Source of the DNA: an uncultured Solirubrobacterales bacterium
Lineage (GTDB): Bacteria; Actinomycetota; Thermoleophilia; Solirubrobacterales; Solirubrobacteraceae
NCBI GenBank assembly: GCA_963803475.1
Contig: CAWDMR010000009.1
Location: 3,697-67,696 of the forward strand
DNA length: 64,000 bases
Direction: 5' to 3'
The notes below the pieces were generated by a model. It saw nothing but the letters and a program-made list of their open reading frames with translations, did no database searches and was not told the DNA's origin. Each line of letters opens with the position of its first letter. Within the stretch, counting starts at the first letter, position 1. This document shows, one piece after another, positions 1-64,000 of this stretch. A program made the translations under genes and the position numbers.

Positions 1-1259
1 GTGCTGTACCGCAGTGCCAAGTCTGATCCCGCCCGTCGCTTCCATGCCCTGTACGGCCACGTCGCCCGCAGCGACATCTTGTGGCGGGCGTGGGGCGACG
101 TCGCAGCCAACGAGGGCGCCCCCGGCGTCGACGGCGTGTCCAAAGCCTCGATCGCCGACGGGGACAGGGAGGCGGTGTCCGGCCTTCCTCGATGAGATCG
201 CCGCAGCGCTTGCGGACGGACCTACCGGCCCGCCCCCCTGCGGCGGGTGTAGATCCCCAAGCCGGGACGGCCGGGAGACCGGCCGCTGGGCATACCCACC
301 GTTCGTGACCGGGTGGTGATGGCGGCAGCCAAGATCGTCCTCGAGCCGGTCTTCGAGGCCGACTTCCTGCCATCGAGCTTCGGGTTCCGACCGAAGCGTT
401 CGGCCCTGGGGGCCGTCGAGGCGTTCCGGGTCGAGGCCAACCGGGGGGCGGACTGGGTGCTCGACGCCGACGTGAGGGACTGCTTCGGCCAGATCGATCA
501 CGACGCCTTGATGGCCAGGTGGCCGAACGGGTGTCGGATCGATCGATGCTCAAGCTGATCCGGTCGTGGCTGCGGGCGGGGGTCTGTCGAGGGCGGGGTG
601 TCCGACCCGGTGTCGGGAACCCCGCAGGGCTCGCCGATCTCCCCCCTGCTGGCCAATATCGCCCTGCACGTCTTGGACGTGGCGTGGCAGCGGCGGGCCG
701 GGCCCTCGGTGTGCTTGTCCGCTACGCCGACGACTTCGTGGTCATCTGCCCGACCCGGCAAAGGGCCGAAGAGGCCCGGACCCGGGCGGTGGCGGTGCTG
801 GCCGGTCTGGGGTTTCAGCTGCAACCCGGACAAGACCAGGATCGTCTGCCTCACCCGAGGCGCAGAGGGCTTCGACTTCTTGGGCTTCCACTCCACAAGG
901 TGGAGTCCTGGCGTTGGCGGGGCCGCTGGTATCTGCAGCGCTGGCCGTCCACCCGGGCCATGGGCGTCATCCGGGACAAGGTCAGGGTGCAGACCGACCG
1001 AGCGGCGGCTCGTGGGCTGGTCGCTCGGAGACGGTGGTGGAACTCCTCAACCCCGTCCTGCGGGGGTGGGGCGATTACTTCCGGGACGGCAACTCCGCCC
1101 GCAAGTTCGCCGTCCTCGACGGCTACGTCCATGAGCGGCTGGCCATCTTGGCCAGCAACAAGTACCACCGCCGGCGCCGGTCGGCACTGGACCACCCGCT
1201 TCAACGGCGAGTGGCTCGCCGGGCTGGGGGTCTACCGGCTGACCGGGACGGTGCGCTAG
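1..1259 (+). CDS. ltrA: Group II intron reverse transcriptase/maturase, no endonuclease domain; 5'-partial, frameshifted, in-frame TAG at 250-252
   Basis: Motifs across frames: FHALY, GAPGVDG, RPLGIPTVRDRV, SFGFRPKRS, WVLDAD, GTPQGSPISPLLANI, VRYADDFV, FDFLGF, LNPVLRGWGDYF. Confidence 0.93.
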
Positions 1260-1293
1260 GGATGCCGCATGCCTGACGGTGAACGGTGTCGGA

Positions 1294-1402
1294 GAGCCGT
1301 GTGCGGGAGAACCGCACGCACGGTTCGATGCGGCGGCGGGAGGCAGAAAACGACCAGTCGGCTCAGTCCGTGCAGTCGGATGACGCCTCCCGCCGACCCT
1401 AC
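1294..1402 (+). ncRNA. Group II intron ribozyme domains V and VI
   Basis: gAGCcgtgtgcgggagaaccgcACgcacggttc (AGC triad, AC bulge); D6 stem cggcgggaggc/gcctcccgccg, bulged A, AC 3' end. Confidence 0.9.
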
Positions 1403-1665
1403 ATAGCTGTCAAGCCATCCGAATGCGCCAGCGGACAGCCGCGAGAAGGTTGGCGGGGCGGGGCCCCCCGGCCCCCGCTCCCGCCTCCGTCCCGCCTCAG
1501 TGGCCGTCGATGGCGGGATCACGCGTATCGAGCGTGCTTCTCACACCATTTCTCGGCATCTAGGCGCCGAGCCCCGCGGCTGACCGCGGTTTGCCGACGT
1601 TTGTTTGAGCCCGCGAGCGGAGGTAGGCTGCTCTGCGCGGGTTTAACGAGAGAGGCGAATTCCAG

Positions 1666-4600
1666 ATGGCGGTGAAGGCGGCGGACCTCGAGGCGGAGCT
1701 GATCGACACCGTCTGCGCGCGGATTCGCGAGCGGCTGCCCGACGACCAGATCGCCCCGTGCGAGGCGTTCGTGCGCCAGTACTACCACTGGGTCCCGGCC
1801 GAGGATCTCGCCGGGCGCAGCCCGCTGGACCTGTACGGCGCCGCGGTCGCGCACTGGAACCTGATCCAGCAGCGGGGTCCCGGCGAGGCCAAGGTGCACG
1901 TCTACAACCCCGAATTCGAGCACCACGGCTGGCAGTCGCCGCACACGGTCGTCGAGATCGTCACCGACGACATGCCGTTCATCGTCGACTCGGTGACGAT
2001 GGAGCTGGTGCGCCAGGGCTACGGGATCGACCTCGTGATCCACCCGGTGATCAGGGTCCGCCGTGAGGAGTCCGGGGCGCTGGCACAGCTGCTCGAGCCG
2101 GGCGCGGCCCCGGGGGACGCCACCCGCGAGTCGATCCTGCACATCGAGGTGATGCGCGAGCCCGATCGCGCGCGGTGGCGACGCTCCGAGAGAGCGTCGA
2201 GCGGGTGCTGGGCGAGGTCCGGGTCGCGGTCCGGGACTGGCAGCCGATGCGCGAGCGCGCGCAGACTCTGGCCGAGGAGCTCGACGAGCACCCGCCGCCG
2301 ATCGACCCCGACGAGCTCGAGGAGGTCAAGGCATTCCTGGCCTGGCTGGCGGACGACCACTTCACGTTCCTGGGCTACCGCGAGTACGACCTGGTCGAAG
2401 CGGAGGGCGAGCCAGGACTGCGGGCGATCCCGGACTCGGGCCTGGGGATCCTCCGCGGCGCTCCGGCCACGCCGTACACGAAGCTGGGGCCGAAGGCGGT
2501 GGAGCTGGCGCAGGCGGCGCATCCGCTGGTGCTGACCAAGGCGAACTCCCGGGCCACCGTCCACCGCCCCGCCTACCTCGACTACATCGGCGTCAAGCGG
2601 TTCGCGCCGGACGGCCAGGTGATCGGCGAGCGCCGCTTCCTCGGCCTGTACACGACCGCCGCCTACAAGGCGAACCTGCGAGACATCCCGCTGCTGCGCG
2701 GCAAGGTCGACGGGCGTCATGACCCGAGCCGGCTTCCCGCCGGACAGCCACGACGCCAAGGCGCTGCTCGAGATCCTCGAGTCCTATCCGCGCGACTCGC
2801 TGTTCCAGATCGAGGCCGACGAGCTGTTCGAGATGGCGATGGGGATCCTGGGGCTGGGCGAGCGCCAGCGGGTGCGCCTGTTCGTGCGGCGGGACCCGCT
2901 GGACCGCTTCGTCGCCTGCCTGGTCGTGCATTCCGCGCGACCGCTTCAACACCGAGAACCGCGAGCGGGTCGGCCGGATCCTGCTCGAGGAGTTCGGCGG
3001 CAGCGCACCTCGACTGGACCCTGCAGCTGTCGGAGTCGCTGCTCGCGCGCGTGCACTACATCGTCCACTGCCCCGATGGCGTGCCCGAGGACTACGACGT
3101 GGCGGAGATCGAGTCGCGGCTGGTGCAGGCGACGCGGGCATGGACCGACGATCTGCGCGAGGCGCTGGTCGAGGAGCACGGCGAGGAGCGCGGGCTGGCC
3201 TGTTCAGGCGCTACGAGCGGGCGTTCCCGCCCGGCTACCGCTCCGACTGGGTGGCGCGCTCGGCGGTGGCCGACATCGACCGGCTCGAGGAGCTGGAGGC
3301 GTCCGAGCGAGCCGATCATCAGCCTGTACCGCCCGCTCGAGGCCCAGGCGGGCGTGGTCCGCTGCAAGCTGTTCAGCTCCGGCGGCGTGTTGCTCTCCGA
3401 CGTGCTGCCGACGTTCGAGCACATGGGCGCGCGGGTGGTCGACGAGCGGCCCTACGAGATCACCGCCCGACGGCGCGACCCGGTGTGGATCTACGACTTC
3501 GGGCTGCGAGTCGCCGCCGAGGACGTCGAGCGCGTGCGCGACATCTTCCAGGAGGCGTTCCTCGGCGTGTGGCGCGGCGAGCTCGAGGACGACGGCCTCG
3601 ACGGGCTGGTGCTCGCGCGCCGGGCTGAGCGGCCGGCAGATCACGATCCTCCGGGCGATCGCCAAGTACCTGCGCCAGGCCGGGCATCGCGTTCTCGGAC
3701 GCCTACATGGAGCGCACGCTGCTCGGCCCATCCCGACATCGCGACGCTGCTGGTGGAGCTGTTCGTCGCCCGGTTCGACCCCGACCAGCGGAGCTCCGAG
3801 CGCCGGAGGCGATCGCCGGGCAGATCGAGCAGGCGATCGACGCGGTCGAGAGCCTGGACGAGGACCGGATCCTGCGCAGCTTCCTGCGTGGTCAGCGGGC
3901 GATCCTGCGCACGAACTGCTTCCGCGGGATGCCGGCGGCGGCGGCCTGCGCTCGTCTCTGTCGTTCAAGCTCGACCCGAGCGGCTGCCGCTGCTGCCGCT
4001 GCCGCGGCCGCGGTTCGAGATCTTCGTGTACTCGCCGCGGGTCGAGGGCGTGCACCTGCGCGGCGGCAAGGTGGCTCGCGGCGGGCTGCGCTGGTCGGAC
4101 CGGCGCGAGGACTTCCGCACCGAGATCCTCGGGCTGATGAAGGCGCAGATGGTCAAGAACGCGCTGATCGTGCCGGTCGGCTCCAAGGGCGGGTTCGTGG
4201 TCAAGCGCCCGCCCGCCGACGGCGGCCGCGAGGCGCTCCAGGCCGAGGCGGATCGAGTGCTACCGGATCTTCCTGCGCGGCCTGCTCGACCTGACCGACA
4301 ACATCGTCGGCGGCGACGTGCGCCCCCCGAACGCGTGGTGCGCTACGACGAGGACGATCCCTACCTGGTCGTGGCCGCCGACAAGGGCACCGCGACGTTC
4401 TCGGACATCGCCAACCAGCGTCTCCGCCGAGTACGGCTTCTGGCTGGGCGACGCGTTCGCCTCCGGCGGCTCGCACGGCTACGACCACAAGGAGATGGGG
4501 ATCACCGCCCGCGGCGCCTGGGAGTCGGTCAAGCGCCACTTCCGCGAGCTCGGGACGCGACATCCAGCAGACCGACTTCACCGTCGTCGGGATCGGCGAC

Positions 4601-6548
4601 ATGTCCGGCGACGTGTTCGGCAACGGGATGCTGCTCTCCCGGCACATCAAGCTGCTGGCGGCGTTCAACCACCTGCACGTGTTCCTCGACCCGGACCCCG
4701 ATCCGGAGGCCAGCTTCGAGGAGCGCAGGCGCCTGTTCGAGCTGGCGCGCTCGGCCTGGAGCGACTACGACGGAGCGTTGATCTCGCCGGGCGGCGGCGT
4801 GTATCCGCGCACCGCCAAGTCGATCCCGCTCTCCGACGCAGGTGCGCGAGGCGCTGGCGATCGAGCGCCGACGAGCTGGCCCCGGCCGAGCTGATCCGCG
4901 GCGATCCTCCGCGCGCCGGTCGATCTGCTGTGGAACGGCGGCATCGGCACCTACGTGAAGGCCTCGGCCGAGACGCACGCCGACGCCGGCGACAAGACCA
5001 ACGACGCGGTGCGGGTGGACGGGAGCGAGCTGCGCTGCCGGGTGGTGGGGGAGGGCGGGAACCTCGGCTTCACCCAGCGGGGACGGATCGAGTACGCGCT
5101 CGGGCGGGCGGCGCGGATCAACACCGACGCGATCGACAACGTCGCGGGGGTCAACTGCTCCGACCACGAGGTCAACATCAAGATCCTGCTCGACGCGCTG
5201 GTCGCGGCCGGCGACATGACCGAGAAGCAGCGCAACGAGCTGCTGGTGGAGATGACCGACGCGGTCGCCGAGCGGGTGCTGTACGGCAGCTACACCCAGA
5301 CCCAGGCGATGAGCCTGGCGCTGGCGCAGGCCAGCCCCGATGGTCGACGTCCACGCCCGCCTGATCCGCCAACTCGAGCAGGTGGCCGGGCTGGACCGCG
5401 AGATCGAGTTCCTGCCCAGCGAGGACGCGATCGCCGAGCGCAAGGCCGCGCACGAGGGGCTGGTCGCCCCCGAGCTGGCGGTGGTGATGGCCTACTGCAA
5501 GATCCACCTGTACGCGCGCGCTGCTCGAGTCCGACCTGCCCGAGGACGAGTACCTGGCCCACGACCTCGAGCGCTACTTCCCGCCGCCGCTGCCCGAGCG
5601 CTACCGCGGGCCAGATGCGACGCCACCGCCTGCGCCGGGAGATCATCGCGACGGTGGTCGCCAACCAGCTCGTCGACCGCGCCGGCACCACGTTCGTGTT
5701 CCGGCTGCACGAGGAGACCGGCGCCTCGGCCTCGCATGCTCGCGCGCGGCTACGCCGTGGCCCGCGAGGTGTTCGACATGCGCCGGTTCTTGGTCGGCGG
5801 TCGAGGCGCTGGACAACCGGGTCGAGGCCGCGGACCGCAGCTGCGAGATGCTGATCGAGGGGCGGCGGCTGGTCGAGCGCGCCACCCGCTGGCTGGTGCG
5901 GGCCAATCCGCAGACGATCAACATCGCGGTGACGATCCAGCACTTCGAGCCCGGAGCACAGATGATGCTGGCGCGGCGCTGCCGGAGGTGCTCGACGGCG
6001 AGCGACCGGGAGATGTTCGATGCCCGGTCCGAGCGAGCTGCAGAGGCCGGCGTGCCCGCGACCGCTGGCCCGGCGGGTGGCGGGGATGCCGGCGCTGCTG
6101 TCGCACGTTCGACATCGTCGAGGTGGCGGAGGCGACCAGACGCGAGCCGGAAGCGGTGATGACGACGTACTTCCGGCTGGGATCCCGGCTGGAGCTCAAC
6201 TGGCTGCGGGATCGGATCATCGAGCTGCCGCGGGCCAATCGCTGGCAGGCGCTGGCCCGGGCGGCGCTGCGCGACGATCTCTACAGCCTGCACCGCTCGC
6301 TGACCCAGGAGGTGCTCGAGACGGGCGGCGCGCGAACGGCGACCAGCGAGCGGCGATCGAGGCCTGGTCAGCACCGCAACGCCGCGGCGGTGGAGCGCTG
6401 CCTGAGGATGCTGGCCGACATCAAGGCCTCGCGCAGCTACGACACCACCACGCTGCCGGTGGCGCTGCGCGAGGTGCGCAACCTGATCCGAGGCGGCGGG
6501 CGGGAGGGCGGCACGCCCGGAGCCGAGACGTTCACGATGGCCGGATAG
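1666..6548 (+). CDS. gdhB: Large NAD-specific glutamate dehydrogenase (~1600 aa), many frameshifts
   Basis: [107 protein letters not shown]. Confidence 0.93.
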
Positions 6549-6630
6549 CCGAAGCCGGACGGCTGCGGACGAGTTCGGGGCACGCCGGGCTCACCGCGGG
6601 CGGGCGGTGGCCGCTGGAGGATGCTCGCTC

Positions 6631-6744
6631 GCCTTGAAGTTCGACCACGTATGCGACGGACGAACTCCATCGCGGCGCTCGGCGGCGGAGATATCGGAGT
6701 CCGACCAGGTCCCACGTCGATTCCCGCCGGACCGGAGCTAAGGC
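6631..6744. repeat. Double inverted-repeat intergenic element
   Basis: Arms gaagttcgacc/ggacgaactcc and ggagtccgacc/ggaccggagct with starts 60 bp apart; outer gcctt/aaggc. Confidence 0.5.
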
Positions 6745-6898
6745 CGCCGCCCCCGACCGTTCCCGCAGCGCGCCACAGCGACCCCATCCGTACACGACCA
6801 GATCACGAACCAGGCCAGGAAGAACGCCAGCGGTCCGGTGACCGCGCGCGCTGCCAACCGTCAACGCACAGGCGGAAGCTATCGTCTGCTGAAGTCCG

Positions 6899-8401
6899 AT
6901 GGCCTCGCCCGTCAAGACGAACCGTCACCGAGCTGCCCGAGTCGCGCGTGCGCGTCCAGGCGGAGGTGCCGGCCGACGAGGTCGAGCGCCGGGTGCAGCA
7001 GGCGGCCAGGGCGCTCGGGCCGTCAGATGCGGATCCCCGGGTTTCGCAAGGGCAAGGTTCCGCCGCCGGTGGTGATCCGCCGGCTCGGACGCGAGGCCGT
7101 GCTCGACGAGGCGGTGCGTGCGTCGCTGGGCAGCTGGTACGTGGACGCGATCGACGAAGCCGGGATCACTCCCGTGGGGGAGCCCGACCTCGACGTCGGG
7201 GACCTGCCGGGCCAGGGCGAGCCGCTGGCGTTCTCGATCGAGATCGGCGTGCGCCCGCGGGCGTAGCTGGGCGACTACAAGGGCCTCGAGGTCGGCCGCC
7301 GTGAGCCGCGTGGTGAGGACGAGGCGGTCGACGCGGAGCTCGAGCGCCTGCGGGACCGGTTTGCCACGCTCGAGACGGTGGAGCGGCCGGCGCAGAACGG
7401 CGACCACGTGCGTGATCGACTACGTCGGCCGGCTCGATGGAGAGCCGTTCGAGGGCGGAGAGGGCCGCGATCAGCTGCTCGAGCTCGGATCCGGACGGCT
7501 GATCCCGGGCTTCGAGGAGCAGCTGGTCGGCACCGGGGCCGGCGAGCAGCGCACGGTGCGAGGTCACCTTTCCGGAGGATTACCCCGGCGATCTGGGCGG
7601 TAGGGAGGCGACGTTCGAGGTGACCGTGGGCGAGGTCAAGGCCAAGCGACTGCCCGAGCTGGATGACGAGTTCGCCTCCGAGGCCTCCGAGTTCGACTCG
7701 CTCGAGGAGCTGCGCGAGGACATCCGCAGCGCGTCTGCGAGAGGTCGAGGAGCAGGCGATCGAGCGGGAGTTCCGTGAGGCCGTGGTGGACGCCGCCGCG
7801 GCCGAGGCGAAGATCGAGCTGCCCGAGCGCCTGGTGCACGCGCGCGCGCACGAGCTGCTGGAGCAGACGCTGTCCGCGCTGGCCCGGCAGGGCATCTCCA
7901 AGGAGGCCTACCTGCGGATCGCGGGCAAGGACGAGGAGACGCTGGCGCACGAGGCGGAGCCGGAGGCGGCCAAGGCGCTGCGACGCGAGGCCGTGCTGGC
8001 GGCGTCGTGGAGGCCGAGCGGATCGAGCCCACCGAGGAGCAGGTGCTCGAGGAGCTCGAGCCCGCTGCCCAGCGCGCCGGCAGCCGGCGCCGACGAGCTG
8101 CTGGAGCGCATGCGTAAGAACGGCCAGCTGGACCGGCTGCGCCAGGACGTCGCCGAGCAACTGGCGGTCGAGCTGTTGGTGTCCGGCGCGGAGGCCGATC
8201 AGCGTCGAGCAGGCCAAGGCGCGCCAGAAGCTGTGGACCCCGGGCAAGGACGAGCCCGAGGGCGGCGGCGGCCAGCTCTGGACCCCGGGCAGCGCTGCCC
8301 GTCGCGCCCGCAGGCCGCCGCCGGACCAGGCCGGCCTGGATCCGCGATTGCTACATTCGGCAGGAATCCGGGCGTGCAAGCAAAAGAAGCGAGGACCATG
8401 A
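6899..8401 (+). CDS. tig: Trigger factor (frameshifted; in-frame TAG 7264-7266; true end may be ~8295)
   Basis: [36 protein letters not shown]; directly upstream of clpP-clpX. Confidence 0.92.
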
Positions 8402-8981
8402 GCCCACTGGTACCGATGGTCGTCGAGCAGACCTCCCGCGGGGAGCGCGCGTTCGACATCTACAGCCGCCTGTTGAACGAGCGGATCGTCTTCCTGGGGA
8501 CTCCGGTCGACGACCAGATCGCAAACCTGATCGTCGCCCAGCTGCTGCATCTGGAGTCCGAAGATCCCGACAAGGACATCTCGGTGTACATCAATTCGCC
8601 CGGCGGTTCGGTGTATGCCGGCCTGGCGATCTACGACACGATGCAGTTCATAGGCCCGATGTGCAGACGATCTGCGTCGGAATCGCGATGTCGATGGGCG
8701 CGCTGCTGTTGTCGGGCGGCGCGAGCGGCAAACGCATGGCCCTGCCGAACGCCAAGATCCTAATCCATCAAGTTTCGTCCAGCTTTCAGGGACAAGCCAC
8801 TGACATTGAGATCCACGCTAAAGAGATCATCGATGTTCGCCGACGCCTCGATGAGATCATCGCCAAGCACACGGGCAAGGATCTGGACAAGGTGCGGGCG
8901 GACACCGAGCGTGACTATTTCATGAGCTCTGAGGAGGCGAAGGACTACGGAATCATTGACCGCGTGATCTCGCAGCACTGA
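8398..8981 (+). CDS. clpP: Clp protease proteolytic subunit (one frameshift ~8658)
   Basis: [53 protein letters not shown]. Confidence 0.96.
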
Positions 8982-9048
8982 GGGGCTACTCTTAGGCAAG
9001 CGAGTTCGGGCGATTACGCGCCGTACTCCGGAGAGAGAGATTGCACTG

Positions 9049-10314
<1,266 letters not shown>

Positions 10315-10345
10315 GCGAAGGGCCCCCGGTACCGGAGGCCCTCGC
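10315..10345 (+). terminator. Hairpin after clpX
   Basis: gcga-agggcc-cccgg-ta-ccgg-aggccct-cgc directly after the stop codon; no U tract. Confidence 0.35.
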
Positions 10346-10348
10346 GAA

Positions 10349-10524
10349 GTGATCGCGCTGTCAGGGAGGCTCTGATCCTCCCCGGCAGGATGTCGATCAC
10401 CTGCCGTTCGCCTGGCTCGGGATTGTGACGTCCTCATCCCTGCCCCTGAGGAGATTTGGTGACCAGGGTGTGGAGATGCCGTAAACCACGGGTTTGAGAC
10501 AGCCTCCTGGAGTCCTAGACTCAC
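10349..10524 (+). ncRNA. Candidate 6S-like structured RNA
   Basis: Nested pairings tcagggaggct/agcctcctgg, cggca/tgccg, cctgg/ccagg, tcctca/tgagga; side hairpin aaacc-ac-gggttt; G-U pairs favour the + strand. Confidence 0.55.
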
Positions 10525-10530
10525 GCCCCG

Positions 10531-13075
10531 ATGTCAGACCTCGACCAGAAGACGCGTTACGACCCAGCCGCGGTCGAACCGCGGATCGTCGAGCGCTGGC
10601 TTGAGTCCGGCCTGTTCCATCCCGCACCCGAGGGCAGCGCCGAGGAGAACTACTCGATCGCGATCCCGCCACCGAACGTCACGGGCGTGCTCCACATGGG
10701 CCATGCGCTGAACAATTCGGTGCAGGACTGCCTGATCCGCTACCACCGGATGCGGGGCCGGCGAACCAAGTGGATCCTCGGCACCGACCACGCCGGGATC
10801 GCCACGCAGACCCAGGTCGAACGCGCGCTGCTCGAGGAGGGCGCCAGCCGCGAGGAGCTGGGCCGAAGCCGGTTCGTCGAGCGCGTGTGGGCCTGGCGCG
10901 AGCAGTACGGCGGCGCGATCATCGAGCAGCTCAAGCGCCTGGGCGCCTCATGCGACTACGAAGAGGAGCGGTTCACGCTGGATGACGAATACGTGCGGGC
11001 GGTGCTGCACGTGTTCGTGGCGCTGTACGACAAGGGCTACATCTACCGCGACCGCTACCTGGTCAACTGGGACCCGGGCACGCGTTCGGCGATCTCCGAT
11101 CTCGAGGTCGAAGACCGCGAGGTCACCGACACGCTCTACTACATCGATTACCCGCTGGAATCGGGCTCGGGCGCGATCACGGTGGCCACCGTTCGCCCGG
11201 AGACGATGCTGGCCGACACCGCGATCGCCGTGCATCCGGACGATGAGCGCTACCAGCGGCTGATCGGGGAGACGGCGATCCTGCCGCTGGTCGGGCGGCG
11301 CCTGAGGATCATCGCCGACGAGTACGTCAAGCCGGAGTTCGGGACCGGCGCGCTGAAGATCACCCCCGGCCACGATCCCAACGACTTCGAGATCGGGCGC
11401 CGGCACGGGCTGGCCGAGATCACGGTGATCGGCGAGGACGGCCGGATCACGGCGGACGCACCCGAGCAGTTCGTGGGTCTGACGGTGGCCGAGGCCCAGG
11501 AGGCCGTCGTGACCGCGTTGCGCGCGGCCGGGCTGATCGCCCGCACCGAGGCCTACACCCACCTGGTCCCGTTCTCCCATCGCTCCGGGGAGCGGATCGA
11601 GCCGCTCATCTCGTTGCAGTGGTTCATGCGCATGGAGGAGCTCGCGGCTGCGGCGATCCAGGCGGTGCGCGACGGACGACTGCGAATCCATCCGAACTCC
11701 GAGCGGCTCCGGTATCTCCAGGTGGCTGGAGAACATCCGCCCGTGGTGCATCTCCCGCCAGCTGTGGTGGGGTCATCAGATCCCCGTTTGGTACAAGGGC
11801 ACCGAGGTGCGCGCCGGGCGTCTCCGCCCCGGCCGAGGACGGCTGGGAGCGCGATCCGGACGTGCTCGACACGTGGTTCTCCAGCGCCCTGTGGCCGTTC
11901 GCGACGCTGGGTTGGCCGGACGACACGCCCGAGCTGCAAGCGTTCTATCCCACCGACGTGCTCTCGACGGCGCGCGACATCATCTTCCTGTGGGTGGCCC
12001 GGATGGTGATGATGGGGCTCGAGTTCACGGGCGAGGTGCCGTTCAGCGACGTGTACGTGCACTCGATCATCCTGGCGCCCGACGGCCGCCGCATGTCGAA
12101 GTCGCTGGGCACCGGCATCGACCCCATGGATCTGATCACTTCCCACGGGGCAGACGCCACCCGGTGGGGCCTGCTGGCGATGTCCTCCGGCCAGGATGTC
12201 CGCTTCAGCGTGGACAAGGTGACGCAGGGACAGCAGCTCGCAAACAAGTTGTGGAACGCCTCACGGCTGATCCTGCTGCGGATCGATGACTCGGTCCGGC
12301 CGGCGGTCAACCCGGCCCGGATCGAGGACCGCTGGATCCTGTCCCGGCTGGAGCGAGCCAAGGCCTCGGTCGAGTCCCGGATCGACGGCTTCGACTTCTC
12401 GCACGCCGCCCTGGAGCTGTACGACTTCGTGTATGGCGAGCTGTGCGACTGGTACCTGGAGCTGGTCAAGCCGCGGCTGTACGAGGGCGAGCCGGCCTGC
12501 ACCCGGACGTTGCTGCACGTGCTGCTGCAGACGCTCGCGCTGGCGCACCCGATGATCCCGTTCGTGACCGAGGAGATCTACGGATACATACCGGGCAGCA
12601 CCGGCCTGCTGGCGGCGGGGCTGCCGTCGGCGGATGGGTTCGCCCGCGATCCGCAGGCCGAGGAGGCGCTGGGGCGGGCGATCCAAGCCGTTCAGGCGCT
12701 CCGGGGGTGGCGGGATCACGCCGGCGTGCGCGCGGCCGCGCGCGTGCCGGCCCGGCTGGCGGCCCCCGGGTACGAGGAGACCGCCGAGCACGTTGGCCGG
12801 CTGGCGCGGATCGAGCTGTCTGCGGACGGAGGTCACCCGGTCGCCTCGGTGCCGGTGCCCGGCGGGGTCGTGGAGATCCTGGCCACGAATGAGTTCGACC
12901 CGGCCACGCTGGAGCGCAAGCAGGACGCCGAGCGCGGCCGGCTCGAGGCCGAGATCGAGCGCTCGCGAGCGCAAGCTGGCCAACCCGGGCTTCGTGGGCC
13001 AGGCCCCGCGCCGACGTGGTCCAGGCGGAGCGTGACAAGCTGACGCGCCTGCGGTCCGAGCTGGAGGCGCTGTGA
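10531..13075 (+). CDS. valS: Valine--tRNA ligase (frameshifted)
   Basis: [39 protein letters not shown]-terminal coiled coil. Confidence 0.96.
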
Positions 13076-14328
13076 TGTCTTCGTTTTCGCTCGAGGATGC
13101 CGAGCGGTATCTGCTGTCGCTCGAGCTGTTCGGGATGCGGTTCGGTCTGGACCGGATGCGGAGACTGATGACCGCGCTGGGTCATCCGGAGCGCTCGTTC
13201 GAGTCGATCCACGTGGTGGGCACCAACGGAAAGTCCTCCACGGCGCGGATGATCGCGGCGATTCTGCGCCTGCACGGAGTCCGCGTAGGCGCGTACCTGT
13301 CCCCGCACCTGGTCTCGTTTGCCGAACGCATCCGGATCGGCGATCAGGATCTCGATCCGGTCTCATTCGCGGCCGCGGTGTCGCGGGCGGCGCGCGCCGC
13401 GGAGCTGGTCGACCGCTCGTTGCCCGAGGGTGACCGCGTCACGCAGTTCGAGGCGCTGACCGCCGCCGCATATTCCGAGCTCGCCCGGCGGGACGTGGCA
13501 GTGTCGGTGATCGAGGCGGGCCTGGGCGGCCGCTTCGACGCGACCAACGTGATCCCGTCCGGCGTGCAGGTGCTGACCAGCGTCGGGCTGGAGCACACGC
13601 GCTGGCTCGGCCCCACGATCACCGACATCGCCCGGGAGAAGCTCGATGTGGTGCAGCCCGGCGCGACGCTGGTTCTGGGGGCGGGCTTGCCCGCGGACGC
13701 GCTGGCGGTGGCTAACCAGGTCGCCCGCGAGCGCGGCGCGCGGATCGTCACGGCGGGCGTCGACCCGGGCGTGCGCCGTGGCGGCGCTGGGCACGTTTCA
13801 GCGACGCAACTTCGCCGTCGCGCTGGCGGCCGCAGACCGCCTAGCTGGGTCGGTGGATGCGGATGCGGTGGCGGCCGCGGCGGCCGACCGTGCAGGTGCC
13901 GGGGCGGCTTCAGGTGATCGACCGCGATCCGCTGACGCTGTTCGACGGGGCCCACAACCCGACGGGATGGCGGCGCTCGCCGAGTCCCTGCCGGAGCTGG
14001 TGGCCGGACACGACCGGCTGGTGGCCGCGGTCTCGATTCTCGACGACAAGGACGCTGCTGGCATGCTGGAGGCGCTGCTGCCGGCGTGCGACGCGGTCGT
14101 CTTCACCAGCAGTCAGAATCCTCGCGCCTTGCCGCCGCCGACGCTCCAATCCCTCGCCGGCCAGCTGTCCGGGCCGCGCTCCGAGGTGGTGCCGAGACCC
14201 GAGGTCGCGCTTGCGCGCGCGCGTGAGCTCGCGGGCGCGGAGGGCGTGGTGCTGGCCACCGGTTCGATCTATCTCGTCGGCCGATCTGCTGGCGCCGGCC
14301 GGTGGCCGCGCGCGCCTCGACGCTGTGA
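13075..14328 (+). CDS. folC: Folylpolyglutamate synthase/dihydrofolate synthase (frameshifted)
   Basis: HVVGTNGKSST, EAGLGGRFDATN, DGAHNP, TGSIYLV; follows valS. Confidence 0.93.
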
Positions 14329-14447
14329 ACGAGCGCGACGATCACCCGAGCTTCCTGACGATGATCGGGCTGGTGGCGCTGATCGTCGCCGTCGTCATCC
14401 TGGTGTTCTTCGGGATCGGCTACCTGTTCGGCAGGTTGTTCCTCTAG
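14325..14447 (+). CDS. 40-aa single-pass membrane protein
   Basis: GTG overlaps the folC stop (GTGA); MNERDDHPSFLTMIGLVALIVAVVILVFFGIGYLFGRLFL. Confidence 0.65.
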   Translation: MNERDDHPSFLTMIGLVALIVAVVILVFFGIGYLFGRLFL

Positions 14448-14511
14448 ATCGGCGTGCTGACGGGCGCCTTGGCGCGATACGACCACTCCGACCATTACAC
14501 TCGCCAATTTG

Positions 14512-15049
14512 ATGCTCTCGCTGGCCGGCGTTTTCGGGATCAAGAACAGCACGATCAATCTCGTGGTGTCACTGCTGATCCTGTTCCTGGTGGTGATCTG
14601 GCTGGCGCTGGTGTACTGGACCTACGCGGACGCGCGCCGGCGGATCGCCGATCCGATGTTGGTCGGATGCGCCACCGCCGCGTCGCTGTTCCCGTTCGTG
14701 GGGACGATCGTCTACATGATCGTGCGGCCGCCGGAGTACCTCGAGGACGTGCGCGAGCGCGATCTGGAGATGCAGGCCGCCGAGGCGAGGCTGGCGGAGC
14801 TCGGCTACCACCTCTGCCCCCACTGCGACTACGAGGTGGAGAAGGACTTCCTGCGCTGCCCGAACTGCATGCGCAAGCTCAAGGATCCCTGTCGCCACGT
14901 GCGGCAAGCCGCTGGATCCGGCCTGGAAGATCTGCCCGTTCTGCGAGTCGGAGATCGGCACCTCCCACCGGCGCCGCGGCGTACCCGTCGCCGGCGGGAG
15001 ACAGCCGAGCAGCCGGTGGCCGGGACCGCACCCGAAGCGGGCGGCGTAG
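14512..15049 (+). CDS. Membrane protein with double zinc ribbon (frameshift ~14893)
   Basis: Two TM segments, then CPHC, CPNC, CxxC, CPFC. Confidence 0.8.
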
Positions 15050-15100
15050 CGTCGCGATTCCGTCTCAGCCGGGCGGACACCGACTCAGGAAGGAAGGCCA

Positions 15101-15513
15101 GTGGCCATAGAGCGAACGCTGATCCTCGTCAAGCCCGACGCCTTCGCGCGGAACCTCACCGGCGAGATCATCGCCCGCTTCGAGCGCAAGGGCCTGCGGC
15201 TGGCGGCGCTCAAGCACATGACGATGACGCACGAGCTAGCCGAGCGCCACTACGCCGAACACGAGGGCAAGCCGTTCTTCGCGGAGCTGGTCACGTTCAT
15301 CACCTCGGGTCCGCTGGTGGCGATGGTGCTGGACGGAGAAGCGGCGGTCGATGCCGCGCGGCAGGTGATCGGCGCGACCAATCCGCTCAGGCGACCACGG
15401 GCTCGATTCGCGGCGACTACGCGGTGGCGGTGGGCCAGAACATGGTCCACGGCTCCGACTCGGCGCAGTCCGCGACCCGCGAGGTTGGGCTGTTCTTTCC
15501 CGAGCTCGGCTGA
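15101..15513 (+). CDS. ndk: Nucleoside diphosphate kinase (frameshift ~15389)
   Basis: [36 protein letters not shown]. Confidence 0.96.
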
Positions 15514-15522
15514 GCTTCGGCC

Positions 15523-16080
15523 GTGACGGCGCTGGTGCTCGCCTCGCGCTCGCCCCAGCGCCGCGCGATCCTTGAACAGCTGGGGATCGAGTTCTCGGTG
15601 GTCGTGCCCGATGCGCAGGAGCTCGAGCACGGACCACCCCATGAGGTCGCGGTCGAAAACGCCTACCGCAAGGCCGCCGCGGTCGCCGAGCACCACGGCT
15701 CGGCCGTGGTTCTCGGCGTTGACACCGTCGTCAGCCTGGGCACCGAGCTATATGGCAAGCCCACGAACGCCGACCAGGCTCGGGCCACGCTGCGCGCGCT
15801 CGCCGGCCGCTGTCACGCGGTGATCAGCGGACTGTGCCTGATCGACGCCGGTCGTGGCAGCCGGACCGCCGCGGCCAGCACGCTGGTCGAGTTTCGTGCA
15901 CTCGACGAGTCGCTGCTGGGGTGGTACGTCGCCAGCAACGAGTGGCGCGAGCGCGCCGGCGGCTACGCGATCCAGGGTCGCGGCGCCGCGCTGGTGGCGG
16001 CGATCAAAGGCGACTTCTTCAACGTGGTCGGCCTGCCGGTGGCGACGCTGCTCGAGTTGGCCCCGAATCTGATTGGCTGA
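15523..16080 (+). CDS. maf: Maf family nucleotide pyrophosphatase
   Basis: [29 protein letters not shown]. Confidence 0.94.
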
Positions 16081-16243
16081 GCTTTACCCGCCGTTTAGCC
16101 AATTTCCAGCAGTTTTCTCCGTCCAGGGGAGGGCTCCGCGCGGTCTTGAGCCAGGTGGGTTCGGTACACTCAGGCTTGGACGGAGCGGGCAGCCTCGGCG
16201 CGGCCCCCCGCATCTCGCCGCCTCGTCCGCTGCTTTTCCCTGA

Positions 16244-17308
<1,065 letters not shown>

Positions 17309-17361
17309 GCCCGATCTGGTATTGAGGCGATGAGCATCCAGTCTTTGGAGATAGCCATCTC

Positions 17362-18243
17362 GTGCATGACAAGCAAGTTCGGCGGCGGCGCGCAGTGCTC
17401 GCGCTGCTCGTCGGCGTTTCCCTGATTCTGCTCACGGCCTACTTCGGCGAGTCGCCGAGCAGCCCGCTGCACACGGTGCAGCGCGGGATCGTCGAGGTGC
17501 TCTCTCCGATCCAGGAGGGCGCCAGCAAGGTGCTCTCGCCCGTCCGCGACGTGGCGGGCTGGTTCTCGGACACGCTCAATGCCAAGTCGCAGCGCGACCA
17601 GCTCAAGAAGGAGAACCAGACCCTGCGCCGGGAGCTGGATGTGGCTCAGCAGAAGGCGATCAACGACGCTGTGTTGACGCGGGAGGTCGGACTGGACAAC
17701 AGTCTCGGCATCTCGGCCTACAAACCGGTGGGCGCCCAGGTCATCTCCCGTGACCCGACGTTGTGGTATCTGTCGATCGAGGTCGACAAGGGGTCTGAGG
17801 ACGGCGTGCACGTCGACGATCCCGTGGTCGGCGACGGGGCGCTGGTGGGGAAGATCACCACGGTGGCGCCGACGGTCTCGATCGTCACCCTGATCACCGA
17901 CCACTCCTCGGCGGTCACCGCCCAGGTCCAGGACCAGTACGGCGACACCGGCGTGCTGGTGCCGGCCGTCGGCAACCCGAGCCAGCTCCTGCTTCAGTAC
18001 CTACCGCGGCATGCGCCCATCCAGGTGGGTGAGCAGGTCGTGACGGCCGGGTTCAAGTCCGGCTCGCTGGACTCGCTGTTTCCGGCGGGGATCCCGATCG
18101 GCCAAGTATCCGGCGCCAACCAGGACACGCTGATCAACAGCGGCCAGATCCAGGTCACCCCGGCCGCCGATCTGCGCCACCTGCCGTCGGTCCAGATCCT
18201 GACGGCGCCGCACGCCGGTGCCGTACGCGCCCAGGTGCCGTGA
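17362..18243 (+). CDS. mreC: Rod shape-determining protein MreC
   Basis: TM plus coiled coil, DKGSEDGV, LVGKI, FPAGIPIG; operon position. Confidence 0.93.
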   Translation: MHDKQVRRRRAVLALLVGVSLILLTAYFGESPSSPLHTVQRGIVEVLSPIQEGASKVLSPVRDVAGWFSDTLNAKSQRDQLKKENQTLRRELDVAQQKAINDAVLTREVGLDNSLGISAYKPVGAQVISRDPTLWYLSIEVDKGSEDGVHVDDPVVGDGALVGKITTVAPTVSIVTLITDHSSAVTAQVQDQYGDTGVLVPAVGNPSQLLLQYLPRHAPIQVGEQVVTAGFKSGSLDSLFPAGIPIGQVSGANQDTLINSGQIQVTPAADLRHLPSVQILTAPHAGAVRAQVP

Positions 18244-18852
18244 TCGTGTTGGACTCGCTGAAGCTTCCGGTGCGGCTGGTGGCGCTCGGATTCGTGACCG
18301 TGGTGCTGCAGCAGGCTGCCGTGTCGCAGATCTCGGTGTTCGGGGTGAGCGCGGACCTGACTCCACTGGTGGTGATGTCGGTCGGCCTGCTGTGTGGCTC
18401 GATGTACGGCGCCGTGGTCGGGTTTGGCATCGGCCTGTTCGTCGACATGGTGCTGGTGCAGACGCTCGGGGTCACCTCGCTGCTGTACATCGCGATCGGC
18501 TATTGGTCCGGACGCGTGCGCGAGCTGCGTGACCCGGCCCATGGCCTGGTGCCGCTGGCGATGGGGGCGGCCGCCACCGCGTTCGCCGGCGTCGGCATGG
18601 CTCTGATCCAGTTCCTGCTCGGCGTCGATGCTCCCGTGAGCCTGCTGCTGGCGCAGCAGATCTTCATCACGATTCTGGTCAATACGCTGATCGCGCTGCC
18701 CGTGTACGCGGTCGTGCGGCGGATCATCGTGCCGGCGCTGCCCCAGGATCCGCGCCGGCGGCGACGGCGCGCGTACACCACCGGCGGGCTCAGCCCGCTG
18801 CAGCGCCCGTCCGCGGGGCTCGGGACCGATCGCGCCTCGCGGGTCGCGATGA
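18240..18852 (+). CDS. mreD: Rod shape-determining protein MreD (end approximate)
   Basis: Polytopic membrane protein between mreC and PBP2; ADLTPLVV, GFGIGLFVD. Confidence 0.88.
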
Positions 18853-20882
18853 TCCAGCTCCCCGAGGACCGCCGGCCGCCGTTGACGCCACAGCTCGCGC
18901 TGCGCGTGGCGATCCTGTCGGCAGCTTCGCGCTGGCCATGTTCGCGATCATCTTCTTCCGCCTGTGGTTCCTGCAGGTGCTGTCCGGCGACAAGTACGCT
19001 GAGCGCAGGCGAGCGTCAACCGCGTGCGAGACATCGGCGGTGCCCGGCGCCGCGCGGGCGAGATCGTGGACCGGGACGGCAACATCCTGGTCGACTCCAA
19101 GCCGGCGATCGCGGTGCAGATCTCGCCGCCCGACCTGCCGCATCGCGCTCGGCCAGCGACGCGCGAGCTGTATCGGCGGCTGGCGGGCGTGCTGGGGGTC
19201 AGCACGCGCGCGGACCCATTCCGGGTGCCGCGGCGACGGCGTCCGCGCCTGGCCGCCGATCCCGTGCGCCGTGGCGCAGCAGCAGGCGCTGCTGCCCTAC
19301 GCCAACGTCACGCTCAAGACCGACGTCCCCAGCGATGTCCTGTACTACCTGTCGGAGCGCCAGAGCCCAGTTCCCCGGGGTGCAGATCGAGCAGGTGTGG
19401 CTGCGCCGCTATCCCGCTCCACGACTTGGCCGCCCAGCTGTTCGGCACGTCGGGCCCGATCACTCCGCCCAGGAGCTCAGGGAGCGTAGCTACCGCGGCG
19501 TCTCCGCGGCAGGCGATCGTCGGCCAGTCAGGCCTGGAGTGGTACTACGACCGTTACCTGCGAGGCGTCGACGGCGGCGAACCGCGTCCAGGTCGACGCG
19601 CTGGGGCGCTTCCGCGGCTATCTGTCGCAGCCAAGCCGAGTCTCCGGCCACACGCTCAAGTTGTCGCTCGACCTGGGCCTGCAGCGGCCGGGCAGCAGGC
19701 GCTGGCGCAGGCGATCGCCAGCAACCCGCCCGCGCCCGGCGGGTGCGTTCGTGGCGCTCAATCCGCAGAACGGCGAGGTTTACGCCATGGGCTCGTACCC
19801 CACGTTCGACCCCAACATCTTCACCAAGCCGGTGCCGGAGTCGGTCTACCAGCAGCTCAACAACGCATCCAGCAACTACCCGCTTGTTCAACCGCGCCAT
19901 CCAGAGCGCCTACCCCACCGGCTCGACGTTCAAGGGCATCACCTCCACGGCCGCGCTGCAAAGCGGGGCCTGGTCCCTGGGAGACAGCTACGACGACACC
20001 GGCGTGTACTCCAACGGGCCCGGCGACGTGCGCCACAACGCCGGTCACGCCGCGTACGGCGTGGTCGATCTGACGCAGGCGATCAAGGTCTCCTCCGACG
20101 ACTTCTTCTACAACCTGGGCCGGCTGACGAACAGCGACGTGCGCCGCGGGGCGGCGCGCTGCAGCAGTGGGCGCGGGCGTTCGGCATCGGCCGGGCCACC
20201 GGCATCGATCTCGGCGGCGAGAATCCGGGGATCCTGCCCAGCCCCGAGTGGCGGGCCAACCGAGACCGGCTGGAGGTGCGAGTGCGAGCGGGGCGCGGGG
20301 CCGTTCCGCGGGCACGGCCGCCACGTCAGCTGCGGGATCGCCGACGGCCGCCCCTGGTCGGTGGGCGACAACGAGAACCTCGCCGTCGGCCAGGGCGACC
20401 TCGAGGCCACGCCGCTGCAGCTCGCCGTTGCGTACTCGACGATCGAGAACGGCGGGAAGGTCGTACGGCCGCATGTCGGGCTCGAGGTGGATGCGCCGGA
20501 CGGCACCCTGCTGCAGAAGATCGATCCACCGCCCGCGCGCCTCATTCCCATCGCTCCGCAGAACCTGGACGCGATTCGCACCGGCCTGCACGAGGCGGCC
20601 TCGGAGCCCGGCGGCACCTCGGCCGACGTGTTCGCCGGCTGGCCCCAGAGCCAGTACCCGGTGTACGGCAAGACCGGGACCGCGCAGCACTCCAACCAGG
20701 CGGACCAGTCGTGGTACGTGTGCTTCGTGCCCGACCCCAGCCGGCCGATCCTGGTGGTCGTGACCGTCGAGCAGGGCGGCTTCGGCGCACAGGCGGCGGC
20801 GCCGGCGGCCCGGCAGATCCTGTCGCAATGGTTCATGGGCCAGCGCGGCAAGTTCATCGCGGGAGCCTCGAGGACGCTATGA
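18849..20882 (+). CDS. mrdA: Penicillin-binding protein 2 (frameshifted)
   Basis: FRLWFLQVL, GQSGLE, PTGSTFK (SxxK), SSDDFFY, GKTGTAQ (KTG). Confidence 0.93.
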   Translation: MIQLPEDRRPPLTPQLALRVAILSAASRWPCSRSSSSACGSCRCCPATSTLSAGERQPRARHRRCPAPRGRDRGPGRQHPGRLQAGDRGADLAARPAASRSASDARAVSAAGGRAGGQHARGPIPGAAATASAPGRRSRAPWRSSRRCCPTPTSRSRPTSPAMSCTTCRSARAQFPGVQIEQVWLRRYPAPRLGRPAVRHVGPDHSAQELRERSYRGVSAAGDRRPVRPGVVLRPLPARRRRRRTASRSTRWGASAAICRSQAESPATRSSCRSTWACSGRAAGAGAGDRQQPARARRVRSWRSIRRTARFTPWARTPRSTPTSSPSRCRSRSTSSSTTHPATTRLFNRAIQSAYPTGSTFKGITSTAALQSGAWSLGDSYDDTGVYSNGPGDVRHNAGHAAYGVVDLTQAIKVSSDDFFYNLGRLTNSDVRRGAARCSSGRGRSASAGPPASISAARIRGSCPAPSGGPTETGWRCECERGAGPFRGHGRHVSCGIADGRPWSVGDNENLAVGQGDLEATPLQLAVAYSTIENGGKVVRPHVGLEVDAPDGTLLQKIDPPPARLIPIAPQNLDAIRTGLHEAASEPGGTSADVFAGWPQSQYPVYGKTGTAQHSNQADQSWYVCFVPDPSRPILVVVTVEQGGFGAQAAAPAARQILSQWFMGQRGKFIAGASRTL

Positions 20883-22067
20883 GCGTGACTCCGATCCGCG
20901 TGCCTGAAGAGGTGGCCGCCGCCGCCGGCGCGGCCGCTGACCCGGTTCGACCCGCTGCTGATGGTGGCGGCGCTCGGTCTGGTGGCCTGCTCGCTGGTGA
21001 CGCTCAAGGGCGCCACCCGGACGGTGATCGCCGGCCACCCGCTGTACTACGTCGAGCGCCAGGCGATCTACGCCGGGGTCGGGCTGTTGGTGGCGCTGCT
21101 GCTGATGCGCGTGGACTACTCGAGACTGCGCGAGTACAAGTTCGCGATGTACGGGCTGATCATCGCGCTGAACATCGTCGTGTTCGGGATGCCCGCGATC
21201 CGCGGCTCGCACCGCTGGATTCCGCTGCCCTTCCTTCAGGTGCAGTCCTCGGAGTTCGGCAAGGCACTGCTGATCGCATCGCTGGCGGCATTCGCGGTCG
21301 ATCGCTCGCGGCGCTTGCATGAACGGCGCACGACCGCGCGGATCATGCTGCTCGCCCTGGTGCCGGCGATGATCGTGATCCCGCAGCCGGACCTGGGCAC
21401 CGGGCTGGTGTACGTGGCGATCGCGTTCATGATCCTGTTCTTCGCCGGGACCTCGTGGAAGCAGCTGACGGCGCTGGTGGCGATGTTCGTGGTCTCGGTC
21501 ACACTGGTGCTGGCGGTCGCGCCCGCCCTGGGCGTGCACGTGCTGAAGCCGTATCAGGTGCAGCGTCTGACCGGGTTCCTGAACCCCTCGCACGACCCCC
21601 GCAACCAGACCTACAACATCACCGAATCGCTGATCGCGATCGGATCCGGTCAAAAGACGGGCCGCGGCGTCGCGCACGCGACCCAGACCAGCCTGCACTT
21701 CCTGCCGGAGAACCAGACGGACTTCATCTTTGCCGTGGTGGGCGAGACCTACGGATTCGTCGGCGCAGCGCTGGTGCTGTCGCTGTACGCGCTGCTGATC
21801 TGGCGGGCGCTGCGGATCCTCACCATGGCCAAGAACCTATACGGGACGCTGATCGTGGGCGGGATCCTGGCCATGATCATGTTCCAAGTGTTCGTTAACG
21901 TCGGGATGACGATCGGGATCATGCCGATCACCGGCGTGCCGTTACCACTGATGAGCTACGGAGGCTCGTCGGTGCTGGTGACGTTCATCGCCATCGGCCT
22001 GCTCCAGTCGATCCACGTTCAGGCGCGGATCGCCTCGGCGGGCAAGGGAAGGGCATTGATTTCGTGA
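20879..22067 (+). CDS. rodA: Rod shape-determining protein RodA (frameshift near 5' end)
   Basis: QSSEFGK, QPDLGT, LPENQTDFIF, PITGVPLPLMSYGGSS. Confidence 0.95.
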
Positions 22068-22174
22068 CCATTGTGTATTCGCCTGTGCTGTGCTGTGCGC
22101 GCACGGGCTCAACTCGATTGCCCGCGCTGCCCCGCCTGCGCCGGGCGTCATGACAACAAAGGACTGACAGACAA

Positions 22175-24121
22175 TTGAAGAAGCAAGTACTGGTCAGCGT
22201 CGACCGCGGCGAGACCCGGGTGGCGCTGCTGGAGGCGGCGGGAACCGTCGCCGCCCGCACGCCCGCCAAGAGCTCCTCGCGCCGGCGGCGTAAGACCACC
22301 AATCCATCCGCCGGCTATCAGGTCGCGGAGCTGTACCTCGAGCGCCGCGGCGCCCGCTCGATCGTCGGCAACATCTACAAGGGGCGGGTCGACAACGTGC
22401 TCGCCGGGCTGGAGGCGTCGTTCATCGACATCGGCCTGGACAAGAACGGGTTCCTGCACGTCGACGAGATCGTTCTGCCCGGGGTCGAGGCGCCCCGGCG
22501 CGGCCGCGGCGGCGCCCGCGACGGCCGTCAGATCACCGACATGCTCAAACCCGGTCAGGAGATCGTCGTGCAGGTGGTCAAGGACCCGCTCAAGACGAAG
22601 GGCGCCCGGCTGTCGATGGACCTCACAATCGCCGGGCGCTACATGGTGCTGGCGCCGTTCGGCGAGGGCATCGGCGTCTCGCGCCGCCTCGACGAGAAGG
22701 AGCGCGAGCGCCTGCGCAAGGAGGCGGCGAAGCTCGACCTGGAGGGCGCCGGGGCGATCATCCGCACGGCCGCCCAAGGCGCCAAGCGCGCAGATCTTGA
22801 GCGCGAGCTGCTGTACCTGTTCAAGCTGAACGAGGTCCTGCAGAAGCGGGTCGAGGAGACCCCCGCACCGGCGCTCGTTTTCCAGGAAGCCGACCTCTCG
22901 GTCCGCGTCGTCCGCGACATCTTCTCCGACAAGTTCGAGCGGGCGATCGTCGACGATCCCAAACAGCACCACCGGCTGGTCTCGTTCTTCTCCCGGACCG
23001 CGCCGGAACTCGTCGATCAGGTCGAGCTGTGGGAGGAGGAGAAGCCCTTGTTCGAGGCGTTCGGTGTCGAGGACGTGCTGGCCTCGACGCTGTCGCGGCG
23101 GGTGGATCTGCCCAGCGGCGGCTATCTGATGATCGACTACGCCGAGGCGCTGACCGTGATCGACGTCAACTCGGGCTCGTTCATGGGTCGCGGCAGGGGC
23201 GCCCGGCTGGAGGACACGATCACTCGGACGAACCTCGAGGCCACCGAGGAGGTCGTGCGCCAGCTGCGGCTGCGGGACATCGGCGGAATCATCGTCATCG
23301 ACTTCATCGACATGGCGCGGGCGCGCAATCGCGATGCTGTGCTTAAGACGCTGCGCAAGGCGCTCGACGAGGATCGGACCAAGACGTTCGTGGTCGAGAT
23401 CTCGCCCCTGGGCCTGGTCGAGATGACGCGCCAGAACGTCACCGACGGAGTGCGGGAGATCATGACCCGGCCCTGCCCGACCTGCGGTGGGGAGGGCGTG
23501 ATCAAGTCCGAGGAGACGATTGCGATCGAGTTCGAGCGCAAGATGCGAGATCTGGCCAAGGAGACCTCGGCCGAGGCGCTCCTGATTCAGATGAACCCGC
23601 GCGTCAGCGCCGAGTTCACCCACGACGACGCGCGCGCGCTGCACGCGATCGAGCAGGAGACCGGCAAGGTGTTCGTATTCGAGGGCTCCGAGGGGCTGCC
23701 GCTGGAGCACTTCGCGGTGCTGCTGGAGGGCGACCGCGAGGAGGTGCTGGAGCGCGCCGTGCCGTTCAGCGAGGGCGAGGAGGTCCACGTCGAGATCGTC
23801 GAGCCGCACATGTACACGCCCGGGGATGCGATCGCCAAAATCGACGGCTACATCATCTCCGTTAGCGGCGGCACGCCGTACGTCGGCGAGAAGCATCTGG
23901 TCAGGATCGAGGAGGTCGGTCGCACCTCGGCGCGCGCGGCCCTGGTCGACGTCGAGCCCGGGCCGTCGGGCGACGCCGTCGTCACCGCCGGGCGGGGGGG
24001 CGAAGACGGGGCCGGTGATGTCCTAGAATCAAAGCCTCGGCGCCGCGGCCGCAGAGGCGGACGGCGCCGTTCCGGCGCCAAGGCCGAGTCGGCATCCTCG
24101 GCGCAGAGCTCCTCGGACTGA
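22175..24121 (+). CDS. rne: Rne/Rng family ribonuclease with C-terminal TRAM-like domain
   Basis: GNIYKGRV, S1 domain, IDVNSG, RLRDIGGIIVIDFIDM, CPTCGGEG. Confidence 0.93.
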   Translation: MKKQVLVSVDRGETRVALLEAAGTVAARTPAKSSSRRRRKTTNPSAGYQVAELYLERRGARSIVGNIYKGRVDNVLAGLEASFIDIGLDKNGFLHVDEIVLPGVEAPRRGRGGARDGRQITDMLKPGQEIVVQVVKDPLKTKGARLSMDLTIAGRYMVLAPFGEGIGVSRRLDEKERERLRKEAAKLDLEGAGAIIRTAAQGAKRADLERELLYLFKLNEVLQKRVEETPAPALVFQEADLSVRVVRDIFSDKFERAIVDDPKQHHRLVSFFSRTAPELVDQVELWEEEKPLFEAFGVEDVLASTLSRRVDLPSGGYLMIDYAEALTVIDVNSGSFMGRGRGARLEDTITRTNLEATEEVVRQLRLRDIGGIIVIDFIDMARARNRDAVLKTLRKALDEDRTKTFVVEISPLGLVEMTRQNVTDGVREIMTRPCPTCGGEGVIKSEETIAIEFERKMRDLAKETSAEALLIQMNPRVSAEFTHDDARALHAIEQETGKVFVFEGSEGLPLEHFAVLLEGDREEVLERAVPFSEGEEVHVEIVEPHMYTPGDAIAKIDGYIISVSGGTPYVGEKHLVRIEEVGRTSARAALVDVEPGPSGDAVVTAGRGGEDGAGDVLESKPRRRGRRGGRRRSGAKAESASSAQSSSD

Positions 24122-24123
24122 GC

Positions 24124-24522
24124 ATGTCCTACGCGATCGTGAAAACAGGTGGAAAGCAGTACCGCGTCGAGCAGGGTCAGACCCTGCTCGTCGAGCGGTT
24201 GCCCGAGGATGACGGCGCCCGGGTGGCGCTCCAGCCGCTTCTGTACGTGGACGGCGACACGCTGATCGACGGCGACGACATCTCCAAGGTCAAGGTCGAG
24301 GCGCGGGTGCTGGCCCACGAGCGAGGTCCGAAGCTGCGGGTGGTCAAGTTCAAGCCCAAGCGCGGCTACAAGCGTCGTACCGGCCACCGTCAGGAACTGA
24401 CGCGGATCGAAATCACCCAGATCAAGCTGGCAGCCCGGCGATCGCGGGCTGCGGCCTCGTCCGGCGAGGCGCCGGCGGCCAAGTCCAAGCAGACGGCGAA
24501 GGAGACCGGCGATGGCGCATAA
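24124..24522 (+). CDS. rplU: 50S ribosomal protein L21
   Basis: [20 protein letters not shown]. Confidence 0.97.
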
Positions 24523-24772
24523 GAAGGGTCTTGGCTCATCCCGCAACGGCCGCGACTCGAAGGCCAAGCGGCTGGGCGTGAAGGTGTTCGCGGGGCAGGC
24601 GGTGACCGGCGGCGAGATCATCGTGCGCCAGCGGGGCACCCGGTTCTGGCCCGGCGACGGCGTCGGGATCGGCAAGGACGACACGCTCTATGCCCGCTCC
24701 GCCGGGACGGTGCAGTTCACCCGCGGCCGGCGCGGCCGGGTGATCTCTGTCGTACCGAGCGCCGAAGACTAG
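24512..24772 (+). CDS. rpmA: 50S ribosomal protein L27
   Basis: [24 protein letters not shown]. Confidence 0.98.
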
Positions 24773-25179
24773 GCTGCCGCCGAGCTCAACTCCGTGGTGC
24801 ACAGTGGGCAGCGGCGCGCCTTGACCGGGATCGCCGACGTGCACTCCGGGCACTCCTTCGTCTCGGGGTCCTCCTGGGCCCGGCGGGACATCAGGTGATT
24901 GACCGGGATCACGACGAAGAAGAACAGCGCGGCGGCGACGGTGACGAACGTGAAGATCGCGTTCAGGAAGTCCCCGTACAGGAAGTGGCTGCTGTTGATG
25001 GTGAACGACAGGCTCTCAAAGTTCGGCTTGCCAAAGATCAGCGCGATGATCGGCGTCAGCAGGTCGGCGACAAGCGCCTTAATGACCGCGGCGAACACTG
25101 TCCCGAGGACGACCGCCACCGCAAGATCGAGCACGTTTCCGCGGAACAGGAACTTTTTGAAATCGTTCAGCAAACTCAT
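24769..25179 (-). CDS. mscL: Large-conductance mechanosensitive channel with C-terminal zinc ribbon
   Basis: [27 protein letters not shown]; CPEC...RCPLC tail. Confidence 0.95.
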
Positions 25180-25272
25180 CTGACGAACACACCTCCGTTG
25201 CGGCGTGATGAGCTGACCGGGCAAGCCTATGGGAGGTGGCACGGCGGCGGCAAAACTGTAATGCTCCTACGG

Positions 25273-27521
25273 ATGGAGCGTGGAGAGAGGGCCCGGCGAA
25301 CGGGCAAGAACCTGGTCCTGGGTCTGGCCGGGGTGCTGTTCGTGCTGGCGCTTCTGTGCGGCCCGGCCGCGGCCCGAACACGACCTTCGTCGTCCGCGGC
25401 AGCGCCGAGCAGGTGGACGTCACCGGCGCGCCGCCCGGCTCGTCGCTGAGCCTGTACAGCCATCAGGGCCACTGGTGCAGACCGCCACGGTCGAGCTCGC
25501 TCGGCGGCGCGCTGTTCCGCAACGTGACGCCCGGCACCGGCTACACCGTGCATCAAGGCACCGGTGGCAGTCGCCGCCGTTCACGGTGCTCTCCGATCGG
25601 CCCGCGCCGCCCAGCACGAGCATCTACAACCAGACGCTGCCCGACTAGCGGCTACGGCTACCTCACCACGCGTGACGGGACGAAGCTGGCGATCGACGTG
25701 CGCACGCCGGGCGGCACGGGCCCTGCCCGACGCTGGTCGAGTACGCCGGCTACGGCTACGCCAACCCGGCCGGCGCCGAGAGCGGGATCAGCCCGATCGC
25801 CACGCTGCTCGGGTTCGCGGTGGTGGACGTCAACATGCGCGGCACGGGCTGCTCCGGCGGCGCGTTCGACTACTTCGAGCCGCTCCAGAGCCTCGACGGC
25901 TACGACGTGATCGAGACCGTCGCGCGCCAGCCCTGGGTGCTCGGCCACAAGGTCGGCATGGTCGGCATCTCCTACGGCGGCATCAGCCAGCTGTTCGTGG
26001 GCGCCACCGATCCGCCGCACCTGGCCGCGATCGCGCCGCTGTCGGTGATCGACAACACCGCCACGACGCTGTATCCCGGGCGGGATCCTCAACACCGGCT
26101 TCGCGCTCTCCTGGGCCGAGGACCGGGTCCACGACGCGCTGCCGGCCTCGGCCACCGGTGGCCAGCCCTGGGCCTACCAGCGGATCCAGCAGGGCGACAC
26201 GATCTGCAAGGCCAACCAGGCGCTGCATCCCGAGGCGGTGGACCTGATCGCCAAGATCCGGGCCAACAAGTTCTACGTGCCCTCGGTGGCCGACCCGCTC
26301 GACGCCGATCACGTTCGTGCACAAGATCAAGGCGCCGGTGTTCATGGCCTGCCAGTTCACCGACGAGCAGACCGGCGGCCACTGCCCGGATCTCGCCGAG
26401 CACTTCACCGGCACCGCCAGAAGTGGTTCACGTTCACCAACGGCGTGCACACCGACTCGCTCGACCCGGCGACGTTCAACCGCTGGTACGACTTCCTGGA
26501 GCTGTTCGTGGCGCGGTCAGAAGCCCAGCTTCCGGCATCGATCAAAGCCCTGGCTCCGACGGTGTACAGCACGGTGCTCGGGATCAACGGCGTCAACCTG
26601 CCCGACGACCCGATCCAGGCCGAGCCGAGCTACGCGCGGCGCTGAGCGCGTTCGAGCACCTCGGCGGGTCCGGATCCTGTTCGACAACGGCGCCGGCAGC
26701 CTCACGCCGGGCAATCCGGTCCCGGCCTTCGAGCAGTCGTTCCCGCGCTTCCCGCTTCCGGGCACCCACGCGCGCTCGTGGTACCTGGCCGGCGGCGGGC
26801 GCGCTCAAGGCCACTCGGTCTGGAGGGGCTCGGCCGACGCGTTCACCTGGAACAAGTGCGCCCGGCCGGCCACCGACTTCACCGGCGACACCGGGGGCGG
26901 CGCGGAGGGCTGTGGACGCGCCACGCCGCCATACAACTGGACCCAGAACCCGGCCGGAACCGCGGTGTCCTACGTGACGCCGGCCGCTGCGCCACAACAC
27001 CGTCGTGGTCGGCGGCGGGGCGGTGCAGGCCTGGATCAAGCGTCCGCCAGCGACGTCGACCTCCAGGCGACGATCACCGAGGTCCGTCCCGACGGCAAGG
27101 AGACGTTCGTGCAGAGCGGCTGGCTGCGGGCCTCCGAGCGCAAGCTGGATCCCTCCGAGCACGCCGCTCGCAGCCGGTGCCCACCTTCCGCCAGGCCGAC
27201 GTCCGGCCGCTGCCGACCGGGCGGTTCGTGAAGGTCACGATCCCGCTGTACTACGAGGGCCACGTGTACCGCGCCGGATCCCGGATCCGGGTGACCATCT
27301 CGGCGCCCGGCGGCGATCAGCCGATCTGGGCGTTCGGCGAGACGGTTCCCTCCGCGCCCGCGACGGTGACGCTGGGGCACTCCCGCTGGATGCGGTCACG
27401 GCTGGTGCTGCCCGTGGTTCCGGGCATCAGCGTGCCGACCGGGCTGCCGCCCTGCCCCGGTCTGCGTGGCGAGCCGTGCCGGTCCTATCAGTCGCTGGCC
27501 AACCAGGCCGGCAGGCTTTAG
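25273..27521 (+). CDS. Secreted CocE/NonD family alpha/beta hydrolase (many frameshifts)
   Basis: Signal peptide, TTRDGTKLAIDV, VNMRGTGCSGG, GISYGG nucleophile elbow, SGWLRAS, HVYRAGSRIRV. Confidence 0.88.
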
Positions 27522-27803
27522 AGCCGGCAGGGGTGTCAAACATCACCCCTTGCGCCTGCGGCGGTCTGTGATAATCGTCCGCTGACACCAGCACGGAAAG
27601 GGGAACATCTGTGGGGGTCATGCGTGGACGCTCGGTGTGCTCCGAGCCGAACAGAAAATCTGCCGCCAGACACAAAGCCGGTCGTAACAAGCGGGCGGAC
27701 GTCGTGAGGCAGGCTCAGGGCCGCAACGGTCGGCGCGGCCATTTCAAGTCAGGAGGGATCCGGGGTCGCGAGCCTGTACGGCGCCCGCTGGGGTAGGGCG
27801 CCG

Positions 27804-28472
27804 ATGTCAGTTCGCACCGATGACCTGCCGCCGGCCATCGAGCCGCTTCCTTCAACAGCGCCTCGGGTCACGCGGGTCGCCATCGCCGACGTCCGGCGGT
27901 TGATCGCCGATGCATTCGCGGCTCTGGTCGGTCGGATGGACGGGATGGCCGTCGCGGGCGTGATCGCGTGCGAAGCCGCAATCTGCACCCTCCCCAAACC
28001 CGAGCCTGACCTGCTGATCGCCGGTGTAGGGGCCGACTCGGCCGACGGGCTCGAGCTCGTGCGGATGATCCGCCGCCGCTCGCCCAACCTGGCGATCGTG
28101 ATCGTGGCCGACCAGTTGGAGCCCAGCCTGGTGCGATTCGCGCTCGAGCAGGGCGTCAACGGGCTGCTGCCCAGCCACACCCCGGCGCGCGACATCGCCG
28201 CCTCCCTGGATCAGGTGCTCCGCGGGCACGCGGTACTGCCGGTCGGGTGGCAGCGCGCCCTGGCCCCGCAGGGCGACGGGCCACTCGAGTCCCTGAGCGA
28301 ACGCCAACGGGAGGTGCTCGAGCTGGTCGCCGACGGCTGCTCCTACGAAGAGATCGCCCGCCGGCTGTACATCAGCCTGAACACGGTGAAGTTCCACGTG
28401 CGCACGATCTACTCGCGCCTGGGCGTCCACAACCGACTCGCCGCCGCCCGCGCGCTGTCGGGGGCGCGGTAG
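27804..28472 (+). CDS. LuxR/NarL-type regulator with degenerate receiver domain
   Basis: LSERQREVLELVADG..EIARRLYISLNTVKFHVRTIYSRLG; receiver lacks the canonical Asp and Lys. Confidence 0.9.
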   Translation: MSVRTDDLPPAIEPLPSTAPRVTRVAIADVRRLIADAFAALVGRMDGMAVAGVIACEAAICTLPKPEPDLLIAGVGADSADGLELVRMIRRRSPNLAIVIVADQLEPSLVRFALEQGVNGLLPSHTPARDIAASLDQVLRGHAVLPVGWQRALAPQGDGPLESLSERQREVLELVADGCSYEEIARRLYISLNTVKFHVRTIYSRLGVHNRLAAARALSGAR

Positions 28473-28627
28473 GGTCCGGCGCGGGCCGCGCCCTGGCGCT
28501 GCGGGCCCGGGGCTCTGGTGGGTCGGGCTGCCAAACCTTGGTTCGCACCCGAATCAATTCGCGGTGTTGTCGGCGGCCGGGCCGGAGTCGGCCTGGGAGT
28601 CGGCATCGCCAGCGCCCGCAGGCCCTC

Positions 28628-28742
28628 CCCACCCCCAGGGGTGGGATGCCCACCCACCCGGTTCCGCGTCGGTCGCCACCCTACCGGTCGGGGGCAAACC
28701 ACCCGCGAGGCCGTTGTCCGGACTCGGGGCGAGCCCTACCTT
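28628..28742. promoter_or_regulatory. Candidate operator array of CCYACC motifs
   Basis: Perfect IR cccacccc-ca-ggggtggg (28628-28645) plus related half-sites near 28653, 28679, 28699 and 28735. Confidence 0.45.
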
Positions 28743-28809
28743 GGCCCCAATACGTGTGCGCCGGGGAGCCAACGGCGGGCGCATTTAAAACCAAGTGTTT
28801 GGGGGTTTC

Positions 28810-31246
28810 ATGAGCAGGAAGCACAAGCTCAAGGCTGGGCTTGCCTCGATCCTCGCCACGCTGGGCGGCGCAGCGGCCTTAGGCATGCTGTCCGTCGGTT
28901 CGGCGGGGGCGACCGCGACACCTCCGGATCCGCAGACGACCAACGTGCCGTATCTGGCGTGGGCCGGCGAGCAGATCCGGATGGTGAAGTGCTTCGAGGC
29001 ACCATCGGTCGATGCCACCAGCGGCCCGAAGTTCAATTTCTCCGCGGTTCGCGCCGAATTTCTGGTGGAGGACTGGAGTGGCGATCCGAACTTCAAGCCG
29101 CAGATCGAGGATCCCACGGTGAAGTTGTTCTTCTCGCGTACTCGGGACCAGGTATGCGCCCAGGGCGATGCCATCGCGCTCGACCCCGGCATGGCCCGGA
29201 TCGAGCTCGATGTCACCGACAGCGCGGGCGTACTGGGGCTGCCCAGTGGCGGCGGCCCGGCGGATCCGATGCTCAAGCACCAGTTCCTGGCTGGGTGGAT
29301 GACGCTCAACGACCCGTCGCTCAAGGAGCTGGCGGCGAGTGATTTCGCCGAGCACGGCGAAGACCGCAGCTACGAACGCGCTCGGCGATCCTGCCGGCGA
29401 CGGGCATTTCATCCCCGGCACCAAGCCCGGCATCCTGTCGGTGAAGGTCACCGGCTCGATCCCGATGAACGGCGCCTGGGCGTCGCTGGTCGGCAAGTCG
29501 AGCGTGACGCTGCCCGACGACTGGGCGACGCTGGCTAATGCGCTGGCGACTGACTCGAACCCCGCGGACGCCATCCGGCGGGTCGCGGTGGGACATCCAC
29601 GACGACGAGACAGACATCGAGGGTCATGTCGTCGGCAGCGTCTGCGGTGGCGGCACACTGCCGAACACCGATGCGGTCGACAACTGCCTCGGCGGCGGTC
29701 CCGACGGCCCGTTCTCACGGGTGTTCGGCGATACGTCGTCGGCCGGCACCTCGGTCGGGCCGTTCGACCCGCTGCGTCCGGACGACACGCTGCTCAGCAA
29801 CGGCACGCTCGATTCGGGCGATGCGCCGATGCCGGCGGCGCGGATCGACGTCAGCATCGCGCAGAACAGCGGTGGTGCGGGCGACATCAGCGGCGTCGGC
29901 TCGCTGGCACCGGCCAACAAGGCGGTGTCGTACTCGCGGGACTTCACCGGTAACCCGACCCAGCACAACCTGTACGCGCCGTTCTACAGCGCGTACATCC
30001 CGGCCACCATCGGCGCCCAGCGATGCGGCCTCCGGGATCGATGGTCCGGCCAAGGGGAACGACTTCCCCGGGTTCCTGAACATCGACCCGCAGTACCGGT
30101 TCTGGGATCTGGCCTACACGTTCGCGTCCAACGCGGGCGGGCCGACCAGCTGTCTGCGGTTCGGCAGACGACCCGCAGACCGACAGCCCGGCGACTAACC
30201 CCGGCGACTACTACCAGTTGCCGTAGGGCCCGTCGAGCGTGGCGGTGTACACGGATGAGCACGGTGAGGCCCAGGTGCAGTACGTGCCCGGCACCGGGTT
30301 CTACTTCAACAGCCTGATCCACAACGGTGCTGCAATCACCAACGCCAACGGCGGCTGCGACCTGCAGAACGTCAGGATGCTCGGGACGGCGGACATCTCC
30401 GCGGTCGCGCGCTACCCGTACAAGCCGGTCGACTTCCCGTCGATGACGTCGAACACGGTCCACAAGGACGTCAAGTCCCTGTGGAGCAAGACCCTGGCGA
30501 CTGTACCCGAAGGGTGCCGGCGCGGCGAACAACAACGCCCGGATCGTCGTGGCGCACGCGCAGGACATCGACGGTACGGCCGTTCGCGCGCGAGACCGTG
30601 TGCTTCGTCGCCAGAACGGGGAGAGCGTCTGACCTGGTTCAACGGCACAGTCGACGGGCGTCAACCTGGGTGGCACGATGCTGACGCGCGATCCCAGGGC
30701 GGCAATCGCCTGTGCATCAAGACCGATCCCAACGGCAACGCCGCGATCGAGGTGTTCGAGAGCAACCCGGTCAATGGTCGACGTGATCGCCGACTTCGCC
30801 AACGAGGGCATCCTCCGCGATATGATCGTCGGACTTCGGGACAGCTCGATCGCCCATCCGCCGCCGCCACCGCCGGTGGTCCGTGCAGGACCCGCCACCC
30901 AACCCGAAGACGCCGTCAGCCCACCTGTGCCGGAAGCTGGACTCGGCGGCGGTGGTGGTGGATCCACGATCCACAAGTCGACTCTCCAAGGTCACCAAGG
31001 CGCACCTGTACCGGTCGCTGCACGGTCGTGGCTACGTCGCGGTCGAGGTGTCCTCGAAGAGCAAGAAGGTGAAGATCCACTGCGGGAGACCTCGGTCACC
31101 ACGGTGGTTCACCACAGCCGTAATGGAAGGCACGTCACCAAGGTCTCGCACACCAAGACCATCACCAGACGGTTGCCGCGAACAAGCTCGTGAAGATCAC
31201 GGTGTCTAGTTCGGTGGTATCGGTGAGGGTGAAGCTCAAGGGCTAG
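28810..31246 (+). CDS. Large secreted protein of unknown function (~800 aa; frameshifted; in-frame TAG 30224-30226)
   Basis: Signal peptide MSRKHKLKAG...SAGA; continuous coding-like sequence across frames; Pro/Gly linker and Lys/His-rich tail. Confidence 0.8.
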
Positions 31247-31270
31247 CTCGCATCGCGAGCACGCTAATGA

Positions 31271-31294
31271 GGAGGCCCGCTTCGGCGGGCCTCC
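31271..31294. terminator. Hairpin between convergent genes
   Basis: ggaggcccgc-TTCG-gcgggcctcc, perfect 10-bp stem. Confidence 0.75.
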
Positions 31295-31307
31295 TTCGGT
31301 TAACCGC

Positions 31308-31994
31308 CTAGTTCGACTGGGCCGTGGGCCGGACCAGCATCTCGTTGACGTCCACGTGCGCAGGTTGCGAGACCGCGAACATCACCGCCCGGGCCACGTC
31401 GTCCGGCTCCAGTGCGTTCGACACCGGGTTGTCGAAGAACGGCGTGTCGACCATCCCCGGCTCGATCAGCGTCACGCGCACACCGGTGTCGTTGAGCTCC
31501 TGGCGCAGCGACTCGCCCATCGCCGTCACCGCCCACTTGGTAGCCGAGTACAGCGAGCCAGGCAGGGCCCGGCGGCCCGCGACCGAGCCGGTCAGCACGA
31601 AATGCCCACGTGCCTGCTGGATAGCGGGCAGGGCCGCGCGGATCGTCAACGCGGCTCCATATACGTTGGTCAGCACCATCGAGCGCCAATGCTCGGGCGA
31701 CTCGTTCAAAAAACCCCGCGCCGCGCCGAAGCCGGCATTGGCGAACGCGACGTCCAGCTGCCCGAAACGTTCCACCGCTACTTCCACGAGCGACTGCTGC
31801 TGGTCCCACTCGGTCACGTCGCAAGCGATCGCCAGGGCGCGCTGCTCGCCGCCCAGCTCCCGGGCCAGCTGCTCGAGCCGCTCGATCGACCGGGCCGCGA
31901 GCACCACGCGGTAGCCGGCCTGGGCCGCCTGGCGCGCGGTAGCCGCGCCGATTCCGCTCGACGCGCCCGTGATCAGGAACACCGGATCGGCCAT
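31308..31994 (-). CDS. SDR family oxidoreductase
   Basis: ITGASSGIG, NAG, YSATK, IEPGMVDT. Confidence 0.93.
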   Translation of the reverse strand: MADPVFLITGASSGIGAATARQAAQAGYRVVLAARSIERLEQLARELGGEQRALAIACDVTEWDQQQSLVEVAVERFGQLDVAFANAGFGAARGFLNESPEHWRSMVLTNVYGAALTIRAALPAIQQARGHFVLTGSVAGRRALPGSLYSATKWAVTAMGESLRQELNDTGVRVTLIEPGMVDTPFFDNPVSNALEPDDVARAVMFAVSQPAHVDVNEMLVRPTAQSN

Positions 31995-32006
31995 AGCCTT
32001 AACAGC

Positions 32007-33339
32007 ATGCAGGATCGCGCTCGCATTCACGTTCAGGCCGGACGCGGCGGTGACGGCTGCCTCAGCTTCCGGCGCGAGGCCCATGTCCCCAAGGGCGGGC
32101 CTGACGGCGGCGACGGCGGCCGCGGCGGCGACGTCGTGCTCGTATGCGACGACTCGCTACGCGACCTCGAGAGCTTCCGGCGCCGGGCCCACTTCAAGGC
32201 CGGGCGAGGGGGACACGGCCAGGGGTCGCTCCGCCACGGCGCCGACGGACACATGCTGGAGGTGCGGGTGCCCCCGGGGACCGAGGTGCTGGTCGAGGAT
32301 GACGGGACCCGACATGACCTGGTGCGCCCCGGTCAGCGGGCGTTGGTGGCCCGGGGAGGACCGGGCGGGCGCGGCAACAAGCGCTTCGCCGGACCCACTC
32401 ACCAGACCCCCAGGTTCTCCGAGCGAGGGCTGTCCGGGGCCGAGACGTGGCTCACGCTACGACTGAAGCTGCTCGCCGACGTGGGCCTGGTAGGGCTCCC
32501 CAACGCGGGCAAGTCCTCGCTGCTGGCGCGGCTGACGCGGGCTCACCCCAAGGTCGCCGACTACCCATTCACCACCCTCGAGCCGGTGCTGGGCACGCTG
32601 CAGACCGACGAGCGCCAGCTGGTGATCGCCGATATCCCGGGGCTGATCGAGGGTGCCAGCGCCGGTGCTGGGCTGGGCCATGAGTTCCTGGCTCACATCG
32701 AGCGGACCCGGCTGCTGGTCCACGTGCTGGACCTGAGTCCGGCGGACGGATCGGATCCAATCGCCAATCATGCGACGGTCGAGCGAGAGCTCGAGCTCCA
32801 CGACCCGCACCTGGCGGCGCTGCCGCGGGATCCTGGCGCTGTCCAAGGCCGACCTGGTGGATGCGAGCACGGCTGAAGGCGCGCGGGAAGCCTGGCGCCG
32901 AAGGGTCGGGCCGGAGGTGCCGGTGGTGGTGACCTCGTCCGCGACGCGGCAGGGACTTGGCGAACTCGCGGCGGAGATCGACCGCCGCATCCCGCCGAGC
33001 CACCGAGACCATGCGGGAGAGGATCGGAGCACCAGCCCGGACGGCCGCGAGCCCGCTGGCCCGGCCCCCGACGAGCTGGCCGCGCATCGCGTGTTCCGCC
33101 CGGCCGCCGAGCGCGCCTACCGGGTCGAGCGCGTGGCGCCTGGGAGCTACCGGGTCATAGGCCGGGGCATCGAGCGGCTGGTGGCGCGCTACGACCCGGA
33201 CAACGAGGAGGCGATGGCGCATCTCGAGCGCCGGCTGCGGGGGATCGGCGTGATCGACGCGCTGGAGGCGGAGGGATTCGAGGCCGGTGACGAGGTCGAG
33301 ATCGCCGGGGTGGCGTTTGAACTCGATCCAGAGGTGTAG
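32007..33339 (+). CDS. obgE: GTPase ObgE/CgtA (frameshift ~32828)
   Basis: GGPDGGDGGRGG, GLPNAGKSS, YPFTTL, DIPGLIEGA, C-terminal OCT-type domain. Confidence 0.96.
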
Positions 33340-33384
33340 GATCGCCACCCGGCCCCAGAGCCAGAAATACAGAGAGGAGACTGG

Positions 33385-34967
33385 ATGCGCCGTCGTACCG
33401 TTTCAGCCGGCCTGATGGTCGGGCTCATGACCGCGGCCGCGGTCCTAGCACCGAGCGCCGGTGCCCGGGTCCTTCGCGTCGGGTCGTACAGAGGGATTCC
33501 CGGCCAGTACAAGACGATCCAGGCCGCCGTCAACGCGGCCAAGCCCGATGATTGGGTTCTGGTCGGACCCGGCGACTACAAGACGCGGAACGGTCAGCAC
33601 CCGAATGGTGCGGACCAGACGCCCGCAGGGATTCTGATGACGACGCACGATGTGTACCTGCGGGGGATGAATCGCAACACCGTGATCGTCGACGGCACCA
33701 AGCCTGGCTCGGCCGTCTGCAGCCGCAAGGCCTCCGCTCAGAACTGGGTCCGCAGGGCTCCAAGGGCCCGCTGGGCCTGAACGGGATCATGGTCTGGAAG
33801 GCCAACGACGTATGGGTCCAGAACCTGACCGTGTGCAACTTCCTGCACGGCTCCGGCGATACCGGCAACGAGGTGTGGTGGAACGGCGGTGACGGCAGCG
33901 GCAAGATCGGCGGCAAGGGCTATCTGGGCTCTTACCTGAACGCGACCAGCACGTTCTTCAACAACGAGAGCACGGCGGCGCAGTACGGGATCTTCTCGAG
34001 CAACTGGAGCGGCGGGCTGTGGGATCAGACCTACGCCAGCAACTTCAACGACTCCGGCTACTACATCGGCGCCTGCCAACAGCAGTGCAACCAGGTCGTC
34101 AAGCGCGCACACGGCGAGTACAGCGCGCTGGGCTACTCGGGCTCCAACTCCGGAGGCCTGCTGATCGTCAAGGACTCCGAGTTCGACAACAACGAGGACG
34201 GGTTCGACACCAACAGCCAGAACGGCGACAACCCGCCGCCGCAGGACGGCGCCTGTCCAGCTGGACGCAAGCCTCCGGTCAAAGGCGCGGTGGGCTGCTG
34301 GGTGTTCACGCACAACTATGTCCACGACAACAACAACCCCAACGTCCCCGCCGCCGGGTCGGCAGCCGCCGGTCCCGTGGGCACCGGCATGTCGGTGTCA
34401 GGCGGGCGCAACGACACGATCATCAACAACCGGTTCGTGAACAACCACGCCTGGGGCGTGATCATCGTCCCGTATCCCGACAGCGGGCCGCCGTGCACCG
34501 GGGGGACCACCACCAACCCGATCGCGAGCTGCCTGTTTGACGAGTGGGGCGACGCCATCATCAACAATCGCTTCGGGCACAACGGCGGCTACGGCCATCC
34601 CTCCAACGGCGATGTCGGCAAGATAAACCTGGAGGACGGCCATCCAAGCGACTGCTACCGCGGCAACACCGAGATCGGCGGCGGCAGCCTGAGCCCGGAC
34701 TTGGTGGCTCTGGAGGCTGCCTTCCCCACCTGTGGCGCTCCCGTGCAGGCTGGGTCGAGCAACCCGAACTTCCTGGTCGAGGTGCTGTGCGACTCGCAGG
34801 TGTCGTTGGGTAGCGGGCCGCCCTCATGCCCGAGCGGGCAGTATCCGCGGCGCACCAAGGTAGTGATGCATCCGCTGCCCCAGGGGCTGCCCACGATGCC
34901 CAACCCGTGCAAGGGCGTTCCGGCGAACCCATGGTGCCCGTCGCGCCGGGGACGCCACCGCAGGTAG
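33385..34967 (+). CDS. Secreted right-handed parallel beta-helix protein (frameshift ~33745)
   Basis: Signal peptide, YKTIQAAVNAAKP.D.VLVGPGDY, Asn-rich beta-helix repeats (DSGYYIG, HNYVHDNN). Confidence 0.82.
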
Positions 34968-34980
34968 AACCGCGTAAAAC

Positions 34981-35010
34981 AGGGCGCGGCCCCGCAGGCC
35001 GCGCCCTTTT
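34981..35010 (+). terminator. Intrinsic terminator
   Basis: agggcgcggcc-ccgca-ggccgcgccct followed by ttt. Confidence 0.7.
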
Positions 35011-35021
35011 ATTCTCAGGCA

Positions 35022-36113
35022 ATGAGTTGCCTGGTGGTCAAGCTCGGGTCCAGCCTCGTCGCCGATGAGCGCGGGGAAGTGCGCACCGAGGTACTGGCCG
35101 CGCTCTGCGACCAGCTGGCCGAGCTGCACCGCGCCGGGCGGTCCCTGATCGTCGTGACCAGTGGCGCGATCGCCCGGGGCATGGGGGTGATGGCGCTTCC
35201 GATCCGGCCGCGGGCCGTCGACGAGCTTCAGGCGGCCAGCGCGGTCGGGCAGGGCAAGCTGTACCAGGTCTACGACGAGCTGCTGCGTGCCCGCGGCGTG
35301 GGTACCGCCCAGGTGCTGCTGACGTTCTTCGACATGAGCGCACGCACGCACTACCTGAACGCGCGCCAGACGCTCCGTCGGCTGCTGGACTGGCGTCTGG
35401 TGCCGGTGATCAATGAGAACGACACCACCACCACCGACGAGATCTCGTTCGGCAACAACGACTTTCTGGCGGCACAGGTGGCGATCCTGCTCGGGGCCGA
35501 GCGGCTGCTGCTGCTGACCGATGCCGAAGGCGTGTTCACCACCGACCCGCGGAGCAGCCCCGCCGCGCGGCTGATTCGCGAGGTGCACGAGTTCGTCGAG
35601 CTCGACGGACTCGAAATCGGCCACGAGAGCTCGCCGCTGGGATCCGGCGGTATGCGCTCGAAGGTGGTCGCGGCGGAGATGGCCACGGCGGCGGGGATCC
35701 CGACCGTGATCGCCAGCGGGCTAGACCCCGCCGCGATCCTCACGGCCGCCTCCGGTGCGCCGGTCGGCACCAGTTTCGCGGCGCGCTCGGCGCGGTACTC
35801 CAGCTTCAAGCTGTGGCTGAAGTACGCCAAGCCTGTGCGCGGCCGGGTGCTGGTCGACGCCGGTGCGGCGCGGGCGCTGCGCGAGGGGGGGACCAGCCTG
35901 CTGCCGGTCGGCGTGGTCGACGTCGTGGGGAAATTTGAGGCCGGGGACGCGGTCGAGGTCGCGCACGACGGGCAGGAGGTGGGCCGGGGAATCTGCAACT
36001 ACTCCGCCGACGAGCTACGCCGGATCCGGGGACTGAAGTCGGGCGACGTCCGCCAGCTGATCCCGCGCGCCAGCGAGGAGGCCGTGCACCGCGACTACTT
36101 CGTCCTGGCGTGA
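35022..36113 (+). CDS. proB: Glutamate 5-kinase
   Basis: VVKLGSS, VTSGAI, INENDT, FGNND, GGMRSK, PUA domain. Confidence 0.97.
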   Translation: MSCLVVKLGSSLVADERGEVRTEVLAALCDQLAELHRAGRSLIVVTSGAIARGMGVMALPIRPRAVDELQAASAVGQGKLYQVYDELLRARGVGTAQVLLTFFDMSARTHYLNARQTLRRLLDWRLVPVINENDTTTTDEISFGNNDFLAAQVAILLGAERLLLLTDAEGVFTTDPRSSPAARLIREVHEFVELDGLEIGHESSPLGSGGMRSKVVAAEMATAAGIPTVIASGLDPAAILTAASGAPVGTSFAARSARYSSFKLWLKYAKPVRGRVLVDAGAARALREGGTSLLPVGVVDVVGKFEAGDAVEVAHDGQEVGRGICNYSADELRRIRGLKSGDVRQLIPRASEEAVHRDYFVLA

Positions 36114-36140
36114 GGAGACCGTGCCCTAACCTTTAGCCCG

Positions 36141-37406
36141 ATGGCGACCACGACCACCTCGGTAGCCGATATCTGCGCAGCGGCGAGGCGCGCCTCGCGC
36201 ACGCTCGCCACGATCGGCTCCGACGTCAAGAATGCGGCGCTGGCGGCGATCGCTGACGCCCTGCTCGAGCGGGCCCCGGAGATTCTCGAGGCCAACGCGC
36301 GCGACCTCGAGGCCGGCCGCGACAGCGGTCTGTCGGCCGCGCTGCTCGACCGCCTGGCGCTCGACCAGGCGCGCGTGGCCGCGATCGCGGCTGGAGTCCG
36401 GACGATCGCCGCGCTGCCTGATCCCGTCGGAGAGGTGATCGACGGATTCCGGCTCCCGAATGGCCTGGATGTGCGCAAGGTGCGCGTCCCGCTTGGGGTG
36501 ATCGCGGTGGTCTACGAGGCCCGGCCGAACGTCACGATCGATGCCTCGGCCCTGTGTCTGAAGTCGGGCAACGCGGTTGTGCTGCGGGGCTCGAGCTCGG
36601 CCGCGCACTCGGGTGCGGTGCTGGCCGGCGTGGCGGCTGATGCCGCCACGCGCGCCGGGCTGCCCGAGGGTGCGCTGTCGCTGGTGGCCGGCGGCGGACG
36701 CGAGGAGCTCGCTGAGCTCGCCACCCAGACCGGGGTGGTGGACCTGATCATCCCGCGCGGGGGGGAGGGTCTCAAGCACGCGCTCAAGGGCGTGGCCACG
36801 GTTCCGGTGATCTACGCGGCGTCCGGCAACTGTCACGTGTATGTCGATGCCGACGCAGACCTCGAGGCCGCCCAGGCGATCGTGCTCAACGCCAAGCTGC
36901 AGCGCCCGGGCGTGTGCAATGCCGCCGAGAAGCTGTTGGTGCACGCCGAGGTCGCCGAGCGCTTCCTGCCGGCGGCGCTGCAGGCGCTCAGCGTCGCGGG
37001 CGTGACGCTGCACGGAGACGAGCGCGCCCGGGCCGCGGCCGGGGAGGTGCCGATCGACGCCGCCACCGAGGAGGATTGGGACACCGAATACCTCGCTCTG
37101 GAGCTGGCCGTGGCGGTGGTCGACTCGACCGAGGATGCGATCGCGCACGTCAACGCGCACGGCAGCGGGCACTCCGAGGCGATCGTCACGGGCGACGTGG
37201 CCTCGGCGCGCGCGTTCCAGCTGGGCGTCGACGCGGCCTGTGTATACGTGAACGCCTCCACCCGGTTTACCGACGGGGGCGAATTCGGGATGGGCGCAGA
37301 GATCGGCAACTCCACCCAGAAGCTCCACGCTCGCGGACCGATCGGGCTCCGCGAGCTGTGCACGTTCAAGTACCTGATCGAGGGCGCTGGCCACATCCGT
37401 CCCTGA
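36141..37406 (+). CDS. proA: Glutamate-5-semialdehyde dehydrogenase
   Basis: VPLGVIAVVYEARPNVT, RPGVCNA, NASTRFTDGGEFG, KLHARGP. Confidence 0.98.
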   Translation: MATTTTSVADICAAARRASRTLATIGSDVKNAALAAIADALLERAPEILEANARDLEAGRDSGLSAALLDRLALDQARVAAIAAGVRTIAALPDPVGEVIDGFRLPNGLDVRKVRVPLGVIAVVYEARPNVTIDASALCLKSGNAVVLRGSSSAAHSGAVLAGVAADAATRAGLPEGALSLVAGGGREELAELATQTGVVDLIIPRGGEGLKHALKGVATVPVIYAASGNCHVYVDADADLEAAQAIVLNAKLQRPGVCNAAEKLLVHAEVAERFLPAALQALSVAGVTLHGDERARAAAGEVPIDAATEEDWDTEYLALELAVAVVDSTEDAIAHVNAHGSGHSEAIVTGDVASARAFQLGVDAACVYVNASTRFTDGGEFGMGAEIGNSTQKLHARGPIGLRELCTFKYLIEGAGHIRP

Positions 37407-37418
37407 CCGCTGACGCTC

Positions 37419-38027
37419 GTGCGCCTCGGAATCCTCGGCGGCACGTTCAATCCGCCCCATCTCGGCCACCTGGTGTGCGCGCAGGAGGCGTACGTCCACT
37501 TCCGGCTCGATCGGGTGATGCTGATTCCGGCCCGCGTCCCCCCGCACAAACCGGTGCCGGACGAACCGGGACCCGAGCACCGGCTCGAGCTGTGCCGGCT
37601 GGCCGCCCGAGGCGACCAGCGGATGGCGGTGTCGGGGGTCGAGGTCGGGCGCCGTGGCCCGTCGTATACGGTCGATACTCTTGAAGGACTGAACCACGGA
37701 GCGTCAGACACCGAGTTGTTCCTGATCCTGGGCGGTGACGTCGCGGCGGGTCTCCCTCGGTGGCATGAGCCGGAGCGGGTCGTGTCGCTGGCGTCGCTGG
37801 CGGTGGCCGAGCGACCGGGTACCGAACGCTCCGTGATCGAGCAGGCCCTGTCGGAGGTCAAGGGCGCGGACCGCGCGACGTTCTTCCCGATGCCGACGAT
37901 CGACATCTCCTCGAGCGCGATCAGACAGCGAGCGCGCAGCGGCGCGCCGATCCGGTACCTGGTGCCGGACGCGGTCGCCGATTACATTCGTGATCACGGA
38001 CTCTATGGGGGTATCGCCAACAGATGA
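37419..38027 (+). CDS. nadD: Nicotinate-nucleotide adenylyltransferase
   Basis: GGTFNPPHLGH, PPHK, SYTVDTL, ISSSAIR. Confidence 0.97.
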   Translation: MRLGILGGTFNPPHLGHLVCAQEAYVHFRLDRVMLIPARVPPHKPVPDEPGPEHRLELCRLAARGDQRMAVSGVEVGRRGPSYTVDTLEGLNHGASDTELFLILGGDVAAGLPRWHEPERVVSLASLAVAERPGTERSVIEQALSEVKGADRATFFPMPTIDISSSAIRQRARSGAPIRYLVPDAVADYIRDHGLYGGIANR

Positions 38028-38386
38028 CGCCGGAACAGATCGCAGGCGCAGTCGCCGAGTACGCCGCTGATCGCAAAGCGCTGGACATCGTCCAGCTCGA
38101 TCTGCGAGGGATCATCGGCTACACCGACTACTTCGTGATCTGCACCGGTCGCACCGACCGTCAGACCAAGGCGATTCACGACGCCATCCACGCCGGAATG
38201 AAATCGGAACACGGCCTGCTGCCGCGGCGAGTCGAGGGCGTGACTCAGGCCCACTGGATCCTGATGGACTACCTGGACGTCATCGTCCACGTGTTCACGC
38301 CGGAGACCCGCGACTACTACCGGCTGGAACAGCTGTGGGGCGAGGCGCCGCTGCTTGCAATGGGCGCGGGCGCCGGCTCGGGCTGA
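38024..38386 (+). CDS. rsfS: Ribosome silencing factor
   Basis: DYFVICTG, WILMDYLDVIVHVF, RDYYRLEQLW. Confidence 0.97.
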   Translation: MTPEQIAGAVAEYAADRKALDIVQLDLRGIIGYTDYFVICTGRTDRQTKAIHDAIHAGMKSEHGLLPRRVEGVTQAHWILMDYLDVIVHVFTPETRDYYRLEQLWGEAPLLAMGAGAGSG

Positions 38387-38399
38387 GCCAGCCTAACCC

Positions 38400-40019
38400 C
38401 TACAGCGCCGCCAGCAGCTTGGGCGCGACTTCCTTCTTGCGGCTCATCACGCCGGGCAGTTCAATCACGCTGTCCTGAGTCCGGGCGCCGAATACCCGCG
38501 CCACGGCGGCGGTGTCGCCCGCCACCAGCAGCTCGGTGCCCTTGGTCAGCACGTCGGTGACCATCAGCGCGTACAGCTGGAAGCCCTTGTCCGCCTGCGC
38601 GCGTCGCAGCGCGTCGAGCAGCTCGGGCTTGCGATCGAGCAGACCGGCGCCGACCACCTCGACCTGGGCGATGCAGATCACCTGCCCGCTCTGAACCTGG
38701 TAGCGCTTCGCGTCCCGCGCGATGATCTCGTCGGCGCTCAGGTTCGAGACGTCGGAGGTGGCCTCGAACATCTCGCGGCCGACCTGCGCCGCGTCGAGCG
38801 CCAGCACGCGCTCGAGGTACTCGATGACCGCATGGTCACGCTCGGTCGTGGTTGGGGAGTTGAGGATCACGGTGTCGGATAGGACCGCGCCCAGCAGCAT
38901 GCCCGCCGTCGGCCGGCTCGGCTCCATCCCGTTCTGGCGGAAGCGCTCCACCACTAGCGTCGCAGTCGAGCCGACCGGATCGAACGTCGCTGTCACGGGC
39001 ACGCGGGTCTCGATCGAGCCGATGTGGTGATGGTCGAGGATCTCAAGTATCTCCGCCTGCTCGACCCCAGCCACGCTCTGCCCCTGCTCGGCGTGATCGA
39101 CCAGCACCACCCGGCGCCGGGACGGGGCCACCAGGTCCGCCCGGGTCAGCAGTCCCACCGGCCGGCGCTGCGGATCGACGGCCACGGCGGCCCCGTAGTG
39201 GATCTCCTTGATCTGCTCGGAGACGTCCGCGACCAGGTACTCGGTGGTGACCGTCAGCGGGTCGTCCTCCATGAACGCGCGACATGGCGCCGCCAGGGTG
39301 ATCATGCGGCCAGACACGTAGCTGTCCAGCGGCGAGACGATCACCGCGGTCCCCCGCTCCTGGGCCAGGGCCAGAATTTCGGCGCTCGGACGTGAGTCGT
39401 TGGAGAGCACCAGCAACGCCGCGCCGAGGTCGATCGCCAGCCGCTGGGCATCCTCGCGGTTGCCCAACACGACCACGTCTCCGGTGGAGATCCCGCTCGG
39501 CGAGGCCGGGTCCATGGAGTGGACCCACACCCGGCCCTCCAGCAGGGCGTTGTCGCCGCTGACGAGCTGACCGTCCAGCGCGTCGACGATCGCCTGCACG
39601 CGGGTCGGGGCGTCCTCCAGGGTCGAGGTGTGGCGTGACTCGCGCACGTAGCGGCGAGCCAGCGAGCGCTCGGTGACCACTCCGACCAGGGCGCCGTCAT
39701 CGTCGACGATCGGCACCAGCTCCAGGTCGGCCCGCGCCATCGCCATCCCGGCCATGCGGATCGACTCGTCCTGCCCGGCGATCGGGAAGGCGGTCTGCAT
39801 CACGTCGCAGGCGCGGAGCATCACGTGCGGCAGGAATGTCGGCTCCTCGGCGCCGCTGCGTTCGAGCACCCACTCGGTCTGGGCGTTGCACTCGCCCAGA
39901 CGGACCGGGGTGTAGTCGTTATGGGGGTCGATGCGAGACTTCAGCTCGGCATAGCCAATCGCACTCGCGATCGAGTCCGTGTCGGGATTCCGGTGGCCGG
40001 TGACGTAGACCGTTGACAC
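38400..40019 (-). CDS. ppaC: Mn-dependent inorganic pyrophosphatase with CBS/DRTGG insertion
   Basis: GHRNPDTDS, LVDH, ILDHH, GSTAT, MSRKK. Confidence 0.95.
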   Translation of the reverse strand: MSTVYVTGHRNPDTDSIASAIGYAELKSRIDPHNDYTPVRLGECNAQTEWVLERSGAEEPTFLPHVMLRACDVMQTAFPIAGQDESIRMAGMAMARADLELVPIVDDDGALVGVVTERSLARRYVRESRHTSTLEDAPTRVQAIVDALDGQLVSGDNALLEGRVWVHSMDPASPSGISTGDVVVLGNREDAQRLAIDLGAALLVLSNDSRPSAEILALAQERGTAVIVSPLDSYVSGRMITLAAPCRAFMEDDPLTVTTEYLVADVSEQIKEIHYGAAVAVDPQRRPVGLLTRADLVAPSRRRVVLVDHAEQGQSVAGVEQAEILEILDHHHIGSIETRVPVTATFDPVGSTATLVVERFRQNGMEPSRPTAGMLLGAVLSDTVILNSPTTTERDHAVIEYLERVLALDAAQVGREMFEATSDVSNLSADEIIARDAKRYQVQSGQVICIAQVEVVGAGLLDRKPELLDALRRAQADKGFQLYALMVTDVLTKGTELLVAGDTAAVARVFGARTQDSVIELPGVMSRKKEVAPKLLAAL

Positions 40020-40122
40020 GCCAGCGCGATTATCGCGGGTGCGCCAGGGCGCGGTCGATCCGTTGCAACGGGACCGCGTTTGGGGTAGGGTGGCTTTCGG
40101 CGGAGCGAGAGAGGATTGTCAA

Positions 40123-41539
40123 GTGTTGCGACGATTTGGGACCGTGGTGTTGGCGGTGGGCGCGATCGTCGGAATCAGTGCGTGTGCGGGGATGACGACG
40201 GGTGCGACAAACATCTCCGGGGGTTCGGCGAAGCTCCATGCGACCGCCGGCTGTGAGGCGGGTGAGACGTGCACCTGGTACTTCGAGTATTGGCAGGCGA
40301 ACTAGCCGCGATACCTGAGCAGCAGAACGGCGGTGCAGGGTCCGGTGAACGGAGCGACCGGGAATCAGAACCTCTCGGCAATGGTCACCGGCCTGAGTCA
40401 CGGCACGACGTACCGCTGGGTCTTCTGCGGCTCGCCCAATGGAGGCGCGAGCTACGCCTGCGTCGGCCCGCACGGCACGCCCGGCTCGCCGACCGCCGAC
40501 CCTCCTCCTGACTACGCGACGTTTACCACCCGCCCGCAGCGGACGCTGGCGGAGCGCTGGAACGGCAAGGCTGGCACATCCAAGCCACGCGTCACCCGCC
40601 CGGCACGGTCTCGCTCTCGGCCGTGTCGTGCGTGTCGAGCAAGTCCTGCATGGCGGTCAACAGCGGGACCTCCGAGCACTGGAACGGGACGGCGTGGACA
40701 GTCGAGCCCTCGCAGGGAGGAGAGGCGGTGTCCTGCACCGCCGACAACGCGTGCACCGCTGTCGGAAGCGCAGGCACGCTGGCGGCCAGGTGGGACGGCA
40801 CGAGCTGGACCAACCAGGCCGTTCCCACCCCGAGTGGGGCTACGGCCATCGCCCTGACGAGCGTCTCGTGCGCGTCCGCCAGCGCGTGCGTGGCAGTGGG
40901 AACCTACGACAGCAGCGCCGTCAACGTGGTGCGTTAGCGGAGGCGTGGGACGGCACGAGCTGGAAGATGCTGCCGACACCGCCGGCGCCCAGCGGCGAGT
41001 TCTACGTCGTGCTGACGGGGTCTCATGCACATCTCTGACTGCGTGCACCGCGGTCGGCGAGGCCTTCGGCGAGCTGGCCTCGGGCCAGACCTTGGCGGAG
41101 CGCTGGGACGGCACGTCCTGGGCGATCCAGCCCACCCCCGCAGGCGACGGAATCCAGAGCGATAATCGGCGCGTGTCGTGTACCTCGGACACCGCCTGTA
41201 CCGCAGCTGGTGCGGTCCGCTGTCACAGAAAGCGGCGGCGCCGCGACGCTGGCGGAGAGCTGGGACGGCACGTCCTGGACGATCCAGCCCACCCCCAACC
41301 CAAGCGGCACGAACAACAGCGGCCTGTCGGGTGTGTCGTGCACATCGACGAGTGTATGCACCGCCGTCGGCTCTTACTCGAACCCATCAGACGAGTCAGA
41401 CGCTTAACTCTGCGGCGGAGCGCTGGGATGGCACCAGCTGGACGATCCAGACGACGCCCGACAACGGCTTGGCGACAGCGTGTTCAATGGCGTCTCGTGC
41501 CCGACGGCATCGATGTGTACGGCTGTCGGGTACCGGTGA
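40123..41539 (+). CDS. Putative lipoprotein with W-[DN]-G-x-x-W / VSC...C-AVG repeats (frameshifted; in-frame TAG 40303-40305)
   Basis: Lipobox-like ISAC; about seven AERWDGTSW-type repeats. Confidence 0.78.
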
Positions 41540-41678
41540 GCCGCTCGCAGAGGTAGGGCGATCGCGGATTCGGCCTGTCGCGGGCCGCGCAGAAACCTGG
41601 CGCGCGCTACCTTCCCGTCGTGAATTGGGGCGCGCCGGCCCGGCCTCCCCGACAAACACCGAGGAACGGAGACAGGAG

Positions 41679-42455
41679 ATGCCGTCCGCGCCACAGATCC
41701 TTCCGACCCAGATCCCGCAGGGCACAGCTCCGGGCCTGAACTACCGGCTCGAGGGCGAGCTCGTGCCGGTGCTGCACATGGCGCTCGACGGCCAGGTGCC
41801 GGTGTACTTCGAGCACCACGTGCTGTTGTGGAAATACCCCAACCTCCAGATCGGGCTGCACCCGCTCAAGAAGGGTCTGAAGCGGCGGATGTTCGGGGGC
41901 ATGCCGCTGCTGCTGCTGGAGGCTCAATCGGCGGGGGAGCTCGCGTTCAGCCGCGACGCGCCGGGGCACATCGCCGCGCTGCACCTCCAGCCCGGCGCCG
42001 GGATCGTGGTCCGCGAGCATCAGTTCCTGGCCGCGACCGCGAATGTTCAATACGACTACAGCCGGATCAAGGGCTTCGCCAACATGATGTACGGAGGCGG
42101 CTTCTGGGTGGACGAGTTCTTCGCCGCCGACCAGGAGGGCGTGGTCTGGGTCCACGGCTACGGCAACGTGTTCGAGAAGCAACTCGAGCCGGGGGAGACG
42201 ATCGACATCGAGCCCGGGGGCTGGGTATTCCGCGATCATTCAGTGTCGATGTCCCAGGAGGTGTACGGGTTCAAGACCGGACTTCTCGGTGGAGGCGGCA
42301 ACCTGGTGTTCAACCGCTTCACCGGCCCCGGGCGGGTCGGACTCCAGAGCGCCTACTTCCATCCGCCGGTGGCGGAGGGCAGCGGCGGCAACGCCCAGCG
42401 AGAAGGCGGTGGCGGCCTGATCGGCGGCATCGTCGGCGGCCTGCTCGACAACTGA
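41679..42455 (+). CDS. AIM24 family protein
   Basis: RBS aggag; VREHQFLAAT, VWVHGYGNVFE..L.PGE.IDIEPG, RFTGPGRVGLQS. Confidence 0.88.
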   Translation: MPSAPQILPTQIPQGTAPGLNYRLEGELVPVLHMALDGQVPVYFEHHVLLWKYPNLQIGLHPLKKGLKRRMFGGMPLLLLEAQSAGELAFSRDAPGHIAALHLQPGAGIVVREHQFLAATANVQYDYSRIKGFANMMYGGGFWVDEFFAADQEGVVWVHGYGNVFEKQLEPGETIDIEPGGWVFRDHSVSMSQEVYGFKTGLLGGGGNLVFNRFTGPGRVGLQSAYFHPPVAEGSGGNAQREGGGGLIGGIVGGLLDN

Positions 42456-42460
42456 GCTCA

Positions 42461-43093
42461 ATGGCGTTCGGATCAGGACATCTCGCCGAGCACCCGCTTC
42501 CGCCCGGAATCGTGGGCTCGCTGGCACTGGGCGGTTACCAGCTGCTGGTCGACATCGCCGGCGTCGGCGCCGGCCGGCTCGGGTCACAGGCGTTCCTGCT
42601 GGTGGCCCCCGATCCCGATCCGGCGCTCCCGGACGCCGGCACGCAGATCTCACTGCACCAGCCGCGCCTGCGCGACGAAGCCGAGATGGCCGGGTTCACC
42701 CAACTCGCCGCCCAGCTCGGATACATGCGATTGTCCGGCTACCGTCTCGCGCTCGAGCGCTCTGGCCTGCGCAGCAAGGTGAACTTGGTCAACCCGGCCA
42801 CCGGCGGCGTGGTGGTCACGATCCCGGACAAGCACCCCGGCCGGCTGTTCGGCGGCGGAGCAAGCGCCTCCAAGCTGGCCTCGACGATGCGGGCGCTGCC
42901 GCCTGCCGGACCGCCGCCGGACACCTCCGATCCAGAGCTGATGCGCCAGGTCCTGCTGGCGCTGGCCCTGCGCGACGAATCGCTCGGCGGCGTCGAGGCG
43001 GCGGAGCTCGCCGACCGGGCGCTGGAGCTCGCCGCCGGCAACCGCGGCCTCGATCCTCCCGCCGCGCTGGAGGCCGCCAAGAAGGCAGGGTAG
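42461..43093 (+). CDS. Hypothetical protein
   Basis: Open frame 5 nt after the AIM24 stop; GC3-rich codons. Confidence 0.65.
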   Translation: MAFGSGHLAEHPLPPGIVGSLALGGYQLLVDIAGVGAGRLGSQAFLLVAPDPDPALPDAGTQISLHQPRLRDEAEMAGFTQLAAQLGYMRLSGYRLALERSGLRSKVNLVNPATGGVVVTIPDKHPGRLFGGGASASKLASTMRALPPAGPPPDTSDPELMRQVLLALALRDESLGGVEAAELADRALELAAGNRGLDPPAALEAAKKAG

Positions 43094-43099
43094 GGCGTT

Positions 43100-43719
43100 T
43101 CAGGCGTCATACGGCCGGGCGAGGAAGTTGACGCGATCGCTCCGTTCGAACACGCCGACGAAGGCCGCCACTGAGTATGGTCCACCACCGTCGAAGTCGA
43201 AGATCGTGAGCCCGCCTTGGACGGTGAGCATCGGTGGACAGCCTCGGGCCGGGTTCCGTAATGGTCAGCCGAGCCCAGAGCGGCGTCCAGTGGTTCGGTC
43301 TTGACCTGGATCCGGCGGACGGTTTCGTTACCAGGGTACGGTCGCTCGCGAAACCCGCTCCAGCCCGGATTGCTCACCACATGCACGAACTGGGCTTCGC
43401 CCCGGCGGTCCGACAGAGCCCGCGCGCGCACGTCGACACCATGTGAGCTCTGCGGCGAGGTCGGGCAATGGCTCGTAGGCGAAGTGCCGGCCCCTCGGCG
43501 CCAACCTCGCGATGTCGCTGAGGAACGTGCCTTCGTGCGCTCCCACGCCGATGCAATTGGAGTCGGGGCCCAAAATGGCGCCGAGGATCGCGCGCAGATG
43601 GTCGGTGTCGGCTCGGTCGCGTCCGATCCAGGCAGGTTCGAAGGCGCGTTTGACCTGGCGCAACCGGGCCCAACCCCCAGGCGGAAGGCGAGGTCCTTCA
43701 GCCGCTCGCGGGTCGACGT
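43100..43719 (-). pseudogene. FkbM-family methyltransferase pseudogene
   Basis: NCIGVGAHEG, FAYEPLP, RALSD, PLDAAL, then a direct jump to SADHYG...IFDFDGGGPY; ACG at the expected start; frameshifts. Confidence 0.75.
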
Positions 43720-43730
43720 GGAGCCGGCGA

Positions 43731-43803
<73 letters not shown>

Positions 43804-43899
43804 TTCGAGATCGAAGTCCGGTACAAGGGTAATACACCCACGTGGGACGGGGCGGGAAGAAGGCGGCGCGGTTTCGACCGGGGCGGGGCCTGGCCGCGT

Positions 43900-44019
43900 G
43901 GCGTGCGAAACCCGCCCCATTGCGCGGCGGCGGCCTAGTGGGGCGGGTTATGCCTCGCCTGCGAGGCATAAGTCGCCCGGGAGGTGGCGGAAATCGCATC
44001 CGGGCGGGTTATTCACGCC
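43900..44019. repeat. Double inverted-repeat intergenic element
   Basis: aaacccgcccca-19nt-tggggcgggtta, central tgcctcgc/gcgaggca, taagtcgcccgg-19nt-ccgggcgggtta; outer ggcgtg/cacgcc. Confidence 0.75.
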
Positions 44020-44133
44020 CCACGAGGGCTGCCCGCCCCCAGACGGGCTGCCCGCCGGCCAAACCGGCCCCCCCGGTCTCCACTCCGTCACCGCTCCGAC
44101 CGCCGAACCGAGTCCGGACGAGCCAACCACGCG

Positions 44134-44829
44134 CTACCCCGGTGGAATGAACTCCGGCACGTCGAGCACCTCGCCGTCGGCTGCCGACTCGCGCTCGCGG
44201 CGATCGCGGACGGCCAGCTCGCGACGGTCCCCGGCCGGACGGGGCCCCAGGGCGCCTTCGATTCGGTCCACCTGGGCCAGCATGCGCGAGTGGATACTCT
44301 GCACGTCGCGCAACAGGCGCTCGGCATTGGCACGCAGGGAGTCGCCCATCTGACGCAGGTTGTCGACGATCTCGAGCCCCTCGGTGCGGACGTCGCTGGC
44401 CGCGGTGCGGGTGGCGCGCAGTAGCTCGCGAGCCCGCGCCTCGGCATCGGCAACCTCGCGCGCTGCCGTCTGCTTGGCCTCGGTGACCACGGAGTCGGCG
44501 TTCTCCTGCGCCCGCGCGACGATCGTCAATGCCTCGCTGGTGGCGTCGGACACGGCCTTCTCGGACTCGCCTTTGGCCGACTCCCGCACGCGGGTCGCCT
44601 CGTCGCTGGCCTCCTGCATGATCTCCGCCGCTTCCGCCTCGGCGGCGCGCACGCGGTTGTCGGCGGCGCGGTCGCCCTCGGCGATGCGCTCGCGGACTCG
44701 CTGCTCGGTCTGCTCGACCATCCGCTTGGCCGACTCCTCGGCGGCAGAGATGATCACGGCCACCTGGTCGGCGGCGGCCGCGGCGCTTCGGGTGCCGCGC
44801 CGGCCTGGCTGAGGGTCGTTTTCGGGCAC
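44134..44829 (-). CDS. Coiled-coil protein (DivIVA/ATP-synthase-b-like Ala/Glu repeats)
   Basis: EA..EA repeats; ends VPEFIPPG; TACCAT 6 nt before GTG. Confidence 0.75.
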   Translation of the reverse strand: MPENDPQPGRRGTRSAAAAADQVAVIISAAEESAKRMVEQTEQRVRERIAEGDRAADNRVRAAEAEAAEIMQEASDEATRVRESAKGESEKAVSDATSEALTIVARAQENADSVVTEAKQTAAREVADAEARARELLRATRTAASDVRTEGLEIVDNLRQMGDSLRANAERLLRDVQSIHSRMLAQVDRIEGALGPRPAGDRRELAVRDRRERESAADGEVLDVPEFIPPG

Positions 44830-44965
44830 GGGAGGATGGTAGAGCCGACACTGAGGCCGGACGCAAGAAACGCACCGCACAGCGCCTTGGCGGGGGCGCC
44901 GGCCGGCGGGCCGGGCAAACGCGGCGGAGTCGCGTGTGGGCGCCCCAAGTAACCTCCGGGCTGAG

Positions 44966-47464
44966 ATGGCCGAGCGCCGCTATGACCCGCATGAGATCGA
45001 GCCCAAATGGCAGGAGATCTGGGCGCGCGAGCACACCTGGGAGGTGTCCAACGACCGCTTTGCGGATCCCGATCGACCCGACAGGCGGGAAAAGTCCTAC
45101 ATGCTCGAGATGCTGCCGTATCCGAGCGGCGAGCCGCACATAGGCCATCTGAAGAACTACGCGCTGGGTGACGCGTTGGCCCACTTCCATCGCCGAATCG
45201 GCCAGCGCGTCCTGCATCCGATGGGCTACGACGCGTTCGGCCTACCGGCCGAGAACTACGCGATCAAGACCGGGGTGCATCCCCGCCGCTCGACCGACGA
45301 GTCGATCGAGGCATTTCAGCAGGCGTTTCGCTCGTGGGGGATCTCGATCGACTGGTCGCGCGAGATTGCCACCCACGAGCCGAGCTATTACCGCTGGACC
45401 CAGTGGATCTTCCTCAAGCTGTTGGAGCGTGACCTCGCCTACCGAAAGGAGGCGGCGGTCAAGTGGTGCCCCAACGATCAGACCGTGCTGGCCAACGAGC
45501 AGGTGATCGACGGTCATTGCGAACGATGCGGGTGGCTGGTCGAACTGCGCCAGCTCGAGCAGTGGTTCTTCCGTATCACCGACTATGCCGACCGGCTGGT
45601 CGACGACCTGGACACGATTCAGTGGCCTGAGTACGTCAAGGCCATGCAGCGCAACTGGATAGGCCGCAGCGAGGGTGCCGAGGTCGTGTTCCGCTGCGAG
45701 GAGCTCGACATCGATTACCCCGTGTTCACCACTCGCCCGGACACTCTGTTTGGCGCGACGTACTTCGCCATGGCGCCCGAGCACCCGGACATCTTCCGCT
45801 TGGCGGCCGGAACCGAGTACGAGGCACAGGTGCACGAGTACGTCAATCGCGCCGTGACGGAATCGGCCGAGGAGCGTGGGGCGGCGGAGAAGCCGAAGAC
45901 CGGAGTGCCGCTGGGCCGGACGGTGACGAACCCGGTGAACGGGGAGGAGCTGCCGATGTTCGTCGCCGACTACGTGCTGATGGAGTACGGGACCGGGGCG
46001 CTGATGGCGGTCCCGGCGCACGACGAGCGCGACTTTGCGTTCGCGCAGGCGTTCGATCTGCCGATCCGCCGGGTGATCGGCACCGAGGCGGACGAATTGC
46101 CGTACATCGGCGACGGTCCGATGGTCAACTCGGGCGAGTTCGACGGGATGAACAACCGCGAGGCGTACGAGGCGATCGTCGCGTGGCTGGATCGCGAGGG
46201 GCGAGGTCACCCGTCGGTCAGCTACCGGCTCCGGGACTGGTTGCTCTCACGGCAGCGCTACTGGGGTTGCCCGATCCCGGTCATCTACTGCGACCGGTGC
46301 GGAATGGTGCCGGTGCCCGAGGACCAGCTGCCCGTCGAGCTGCCCGACATCGAGGATTACCAGCCCAAGGGTCGGTCGCCGCTGGCGACGGCCGAGGACT
46401 GGGTGAACGTTTCGTGCCCGAGCTGTCAGGGGCCGGCCCGTCGCGAGACCGACACGATGGACACGTTTGTCGACTCCAGCTGGTACTTCCTGCGCTACTG
46501 CGACCCGCACAACGATCACGCCGCGTTCGACCGCCAGGTGCTGCGCGAGTGGATGCCGGTCGACCAGTACATCGGCGGCGTCGAGCACGCGATCCTGCAC
46601 CTGATGTACGCGCGCTTCTTTGTCAAGGCGCTGGCGGACATGGAGCTGCTCGACGTTCAGGAGCCGTTCCAGGCGCTGTTCACCCAAGGGATGATCCTGG
46701 GACCGGACGGTCACAAGATGTCCAAGTCGCGCGGCAACGTGATCAGCCCGATGCCGATCGTCGAGCGCTACGGCGCGGACGCGGCGCGGTGCTACATCCT
46801 GTTCATCGGGCCGCCGGATCAGGATGCCGCCTGGTCAGAGGCTTCGCTCGAGGGGGTGCATCGGTTCCTGGCCCGGGTGTGGCGCCTGGGTGAGGAGTGC
46901 AGCGGGGTCGAACCGCCCGTGGCGCCGGAGCACCCCAGCGGCGACCCGCTGCTGGCCGAGCAGCCCCATGGTGCGGCGGGCGACGCGCTGACGCTGATCC
47001 GAAAGGCGCACTGGGCGATCAACAAGGTCACCAGCGGCATGACCGGCCGGTTCGCGTTCAACACCGCGCTGGCTGCCGTCATGGAGCTGGTCAAGGAGAT
47101 CTACCGCTACGCGGATGCCGATCCGGCTGCTCGCCGGTTCGCCACCGCCACCGCCACGTCGCTGCTGTTCCCGTTTGCTCCGCATCTGGGTGCCGAGGTG
47201 TACGAGCAGCTCACCGGCCGTCGCGTATGGGAGGAGCCGTGGCCGGCGGCCGACCCGGGCATGCTGCAGGCCGAGACGTTCGAGCTCGTGTGCCAGGTCA
47301 ACGGGAAGGTGCGTGATCGCGTGACCGCTCCCAGCGGCGCCCCCAACGACGAGCTGGAGCGCCTGGCGCTGGAGACCCGCGGTGTGCGCGCCCACGTCGA
47401 CGGACATCAGATCGCCAAGGTGATCGTGGTTCCCGACAAACTGGTCAACGTCGTCGTCAGGTAG
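44966..47464 (+). CDS. leuS: Leucine--tRNA ligase
   Basis: [53 protein letters not shown]. Confidence 0.98.
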
Positions 47465-47466
47465 CG

Positions 47467-47919
47467 ATGGCGCCGTATGTCGCGGTCGTCGGGTCGAGCG
47501 AGGCCACCGGCGAACAGTTAGATGCGGCCGTGAGGGTGGGCCAGGGCCTGGCGCAGGCCGGCGCGATCCTCGTCTGCGGCGGCCTCGGCGGGGTAATGGC
47601 CGCCGCCTGCCGCGGCGCCAGATCCGCCGGTGGGACCACGGTCGGGATCCTGCCCGGCTCTGATCGGCAGGCCGCCAACCAGTGGGTGCAGATCGCGATT
47701 CCCACGGGCCTGGGTGAGCTGCGCAACGGCCTCGTGGTACGCAGCGCGGACGTGGTGATAGCGATCGGCGGCTCCTACGGCACGCTGTCCGAGATCGCGC
47801 TGGCGCTCAGGACCGGAGTGGACGTCATCGGAGTGGGCACCTGGCAGATTGATGGGATCGAAGCGGCGGACTCGCCCCAGGCAGCCGTGGGCCGGGCGCT
47901 CGAGCTCGCTCACGGCTGA
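47467..47919 (+). CDS. TIGR00725/LOG-like protein
   Basis: CGGLGGVMAA, VGILPG, RN..VV, GGSYGTLSEIA. Confidence 0.9.
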   Translation: MAPYVAVVGSSEATGEQLDAAVRVGQGLAQAGAILVCGGLGGVMAAACRGARSAGGTTVGILPGSDRQAANQWVQIAIPTGLGELRNGLVVRSADVVIAIGGSYGTLSEIALALRTGVDVIGVGTWQIDGIEAADSPQAAVGRALELAHG

Positions 47920-47977
47920 CTCGGCGGGCCGCGACGGCCCGCAGGCTGGTGTCGCCGGGCACCCCTAGACTGGGCGG

Positions 47978-48952
47978 ATGGCGGCGTTCAAGCCCGCATA
48001 CCTGATCCACGGTGACGATCACGGCCGCATCGCCGAGCGGCGCAGCCGGCTGCGGGCGCTGGCGGAGCAGGGCAGCGGAGTTCAGGGATTCGAGGTGTTC
48101 GAGGGGGACGTCTCGACGCCGGAGTCGGTGGCGATCGCGCTGAGCGCGATGACGTTTGCGCTCGAGCGCCGATTCATCGTGGCCGACGGGGTCGAGCGCT
48201 GGAAGGACAAGGACATGGCACCGCTCGAGGTGGCCCTCGCGTCGATGCCGCCGGACACGACCGTGGCGTTCTTCGCCCGGGAGGACTCCCGTGCCAAGGC
48301 GCCCCCGAGGCTGCATGAGGCGGTTCGCCAGGCAGGTGGAGAAATCAGGCCCGAGGCCAGCGTGAAGCCGTGGGAGCTGCCCAAGTGGGTGATCGCCCGC
48401 GCCACCGAGCTGGGCCTCGAGCTCCAGCCCGATGCCGCCCGAGCTCTGATCGCGCACATCGGCGATCGTCAGCAGCGCTTGCTGCGCGAGCTCGAGAAGC
48501 TTGCGTTGTACGCCGGTGGCGCGGGTCAGATCTCCTCCGGCGATGTCGAGGAGCTGGCCGCCGCCTCAGCCGAGCGTCGAGCCTGGTCGCTGGCCGACGC
48601 GCTGGTGGCCGGCGAACTCCCGGCGGCGGTGCGCATGTATCTGGCGCTGCGAGCCCAGGGCGAGCGTGTGCCGAGCCTCCTGTACTGGATGTCGCAGCGG
48701 GTCCGGACCGCGCACGAGATCGCGATTGCGATCGATCAGGGCCGGCCCGAGGCGCAGGTCAAGCGGGGCCTGCGCATGCCCGCCCGCGCGGCGGACAGGC
48801 TGATCGCAGACGCACGCCGGCGCGGCGCCGAGGAGCTGCGCGGCTCCCTGGGCGAGATCGCCGATCTGGAGCTGGCCTCGCGTGGCGGGGGGCCTGGAGC
48901 CGCGGGTGAGGACACGGCGGCGCTGCTCGCGATCCGGCGAATCGCGGCGTAA
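47978..48952 (+). CDS. holA: DNA polymerase III delta subunit
   Basis: AYLIHGDD, RELEKL, AWSLADAL; leuS-holA-rpsT context. Confidence 0.88.
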   Translation: MAAFKPAYLIHGDDHGRIAERRSRLRALAEQGSGVQGFEVFEGDVSTPESVAIALSAMTFALERRFIVADGVERWKDKDMAPLEVALASMPPDTTVAFFAREDSRAKAPPRLHEAVRQAGGEIRPEASVKPWELPKWVIARATELGLELQPDAARALIAHIGDRQQRLLRELEKLALYAGGAGQISSGDVEELAAASAERRAWSLADALVAGELPAAVRMYLALRAQGERVPSLLYWMSQRVRTAHEIAIAIDQGRPEAQVKRGLRMPARAADRLIADARRRGAEELRGSLGEIADLELASRGGGPGAAGEDTAALLAIRRIAA

Positions 48953-49018
48953 CGCCGGGCTGCGGGCCGGCCCGAGCACCTCCGCCATCTGGCTTCGGAA
49001 ACCCTGTGCGGCGGAAAC

Positions 49019-49288
49019 CTAGCCCTCGGCGGGACCGCGCCGGATGCGGGCCGCGCGGGACTTTTTCCGGGCTCCGGTGTTGCGATGGATCGCCCCTCGC
49101 TTGACGGCCTTGTCGATCGTCTGCACCAGCACCCGGTGCTCTGCGTCCGCGCCACTCACATCGCCGCCGGCGACGGCATCCTCCAGCCGGCGGAAGTACG
49201 TCTTGATCCGCGAGGTGTAACGGCGGTTCTCGAGCCGCTCGCGAGCGGCTCGCTCGATCCGCTTCTTCTGTGAGTGGATATTCGCCAT
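49019..49288 (-). CDS. rpsT: 30S ribosomal protein S20
   Basis: MANIHSQKKR, IDKAVKRGAIHRNTGARKKSR. Confidence 0.97.
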   Translation of the reverse strand: MANIHSQKKRIERAARERLENRRYTSRIKTYFRRLEDAVAGGDVSGADAEHRVLVQTIDKAVKRGAIHRNTGARKKSRAARIRRGPAEG

Positions 49289-49343
49289 TGCGCAGAGAAG
49301 CCGCGACAGTTCCGCCGCGGCGCGTCCGTACTATAGCGGCCGC

Positions 49344-50948
49344 GTGCAGGATGACACCATCGCCGTGAGCGCGACACCGTCCCGACGCCGGATCAGCGTG
49401 AACACGGCGATCTTCGCGATCGCCACGGGACTTTCCCGCATCGCCGGGCTCGCCCGGGAGATCGTCGCGGCCAGCTACTTCGGCACCAGCGGCCCGGCTT
49501 CGGCGTTCACGATCGCCTCGCAGATTCCGAACCTGATGTCGAATCTGTTCGCGCAGGCGGCGCTGTCGGCCGCCTTCGTACCGGTGTTCACCGATCTGCT
49601 CCAGCAGGGTCGCAAGCGGGAGGCGTTCCGGCTCGCCTCGACGCTGTTCTGGATCATCCTGATCGTGTTGGGCGGGCTGACGGCAGTGGGAATCCTGCTC
49701 GCGGGAACGATCATGCCGCTGTTCACCGGTAGCACGTTCGGTCCGGTGCTCGACAACCTGACCGCCGGCCTCTCCCAGGTGCTGTTCCCAGTGGTGCTCC
49801 TGCTGGGACTCACGGGGCTGCTGGTCGGCATCCTCCAGTCCTACGACGAGTTCACGATCCCGGCGCTGGCGCCGGCCGTCTGGAACCTGGTGATTCTGGT
49901 GCTGCTGGTGGCGCTGCACACGCAGTACCACGGGGGCAAGCGACTATATGCCTACGCCATCGCATGGCTGGTGGCCACGGTCGTTCAGCTGCTCATGGTT
50001 GCCTCGGCGCTCAGGCGGATCGACTTCCGCCTGCAGTTCTCGATCGACTGGCACGACCCGCGCGTACGCCAGGTGTTCACACTGATGCTGCCGGTCACGA
50101 TCGGGCTGGGGATCGTCAATCTCGACCAGGTGCTCAACTCCGTGTTCGGCACCCTGGTCTCGACCGAGGCCCCCCGCGCGATTGACAACGCGTTCCGGAT
50201 CTACATGCTGCCGCAGGGAGTGTTCAGCGTGGCCGTCGCCACCGTGCTGTTCCCCACGCTCAGCCGGCAGGCGGCGCGGCGCGATGTGGCCGGGATGCGC
50301 GCGGCGGTGGGCAACGGGATGCGCCAGATCAACCTGTTGCTGATCCCTGCCATGGGCCTGCTGATGGTGCTGGCCACCCCGATCACGCGGCTGGTGTTCC
50401 AGCGCGGGCACTTCGGTCTGTACTCCACGCACCTGGTGTCGATCGCGCTGTTCTGGTTCGCGGTCAGCCTCCCGTTCGCGGGGGTGAACCTGTTGCTCAC
50501 GCGCACCTTCTTCGCGGTTCAGCGGCCCTGGATTCCGACCGGGCTGGCAGCGCTCAACATGATCGTCGACATCATCGTCAGCGTGGCGCTGTACAAGCCG
50601 CTGGGAATCGCGGGCCTGGTGATCGGGACCGCGGCCGCCAACGCGGTGATGACGTTCCTGCTGATCCGGCGGCTGAGGGAGGGCTTCAACGGTCGGCTCG
50701 AGGGTACACAGACGTTGATGATCACGATCCGGATCCTGGTGGCATCGGCGCTGGTGGCGGGAGTCTCGTGGGTGGTGTGGAAGGGGCTCGACGCGGCGCT
50801 CGGGAGATCCCTGCCGGCCCAGCTGCTGTCAGTCGGTCTGTCGATCGCGTTCGGGCTCGCGCTATATGCCAAGATCGTCCTCGCGATGCGGATCCCGGAG
50901 GCCCGGCAGATCGAGGCTCTGGTCCTCGGCCGGCTGCGTCGGAGGTAA
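49344..50948 (+). CDS. murJ: Lipid II flippase MurJ
   Basis: LSRIAGLAREIV.A.YFG, IPN, ALSAAFVPVF, LPQGVF, FPTLS. Confidence 0.96.
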   Translation: MQDDTIAVSATPSRRRISVNTAIFAIATGLSRIAGLAREIVAASYFGTSGPASAFTIASQIPNLMSNLFAQAALSAAFVPVFTDLLQQGRKREAFRLASTLFWIILIVLGGLTAVGILLAGTIMPLFTGSTFGPVLDNLTAGLSQVLFPVVLLLGLTGLLVGILQSYDEFTIPALAPAVWNLVILVLLVALHTQYHGGKRLYAYAIAWLVATVVQLLMVASALRRIDFRLQFSIDWHDPRVRQVFTLMLPVTIGLGIVNLDQVLNSVFGTLVSTEAPRAIDNAFRIYMLPQGVFSVAVATVLFPTLSRQAARRDVAGMRAAVGNGMRQINLLLIPAMGLLMVLATPITRLVFQRGHFGLYSTHLVSIALFWFAVSLPFAGVNLLLTRTFFAVQRPWIPTGLAALNMIVDIIVSVALYKPLGIAGLVIGTAAANAVMTFLLIRRLREGFNGRLEGTQTLMITIRILVASALVAGVSWVVWKGLDAALGRSLPAQLLSVGLSIAFGLALYAKIVLAMRIPEARQIEALVLGRLRRR

Positions 50949-50957
50949 TCTCGTCCG

Positions 50958-51437
50958 ATGACCGACTTGGCCGACCTCTACCGGCGTCACTTCGCCAATC
51001 CGCGGCGCGAACGCGCCTTCCTCAGCGCCGCCGGGTTCACCACCGCGTTTGCCACGGCCCGGGGGATCACGCACTCGATCCGTGCCGGCATCGGACCGTT
51101 CCACAACCTCAGCGAAGGCGGCCGGCACATCCATCACAGCACGTTCGGCATCTTCGGCCTGCTCGGCTGCGGGTACCTGTGGACCTACCAGTGGGCGCTC
51201 GGTGTCGAGCCCCGCCGCCGTTGGCCCTCCCGCGTCAGCGCGGCCGCCTACGGCGTGGCGGCGGCGTTGACACTGGATGAGTTTGCGCTGTGGCTGGACC
51301 TCCACGACGACTACTGGGACAAGCAGGGCCGCAAGTCGATCGACGCGGTGGTGCTGTTCGGGGGGTTGCTGACGATGGGGGTGGCCGGCCGCGGCGCGCT
51401 GCGGGAACTGGGCCTGCTGCCCCGGCTGCTGGGCTGA
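50958..51437 (+). CDS. Hypothetical membrane protein
   Basis: HIHH..FG and LTLDEFALWL.L.D.YW...GR.SIDAV motifs; several TM segments. Confidence 0.8.
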   Translation: MTDLADLYRRHFANPRRERAFLSAAGFTTAFATARGITHSIRAGIGPFHNLSEGGRHIHHSTFGIFGLLGCGYLWTYQWALGVEPRRRWPSRVSAAAYGVAAALTLDEFALWLDLHDDYWDKQGRKSIDAVVLFGGLLTMGVAGRGALRELGLLPRLLG

Positions 51438-51494
51438 GAGCCGCGCGACAGCCTCAATACCCTTGTGGTCATCCTCTCGGTGTTACCGAACCCC

Positions 51495-53297
51495 ATGTCG
51501 ACGACCGCCCACATCCGCAACTTCTCGATCATCGCCCACATCGACCACGGCAAGTCGACGTTGGCGGACCGGATCCTCGAGCTGACCCACACCGTCGATC
51601 CGCGGTCGATGCGCGCCCAGGTGCTGGATTCGATGGACCTCGAGCGTGAGCGTGGCATCACGATCAAGGCCCAGGCGGTCCGCGTCTTCTACGAGGCGGC
51701 CGACGGTCACACCTATCAGCTGCATCTGATCGATACGCCGGGCCACGTCGACTTCACCTACGAGGTGTCGCGGTCGCTGGCCGCCTGCGAGGGGGCGCTG
51801 CTGGTGGTCGACGCATCGCAGGGCGTCGAGGCGCAGACTGTGGCCAACACGTACCTGGCGATCGAGTCCGGGCTCGAGCTGATTCCCTGCCTGAACAAGG
51901 TCGACCTGCCCGGAGCCGAGCCTGAGCGGGTGGCCGAGGAGGTGGCCGAGCTGCTGGGCGAGCCGGCCGACAGCGTGCGCCGGATCAGCGCCAAGACCGG
52001 CGACGGCGTCACCGCCGTGCTCGACGAGCTGATCGCCCGGGTACCACCGCCGAGCGGAGATCCGCACGGCACTCCGCGAGCGCTGATCTTCGACTCGGAG
52101 TTCGACCCGTACCGCGGCGTGATCGCCTACATCCGGGTGGTCGATGGCACCTTCACCAAGGGTGAGGCGATCAGGGCGATGCAGGCGGGCACGGAGGCCG
52201 ACATCGACGATATTGGCTTCTTTACGCCGCAGATGACCTCCGCCGATGCGCTGCACGCGGGCGAGGTGGGGTTCCTGATCACCGGCATCAAGGACGTGAC
52301 GCGGCTGCGCGTAGGCGACACGCTGACGTCGCGTTCGAACCCGGCCCGCGAGCCCCTGCCGGGATACCGCGAGGTCAAGCCGATGGTGTTCTGCGGCCTG
52401 TTCCCGATCGACTCCGACGACTACCCCGATCTGCGCGATGCGCTCGAGAAGCTGACGCTCAACGACGCTGCCCTGGCCTGGGAACCCGAGACCTCCGACG
52501 CGCTCGGGTTCGGCTTCCGCTGCGGCTTCCTGGGTCTGCTGCACATGGACATCGTGCGTGAGCGCCTGGAGCGCGAGTACGACCTCGAGCTGCTGGCGAC
52601 GATGCCGAGCGTCGAGTACGAGGTCACGCTGACCGACGGCCTGGTGCTGCCTGTGCATTCGCCCAACGACATGCCCGATCCGGGTCGGGTGGCGGAGGTC
52701 CGTGAGCCCTACATCCGTGCCTCGATCCTGACCCCGAAGGAGTATGTCGGTCAGATCATGGAGCTCTGCCAGGAACGTCGCGGCGACCACGCCGGCATGC
52801 ACTACCTGTCGTCCGAGCGCGTGCAGCTGACCTACGACCTGCCCCTGGCCGAGATCGTGCTCGACTTCTTCGACCAGCTCAAGTCCCGCACCCGCGGGTA
52901 CGCGTCGCTGGACTACGAGGTGGTCGGGCTACGAGAGTCGGACCTGGTCAAGCTCGACATCCTGCTGGCTGGCGATCCGGTCGATGCGCTGTCGATGCTG
53001 GTGCATCGCTCCAAGGCCTACGAAGCCGGCCGGGCGCTGGCCGAGAAGCTGCGCCAGAAGATCCCCCGCCAGCAGTACGACGTGCCGATCCAGGCCGCCA
53101 TCGGCTCGCGGATCGTTGCTCGCGAGACAATCAAGGCCTACCGTAAGGACGTCACCGCCAAGTGCTACGGAGGCGACATCACCCGCAAGCGCAAGCTGTT
53201 GGAGCAGCAGCGGAAGGGAAAGCAGCGGATGAAGCAGGTCGGGCGGATCGAGGTGCCGCAGGAGGCGTTCCTGGCCGTGCTGGAGCTGGGGGAGTAG
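51495..53297 (+). CDS. lepA: Elongation factor 4
   Basis: [45 protein letters not shown]. Confidence 0.98.
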
Positions 53298-53462
53298 GGC
53301 TGGGGCTCGGGTGCGTGTTGGCCTCGGGGCTTGGGGGGCCGCCCGCGTTTGGCGGTTCTGGGGCCGGTGCGGGGGTGTTCTGCTGCGGCGGCGGGGGGTG
53401 CGGGGGAGTGGCTTGCGGGGTGAGGGCGGCGCGGCGACGGGTGGCTTGGGAGTAGGGCGAGG

Positions 53463-53574
53463 TGAATAACGTGACGCGGACCGCCCCGCGGGCCGCGAGT
53501 GTCACCTTTGCCATGCCCCACATGGTCAACGTGACCGAGACCCTCCAGCGTGGAGACGCGTGGCACGTTGTTCA
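53463..53574. repeat. Double inverted-repeat intergenic element
   Basis: aacgtgac...gtcacctt, central tgccatg/catggtca, aacgtgac...ggcacgtt (60-bp period); outer tgaataacgtg/cacgttgttca. Confidence 0.7.
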
Positions 53575-53580
53575 GGTCCG

Positions 53581-53709
53581 GGCGAGCCGAGGACGCGATC
53601 GGCGAGCCGAGGACGCGATCGGCGAGCCGAGGACGCGATCGGCGGGCCGAGGAGGCGACCGGCGAGCCGAGGACGCGATCGGCGGGCCGAGGACGCGACC
53701 GGCGAGCCC
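53581..53709. repeat. 20-bp tandem repeat, 6 copies plus a partial copy
   Basis: ggcgagccgaggacgcgatc x3 exact, then variants; no spacers. Confidence 0.95.
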
Positions 53710-53801
53710 ACGATCGCCCAGGGCACCGACCGTCCGGGGCCCGACCGCCCCCGCCCCGCTCAGGCGATCCGAAACGCCCCGCAGCAACCCCCGTCAAGCC
53801 G

Positions 53802-54215
53802 TTACAGCCAGAACCCGGACCGCACGTGGGCGCGGCTGCGGCCGCAGCGTCGGCTGTGGGCGCCGAAGAACCACCAGCCGAGCGCCAGCCACAGCGCCCA
53901 CACGGCCAGGAAGCTGGTGACAACGAGCACCACCACCGCGATCAGCGCGATCGCCAGCGGGATCGCGAGCGCCAGCGCCACGGTGGGCTTGACCCATGGA
54001 GCGGCAGACGGCGGCCGGCGGCGGGTGACACGGTCGCTGGGCAGGTCCGCCACGAGCGCGTCGAGCTCCGCGTAGGTCCGAGCCGACAGGGCCGCCCCGA
54101 GGCGCTCGTCAAGCTCGTCGGGGAGGATGCGACCCTCGGTGGCAGCCTGACGCAGACGGTCGGCGATCCGCTCGCGGTCTGCGTCCGATGCTCTGAGGAT
54201 TCCGCGGTGTGCCAT
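53802..54215 (-). CDS. DUF1707 (SHOCT-like) domain membrane protein
   Basis: LRASDADRE..A..L..A..EGRI..DELDERL..A..ART..EL..LVADLP. Confidence 0.9.
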   Translation of the reverse strand: MAHRGILRASDADRERIADRLRQAATEGRILPDELDERLGAALSARTYAELDALVADLPSDRVTRRRPPSAAPWVKPTVALALAIPLAIALIAVVVLVVTSFLAVWALWLALGWWFFGAHSRRCGRSRAHVRSGFWL

Positions 54216-54274
54216 TCGGTTATTCCCGATCGGTGCCCGGCCTCGATGGCCATTCGCCGAACGATGGCCGAAGG

Positions 54275-54880
54275 CTACCGCGACCCCGGTTGGCCTACAA
54301 GCTCCCCCGCTCCGTGGGTCTCGGGCCGGACGCAGTACATCCCCTCTGAGAAGCCCTCGCCCTCGATCCCCAGCGCCCAGTTGGTGCGGGAGTAGAGGTT
54401 CTCGAGCGAGATCGTCATCGTCAGCTCGACGATCTGGCGTGGGTCAAACCGGGCCCGCAGCCGCTCGAACAGCTCATCCGGCACATCCACCGGGGTGCGG
54501 GTGACGGCGTCGGCGTATTCCAGCACCAGCCGCTCGTCCGAACCGAAGCGGTCTGAATCTCGCCAGCGGCTGAGGTCGCGGAGGTCGGCCTCGGAGCAGC
54601 CCGAGCGCTGGGCCAGCCAGGAGCCGAAGTCCAGACACCATTCGCAGCCGATCACCTGGGAGACGCGCAGCATCGCCAGGTGCTTCAGCCGCTCATCCAC
54701 GGAATGCGAAAACCGCTCGCCGGCCATGCCGACGGCGCCGAATCCGACCAGCAGCGGGCGGTGATGGGCCAGCACGCGGCTGGGTTCCAGCGGTCTTCCA
54801 TACATGCGCCGCGCCACCGCGAAGAAGATCCGGCGTACTGGATCGAGCCCACGGGGCAGGGCTGGCTCAAGCCGCGCCAT
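54275..54880 (-). CDS. Carboxymuconolactone decarboxylase/AhpD family protein
   Basis: LKHLA.LRVS..IGCEWCLDFG; ERLVLEYADAVT. Confidence 0.88.
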   Translation of the reverse strand: MARLEPALPRGLDPVRRIFFAVARRMYGRPLEPSRVLAHHRPLLVGFGAVGMAGERFSHSVDERLKHLAMLRVSQVIGCEWCLDFGSWLAQRSGCSEADLRDLSRWRDSDRFGSDERLVLEYADAVTRTPVDVPDELFERLRARFDPRQIVELTMTISLENLYSRTNWALGIEGEGFSEGMYCVRPETHGAGELVGQPGSR

Positions 54881-55332
54881 CAGACGCCAGCCTCGGTAGC
54901 GCGAGTCACGGTCAGGGCTGCGAAGGCGACCAACACCATCTCCAGCACGAAGCCCCCCAAGCTGGCGACGTTGTCCGCCGTCGAAAAGCTCGAGGTGGTG
55001 GTGAGGTGATAGATGAAATGAGGAATCGTGGCGGACAGGAACGCCGCCGCGGCCACCAGTACGAGACGGCGCTCGAACCAGATCGCCGCCGCCGCCAGCA
55101 GGACGGCAAACCCGAGCTCGGCGGCGGCAAAGTCACGCACCAGGTGCTGGTTGTATGGACCGAGCGCCGAGACCCAGTGGTGGCCGGCGCCGGGGTAGCT
55201 CCCGAAGAACGAGCGCGGATCCACCAGGCCCCAGACCGCGATCTCGGCCTGGGCGGCGGCAACCAGGGCCAGGCCGGCTCGCGCCGGCATTGAGCCCACG
55301 GCGGTCCGCGACGCCGAACTCGCGACGTTCAT
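54880..55332 (-). CDS. Hypothetical membrane protein
   Basis: P.SFF..YPG.G..WV...GPYNQHLVRD, PHFIYH; about four TM segments; overlaps both neighbours. Confidence 0.8.
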   Translation of the reverse strand: MNVASSASRTAVGSMPARAGLALVAAAQAEIAVWGLVDPRSFFGSYPGAGHHWVSALGPYNQHLVRDFAAAELGFAVLLAAAAIWFERRLVLVAAAAFLSATIPHFIYHLTTTSSFSTADNVASLGGFVLEMVLVAFAALTVTRATEAGV

Positions 55333-56510
55333 CGGGACACGCTCCCGATCATCTGGGCGGGTCGAACCTCAGCCGCGCCGGCGGCCGCGGCCGCCAACCG
55401 CCCGGCCTCGATCGCACTGGCCCAGGCGATCTCCGACAGGCAGCCTGGAGCGGCGACCATGTCGCCCGCGAGGAAGATGCCTCCACCGCGATCGATGGCC
55501 GGCCGATCCCGCCAGGATTTGCCTGGCGGATCCAGGGCGCCGGTGCGACCGTTCATCAGCTGTCGCCGGCGCCAGGTCTCACGCTCGCGCCAGCCCACGA
55601 AAGCCGCGTCCAGCAGGCGCTCGAGGCGGCTGGCGGCCGAATCAGAAGACTCGCCGGGCCGGATCGGCATCTGCGCCTGAATCAGCTCCTCGCCTTCGGG
55701 CGCCAGCGAGCTGTCGGCTGCCGTGTAGCGCTCCACCCAGCCGGTCTCCTGAAGATCGACGACCACGAACGGATCACCGCGGCGGTGGCGCAACGCCAGG
55801 TCCAGGCAGACCGCGTTACCGCTGGTCCAGCGCAGGGACTCGTCCGCCAGCAGGCGCCGGGCGTCGGCCAGCTCGGTGGCGATGATCACCGGCGGCTCGG
55901 GCACCTCCTGTACGCGCCGGAAGGTCGTGATCCGCACTCCGAGCGCGACGGCCTGGTGGCGCATACGCTCGACAATCGAGGTCCAGCCGCCGATCGGGTA
56001 GCGGGCGGCGGGCGGCGCGGACAGCAAACCGCGCACAAGCGGCTCCCACAGGAACGCGGCCGACAGCTGCCCCGGATCGTGGTGGTAGGTGAGGATGCCG
56101 GCGCTGCGCGCGAGCGCGTCGGCCGCGTCGGCACCGACGTGGCTCGTCGCCCAGGTCCGGAAGTCGAGCCCCACCGGCGCGGAGCGGCCGCGCAGCCGAA
56201 GCGCGGCGACGGCGGCTCCCACCGCCGGGACGCGCCTGATGTCGTCGCGCCAGCGAAACCGCACGCCGGACAGGGGAGGGCGAGCGTGTGGCGGCAGCAG
56301 GTCTCGTTCGCCGAGCCAGTGCCAGAAGGGGCTGTTCGACAGCAACGCGTGGGGGCCCAGGTTGGCCCGGTAGGGCCCGGCAGTGCTGCGGGCCCGGCCA
56401 CCCAGCTCGTCGTGTGCCTCGAGCAGCTGCACCGGCGCGCCTTGCTCGGCGCAGGAGATCGCGGCGGTGAGCCCGGCGAGACCGCCTCCGACGATCGTGA
56501 TCTCGTCCAT
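55329..56510 (-). CDS. FAD/NAD(P)-dependent oxidoreductase
   Basis: IVGGGLAGL.AA, EAHDELGGRA, NLGPHAL, FLAGD. Confidence 0.9.
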   Translation of the reverse strand: MDEITIVGGGLAGLTAAISCAEQGAPVQLLEAHDELGGRARSTAGPYRANLGPHALLSNSPFWHWLGERDLLPPHARPPLSGVRFRWRDDIRRVPAVGAAVAALRLRGRSAPVGLDFRTWATSHVGADAADALARSAGILTYHHDPGQLSAAFLWEPLVRGLLSAPPAARYPIGGWTSIVERMRHQAVALGVRITTFRRVQEVPEPPVIIATELADARRLLADESLRWTSGNAVCLDLALRHRRGDPFVVVDLQETGWVERYTAADSSLAPEGEELIQAQMPIRPGESSDSAASRLERLLDAAFVGWRERETWRRRQLMNGRTGALDPPGKSWRDRPAIDRGGGIFLAGDMVAAPGCLSEIAWASAIEAGRLAAAAAGAAEVRPAQMIGSVSR

Positions 56511-56594
56511 CTGGACGCCTCCGTGGGTGGGTTCCGTGTAAGGGGGTTGGGCGACGCGGCGGGGTGCCGACGCCGTCCGAACAAGCTACGGGCT

Positions 56595-56645
56595 AACTGG
56601 CTCGGTGTTAAGGTCCAGTCATGTCCGCTGATCGAGGGCCAGTTG
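56595..56645. promoter_or_regulatory. Candidate MocR operator (inverted plus direct motifs)
   Basis: aactggc ... gtccagt ... gccagtt between the divergent genes. Confidence 0.45.
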
Positions 56646-58018
56646 GCGGGCCCGGGCTGTTGCTGAGTCTCGACCGCGCCGCCGGCGGTCCATTGCACGA
56701 GCAGCTCCAGGTGGCGCTGCGCGAGCAGGTGCGCAGCGGGCGGCTGGCCCCCGGGGCGAAACTGCCGTCCTCGCGCGTGCTGGCGGCGGAGCTGGGCGTG
56801 TCGCGTGGCGTGGTGCTGGAGGCGTACGCGCAACTGACCGCCGAGGGCTACCTGAACAGCTCGCAGGGCGCTCCCACGCGTGTCGCCGCCACCGCCGGCG
56901 CGGAGCGGCCGCCGGTTCCTGCGCGCTCGCTGGAGCAGAGCCACAGCCTCAACCTCGATCCCGCCCTGCCTGACCTCACCGCCTTTCCCCGCGAGCGCTG
57001 GATGCGCTCGCTCCGGACGGCGCTGCGCGACGCTCCGTTCCACGCGTTGGGGCACGGCGATCCACGCGGCAGTGCCGAGCTGCGAAATGAGCTGATGGGA
57101 TATCTGGGCCGGGCACGCGGAGCCGCCCCCGAGCCCGAGCACACACTGATCTGCACCGGTTTCACGCAGGGGTTCGCGATGCTCTGCCGAGCGTTGCGGG
57201 CGCGCGGAGTCGAGCGGATCGCACTGGAGGATCCAGGCTGGTCGCACCATCGCCTGGTCGCCGAGCGCGCCGGATTGGAGCCGGTCCCGGTCGCGGTCGA
57301 CGAAGACGGGATCCACGTGAATGCGCTGGCCCGCTCCGAATGCGAGGTCGCGGTCCTCACGCCGGCTCACCAGTTCCCCACCGGAGTGGTCCTGAGCGCA
57401 GAACGCCGGGGCATGCTGCTGGAGTGGGCCGAGGACCGAGACGCGCTGATCGTCGAGGACGACTACGACTCCGAGCTTCGCTACGACCGCGTCCCGGTGG
57501 GCGCACTCCAGGGCCTGGCGCCGGAACGAGTGTGCCAGGTCGGTTCCTTCAGCCAGCGGCTCGCGCCCGGGCTGCGGCTGGGCTGGATCCTGTCCCCGTC
57601 CTGGTTGACCGGTGACTTGACCTACGAGCGGGGGGTAGCGGACCACGGCTGCCCCGCGCTCGAACAGCTCGCGCTGGCGGACTTCCTCGCGCGCGGCGAG
57701 CTTGACCGCCATCTCCGGCGGATGCGACTTCGCTACCGCCGGCGCCGACAGACACTGACCGGCGCCCTGCCCGGGCTGCGCGTCAGCGGGGTGGCCGGCG
57801 GTCTGTACGTGCTGGCGCTGCTCCCGGGGGGCGTCGATGAGCAGTCCGTGGTGGGCGGGGCGTCCGCGCGCGGGATGTCCGTGGAGGGGCTGGCCTGGCA
57901 CGCGATCAAGGGCAGCCCGCCGTCCGGATTGGTGCTCGGCTTCGCCAACCTGTCTGAGCCCGCGCTCATCCGGGCCGGTCGGCTGCTGACCGAGGTGGTC
58001 GAGGCTAATATGCCTTGA
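56621..58018 (+). CDS. MocR/GabR-type GntR regulator with aminotransferase-like domain
   Basis: LPSSR.LA.ELGVSR, TPAHQFPTG, EDDYDSE, GSFSQRLAPGLRLG. Confidence 0.94.
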   Translation: MSADRGPVGGPGLLLSLDRAAGGPLHEQLQVALREQVRSGRLAPGAKLPSSRVLAAELGVSRGVVLEAYAQLTAEGYLNSSQGAPTRVAATAGAERPPVPARSLEQSHSLNLDPALPDLTAFPRERWMRSLRTALRDAPFHALGHGDPRGSAELRNELMGYLGRARGAAPEPEHTLICTGFTQGFAMLCRALRARGVERIALEDPGWSHHRLVAERAGLEPVPVAVDEDGIHVNALARSECEVAVLTPAHQFPTGVVLSAERRGMLLEWAEDRDALIVEDDYDSELRYDRVPVGALQGLAPERVCQVGSFSQRLAPGLRLGWILSPSWLTGDLTYERGVADHGCPALEQLALADFLARGELDRHLRRMRLRYRRRRQTLTGALPGLRVSGVAGGLYVLALLPGGVDEQSVVGGASARGMSVEGLAWHAIKGSPPSGLVLGFANLSEPALIRAGRLLTEVVEANMP

Positions 58019-58046
58019 CAGACATATACCTTGATGGTTATATAGC
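58006..58046. promoter_or_regulatory. Promoter/operator of the ArsR-SRPBCC pair
   Basis: TTGACA at 58016-58021 and AT-rich dyad atatacc-ttgat-ggttatat just before the start. Confidence 0.6.
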
Positions 58047-58049
58047 GTG

Positions 58050-58424
58050 ATGCCGCCGATTGCCGCACTCGAGCCAGCCCGGCAACCGGCAGCGAGACCC
58101 TTGTCCACCTGGTCGGCGCTCGCCGATCCTCATCGCCGAGCCATCATCGGGCTGCTGCGTGAACGACCTCGATCGGTCGGAGAGCTGGTAAAGCTCGTCG
58201 GGCTGACGCAGCCCGGGACGTCGAAGCACCTGCGCGTCCTGCGCGATGCGGGGCTGGTGAGCGCCGCCGCCGAAGCGCAGCGCCGCGTCTATGAGCTGAA
58301 CGCCGGACCGCTGGCGGAGCTCGACGCCTGGCTCGAGCCCTACCGGAAGCTGTGGGAGCACCGCCTGGACGCGCTCGAGCGGCACCTGCATCGCAAATCG
58401 CGCCCCATCACACAGGAGGACTGA
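58050..58424 (+). CDS. ArsR family transcriptional regulator
   Basis: ALADPHRRAII.LL, TQPGTSKHLRVLRDAGLV. Confidence 0.93.
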   Translation: MPPIAALEPARQPAARPLSTWSALADPHRRAIIGLLRERPRSVGELVKLVGLTQPGTSKHLRVLRDAGLVSAAAEAQRRVYELNAGPLAELDAWLEPYRKLWEHRLDALERHLHRKSRPITQED

Positions 58425-58427
58425 CTC

Positions 58428-58952
58428 ATGCACGCCAGCTATGCCACCGTCGAGCAACGACCCACACTGCAGTTCGAGCGCCGTCTGGCCCACCCGGTGC
58501 AGGCGGTGTGGGCGGCGCTGACGGAGCCCGCCGAGCTCGCCGAATGGTTCCCCTGCCAAGTCGAGGTCGACCTGCGCATCGGGGGCAGCATGACGTTCCG
58601 GTTCAGCCAATCGCCGCCGGCGGACCCGCCCTTGACGCTGGTGGGCGAGGTCACCGAGCTGGATCCGCCCCGAACGTTCTCGTTCCTGTGGGGAGAGGAT
58701 CATCTCCACTTCAGGCTGGAGCCGGTGGACGACGGCGCCGGCTGTCTGCTGCATTTCACGGTCGAGCTCGATTCCCACAACAAGGCGGCCCGCGACGCGG
58801 CCGGCTGGCATGTGTGCCTGGACGCGCTCGAGCGAACGCTCGGGGGCGACGCCGTCGAGAGACCCTTCGACCCGCACGGATGGCGCCAGCGCTACGACGA
58901 GTATCAGGAGCGCGGCTTCCCGGCTGGGGCCGCGATCCCCGGCCAGGAGTAA
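58428..58952 (+). CDS. SRPBCC/AHSA1 domain protein
   Basis: FERRLAHPV..VWAALTEP..L..WFP, AAGWHVCLDAL. Confidence 0.9.
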   Translation: MHASYATVEQRPTLQFERRLAHPVQAVWAALTEPAELAEWFPCQVEVDLRIGGSMTFRFSQSPPADPPLTLVGEVTELDPPRTFSFLWGEDHLHFRLEPVDDGAGCLLHFTVELDSHNKAARDAAGWHVCLDALERTLGGDAVERPFDPHGWRQRYDEYQERGFPAGAAIPGQE

Positions 58953-59016
58953 TCCGTCGACCGGGCCGAGGGCGGCGTCCGGGCAAACCCCGGTCCGCAT
59001 GTGAAAATCCCGCGTC

Positions 59017-59814
59017 ATGGACCTCGGGCTTCGCGATCGCGTGTGTGTCGTCACCGGGGCGTCGCGCGGGCTCGGCGCTGCCACCGCACGGGCCCTGGCG
59101 ACCGAGCAGGCCAGCCTGCTGCTGGTCGGACGCAGCCAGGACACGCTGGCAGCCACCGCGGGAGCCTGCCGCGAGTCCGGCGCGCGAGCCGAGACACTCG
59201 CGCTCGACGTGACTGCGCTCGATGCAGGGTCGCAGCTGCTCGAGGCGTGCCTGGCGCGGCTGGGACGGATCGACGCGCTGGTCAATAATGCGGGCACGAG
59301 CGCGCTGAAGACGCTCGAGCAGCTGACCGAGGAGGACTGGCAGCTGCAATGGGACCTGCACGTGATGGCGCCGATGCGGCTGATGCGGGCCGCGGCCCCG
59401 GCGATGGCAGAACACGGCTGGGGGAGGATCGTCAACGTGTGCTCCTCCTCCGGTAAACGGCCTTCGCAGACAAACATGGCCTACTCGGTGACCAAGGCTG
59501 CGCAGTTGTCGCTGTCGCGCGCGTTCGCCGATCTCTACGCCGGCGAAGGTGTGCTGGTGAATGCGGTGGCGCCGGGGCCGGTCGGCTCCGAGATGTGGCT
59601 GGCGCCGGGTGGGCTGGCCGATCAGGCCGCCCGCGCGCAGGGTAAGACGCGGGAGGAGGTGCTGCGGTCGACCGCCGCCCGGGTGCCGACCGGGCGCATG
59701 GGCGCGGCGTCGGAAATCGCGGCGGTGATCGCGTTCCTGTGCTCCGAGGCCGCCGCCTACGTGGCCGGCGCCGCGTGGTCGGTCGACGGCGGGACGGTAC
59801 AGATCATCATCTGA
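59017..59814 (+). CDS. SDR family oxidoreductase
   Basis: VTGASRGLG, VNNAG, YSVTK, VDGG. Confidence 0.94.
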   Translation: MDLGLRDRVCVVTGASRGLGAATARALATEQASLLLVGRSQDTLAATAGACRESGARAETLALDVTALDAGSQLLEACLARLGRIDALVNNAGTSALKTLEQLTEEDWQLQWDLHVMAPMRLMRAAAPAMAEHGWGRIVNVCSSSGKRPSQTNMAYSVTKAAQLSLSRAFADLYAGEGVLVNAVAPGPVGSEMWLAPGGLADQAARAQGKTREEVLRSTAARVPTGRMGAASEIAAVIAFLCSEAAAYVAGAAWSVDGGTVQIII

Positions 59815-59876
59815 ACCACGGTTCAAACCGGTTGCGCGCGAGCGTCTGGGGAGAGGTTCTGAAAGACTGCGGCCCG

Positions 59877-60320
59877 ATGACGACCAAGACCGAGGCCATC
59901 GGCAAGAGCTATGAGCCCGTGACCTACGCGGTGGGGCGCGAGAAGATCCGCGAGTACGCGTTCGCCGTGGGGGAGACGAACCCTCTGCATCACGACCTCG
60001 AGGCTGCGCGCGCCACCGGGTACGCGGATCTGGTGGCGCCGCCCATGTTCGCGGTGGTGTACGCCGGCCGCTCGGTGGCACCGGCGATCTTCGACCCGGA
60101 GGTCGGTCTGAACTTCGCGATGATGGTCCACGGCGGCCAGCGGTTCGAGTGGGGGCCGGTGGTGGTGGCCGGCGACGAGATCACGACCACGGCCAGCGTC
60201 AAGGACATCTCCGAGCGCGGGGGCATGACGTTCTACGTGTTCGAATCGATCTCGCAGAACCAGCGGAACGAGACCGTCTGCACCGCCACCTGGACCAACA
60301 TCGTCAGGGGAGCGTCGTGA
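59877..60320 (+). CDS. MaoC-like dehydratase, HadA-type subunit
   Basis: VGREKIREYAFAVGE.NP, APPMF, VHGGQRF. Confidence 0.88.
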   Translation: MTTKTEAIGKSYEPVTYAVGREKIREYAFAVGETNPLHHDLEAARATGYADLVAPPMFAVVYAGRSVAPAIFDPEVGLNFAMMVHGGQRFEWGPVVVAGDEITTTASVKDISERGGMTFYVFESISQNQRNETVCTATWTNIVRGAS

Positions 60321-60694
60321 AGCCCGGCGACACGATCGAGCTCAAAGTCACCCCCGACCCGTTCGTCACGGTCCGCTACGCCGGCGCTTCGGGCGACTTC
60401 AACCCGATCCACATCGACGACGCCGTCGCCCGGCAGGTGGGTCTGCCGGGGCGCATCCTGCATGGGCTGTGGACCATGGCGCAGGTCGCGCGGGCGCACA
60501 CCGAAGCCGGCGGCGGACCGGACAAGCTGAAGCAGCTCGACGTCCAGTTCCGCGGCATGGGACAGCTCGGCGAGGAGATCGTCGTGCGAGGGACCGTGCG
60601 TGAGGTCAATGGCGATCGCGCCGTCATCGACTCGGAGGCCGAGCAGGCCGGCCAGCGGATCATCCGCAACGCGGTGGCCGAGGTCGAGGTCTAG
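60317..60694 (+). CDS. MaoC family dehydratase, HadB-type subunit
   Basis: YAGASGDFNPIHID...ILHGLWTM hydratase motif. Confidence 0.9.
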   Translation: MKPGDTIELKVTPDPFVTVRYAGASGDFNPIHIDDAVARQVGLPGRILHGLWTMAQVARAHTEAGGGPDKLKQLDVQFRGMGQLGEEIVVRGTVREVNGDRAVIDSEAEQAGQRIIRNAVAEVEV

Positions 60695-60749
60695 CGCCGC
60701 CGGCGCTCGCCGGCCTGAGACCCCACAGCCTCGACCTACAATCAGACGG

Positions 60750-61760
60750 GTGCTGACCGAACGGCAAGAACTCGTGCTGCGCAAGGTGGTCGAGGGGTAT
60801 CTGGCGGCCGGCTCCCCCTTGGGCTCGAAGGCGCTGGCCGCGGACTTCAGGTGGGGGGCCTCGACGATCCGCCAAGAGCTGGCGAACCTGGAAGAGCTGG
60901 GCCTGCTCGCTCATCCGCACACATCCGCGGGACGGGTACCGACCGAGGCCGGCTACCGCTACTTCGTCGACTGGCTGCTGCCGGCCCAGGACACGGGGCC
61001 GCGGCTGACGCTGTCGCTAATGCAACACGAGCTGGACGAGGCGATGCGGACGACGAGTGAGACCCTCTCGCAGGTCACCAATCTGCTGGCGATCGTGACC
61101 GCACCGCCGATCGAGACCTCCACGATCCGCCATATCGAGCTGCTGGTCCTGCAGCCGCAGGTGCTGATGGTCGTGGTGATCGTCTCGACCGGAGGGGTCA
61201 CCAAGCGGCTGTTCACATTCCCGAGGCCGGTCGACCCGGGCCTGGCCGACTGGGCGGCCAGCTATTTCAACGAGCGTCTTGTGGGCTTCGGCCTCGGTGC
61301 GCGGATGCTCCATCAGAGGCTGCACGATCCGTCGCTGTCAAAGGGCGAGATGGACTTCATCGACGCACTGTCGCCGGTGTTCACCGAGCTCGAGGAGTCA
61401 GGCCACGACACGCTCTACGTGGAAGGCACGGCGCGGCTCCTGAGCACCGAGCAGGTGGTCGAGGTGTCGGAGCTGAACGCGCTGATGGAGATGCTCGAGC
61501 GCCGAGTGGCGCTGCTCGGCGTCCTGCGCTCGGCGCTGACCGAGCGGGATGTGCTGGTCCGGATCGGCACCGAAAACGATGCGCCGGCGCTGCGCTCGCT
61601 GGCGCTGGTCACCGCCAGCTATGGCCTGCCGCAGCGCAGCCTCGGCGCGGTGTCGGTGATCGGACCGCTGCGGATGGACTATGGCCGCGCGATTCGCTCG
61701 GTCCGTGAGGCGGCGCTGCAGCTGTCCAGCTATGTGGCCGAGGTGTACGACGAGCGATGA
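60750..61760 (+). CDS. hrcA: Heat-inducible transcription repressor
   Basis: [39 protein letters not shown]. Confidence 0.96.
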
Positions 61761-62890
61761 GCGCCACGCGCGACTACTACGAGGTTTTGGGCGTGTCTCG
61801 CGACGCCAGCGATGCCGAGATCAAGAAGTCGTTCCGCCGTCTGGCCCGCGAGCTCCACCCGGATGTGAACAGCCACGATCCCCGGGCGGAGGAGAAGTTC
61901 AAGGAGGCGGCCGAGGCCTACGAGGTCCTGTCCGACGCCGAGCGCCGCGCCACCTATGACCGGTACGGGCACGAGGGGCTCCGCAGCGGCGGGTACGCCC
62001 CGAACTTCGAGGGCTTCGGGTCGGTGGCGGACATCTTCGAGGCGTTCTTTGGAGGGAGCGCGTTCGGGAGCGCGTTCGGCGGGCGCCCCGGCGGTCCGAT
62101 GCAGGGCGGCGACATCGCCGTCGGTGCCCAGATCGATCTGGCCGAGGCGGCGCACGGGCGCTCGGTGGAGGTCTCGTTCGAGGCCATCGGGCTGTGCGAG
62201 CACTGTCACGGCAACGGCGCTGAGCCGGGCACGCCGATCGAGACCTGCCCCCGCTGCGAGGGGACCGGCCAGCTCCGCGCCGTGTCGCGCACGCCGTTCG
62301 GACAGGTGGTGCGCGCGGCGACGTGCAACGTGTGCCAGGGCGAGGGCCGGGTGCCGCGCGAGCCCTGCCAGGTCTGTGACGGACGGGGACGGCGCGTGGA
62401 GCGCGCCCAGCTGGCGGTCGACGTCCCGGCCGGGATCGCCGACGGACAGCGGATCAGGATCGCCGGCCGGGGACACGCCGGCGAGCGCGGTGGCCCTCCG
62501 GGCGATCTGTACGTACTGATCCGGGTGGCCGAGGACTCGCGGTTCGTCCGTGACGGGGATGACCTGATCACAGCGGTCGACGTGGCCGCCCCGTTGGCGG
62601 CGCTCGGCACCAGCGTCGAGGTCCCGACCGTGGACGAGCCCGTGGAGCTGGAGATCCCCGCCGGGACGCAGCCGCACGAGACGCTGGTCGTGCGCGGCCG
62701 CGGCATGCCGGCGTTGCGCGGGCGGCGGCGCGGAGATCTGCGGGTGGTCGTCAACGTGGTCGTGCCCCGGCACCTGAAGCGCGAGCAGCGGGAGCTGCTG
62801 GAGGAACTCGCTGACAGCCTCACCGACCACAACCTCGACACCGAGGAGGGCGTATTCGGCAAGCTCAAGCGGGCGTTCGGCGGACACTAG
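61757..62890 (+). CDS. dnaJ: Chaperone DnaJ
   Basis: DYYEVLG, HPD, four CxxCxGxG motifs. Confidence 0.97.
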
Positions 62891-62952
62891 GTGTGATTCC
62901 AAATGGGGAGGTGTAGCGCGTGGAATCAACCACCTGATCCGATCGGCCTTCG

Positions 62953-63771
62953 GTGCTGAGACTCGCTGTCCGCGTCCGGCGCCAGCACGCCGAGCTGGTG
63001 CTCGCCGAGCTGCTCGAGCTGGCGCCGAGCGGGGTCGAGGAGCTCGACGTGGGCGAGGACGTGATCGAGTACGCCGTGTACGGGGCGCCGGGTGAAATTC
63101 CGGCGCTGCCCGAGGTGCAAGCCGCCGCCGGCGGCGCGCTGGTCGAGGTTCGCACCACCGAGCTGGCGGACGACTGGGCGGAGCGCTGGCGCCAGTTTCA
63201 CCGCCGGCTGACGCTGGAGGACCGGCTCACTGTCCGCCCGCCCTGGGATCCGCCCTCCTCCTCGGCCATCGACGTGGTGATCGATCCCGGGCGGGCGTTC
63301 GGAACCGGCGCTCACGCGACCACCCGCCTGTGCCTGGAGCTGATGCTGTCGGTGCCGCGGCCAGCGGGCTCGTTCCTGGACCTGGGCTGCGGCTCTGGGG
63401 TGCTGGCGATCACCGCCGCCAAGCTGGGGTGGACTCCCATCCTGGCGCTCGACAACGATCCCGCGAGCGTCGAGGCCACGCGGGCGAACGCCCGCGCCAA
63501 CCGCGTCTCGCTCGAGGTGCGGCGCCACGACGTGCGCACCGATCCGGTACCGCCGGCAGACACGATCGCCGCGAACCTGCTGTCGGGACTGCTGATCGAT
63601 TGGGCCCGGAATTTGGTCCCGGTCCCGACCCGGCTGATCCTCAGCGGCGTGCTGCGGGACGAGGCCAACCGGGTGGCCGCCGCGTTCACGCCCAGGGGCC
63701 TGACCGAGGCCGCCCGTCGCCACCGCGGCGAGTGGGCGGCGTTGCTGCTGAGCGCTCAGGGGCGCGGGTAG
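62953..63771 (+). CDS. prmA: Ribosomal protein L11 methyltransferase
   Basis: IDPGRAFGTGAHATT, LDLGCGSGVL, ANL, LSG. Confidence 0.95.
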   Translation: MLRLAVRVRRQHAELVLAELLELAPSGVEELDVGEDVIEYAVYGAPGEIPALPEVQAAAGGALVEVRTTELADDWAERWRQFHRRLTLEDRLTVRPPWDPPSSSAIDVVIDPGRAFGTGAHATTRLCLELMLSVPRPAGSFLDLGCGSGVLAITAAKLGWTPILALDNDPASVEATRANARANRVSLEVRRHDVRTDPVPPADTIAANLLSGLLIDWARNLVPVPTRLILSGVLRDEANRVAAAFTPRGLTEAARRHRGEWAALLLSAQGRG

Positions 63772-63781
63772 CCTTGGCGCC

Positions 63782-64000
63782 ATGCCGCAACACGTCGTGA
63801 TCGCGGGAGGCGGCTTCGGCGGGTATGCCACCGCCAAGGCGCTTCAGCGAATGGCCCCGGCTGATGTCCGGGTGACGCTGGTCAACGACGTCAACTTCAT
63901 GCTGTACACGCCGCTGCTCCCGGGGGCTGCGGCCGGAGCGCTCGAACCGCGCCATGTGGTCATACCGCTGCGGGAGCGGCTGGGACGCACCGACCTGCGG
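63782..64000 (+). CDS. Type II NADH dehydrogenase-like FAD oxidoreductase, 3'-partial
   Basis: MPQHVVIAGGGFGG...LYTPLLPGAAAG.LEPRHVV. Confidence 0.85.
   Translation, partial: MPQHVVIAGGGFGGYATAKALQRMAPADVRVTLVNDVNFMLYTPLLPGAAAGALEPRHVVIPLRERLGRTDLR

Follow-up and report, generated by a model that had tools for sequence, protein, structure and literature searches.

Dispersed four-arm palindromes in a Solirubrobacteraceae genome and their link to the starts of AbiEi-DUF559 genes

Three palindromic elements lie between the genes of the window, i.e., the whole 64-kb stretch of DNA analyzed here (G000:C9:3697-67696, where G000 is the Solirubrobacteraceae genome under study). With a modest leaning in favor of this reading, we regard them as dispersed copies of a four-site palindrome that occurs at the starts of AbiEi-DUF559 genes, and that is likely bound as double-stranded DNA by its own paralogue of the encoded protein and likely copied by it. 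The link between genes and repeats is very probable, and a spread of the repeats driven by the enzyme is slightly favored.

Anatomy and geometry of the repeat families

G000 is a 3.97-Mb assembly of 12 contigs (69% G+C, 86% complete), the relatives of which are Solirubrobacteraceae. Since the housekeeping genes gdh and tig are split across frames, the assembly probably contains indel errors. The elements of the window, designated E1, E2, and E3, are listed with their parts and neighbors in Table 1.

Table 1. Positions in the window of the three elements, their parts and their neighboring genes
Feature	Positions	Strand	Basis
E1 copy lacking the left unit: center (palindrome) at 6635-6669, spacer, outer arm (arm 4) at 6696-6710	6635..6710	.	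nhmmer E 2e-15
tRNA-Ala(GGC), left neighbor of E2	43731..43803	-	ARAGORN + Rfam
E2 element, focal, full four-arm copy	43901..44019	.	nhmmer 43901-44017, E 4e-20
E2 outer arm 1	43901..43918	.	sequence; kept in family consensus
E2 spacer 1, 21 nt; fixed length, variable sequence	43919..43939	.	
E2 central palindrome: arms 2 + 3 around short core	43940..43978	.	
E2 spacer 2	43979..44001	.	
E2 outer arm 4	44002..44019	.	sequence; kept in family consensus
Conserved gene without clear Pfam family, right neighbor of E2	44134..44829	-	
lepA, left neighbor of E3	51465..53297	+	Pfam LepA_C
E3 element, full copy; central palindrome 53501-53535	53462..53576	.	nhmmer 53463-53574, E 2e-22
DUF1707 gene, right neighbor of E3	53802..54215	-	

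A sequence-only reading of the window had given all three elements one layout, arm-spacer-arm, central palindrome, arm-spacer-arm. This layout holds for E2 (43900-44019) and E3 (53463-53574). The element placed at 6631-6744 is truncated and had been mis-parsed: its supposedly shorter first unit is the central palindrome (6635-6669), its right end lies near 6710, the stretch up to 6744 falls outside the family model, and the left unit is missing, so that this copy keeps only the central palindrome and the right unit, as a comparison with nine other copies of E1 shows. The distance of 60-61 bp between equivalent arms was borne out, including the period of 60 between 6636 and 6696. All three elements are predicted to fold stably as single strands, none of them matches Rfam at gathering score, and a terminal GTAG or CGTC tag is absent from their consensus ends. 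Other repeats of the window include a 20-bp tandem repeat of about six copies that begins right at the right end of E3 (53581-53700) and a 52-nt repeat of six copies at a spacing of about 157 bp (40542-41459), probably a repeat protein with frameshifts. A match to the Rfam group II intron domain V/VI (1292-1402, 44.8 bits) has a fragmented reading frame upstream.

None of the three elements is single-copy, iterated nhmmer having returned 13 (E1), 16 (E2), and 41 (E3) matches at E<0.01 in G000, of which 10, 12, and 37, respectively, are near-full copies after score cut-offs. The geometry scan described next brought out two further families with the 60-61-bp period, F4 with 20 matches and E3b with 12 matches, nine of them near-full. 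The geometry itself is commoner than in shuffled DNA, as had been anticipated: a genome-wide scan blind to sequence found 52 matches at period 61, where two local shuffles gave 24 and 22, and seven strong matches (at least 27 of 30) at periods 60-61 vs. none in either shuffle, next to eight strong matches at other periods. Period 60 alone is uninformative, coding DNA inflating all multiples of three. The elements were also said to have arms that are alike within an element and unrelated between elements; the arms of different families are, however, not entirely without likeness, for E1 and F4 are similar at their start and E3 and E3b have a common arm core.

Within families, the arms and the center are conserved and the spacers keep their length (±1) and not their sequence. 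Of the 37 E3 copies, whose units measure 40-42 bp, 35 have a period of 60 or 61 and 36 have an identical central gap. Mean spacer identity amounts to 42-53% vs. 25-32% after shuffling. As 20 of the 72 E3 spacers have a neighbor at 75% identity or above vs. none among shuffled ones, the E3 copies descend from one another. Left and right spacers assort almost independently (E3, r=0.08, p=0.068), as in pairs of copies whose identity is 92% for one spacer and 25% for the other. Within single elements, the two spacers are neither direct nor inverted copies of each other (z from -1.8 to 0.2). No copy-specific covariation between arms or spacers was detected in 20 pairing tests (|z|≤2.2; F4 arm 1 is out of register in these), and 1 of 16 stem-extension tests reached z 2.8, for the outer pairing of E3. 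No target-site duplication was found, the best value over 121 offsets being z 2.7. By rough gene calls, 80 of 81 copies are intergenic. The copies are old, with a mean identity of 61-67% (maximum 76-91%), and hence bear no sign of a recent burst.

Other palindromes accompany these families. F5 consists of one palindrome, near-perfect and about 47 bp long, of which G000 has 43 copies; one copy (L002:1115-1161) stands ahead of the nuclease gene on contig C1; a palindrome similar to F5 accompanies the closest protein to that nuclease (L041). Another palindrome, F6, is carried as a passenger by a CTAG-ended, MITE-like family of about 260 bp and 11 copies (e.g., G000 C1:329465, C6:788774, and C11:12727), three of which hold a further nested insert.

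The orthologous sites of congeners lack the elements, in species-level comparisons whose junctions cannot be aligned. At the E2 site, the gap from the stop codon to tRNA-Ala spans 330 bp in G000, whereas those of its three closest congeners measure 52, 53, and 38 bp, and among the 19 congeners examined out of 62 with a match, none has an element of a G000 family and several have other inserts. The E3 gap measures 504 bp in G000, and in all five congeners compared the neighbor ends within 39-120 bp. At the E1 site, one of five congeners is syntenic (320 vs. 478 bp) and is without the element. Multi-copy, lineage-specific, and missing from orthologous loci, the families thus agree with the earlier idea of several repeat subfamilies of one geometry. 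In 8 of the 19 congeners, the gap orthologous to that of E2 (window 43804-44133) contains a small gene with a palindrome ahead of it, reading into the start of tRNA-Ala (L213, L214, L217, L218, L220, L221, L224, and L225; 142 aa in L225, truncated in L221). This gene may encode a PD-(D/E)XK nuclease and have a LexA-type box.

Palindromes at the starts of AbiEi-DUF559 genes

G000 has three AbiEi_4-DUF559/MTES_1575 genes, on contigs C12, C1, and C2, and each of the three bears a copy of a repeat family at its 5′ end, namely E3, F5, and F6/F7. A nuclease of the DUF559 type had been named beforehand as a candidate partner, and no mobilizer had been seen within the window; both points hold, the partner gene lying outside it. 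The other candidate, an HUH/RAYT enzyme, finds no counterpart, as Y1_Tnp (PF01797) has no match in G000, which is 86% complete. The AbiEii toxin (DUF1814, PF08843) has none in G000 either. At the C12 gene, the E3 copy lies at the start, in frame and before the first helix, and at the C2 gene the F6/F7 palindrome supplies the in-frame ATG. Close to its start, the reading frame of the C12 gene is shifted, though split housekeeping genes occur in the same assembly as well. Orthologues of the C12 gene carry other arm sequences, so that a native element may have given way to E3 at this gene. No gene has been assigned to E1, F4, and E3b.

A six-frame profile search revealed three relics of the 3′ ends of nuclease genes in G000. 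At C2:669.5 kb, half an E2 element, broken in its central palindrome, lies directly against one of these relics, the final ~45 codons of the gene, between flanks that enclose a whole nuclease gene in eight loci of relatives. Because half an E2 element adjoins the remnant of a deleted gene where relatives keep the gene, E2 looks like an orphan family whose gene was deleted. Speaking against this, the half element has the opposite orientation to the elements in L036, a nuclease locus with an E2-like element, and L226. The relic at C11:110.8 kb sits where L009, L114, L119, and others have a nuclease gene. Near the third, at C6:688.7 kb, there is no element of the families, and none of the fetched loci matches its flanks.

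Searches with DNA alone led to the same gene family. The single metagenome match to the E2 center (L226) contains the ATG of a 308-aa gene of the AbiEi-DUF559 family; a longer E2 center pattern had no match in metagenomes. The 17 sequencing-run matches listed have shares of 0.05-0.07, and none of the matches listed is RNA. Among 150 congeners, three E3-like centers occur, one preceding an AbiEi-DUF559 gene and two not, and a strict E2 pattern, insensitive in that it finds 3 of the 16 E2 copies of G000 itself, has no match. The tallies over 150 congeners include the unpublished genomes G046 and G075, on which no other claim rests.

AbiEi-DUF559 genes are present in 37 of 41 sampled genomes, with 1-11 matches each. 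Loci were fetched for 170 of these matches (30 + 80 + 60), giving 167 distinct loci together with the three of G000 and 162 with enough flank. Of these 162 genes, 68 have a strong inverted repeat at the 5′ end, as compared with seven downstream, one inside, and none of 155 farther upstream. Its sequence differs from gene to gene, and the G000 family models match, over the 167 loci, only the three own loci and, weakly, L036, L038, and L095. The best four-arm matches upstream have a period of 60-62 in 11 of 13 cases, vs. four matches, none at 60-62, in control segments. All five gene-side elements of relatives that were tested recur elsewhere in their own genome. One recurs at four loci vs. none in four other genomes and another at seven vs. 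none; a third has 13, 6, and 2 matches in three genomes with kindred genes vs. none in two others. Separation is weak for a pattern with 7 matches vs. 0-2 elsewhere, and a pattern with 16 matches in its own genome also matches G016 nine times. The genes occupy shared loci, 103 of 156 having a common upstream neighbor and 107 of 154 a common downstream one. Short common motifs occur just upstream of the palindromes in L003, L086, L104, L110, L144, L155, L164, and others, and may be a promoter that the palindrome represses.

When 159 proteins were placed on a FastTree phylogeny, one subclade of 44 rows (SH 91), with the C12 gene among its members, gathered 15 of the 16 labelled rows; this subclade was chosen after the labels had been seen. 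The remaining labelled row is a long branch in the wrong frame. Labels were set manually for L001 and L178, and L155 was removed manually. A label-change test on this tree was not significant (14 vs. 15.5, 48 of 500 shuffles). Autocorrelation, which is free of labels, found the 60-62 period in 23 of 44 loci of the subclade vs. 8 of 113 outside it, and control periods in 4 and 0 of the 44. As kin within the subclade are not independent, this concentration counts for about one origin.

The encoded protein and its place among known systems

A structural model of an AbiEi-DUF559 protein computed from 126 sequences reached a pLDDT of 94, compared with 41 for a single-sequence model. Foldseek ranked AbiEi (6y8q, E 3e-6), I-Bth0305I (3r3p, 2e-4), and Rv2827c (1zel, 4e-4) at the top, with 3hrl and Vsr lower, and a profile search agrees with this ranking. 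As modelled, the protein joins antitoxin-type DNA-binding domains to a nuclease like those of Vsr and I-Bth0305I. The nuclease-site residues E203, D230, E241, D243, and H248 are conserved at 98-100% in 160 proteins. D230 and H248 align to alanines of the 3r3p chain, which presumably are the D196A and H213A mutations named in the available text on I-Bth0305I (PMC3239194). NCBIfam names only 5 of the 126 proteins, and weakly; in the sections available, DUF559 and MTES_1575 have been grouped with Vsr (PMC3424549, PMC3710099).

The likeness to AbiEi and Rv2827c (COG5340) extends, in the model, over the N-terminal two thirds of the protein, and inverted repeats lie over the gene start in both cases. 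According to the available part of the literature (PMC7319586), AbiEi binds a pair of 23-bp inverted repeats, bending the DNA, and Rv2827c binds four 23-bp repeats within 131 bp of the start, arranged as two pairs with gaps of 13 bp within and 4 bp between pairs; summed from these published gaps, the repeat period of Rv2827c is 63 bp. Unlike in these systems, no AbiEii toxin was found in G000, a nuclease domain is fused to the protein, and the operator is copied 10-40 times genome-wide. The catalytic domain is homologous to those of I-Bth0305I and other EDxHD enzymes and of Vsr, with conserved aspartate and histidine positions, and I-Bth0305I is described, in the text at hand, as a dimer with a footprint of about 60 bp that cuts a pseudo-palindrome (PMC3239194). 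In contrast to EDxHD homing endonucleases, the gene is free-standing at a shared locus, outside any intron or intein, and carries its intact site uninterrupted.

The system works like REPIN-RAYT but departs from it in enzyme, tag, bracketing, and hairpin covariation. Both comprise species-specific, palindromic intergenic families, each with a vertically kept, non-mobile enzyme gene, as far as the available accounts describe REPINs (PMC3116915, PMC5581495, PMC3733652), and both have length-constrained spacers and several families per genome (PMC3116915, available part). On the other hand, the enzyme here is an AbiEi-wHTH/Vsr-like nuclease and not HUH, the repeat lies 5′ and overlaps the gene start instead of bracketing the gene (of 162 loci, 68 have it upstream and 7 downstream), and the element has four arms at a period of 60-61 with no GTAG tag and no compensatory pairing. 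CGTC REPs, which in the same partial account have no dedicated transposase, likewise are palindromic repeats without a tyrosine transposase nearby (PMC3733652); the three families of the window differ from them in having no conserved CGTC end, and the available portion of that account does not mention DUF559 or Actinobacteria. Unlike MITEs, the elements have no target-site duplication. The literature covered, mostly main texts of open journals, holds no paper that ties DUF559/MTES_1575 or AbiEi fusions to dispersed repeats. The 5′-only position, the operator geometry, the 60-62 subclade, and the relics are additions of the present work.

Proposed mechanism, alternatives, and significance

At the gene, the element would be an autorepression operator, by analogy with AbiEi and Rv2827c, and binding and autorepression by the AbiEi-DUF559 protein are likely on that analogy. 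The winged helix of each subunit would read one arm of 10-14 bp and cover the adjoining spacer unread, which would leave spacer length fixed and spacer sequence free. A pair of subunits would cover about 60 bp, with cuts by their Vsr-like domains, most likely in the central palindrome, as the analogy with I-Bth0305I suggests; dimer formation and a central cut are plausible, the latter because of one relic breakpoint and the shuffling of half-units. Repair from another copy would then shuffle half-units and occasionally seed a new copy while the nuclease gene stays at its fixed locus, and deletion of the gene would leave an orphan family, as E2 appears to be. The seeding of new copies by repair is the least supported of these steps. 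The repair model offers no explanation for the route of a copy into an empty site, and we infer the mobility of the elements. In a broader claim, made tentatively and not quite favored, the repeats would represent a new kind of mobile DNA in which the operator of a repressor-nuclease is the replicating unit, each paralogue reading its own four-site array as double-stranded DNA, cutting it, and spreading it by repair without a transposase, with arm sequences and specificities turning over between species and the 60-bp geometry set by the footprint.

It is conceivable, if rather unlikely, that the elements, though bound by the protein, owe their passive dispersal to host recombination and persist because of a regulatory, decoy, or chromosome-organizing role, the nuclease having another job such as repair. 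Such a passive spread would accord with repression at inverted repeats by AbiEi-family proteins (PMC7319586, available part), with the grouping of DUF559 with the repair enzyme Vsr (PMC3424549, available part), with the vertical maintenance of the genes at fixed loci, and with the absence of target-site duplications. However, the copies show no promoter preference and no enrichment ahead of genes: convergent gene pairs enclose 20 of 81 copies (203 of 1583 in the background), and divergent pairs enclose 21 of 81 (448 of 1583). The sites also lack the conservation in congeners that a regulon would show, and the copies cluster across families, with 20 of 81 lying within 400 bp of a member of another family where 3.4 would be expected, all of which argues against passive spread. 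It seems distinctly improbable that the nuclease serves in defense or addiction and is restrained by its own repeats, the dispersed copies acting as sink or self mark and foreign DNA or site loss releasing the cut. At least three paralogues have been deleted while repeats persist, the genes occur one at a time among housekeeping genes rather than in islands, and the AbiEii toxin is missing from the gene content found in G000, although AbiEi domains derive from abortive-infection toxin-antitoxin systems and the 1-11 paralogues per genome with different sites would be typical of conflict systems.

Still less credible is the view closest to the sequence-only reading, in which an HUH or DDE transposase mobilizes REPIN- or MITE-like, hairpin-recognized units whose adjacency to the nuclease is secondary. 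The stable single-strand folds of all three elements and the 11-copy, MITE-like carrier of F6 point in that direction, but it is disfavored by the missing Y1_Tnp, by the lack of target-site duplications, by the recurrence of the position at the nuclease start codon in independent genomes, and by the lack of copy-specific pairing, given that REPINs have length-constrained spacers with compensatory changes (PMC3116915, available part). The suggestion of recognition by structure rather than by sequence was likewise not upheld: arm sequences are conserved within each family, each gene has a palindrome of its own, and covariation between paired positions of single copies was not found. An AbiEi-like operator layout without copy-specific pairing indicates that the sites are likely read as double-stranded DNA and not through structure alone, as in the preferred reading of dispersed operators of AbiEi-DUF559 genes.

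If true, this reading would give a role to a large, multi-paralogue actinobacterial family, AbiEi-DUF559, that has so far been uncharacterized. It would also provide a candidate enzyme for palindromic repeats without a RAYT, an open point in the available REP literature (PMC3733652), and would constitute a second, chemically unrelated way to the lifestyle of REPIN-RAYT. Finally, with a predicted target at the start of each gene itself, more than 160 protein-site pairs would be at hand for binding and cutting assays and for the recognition code of long-site nucleases.
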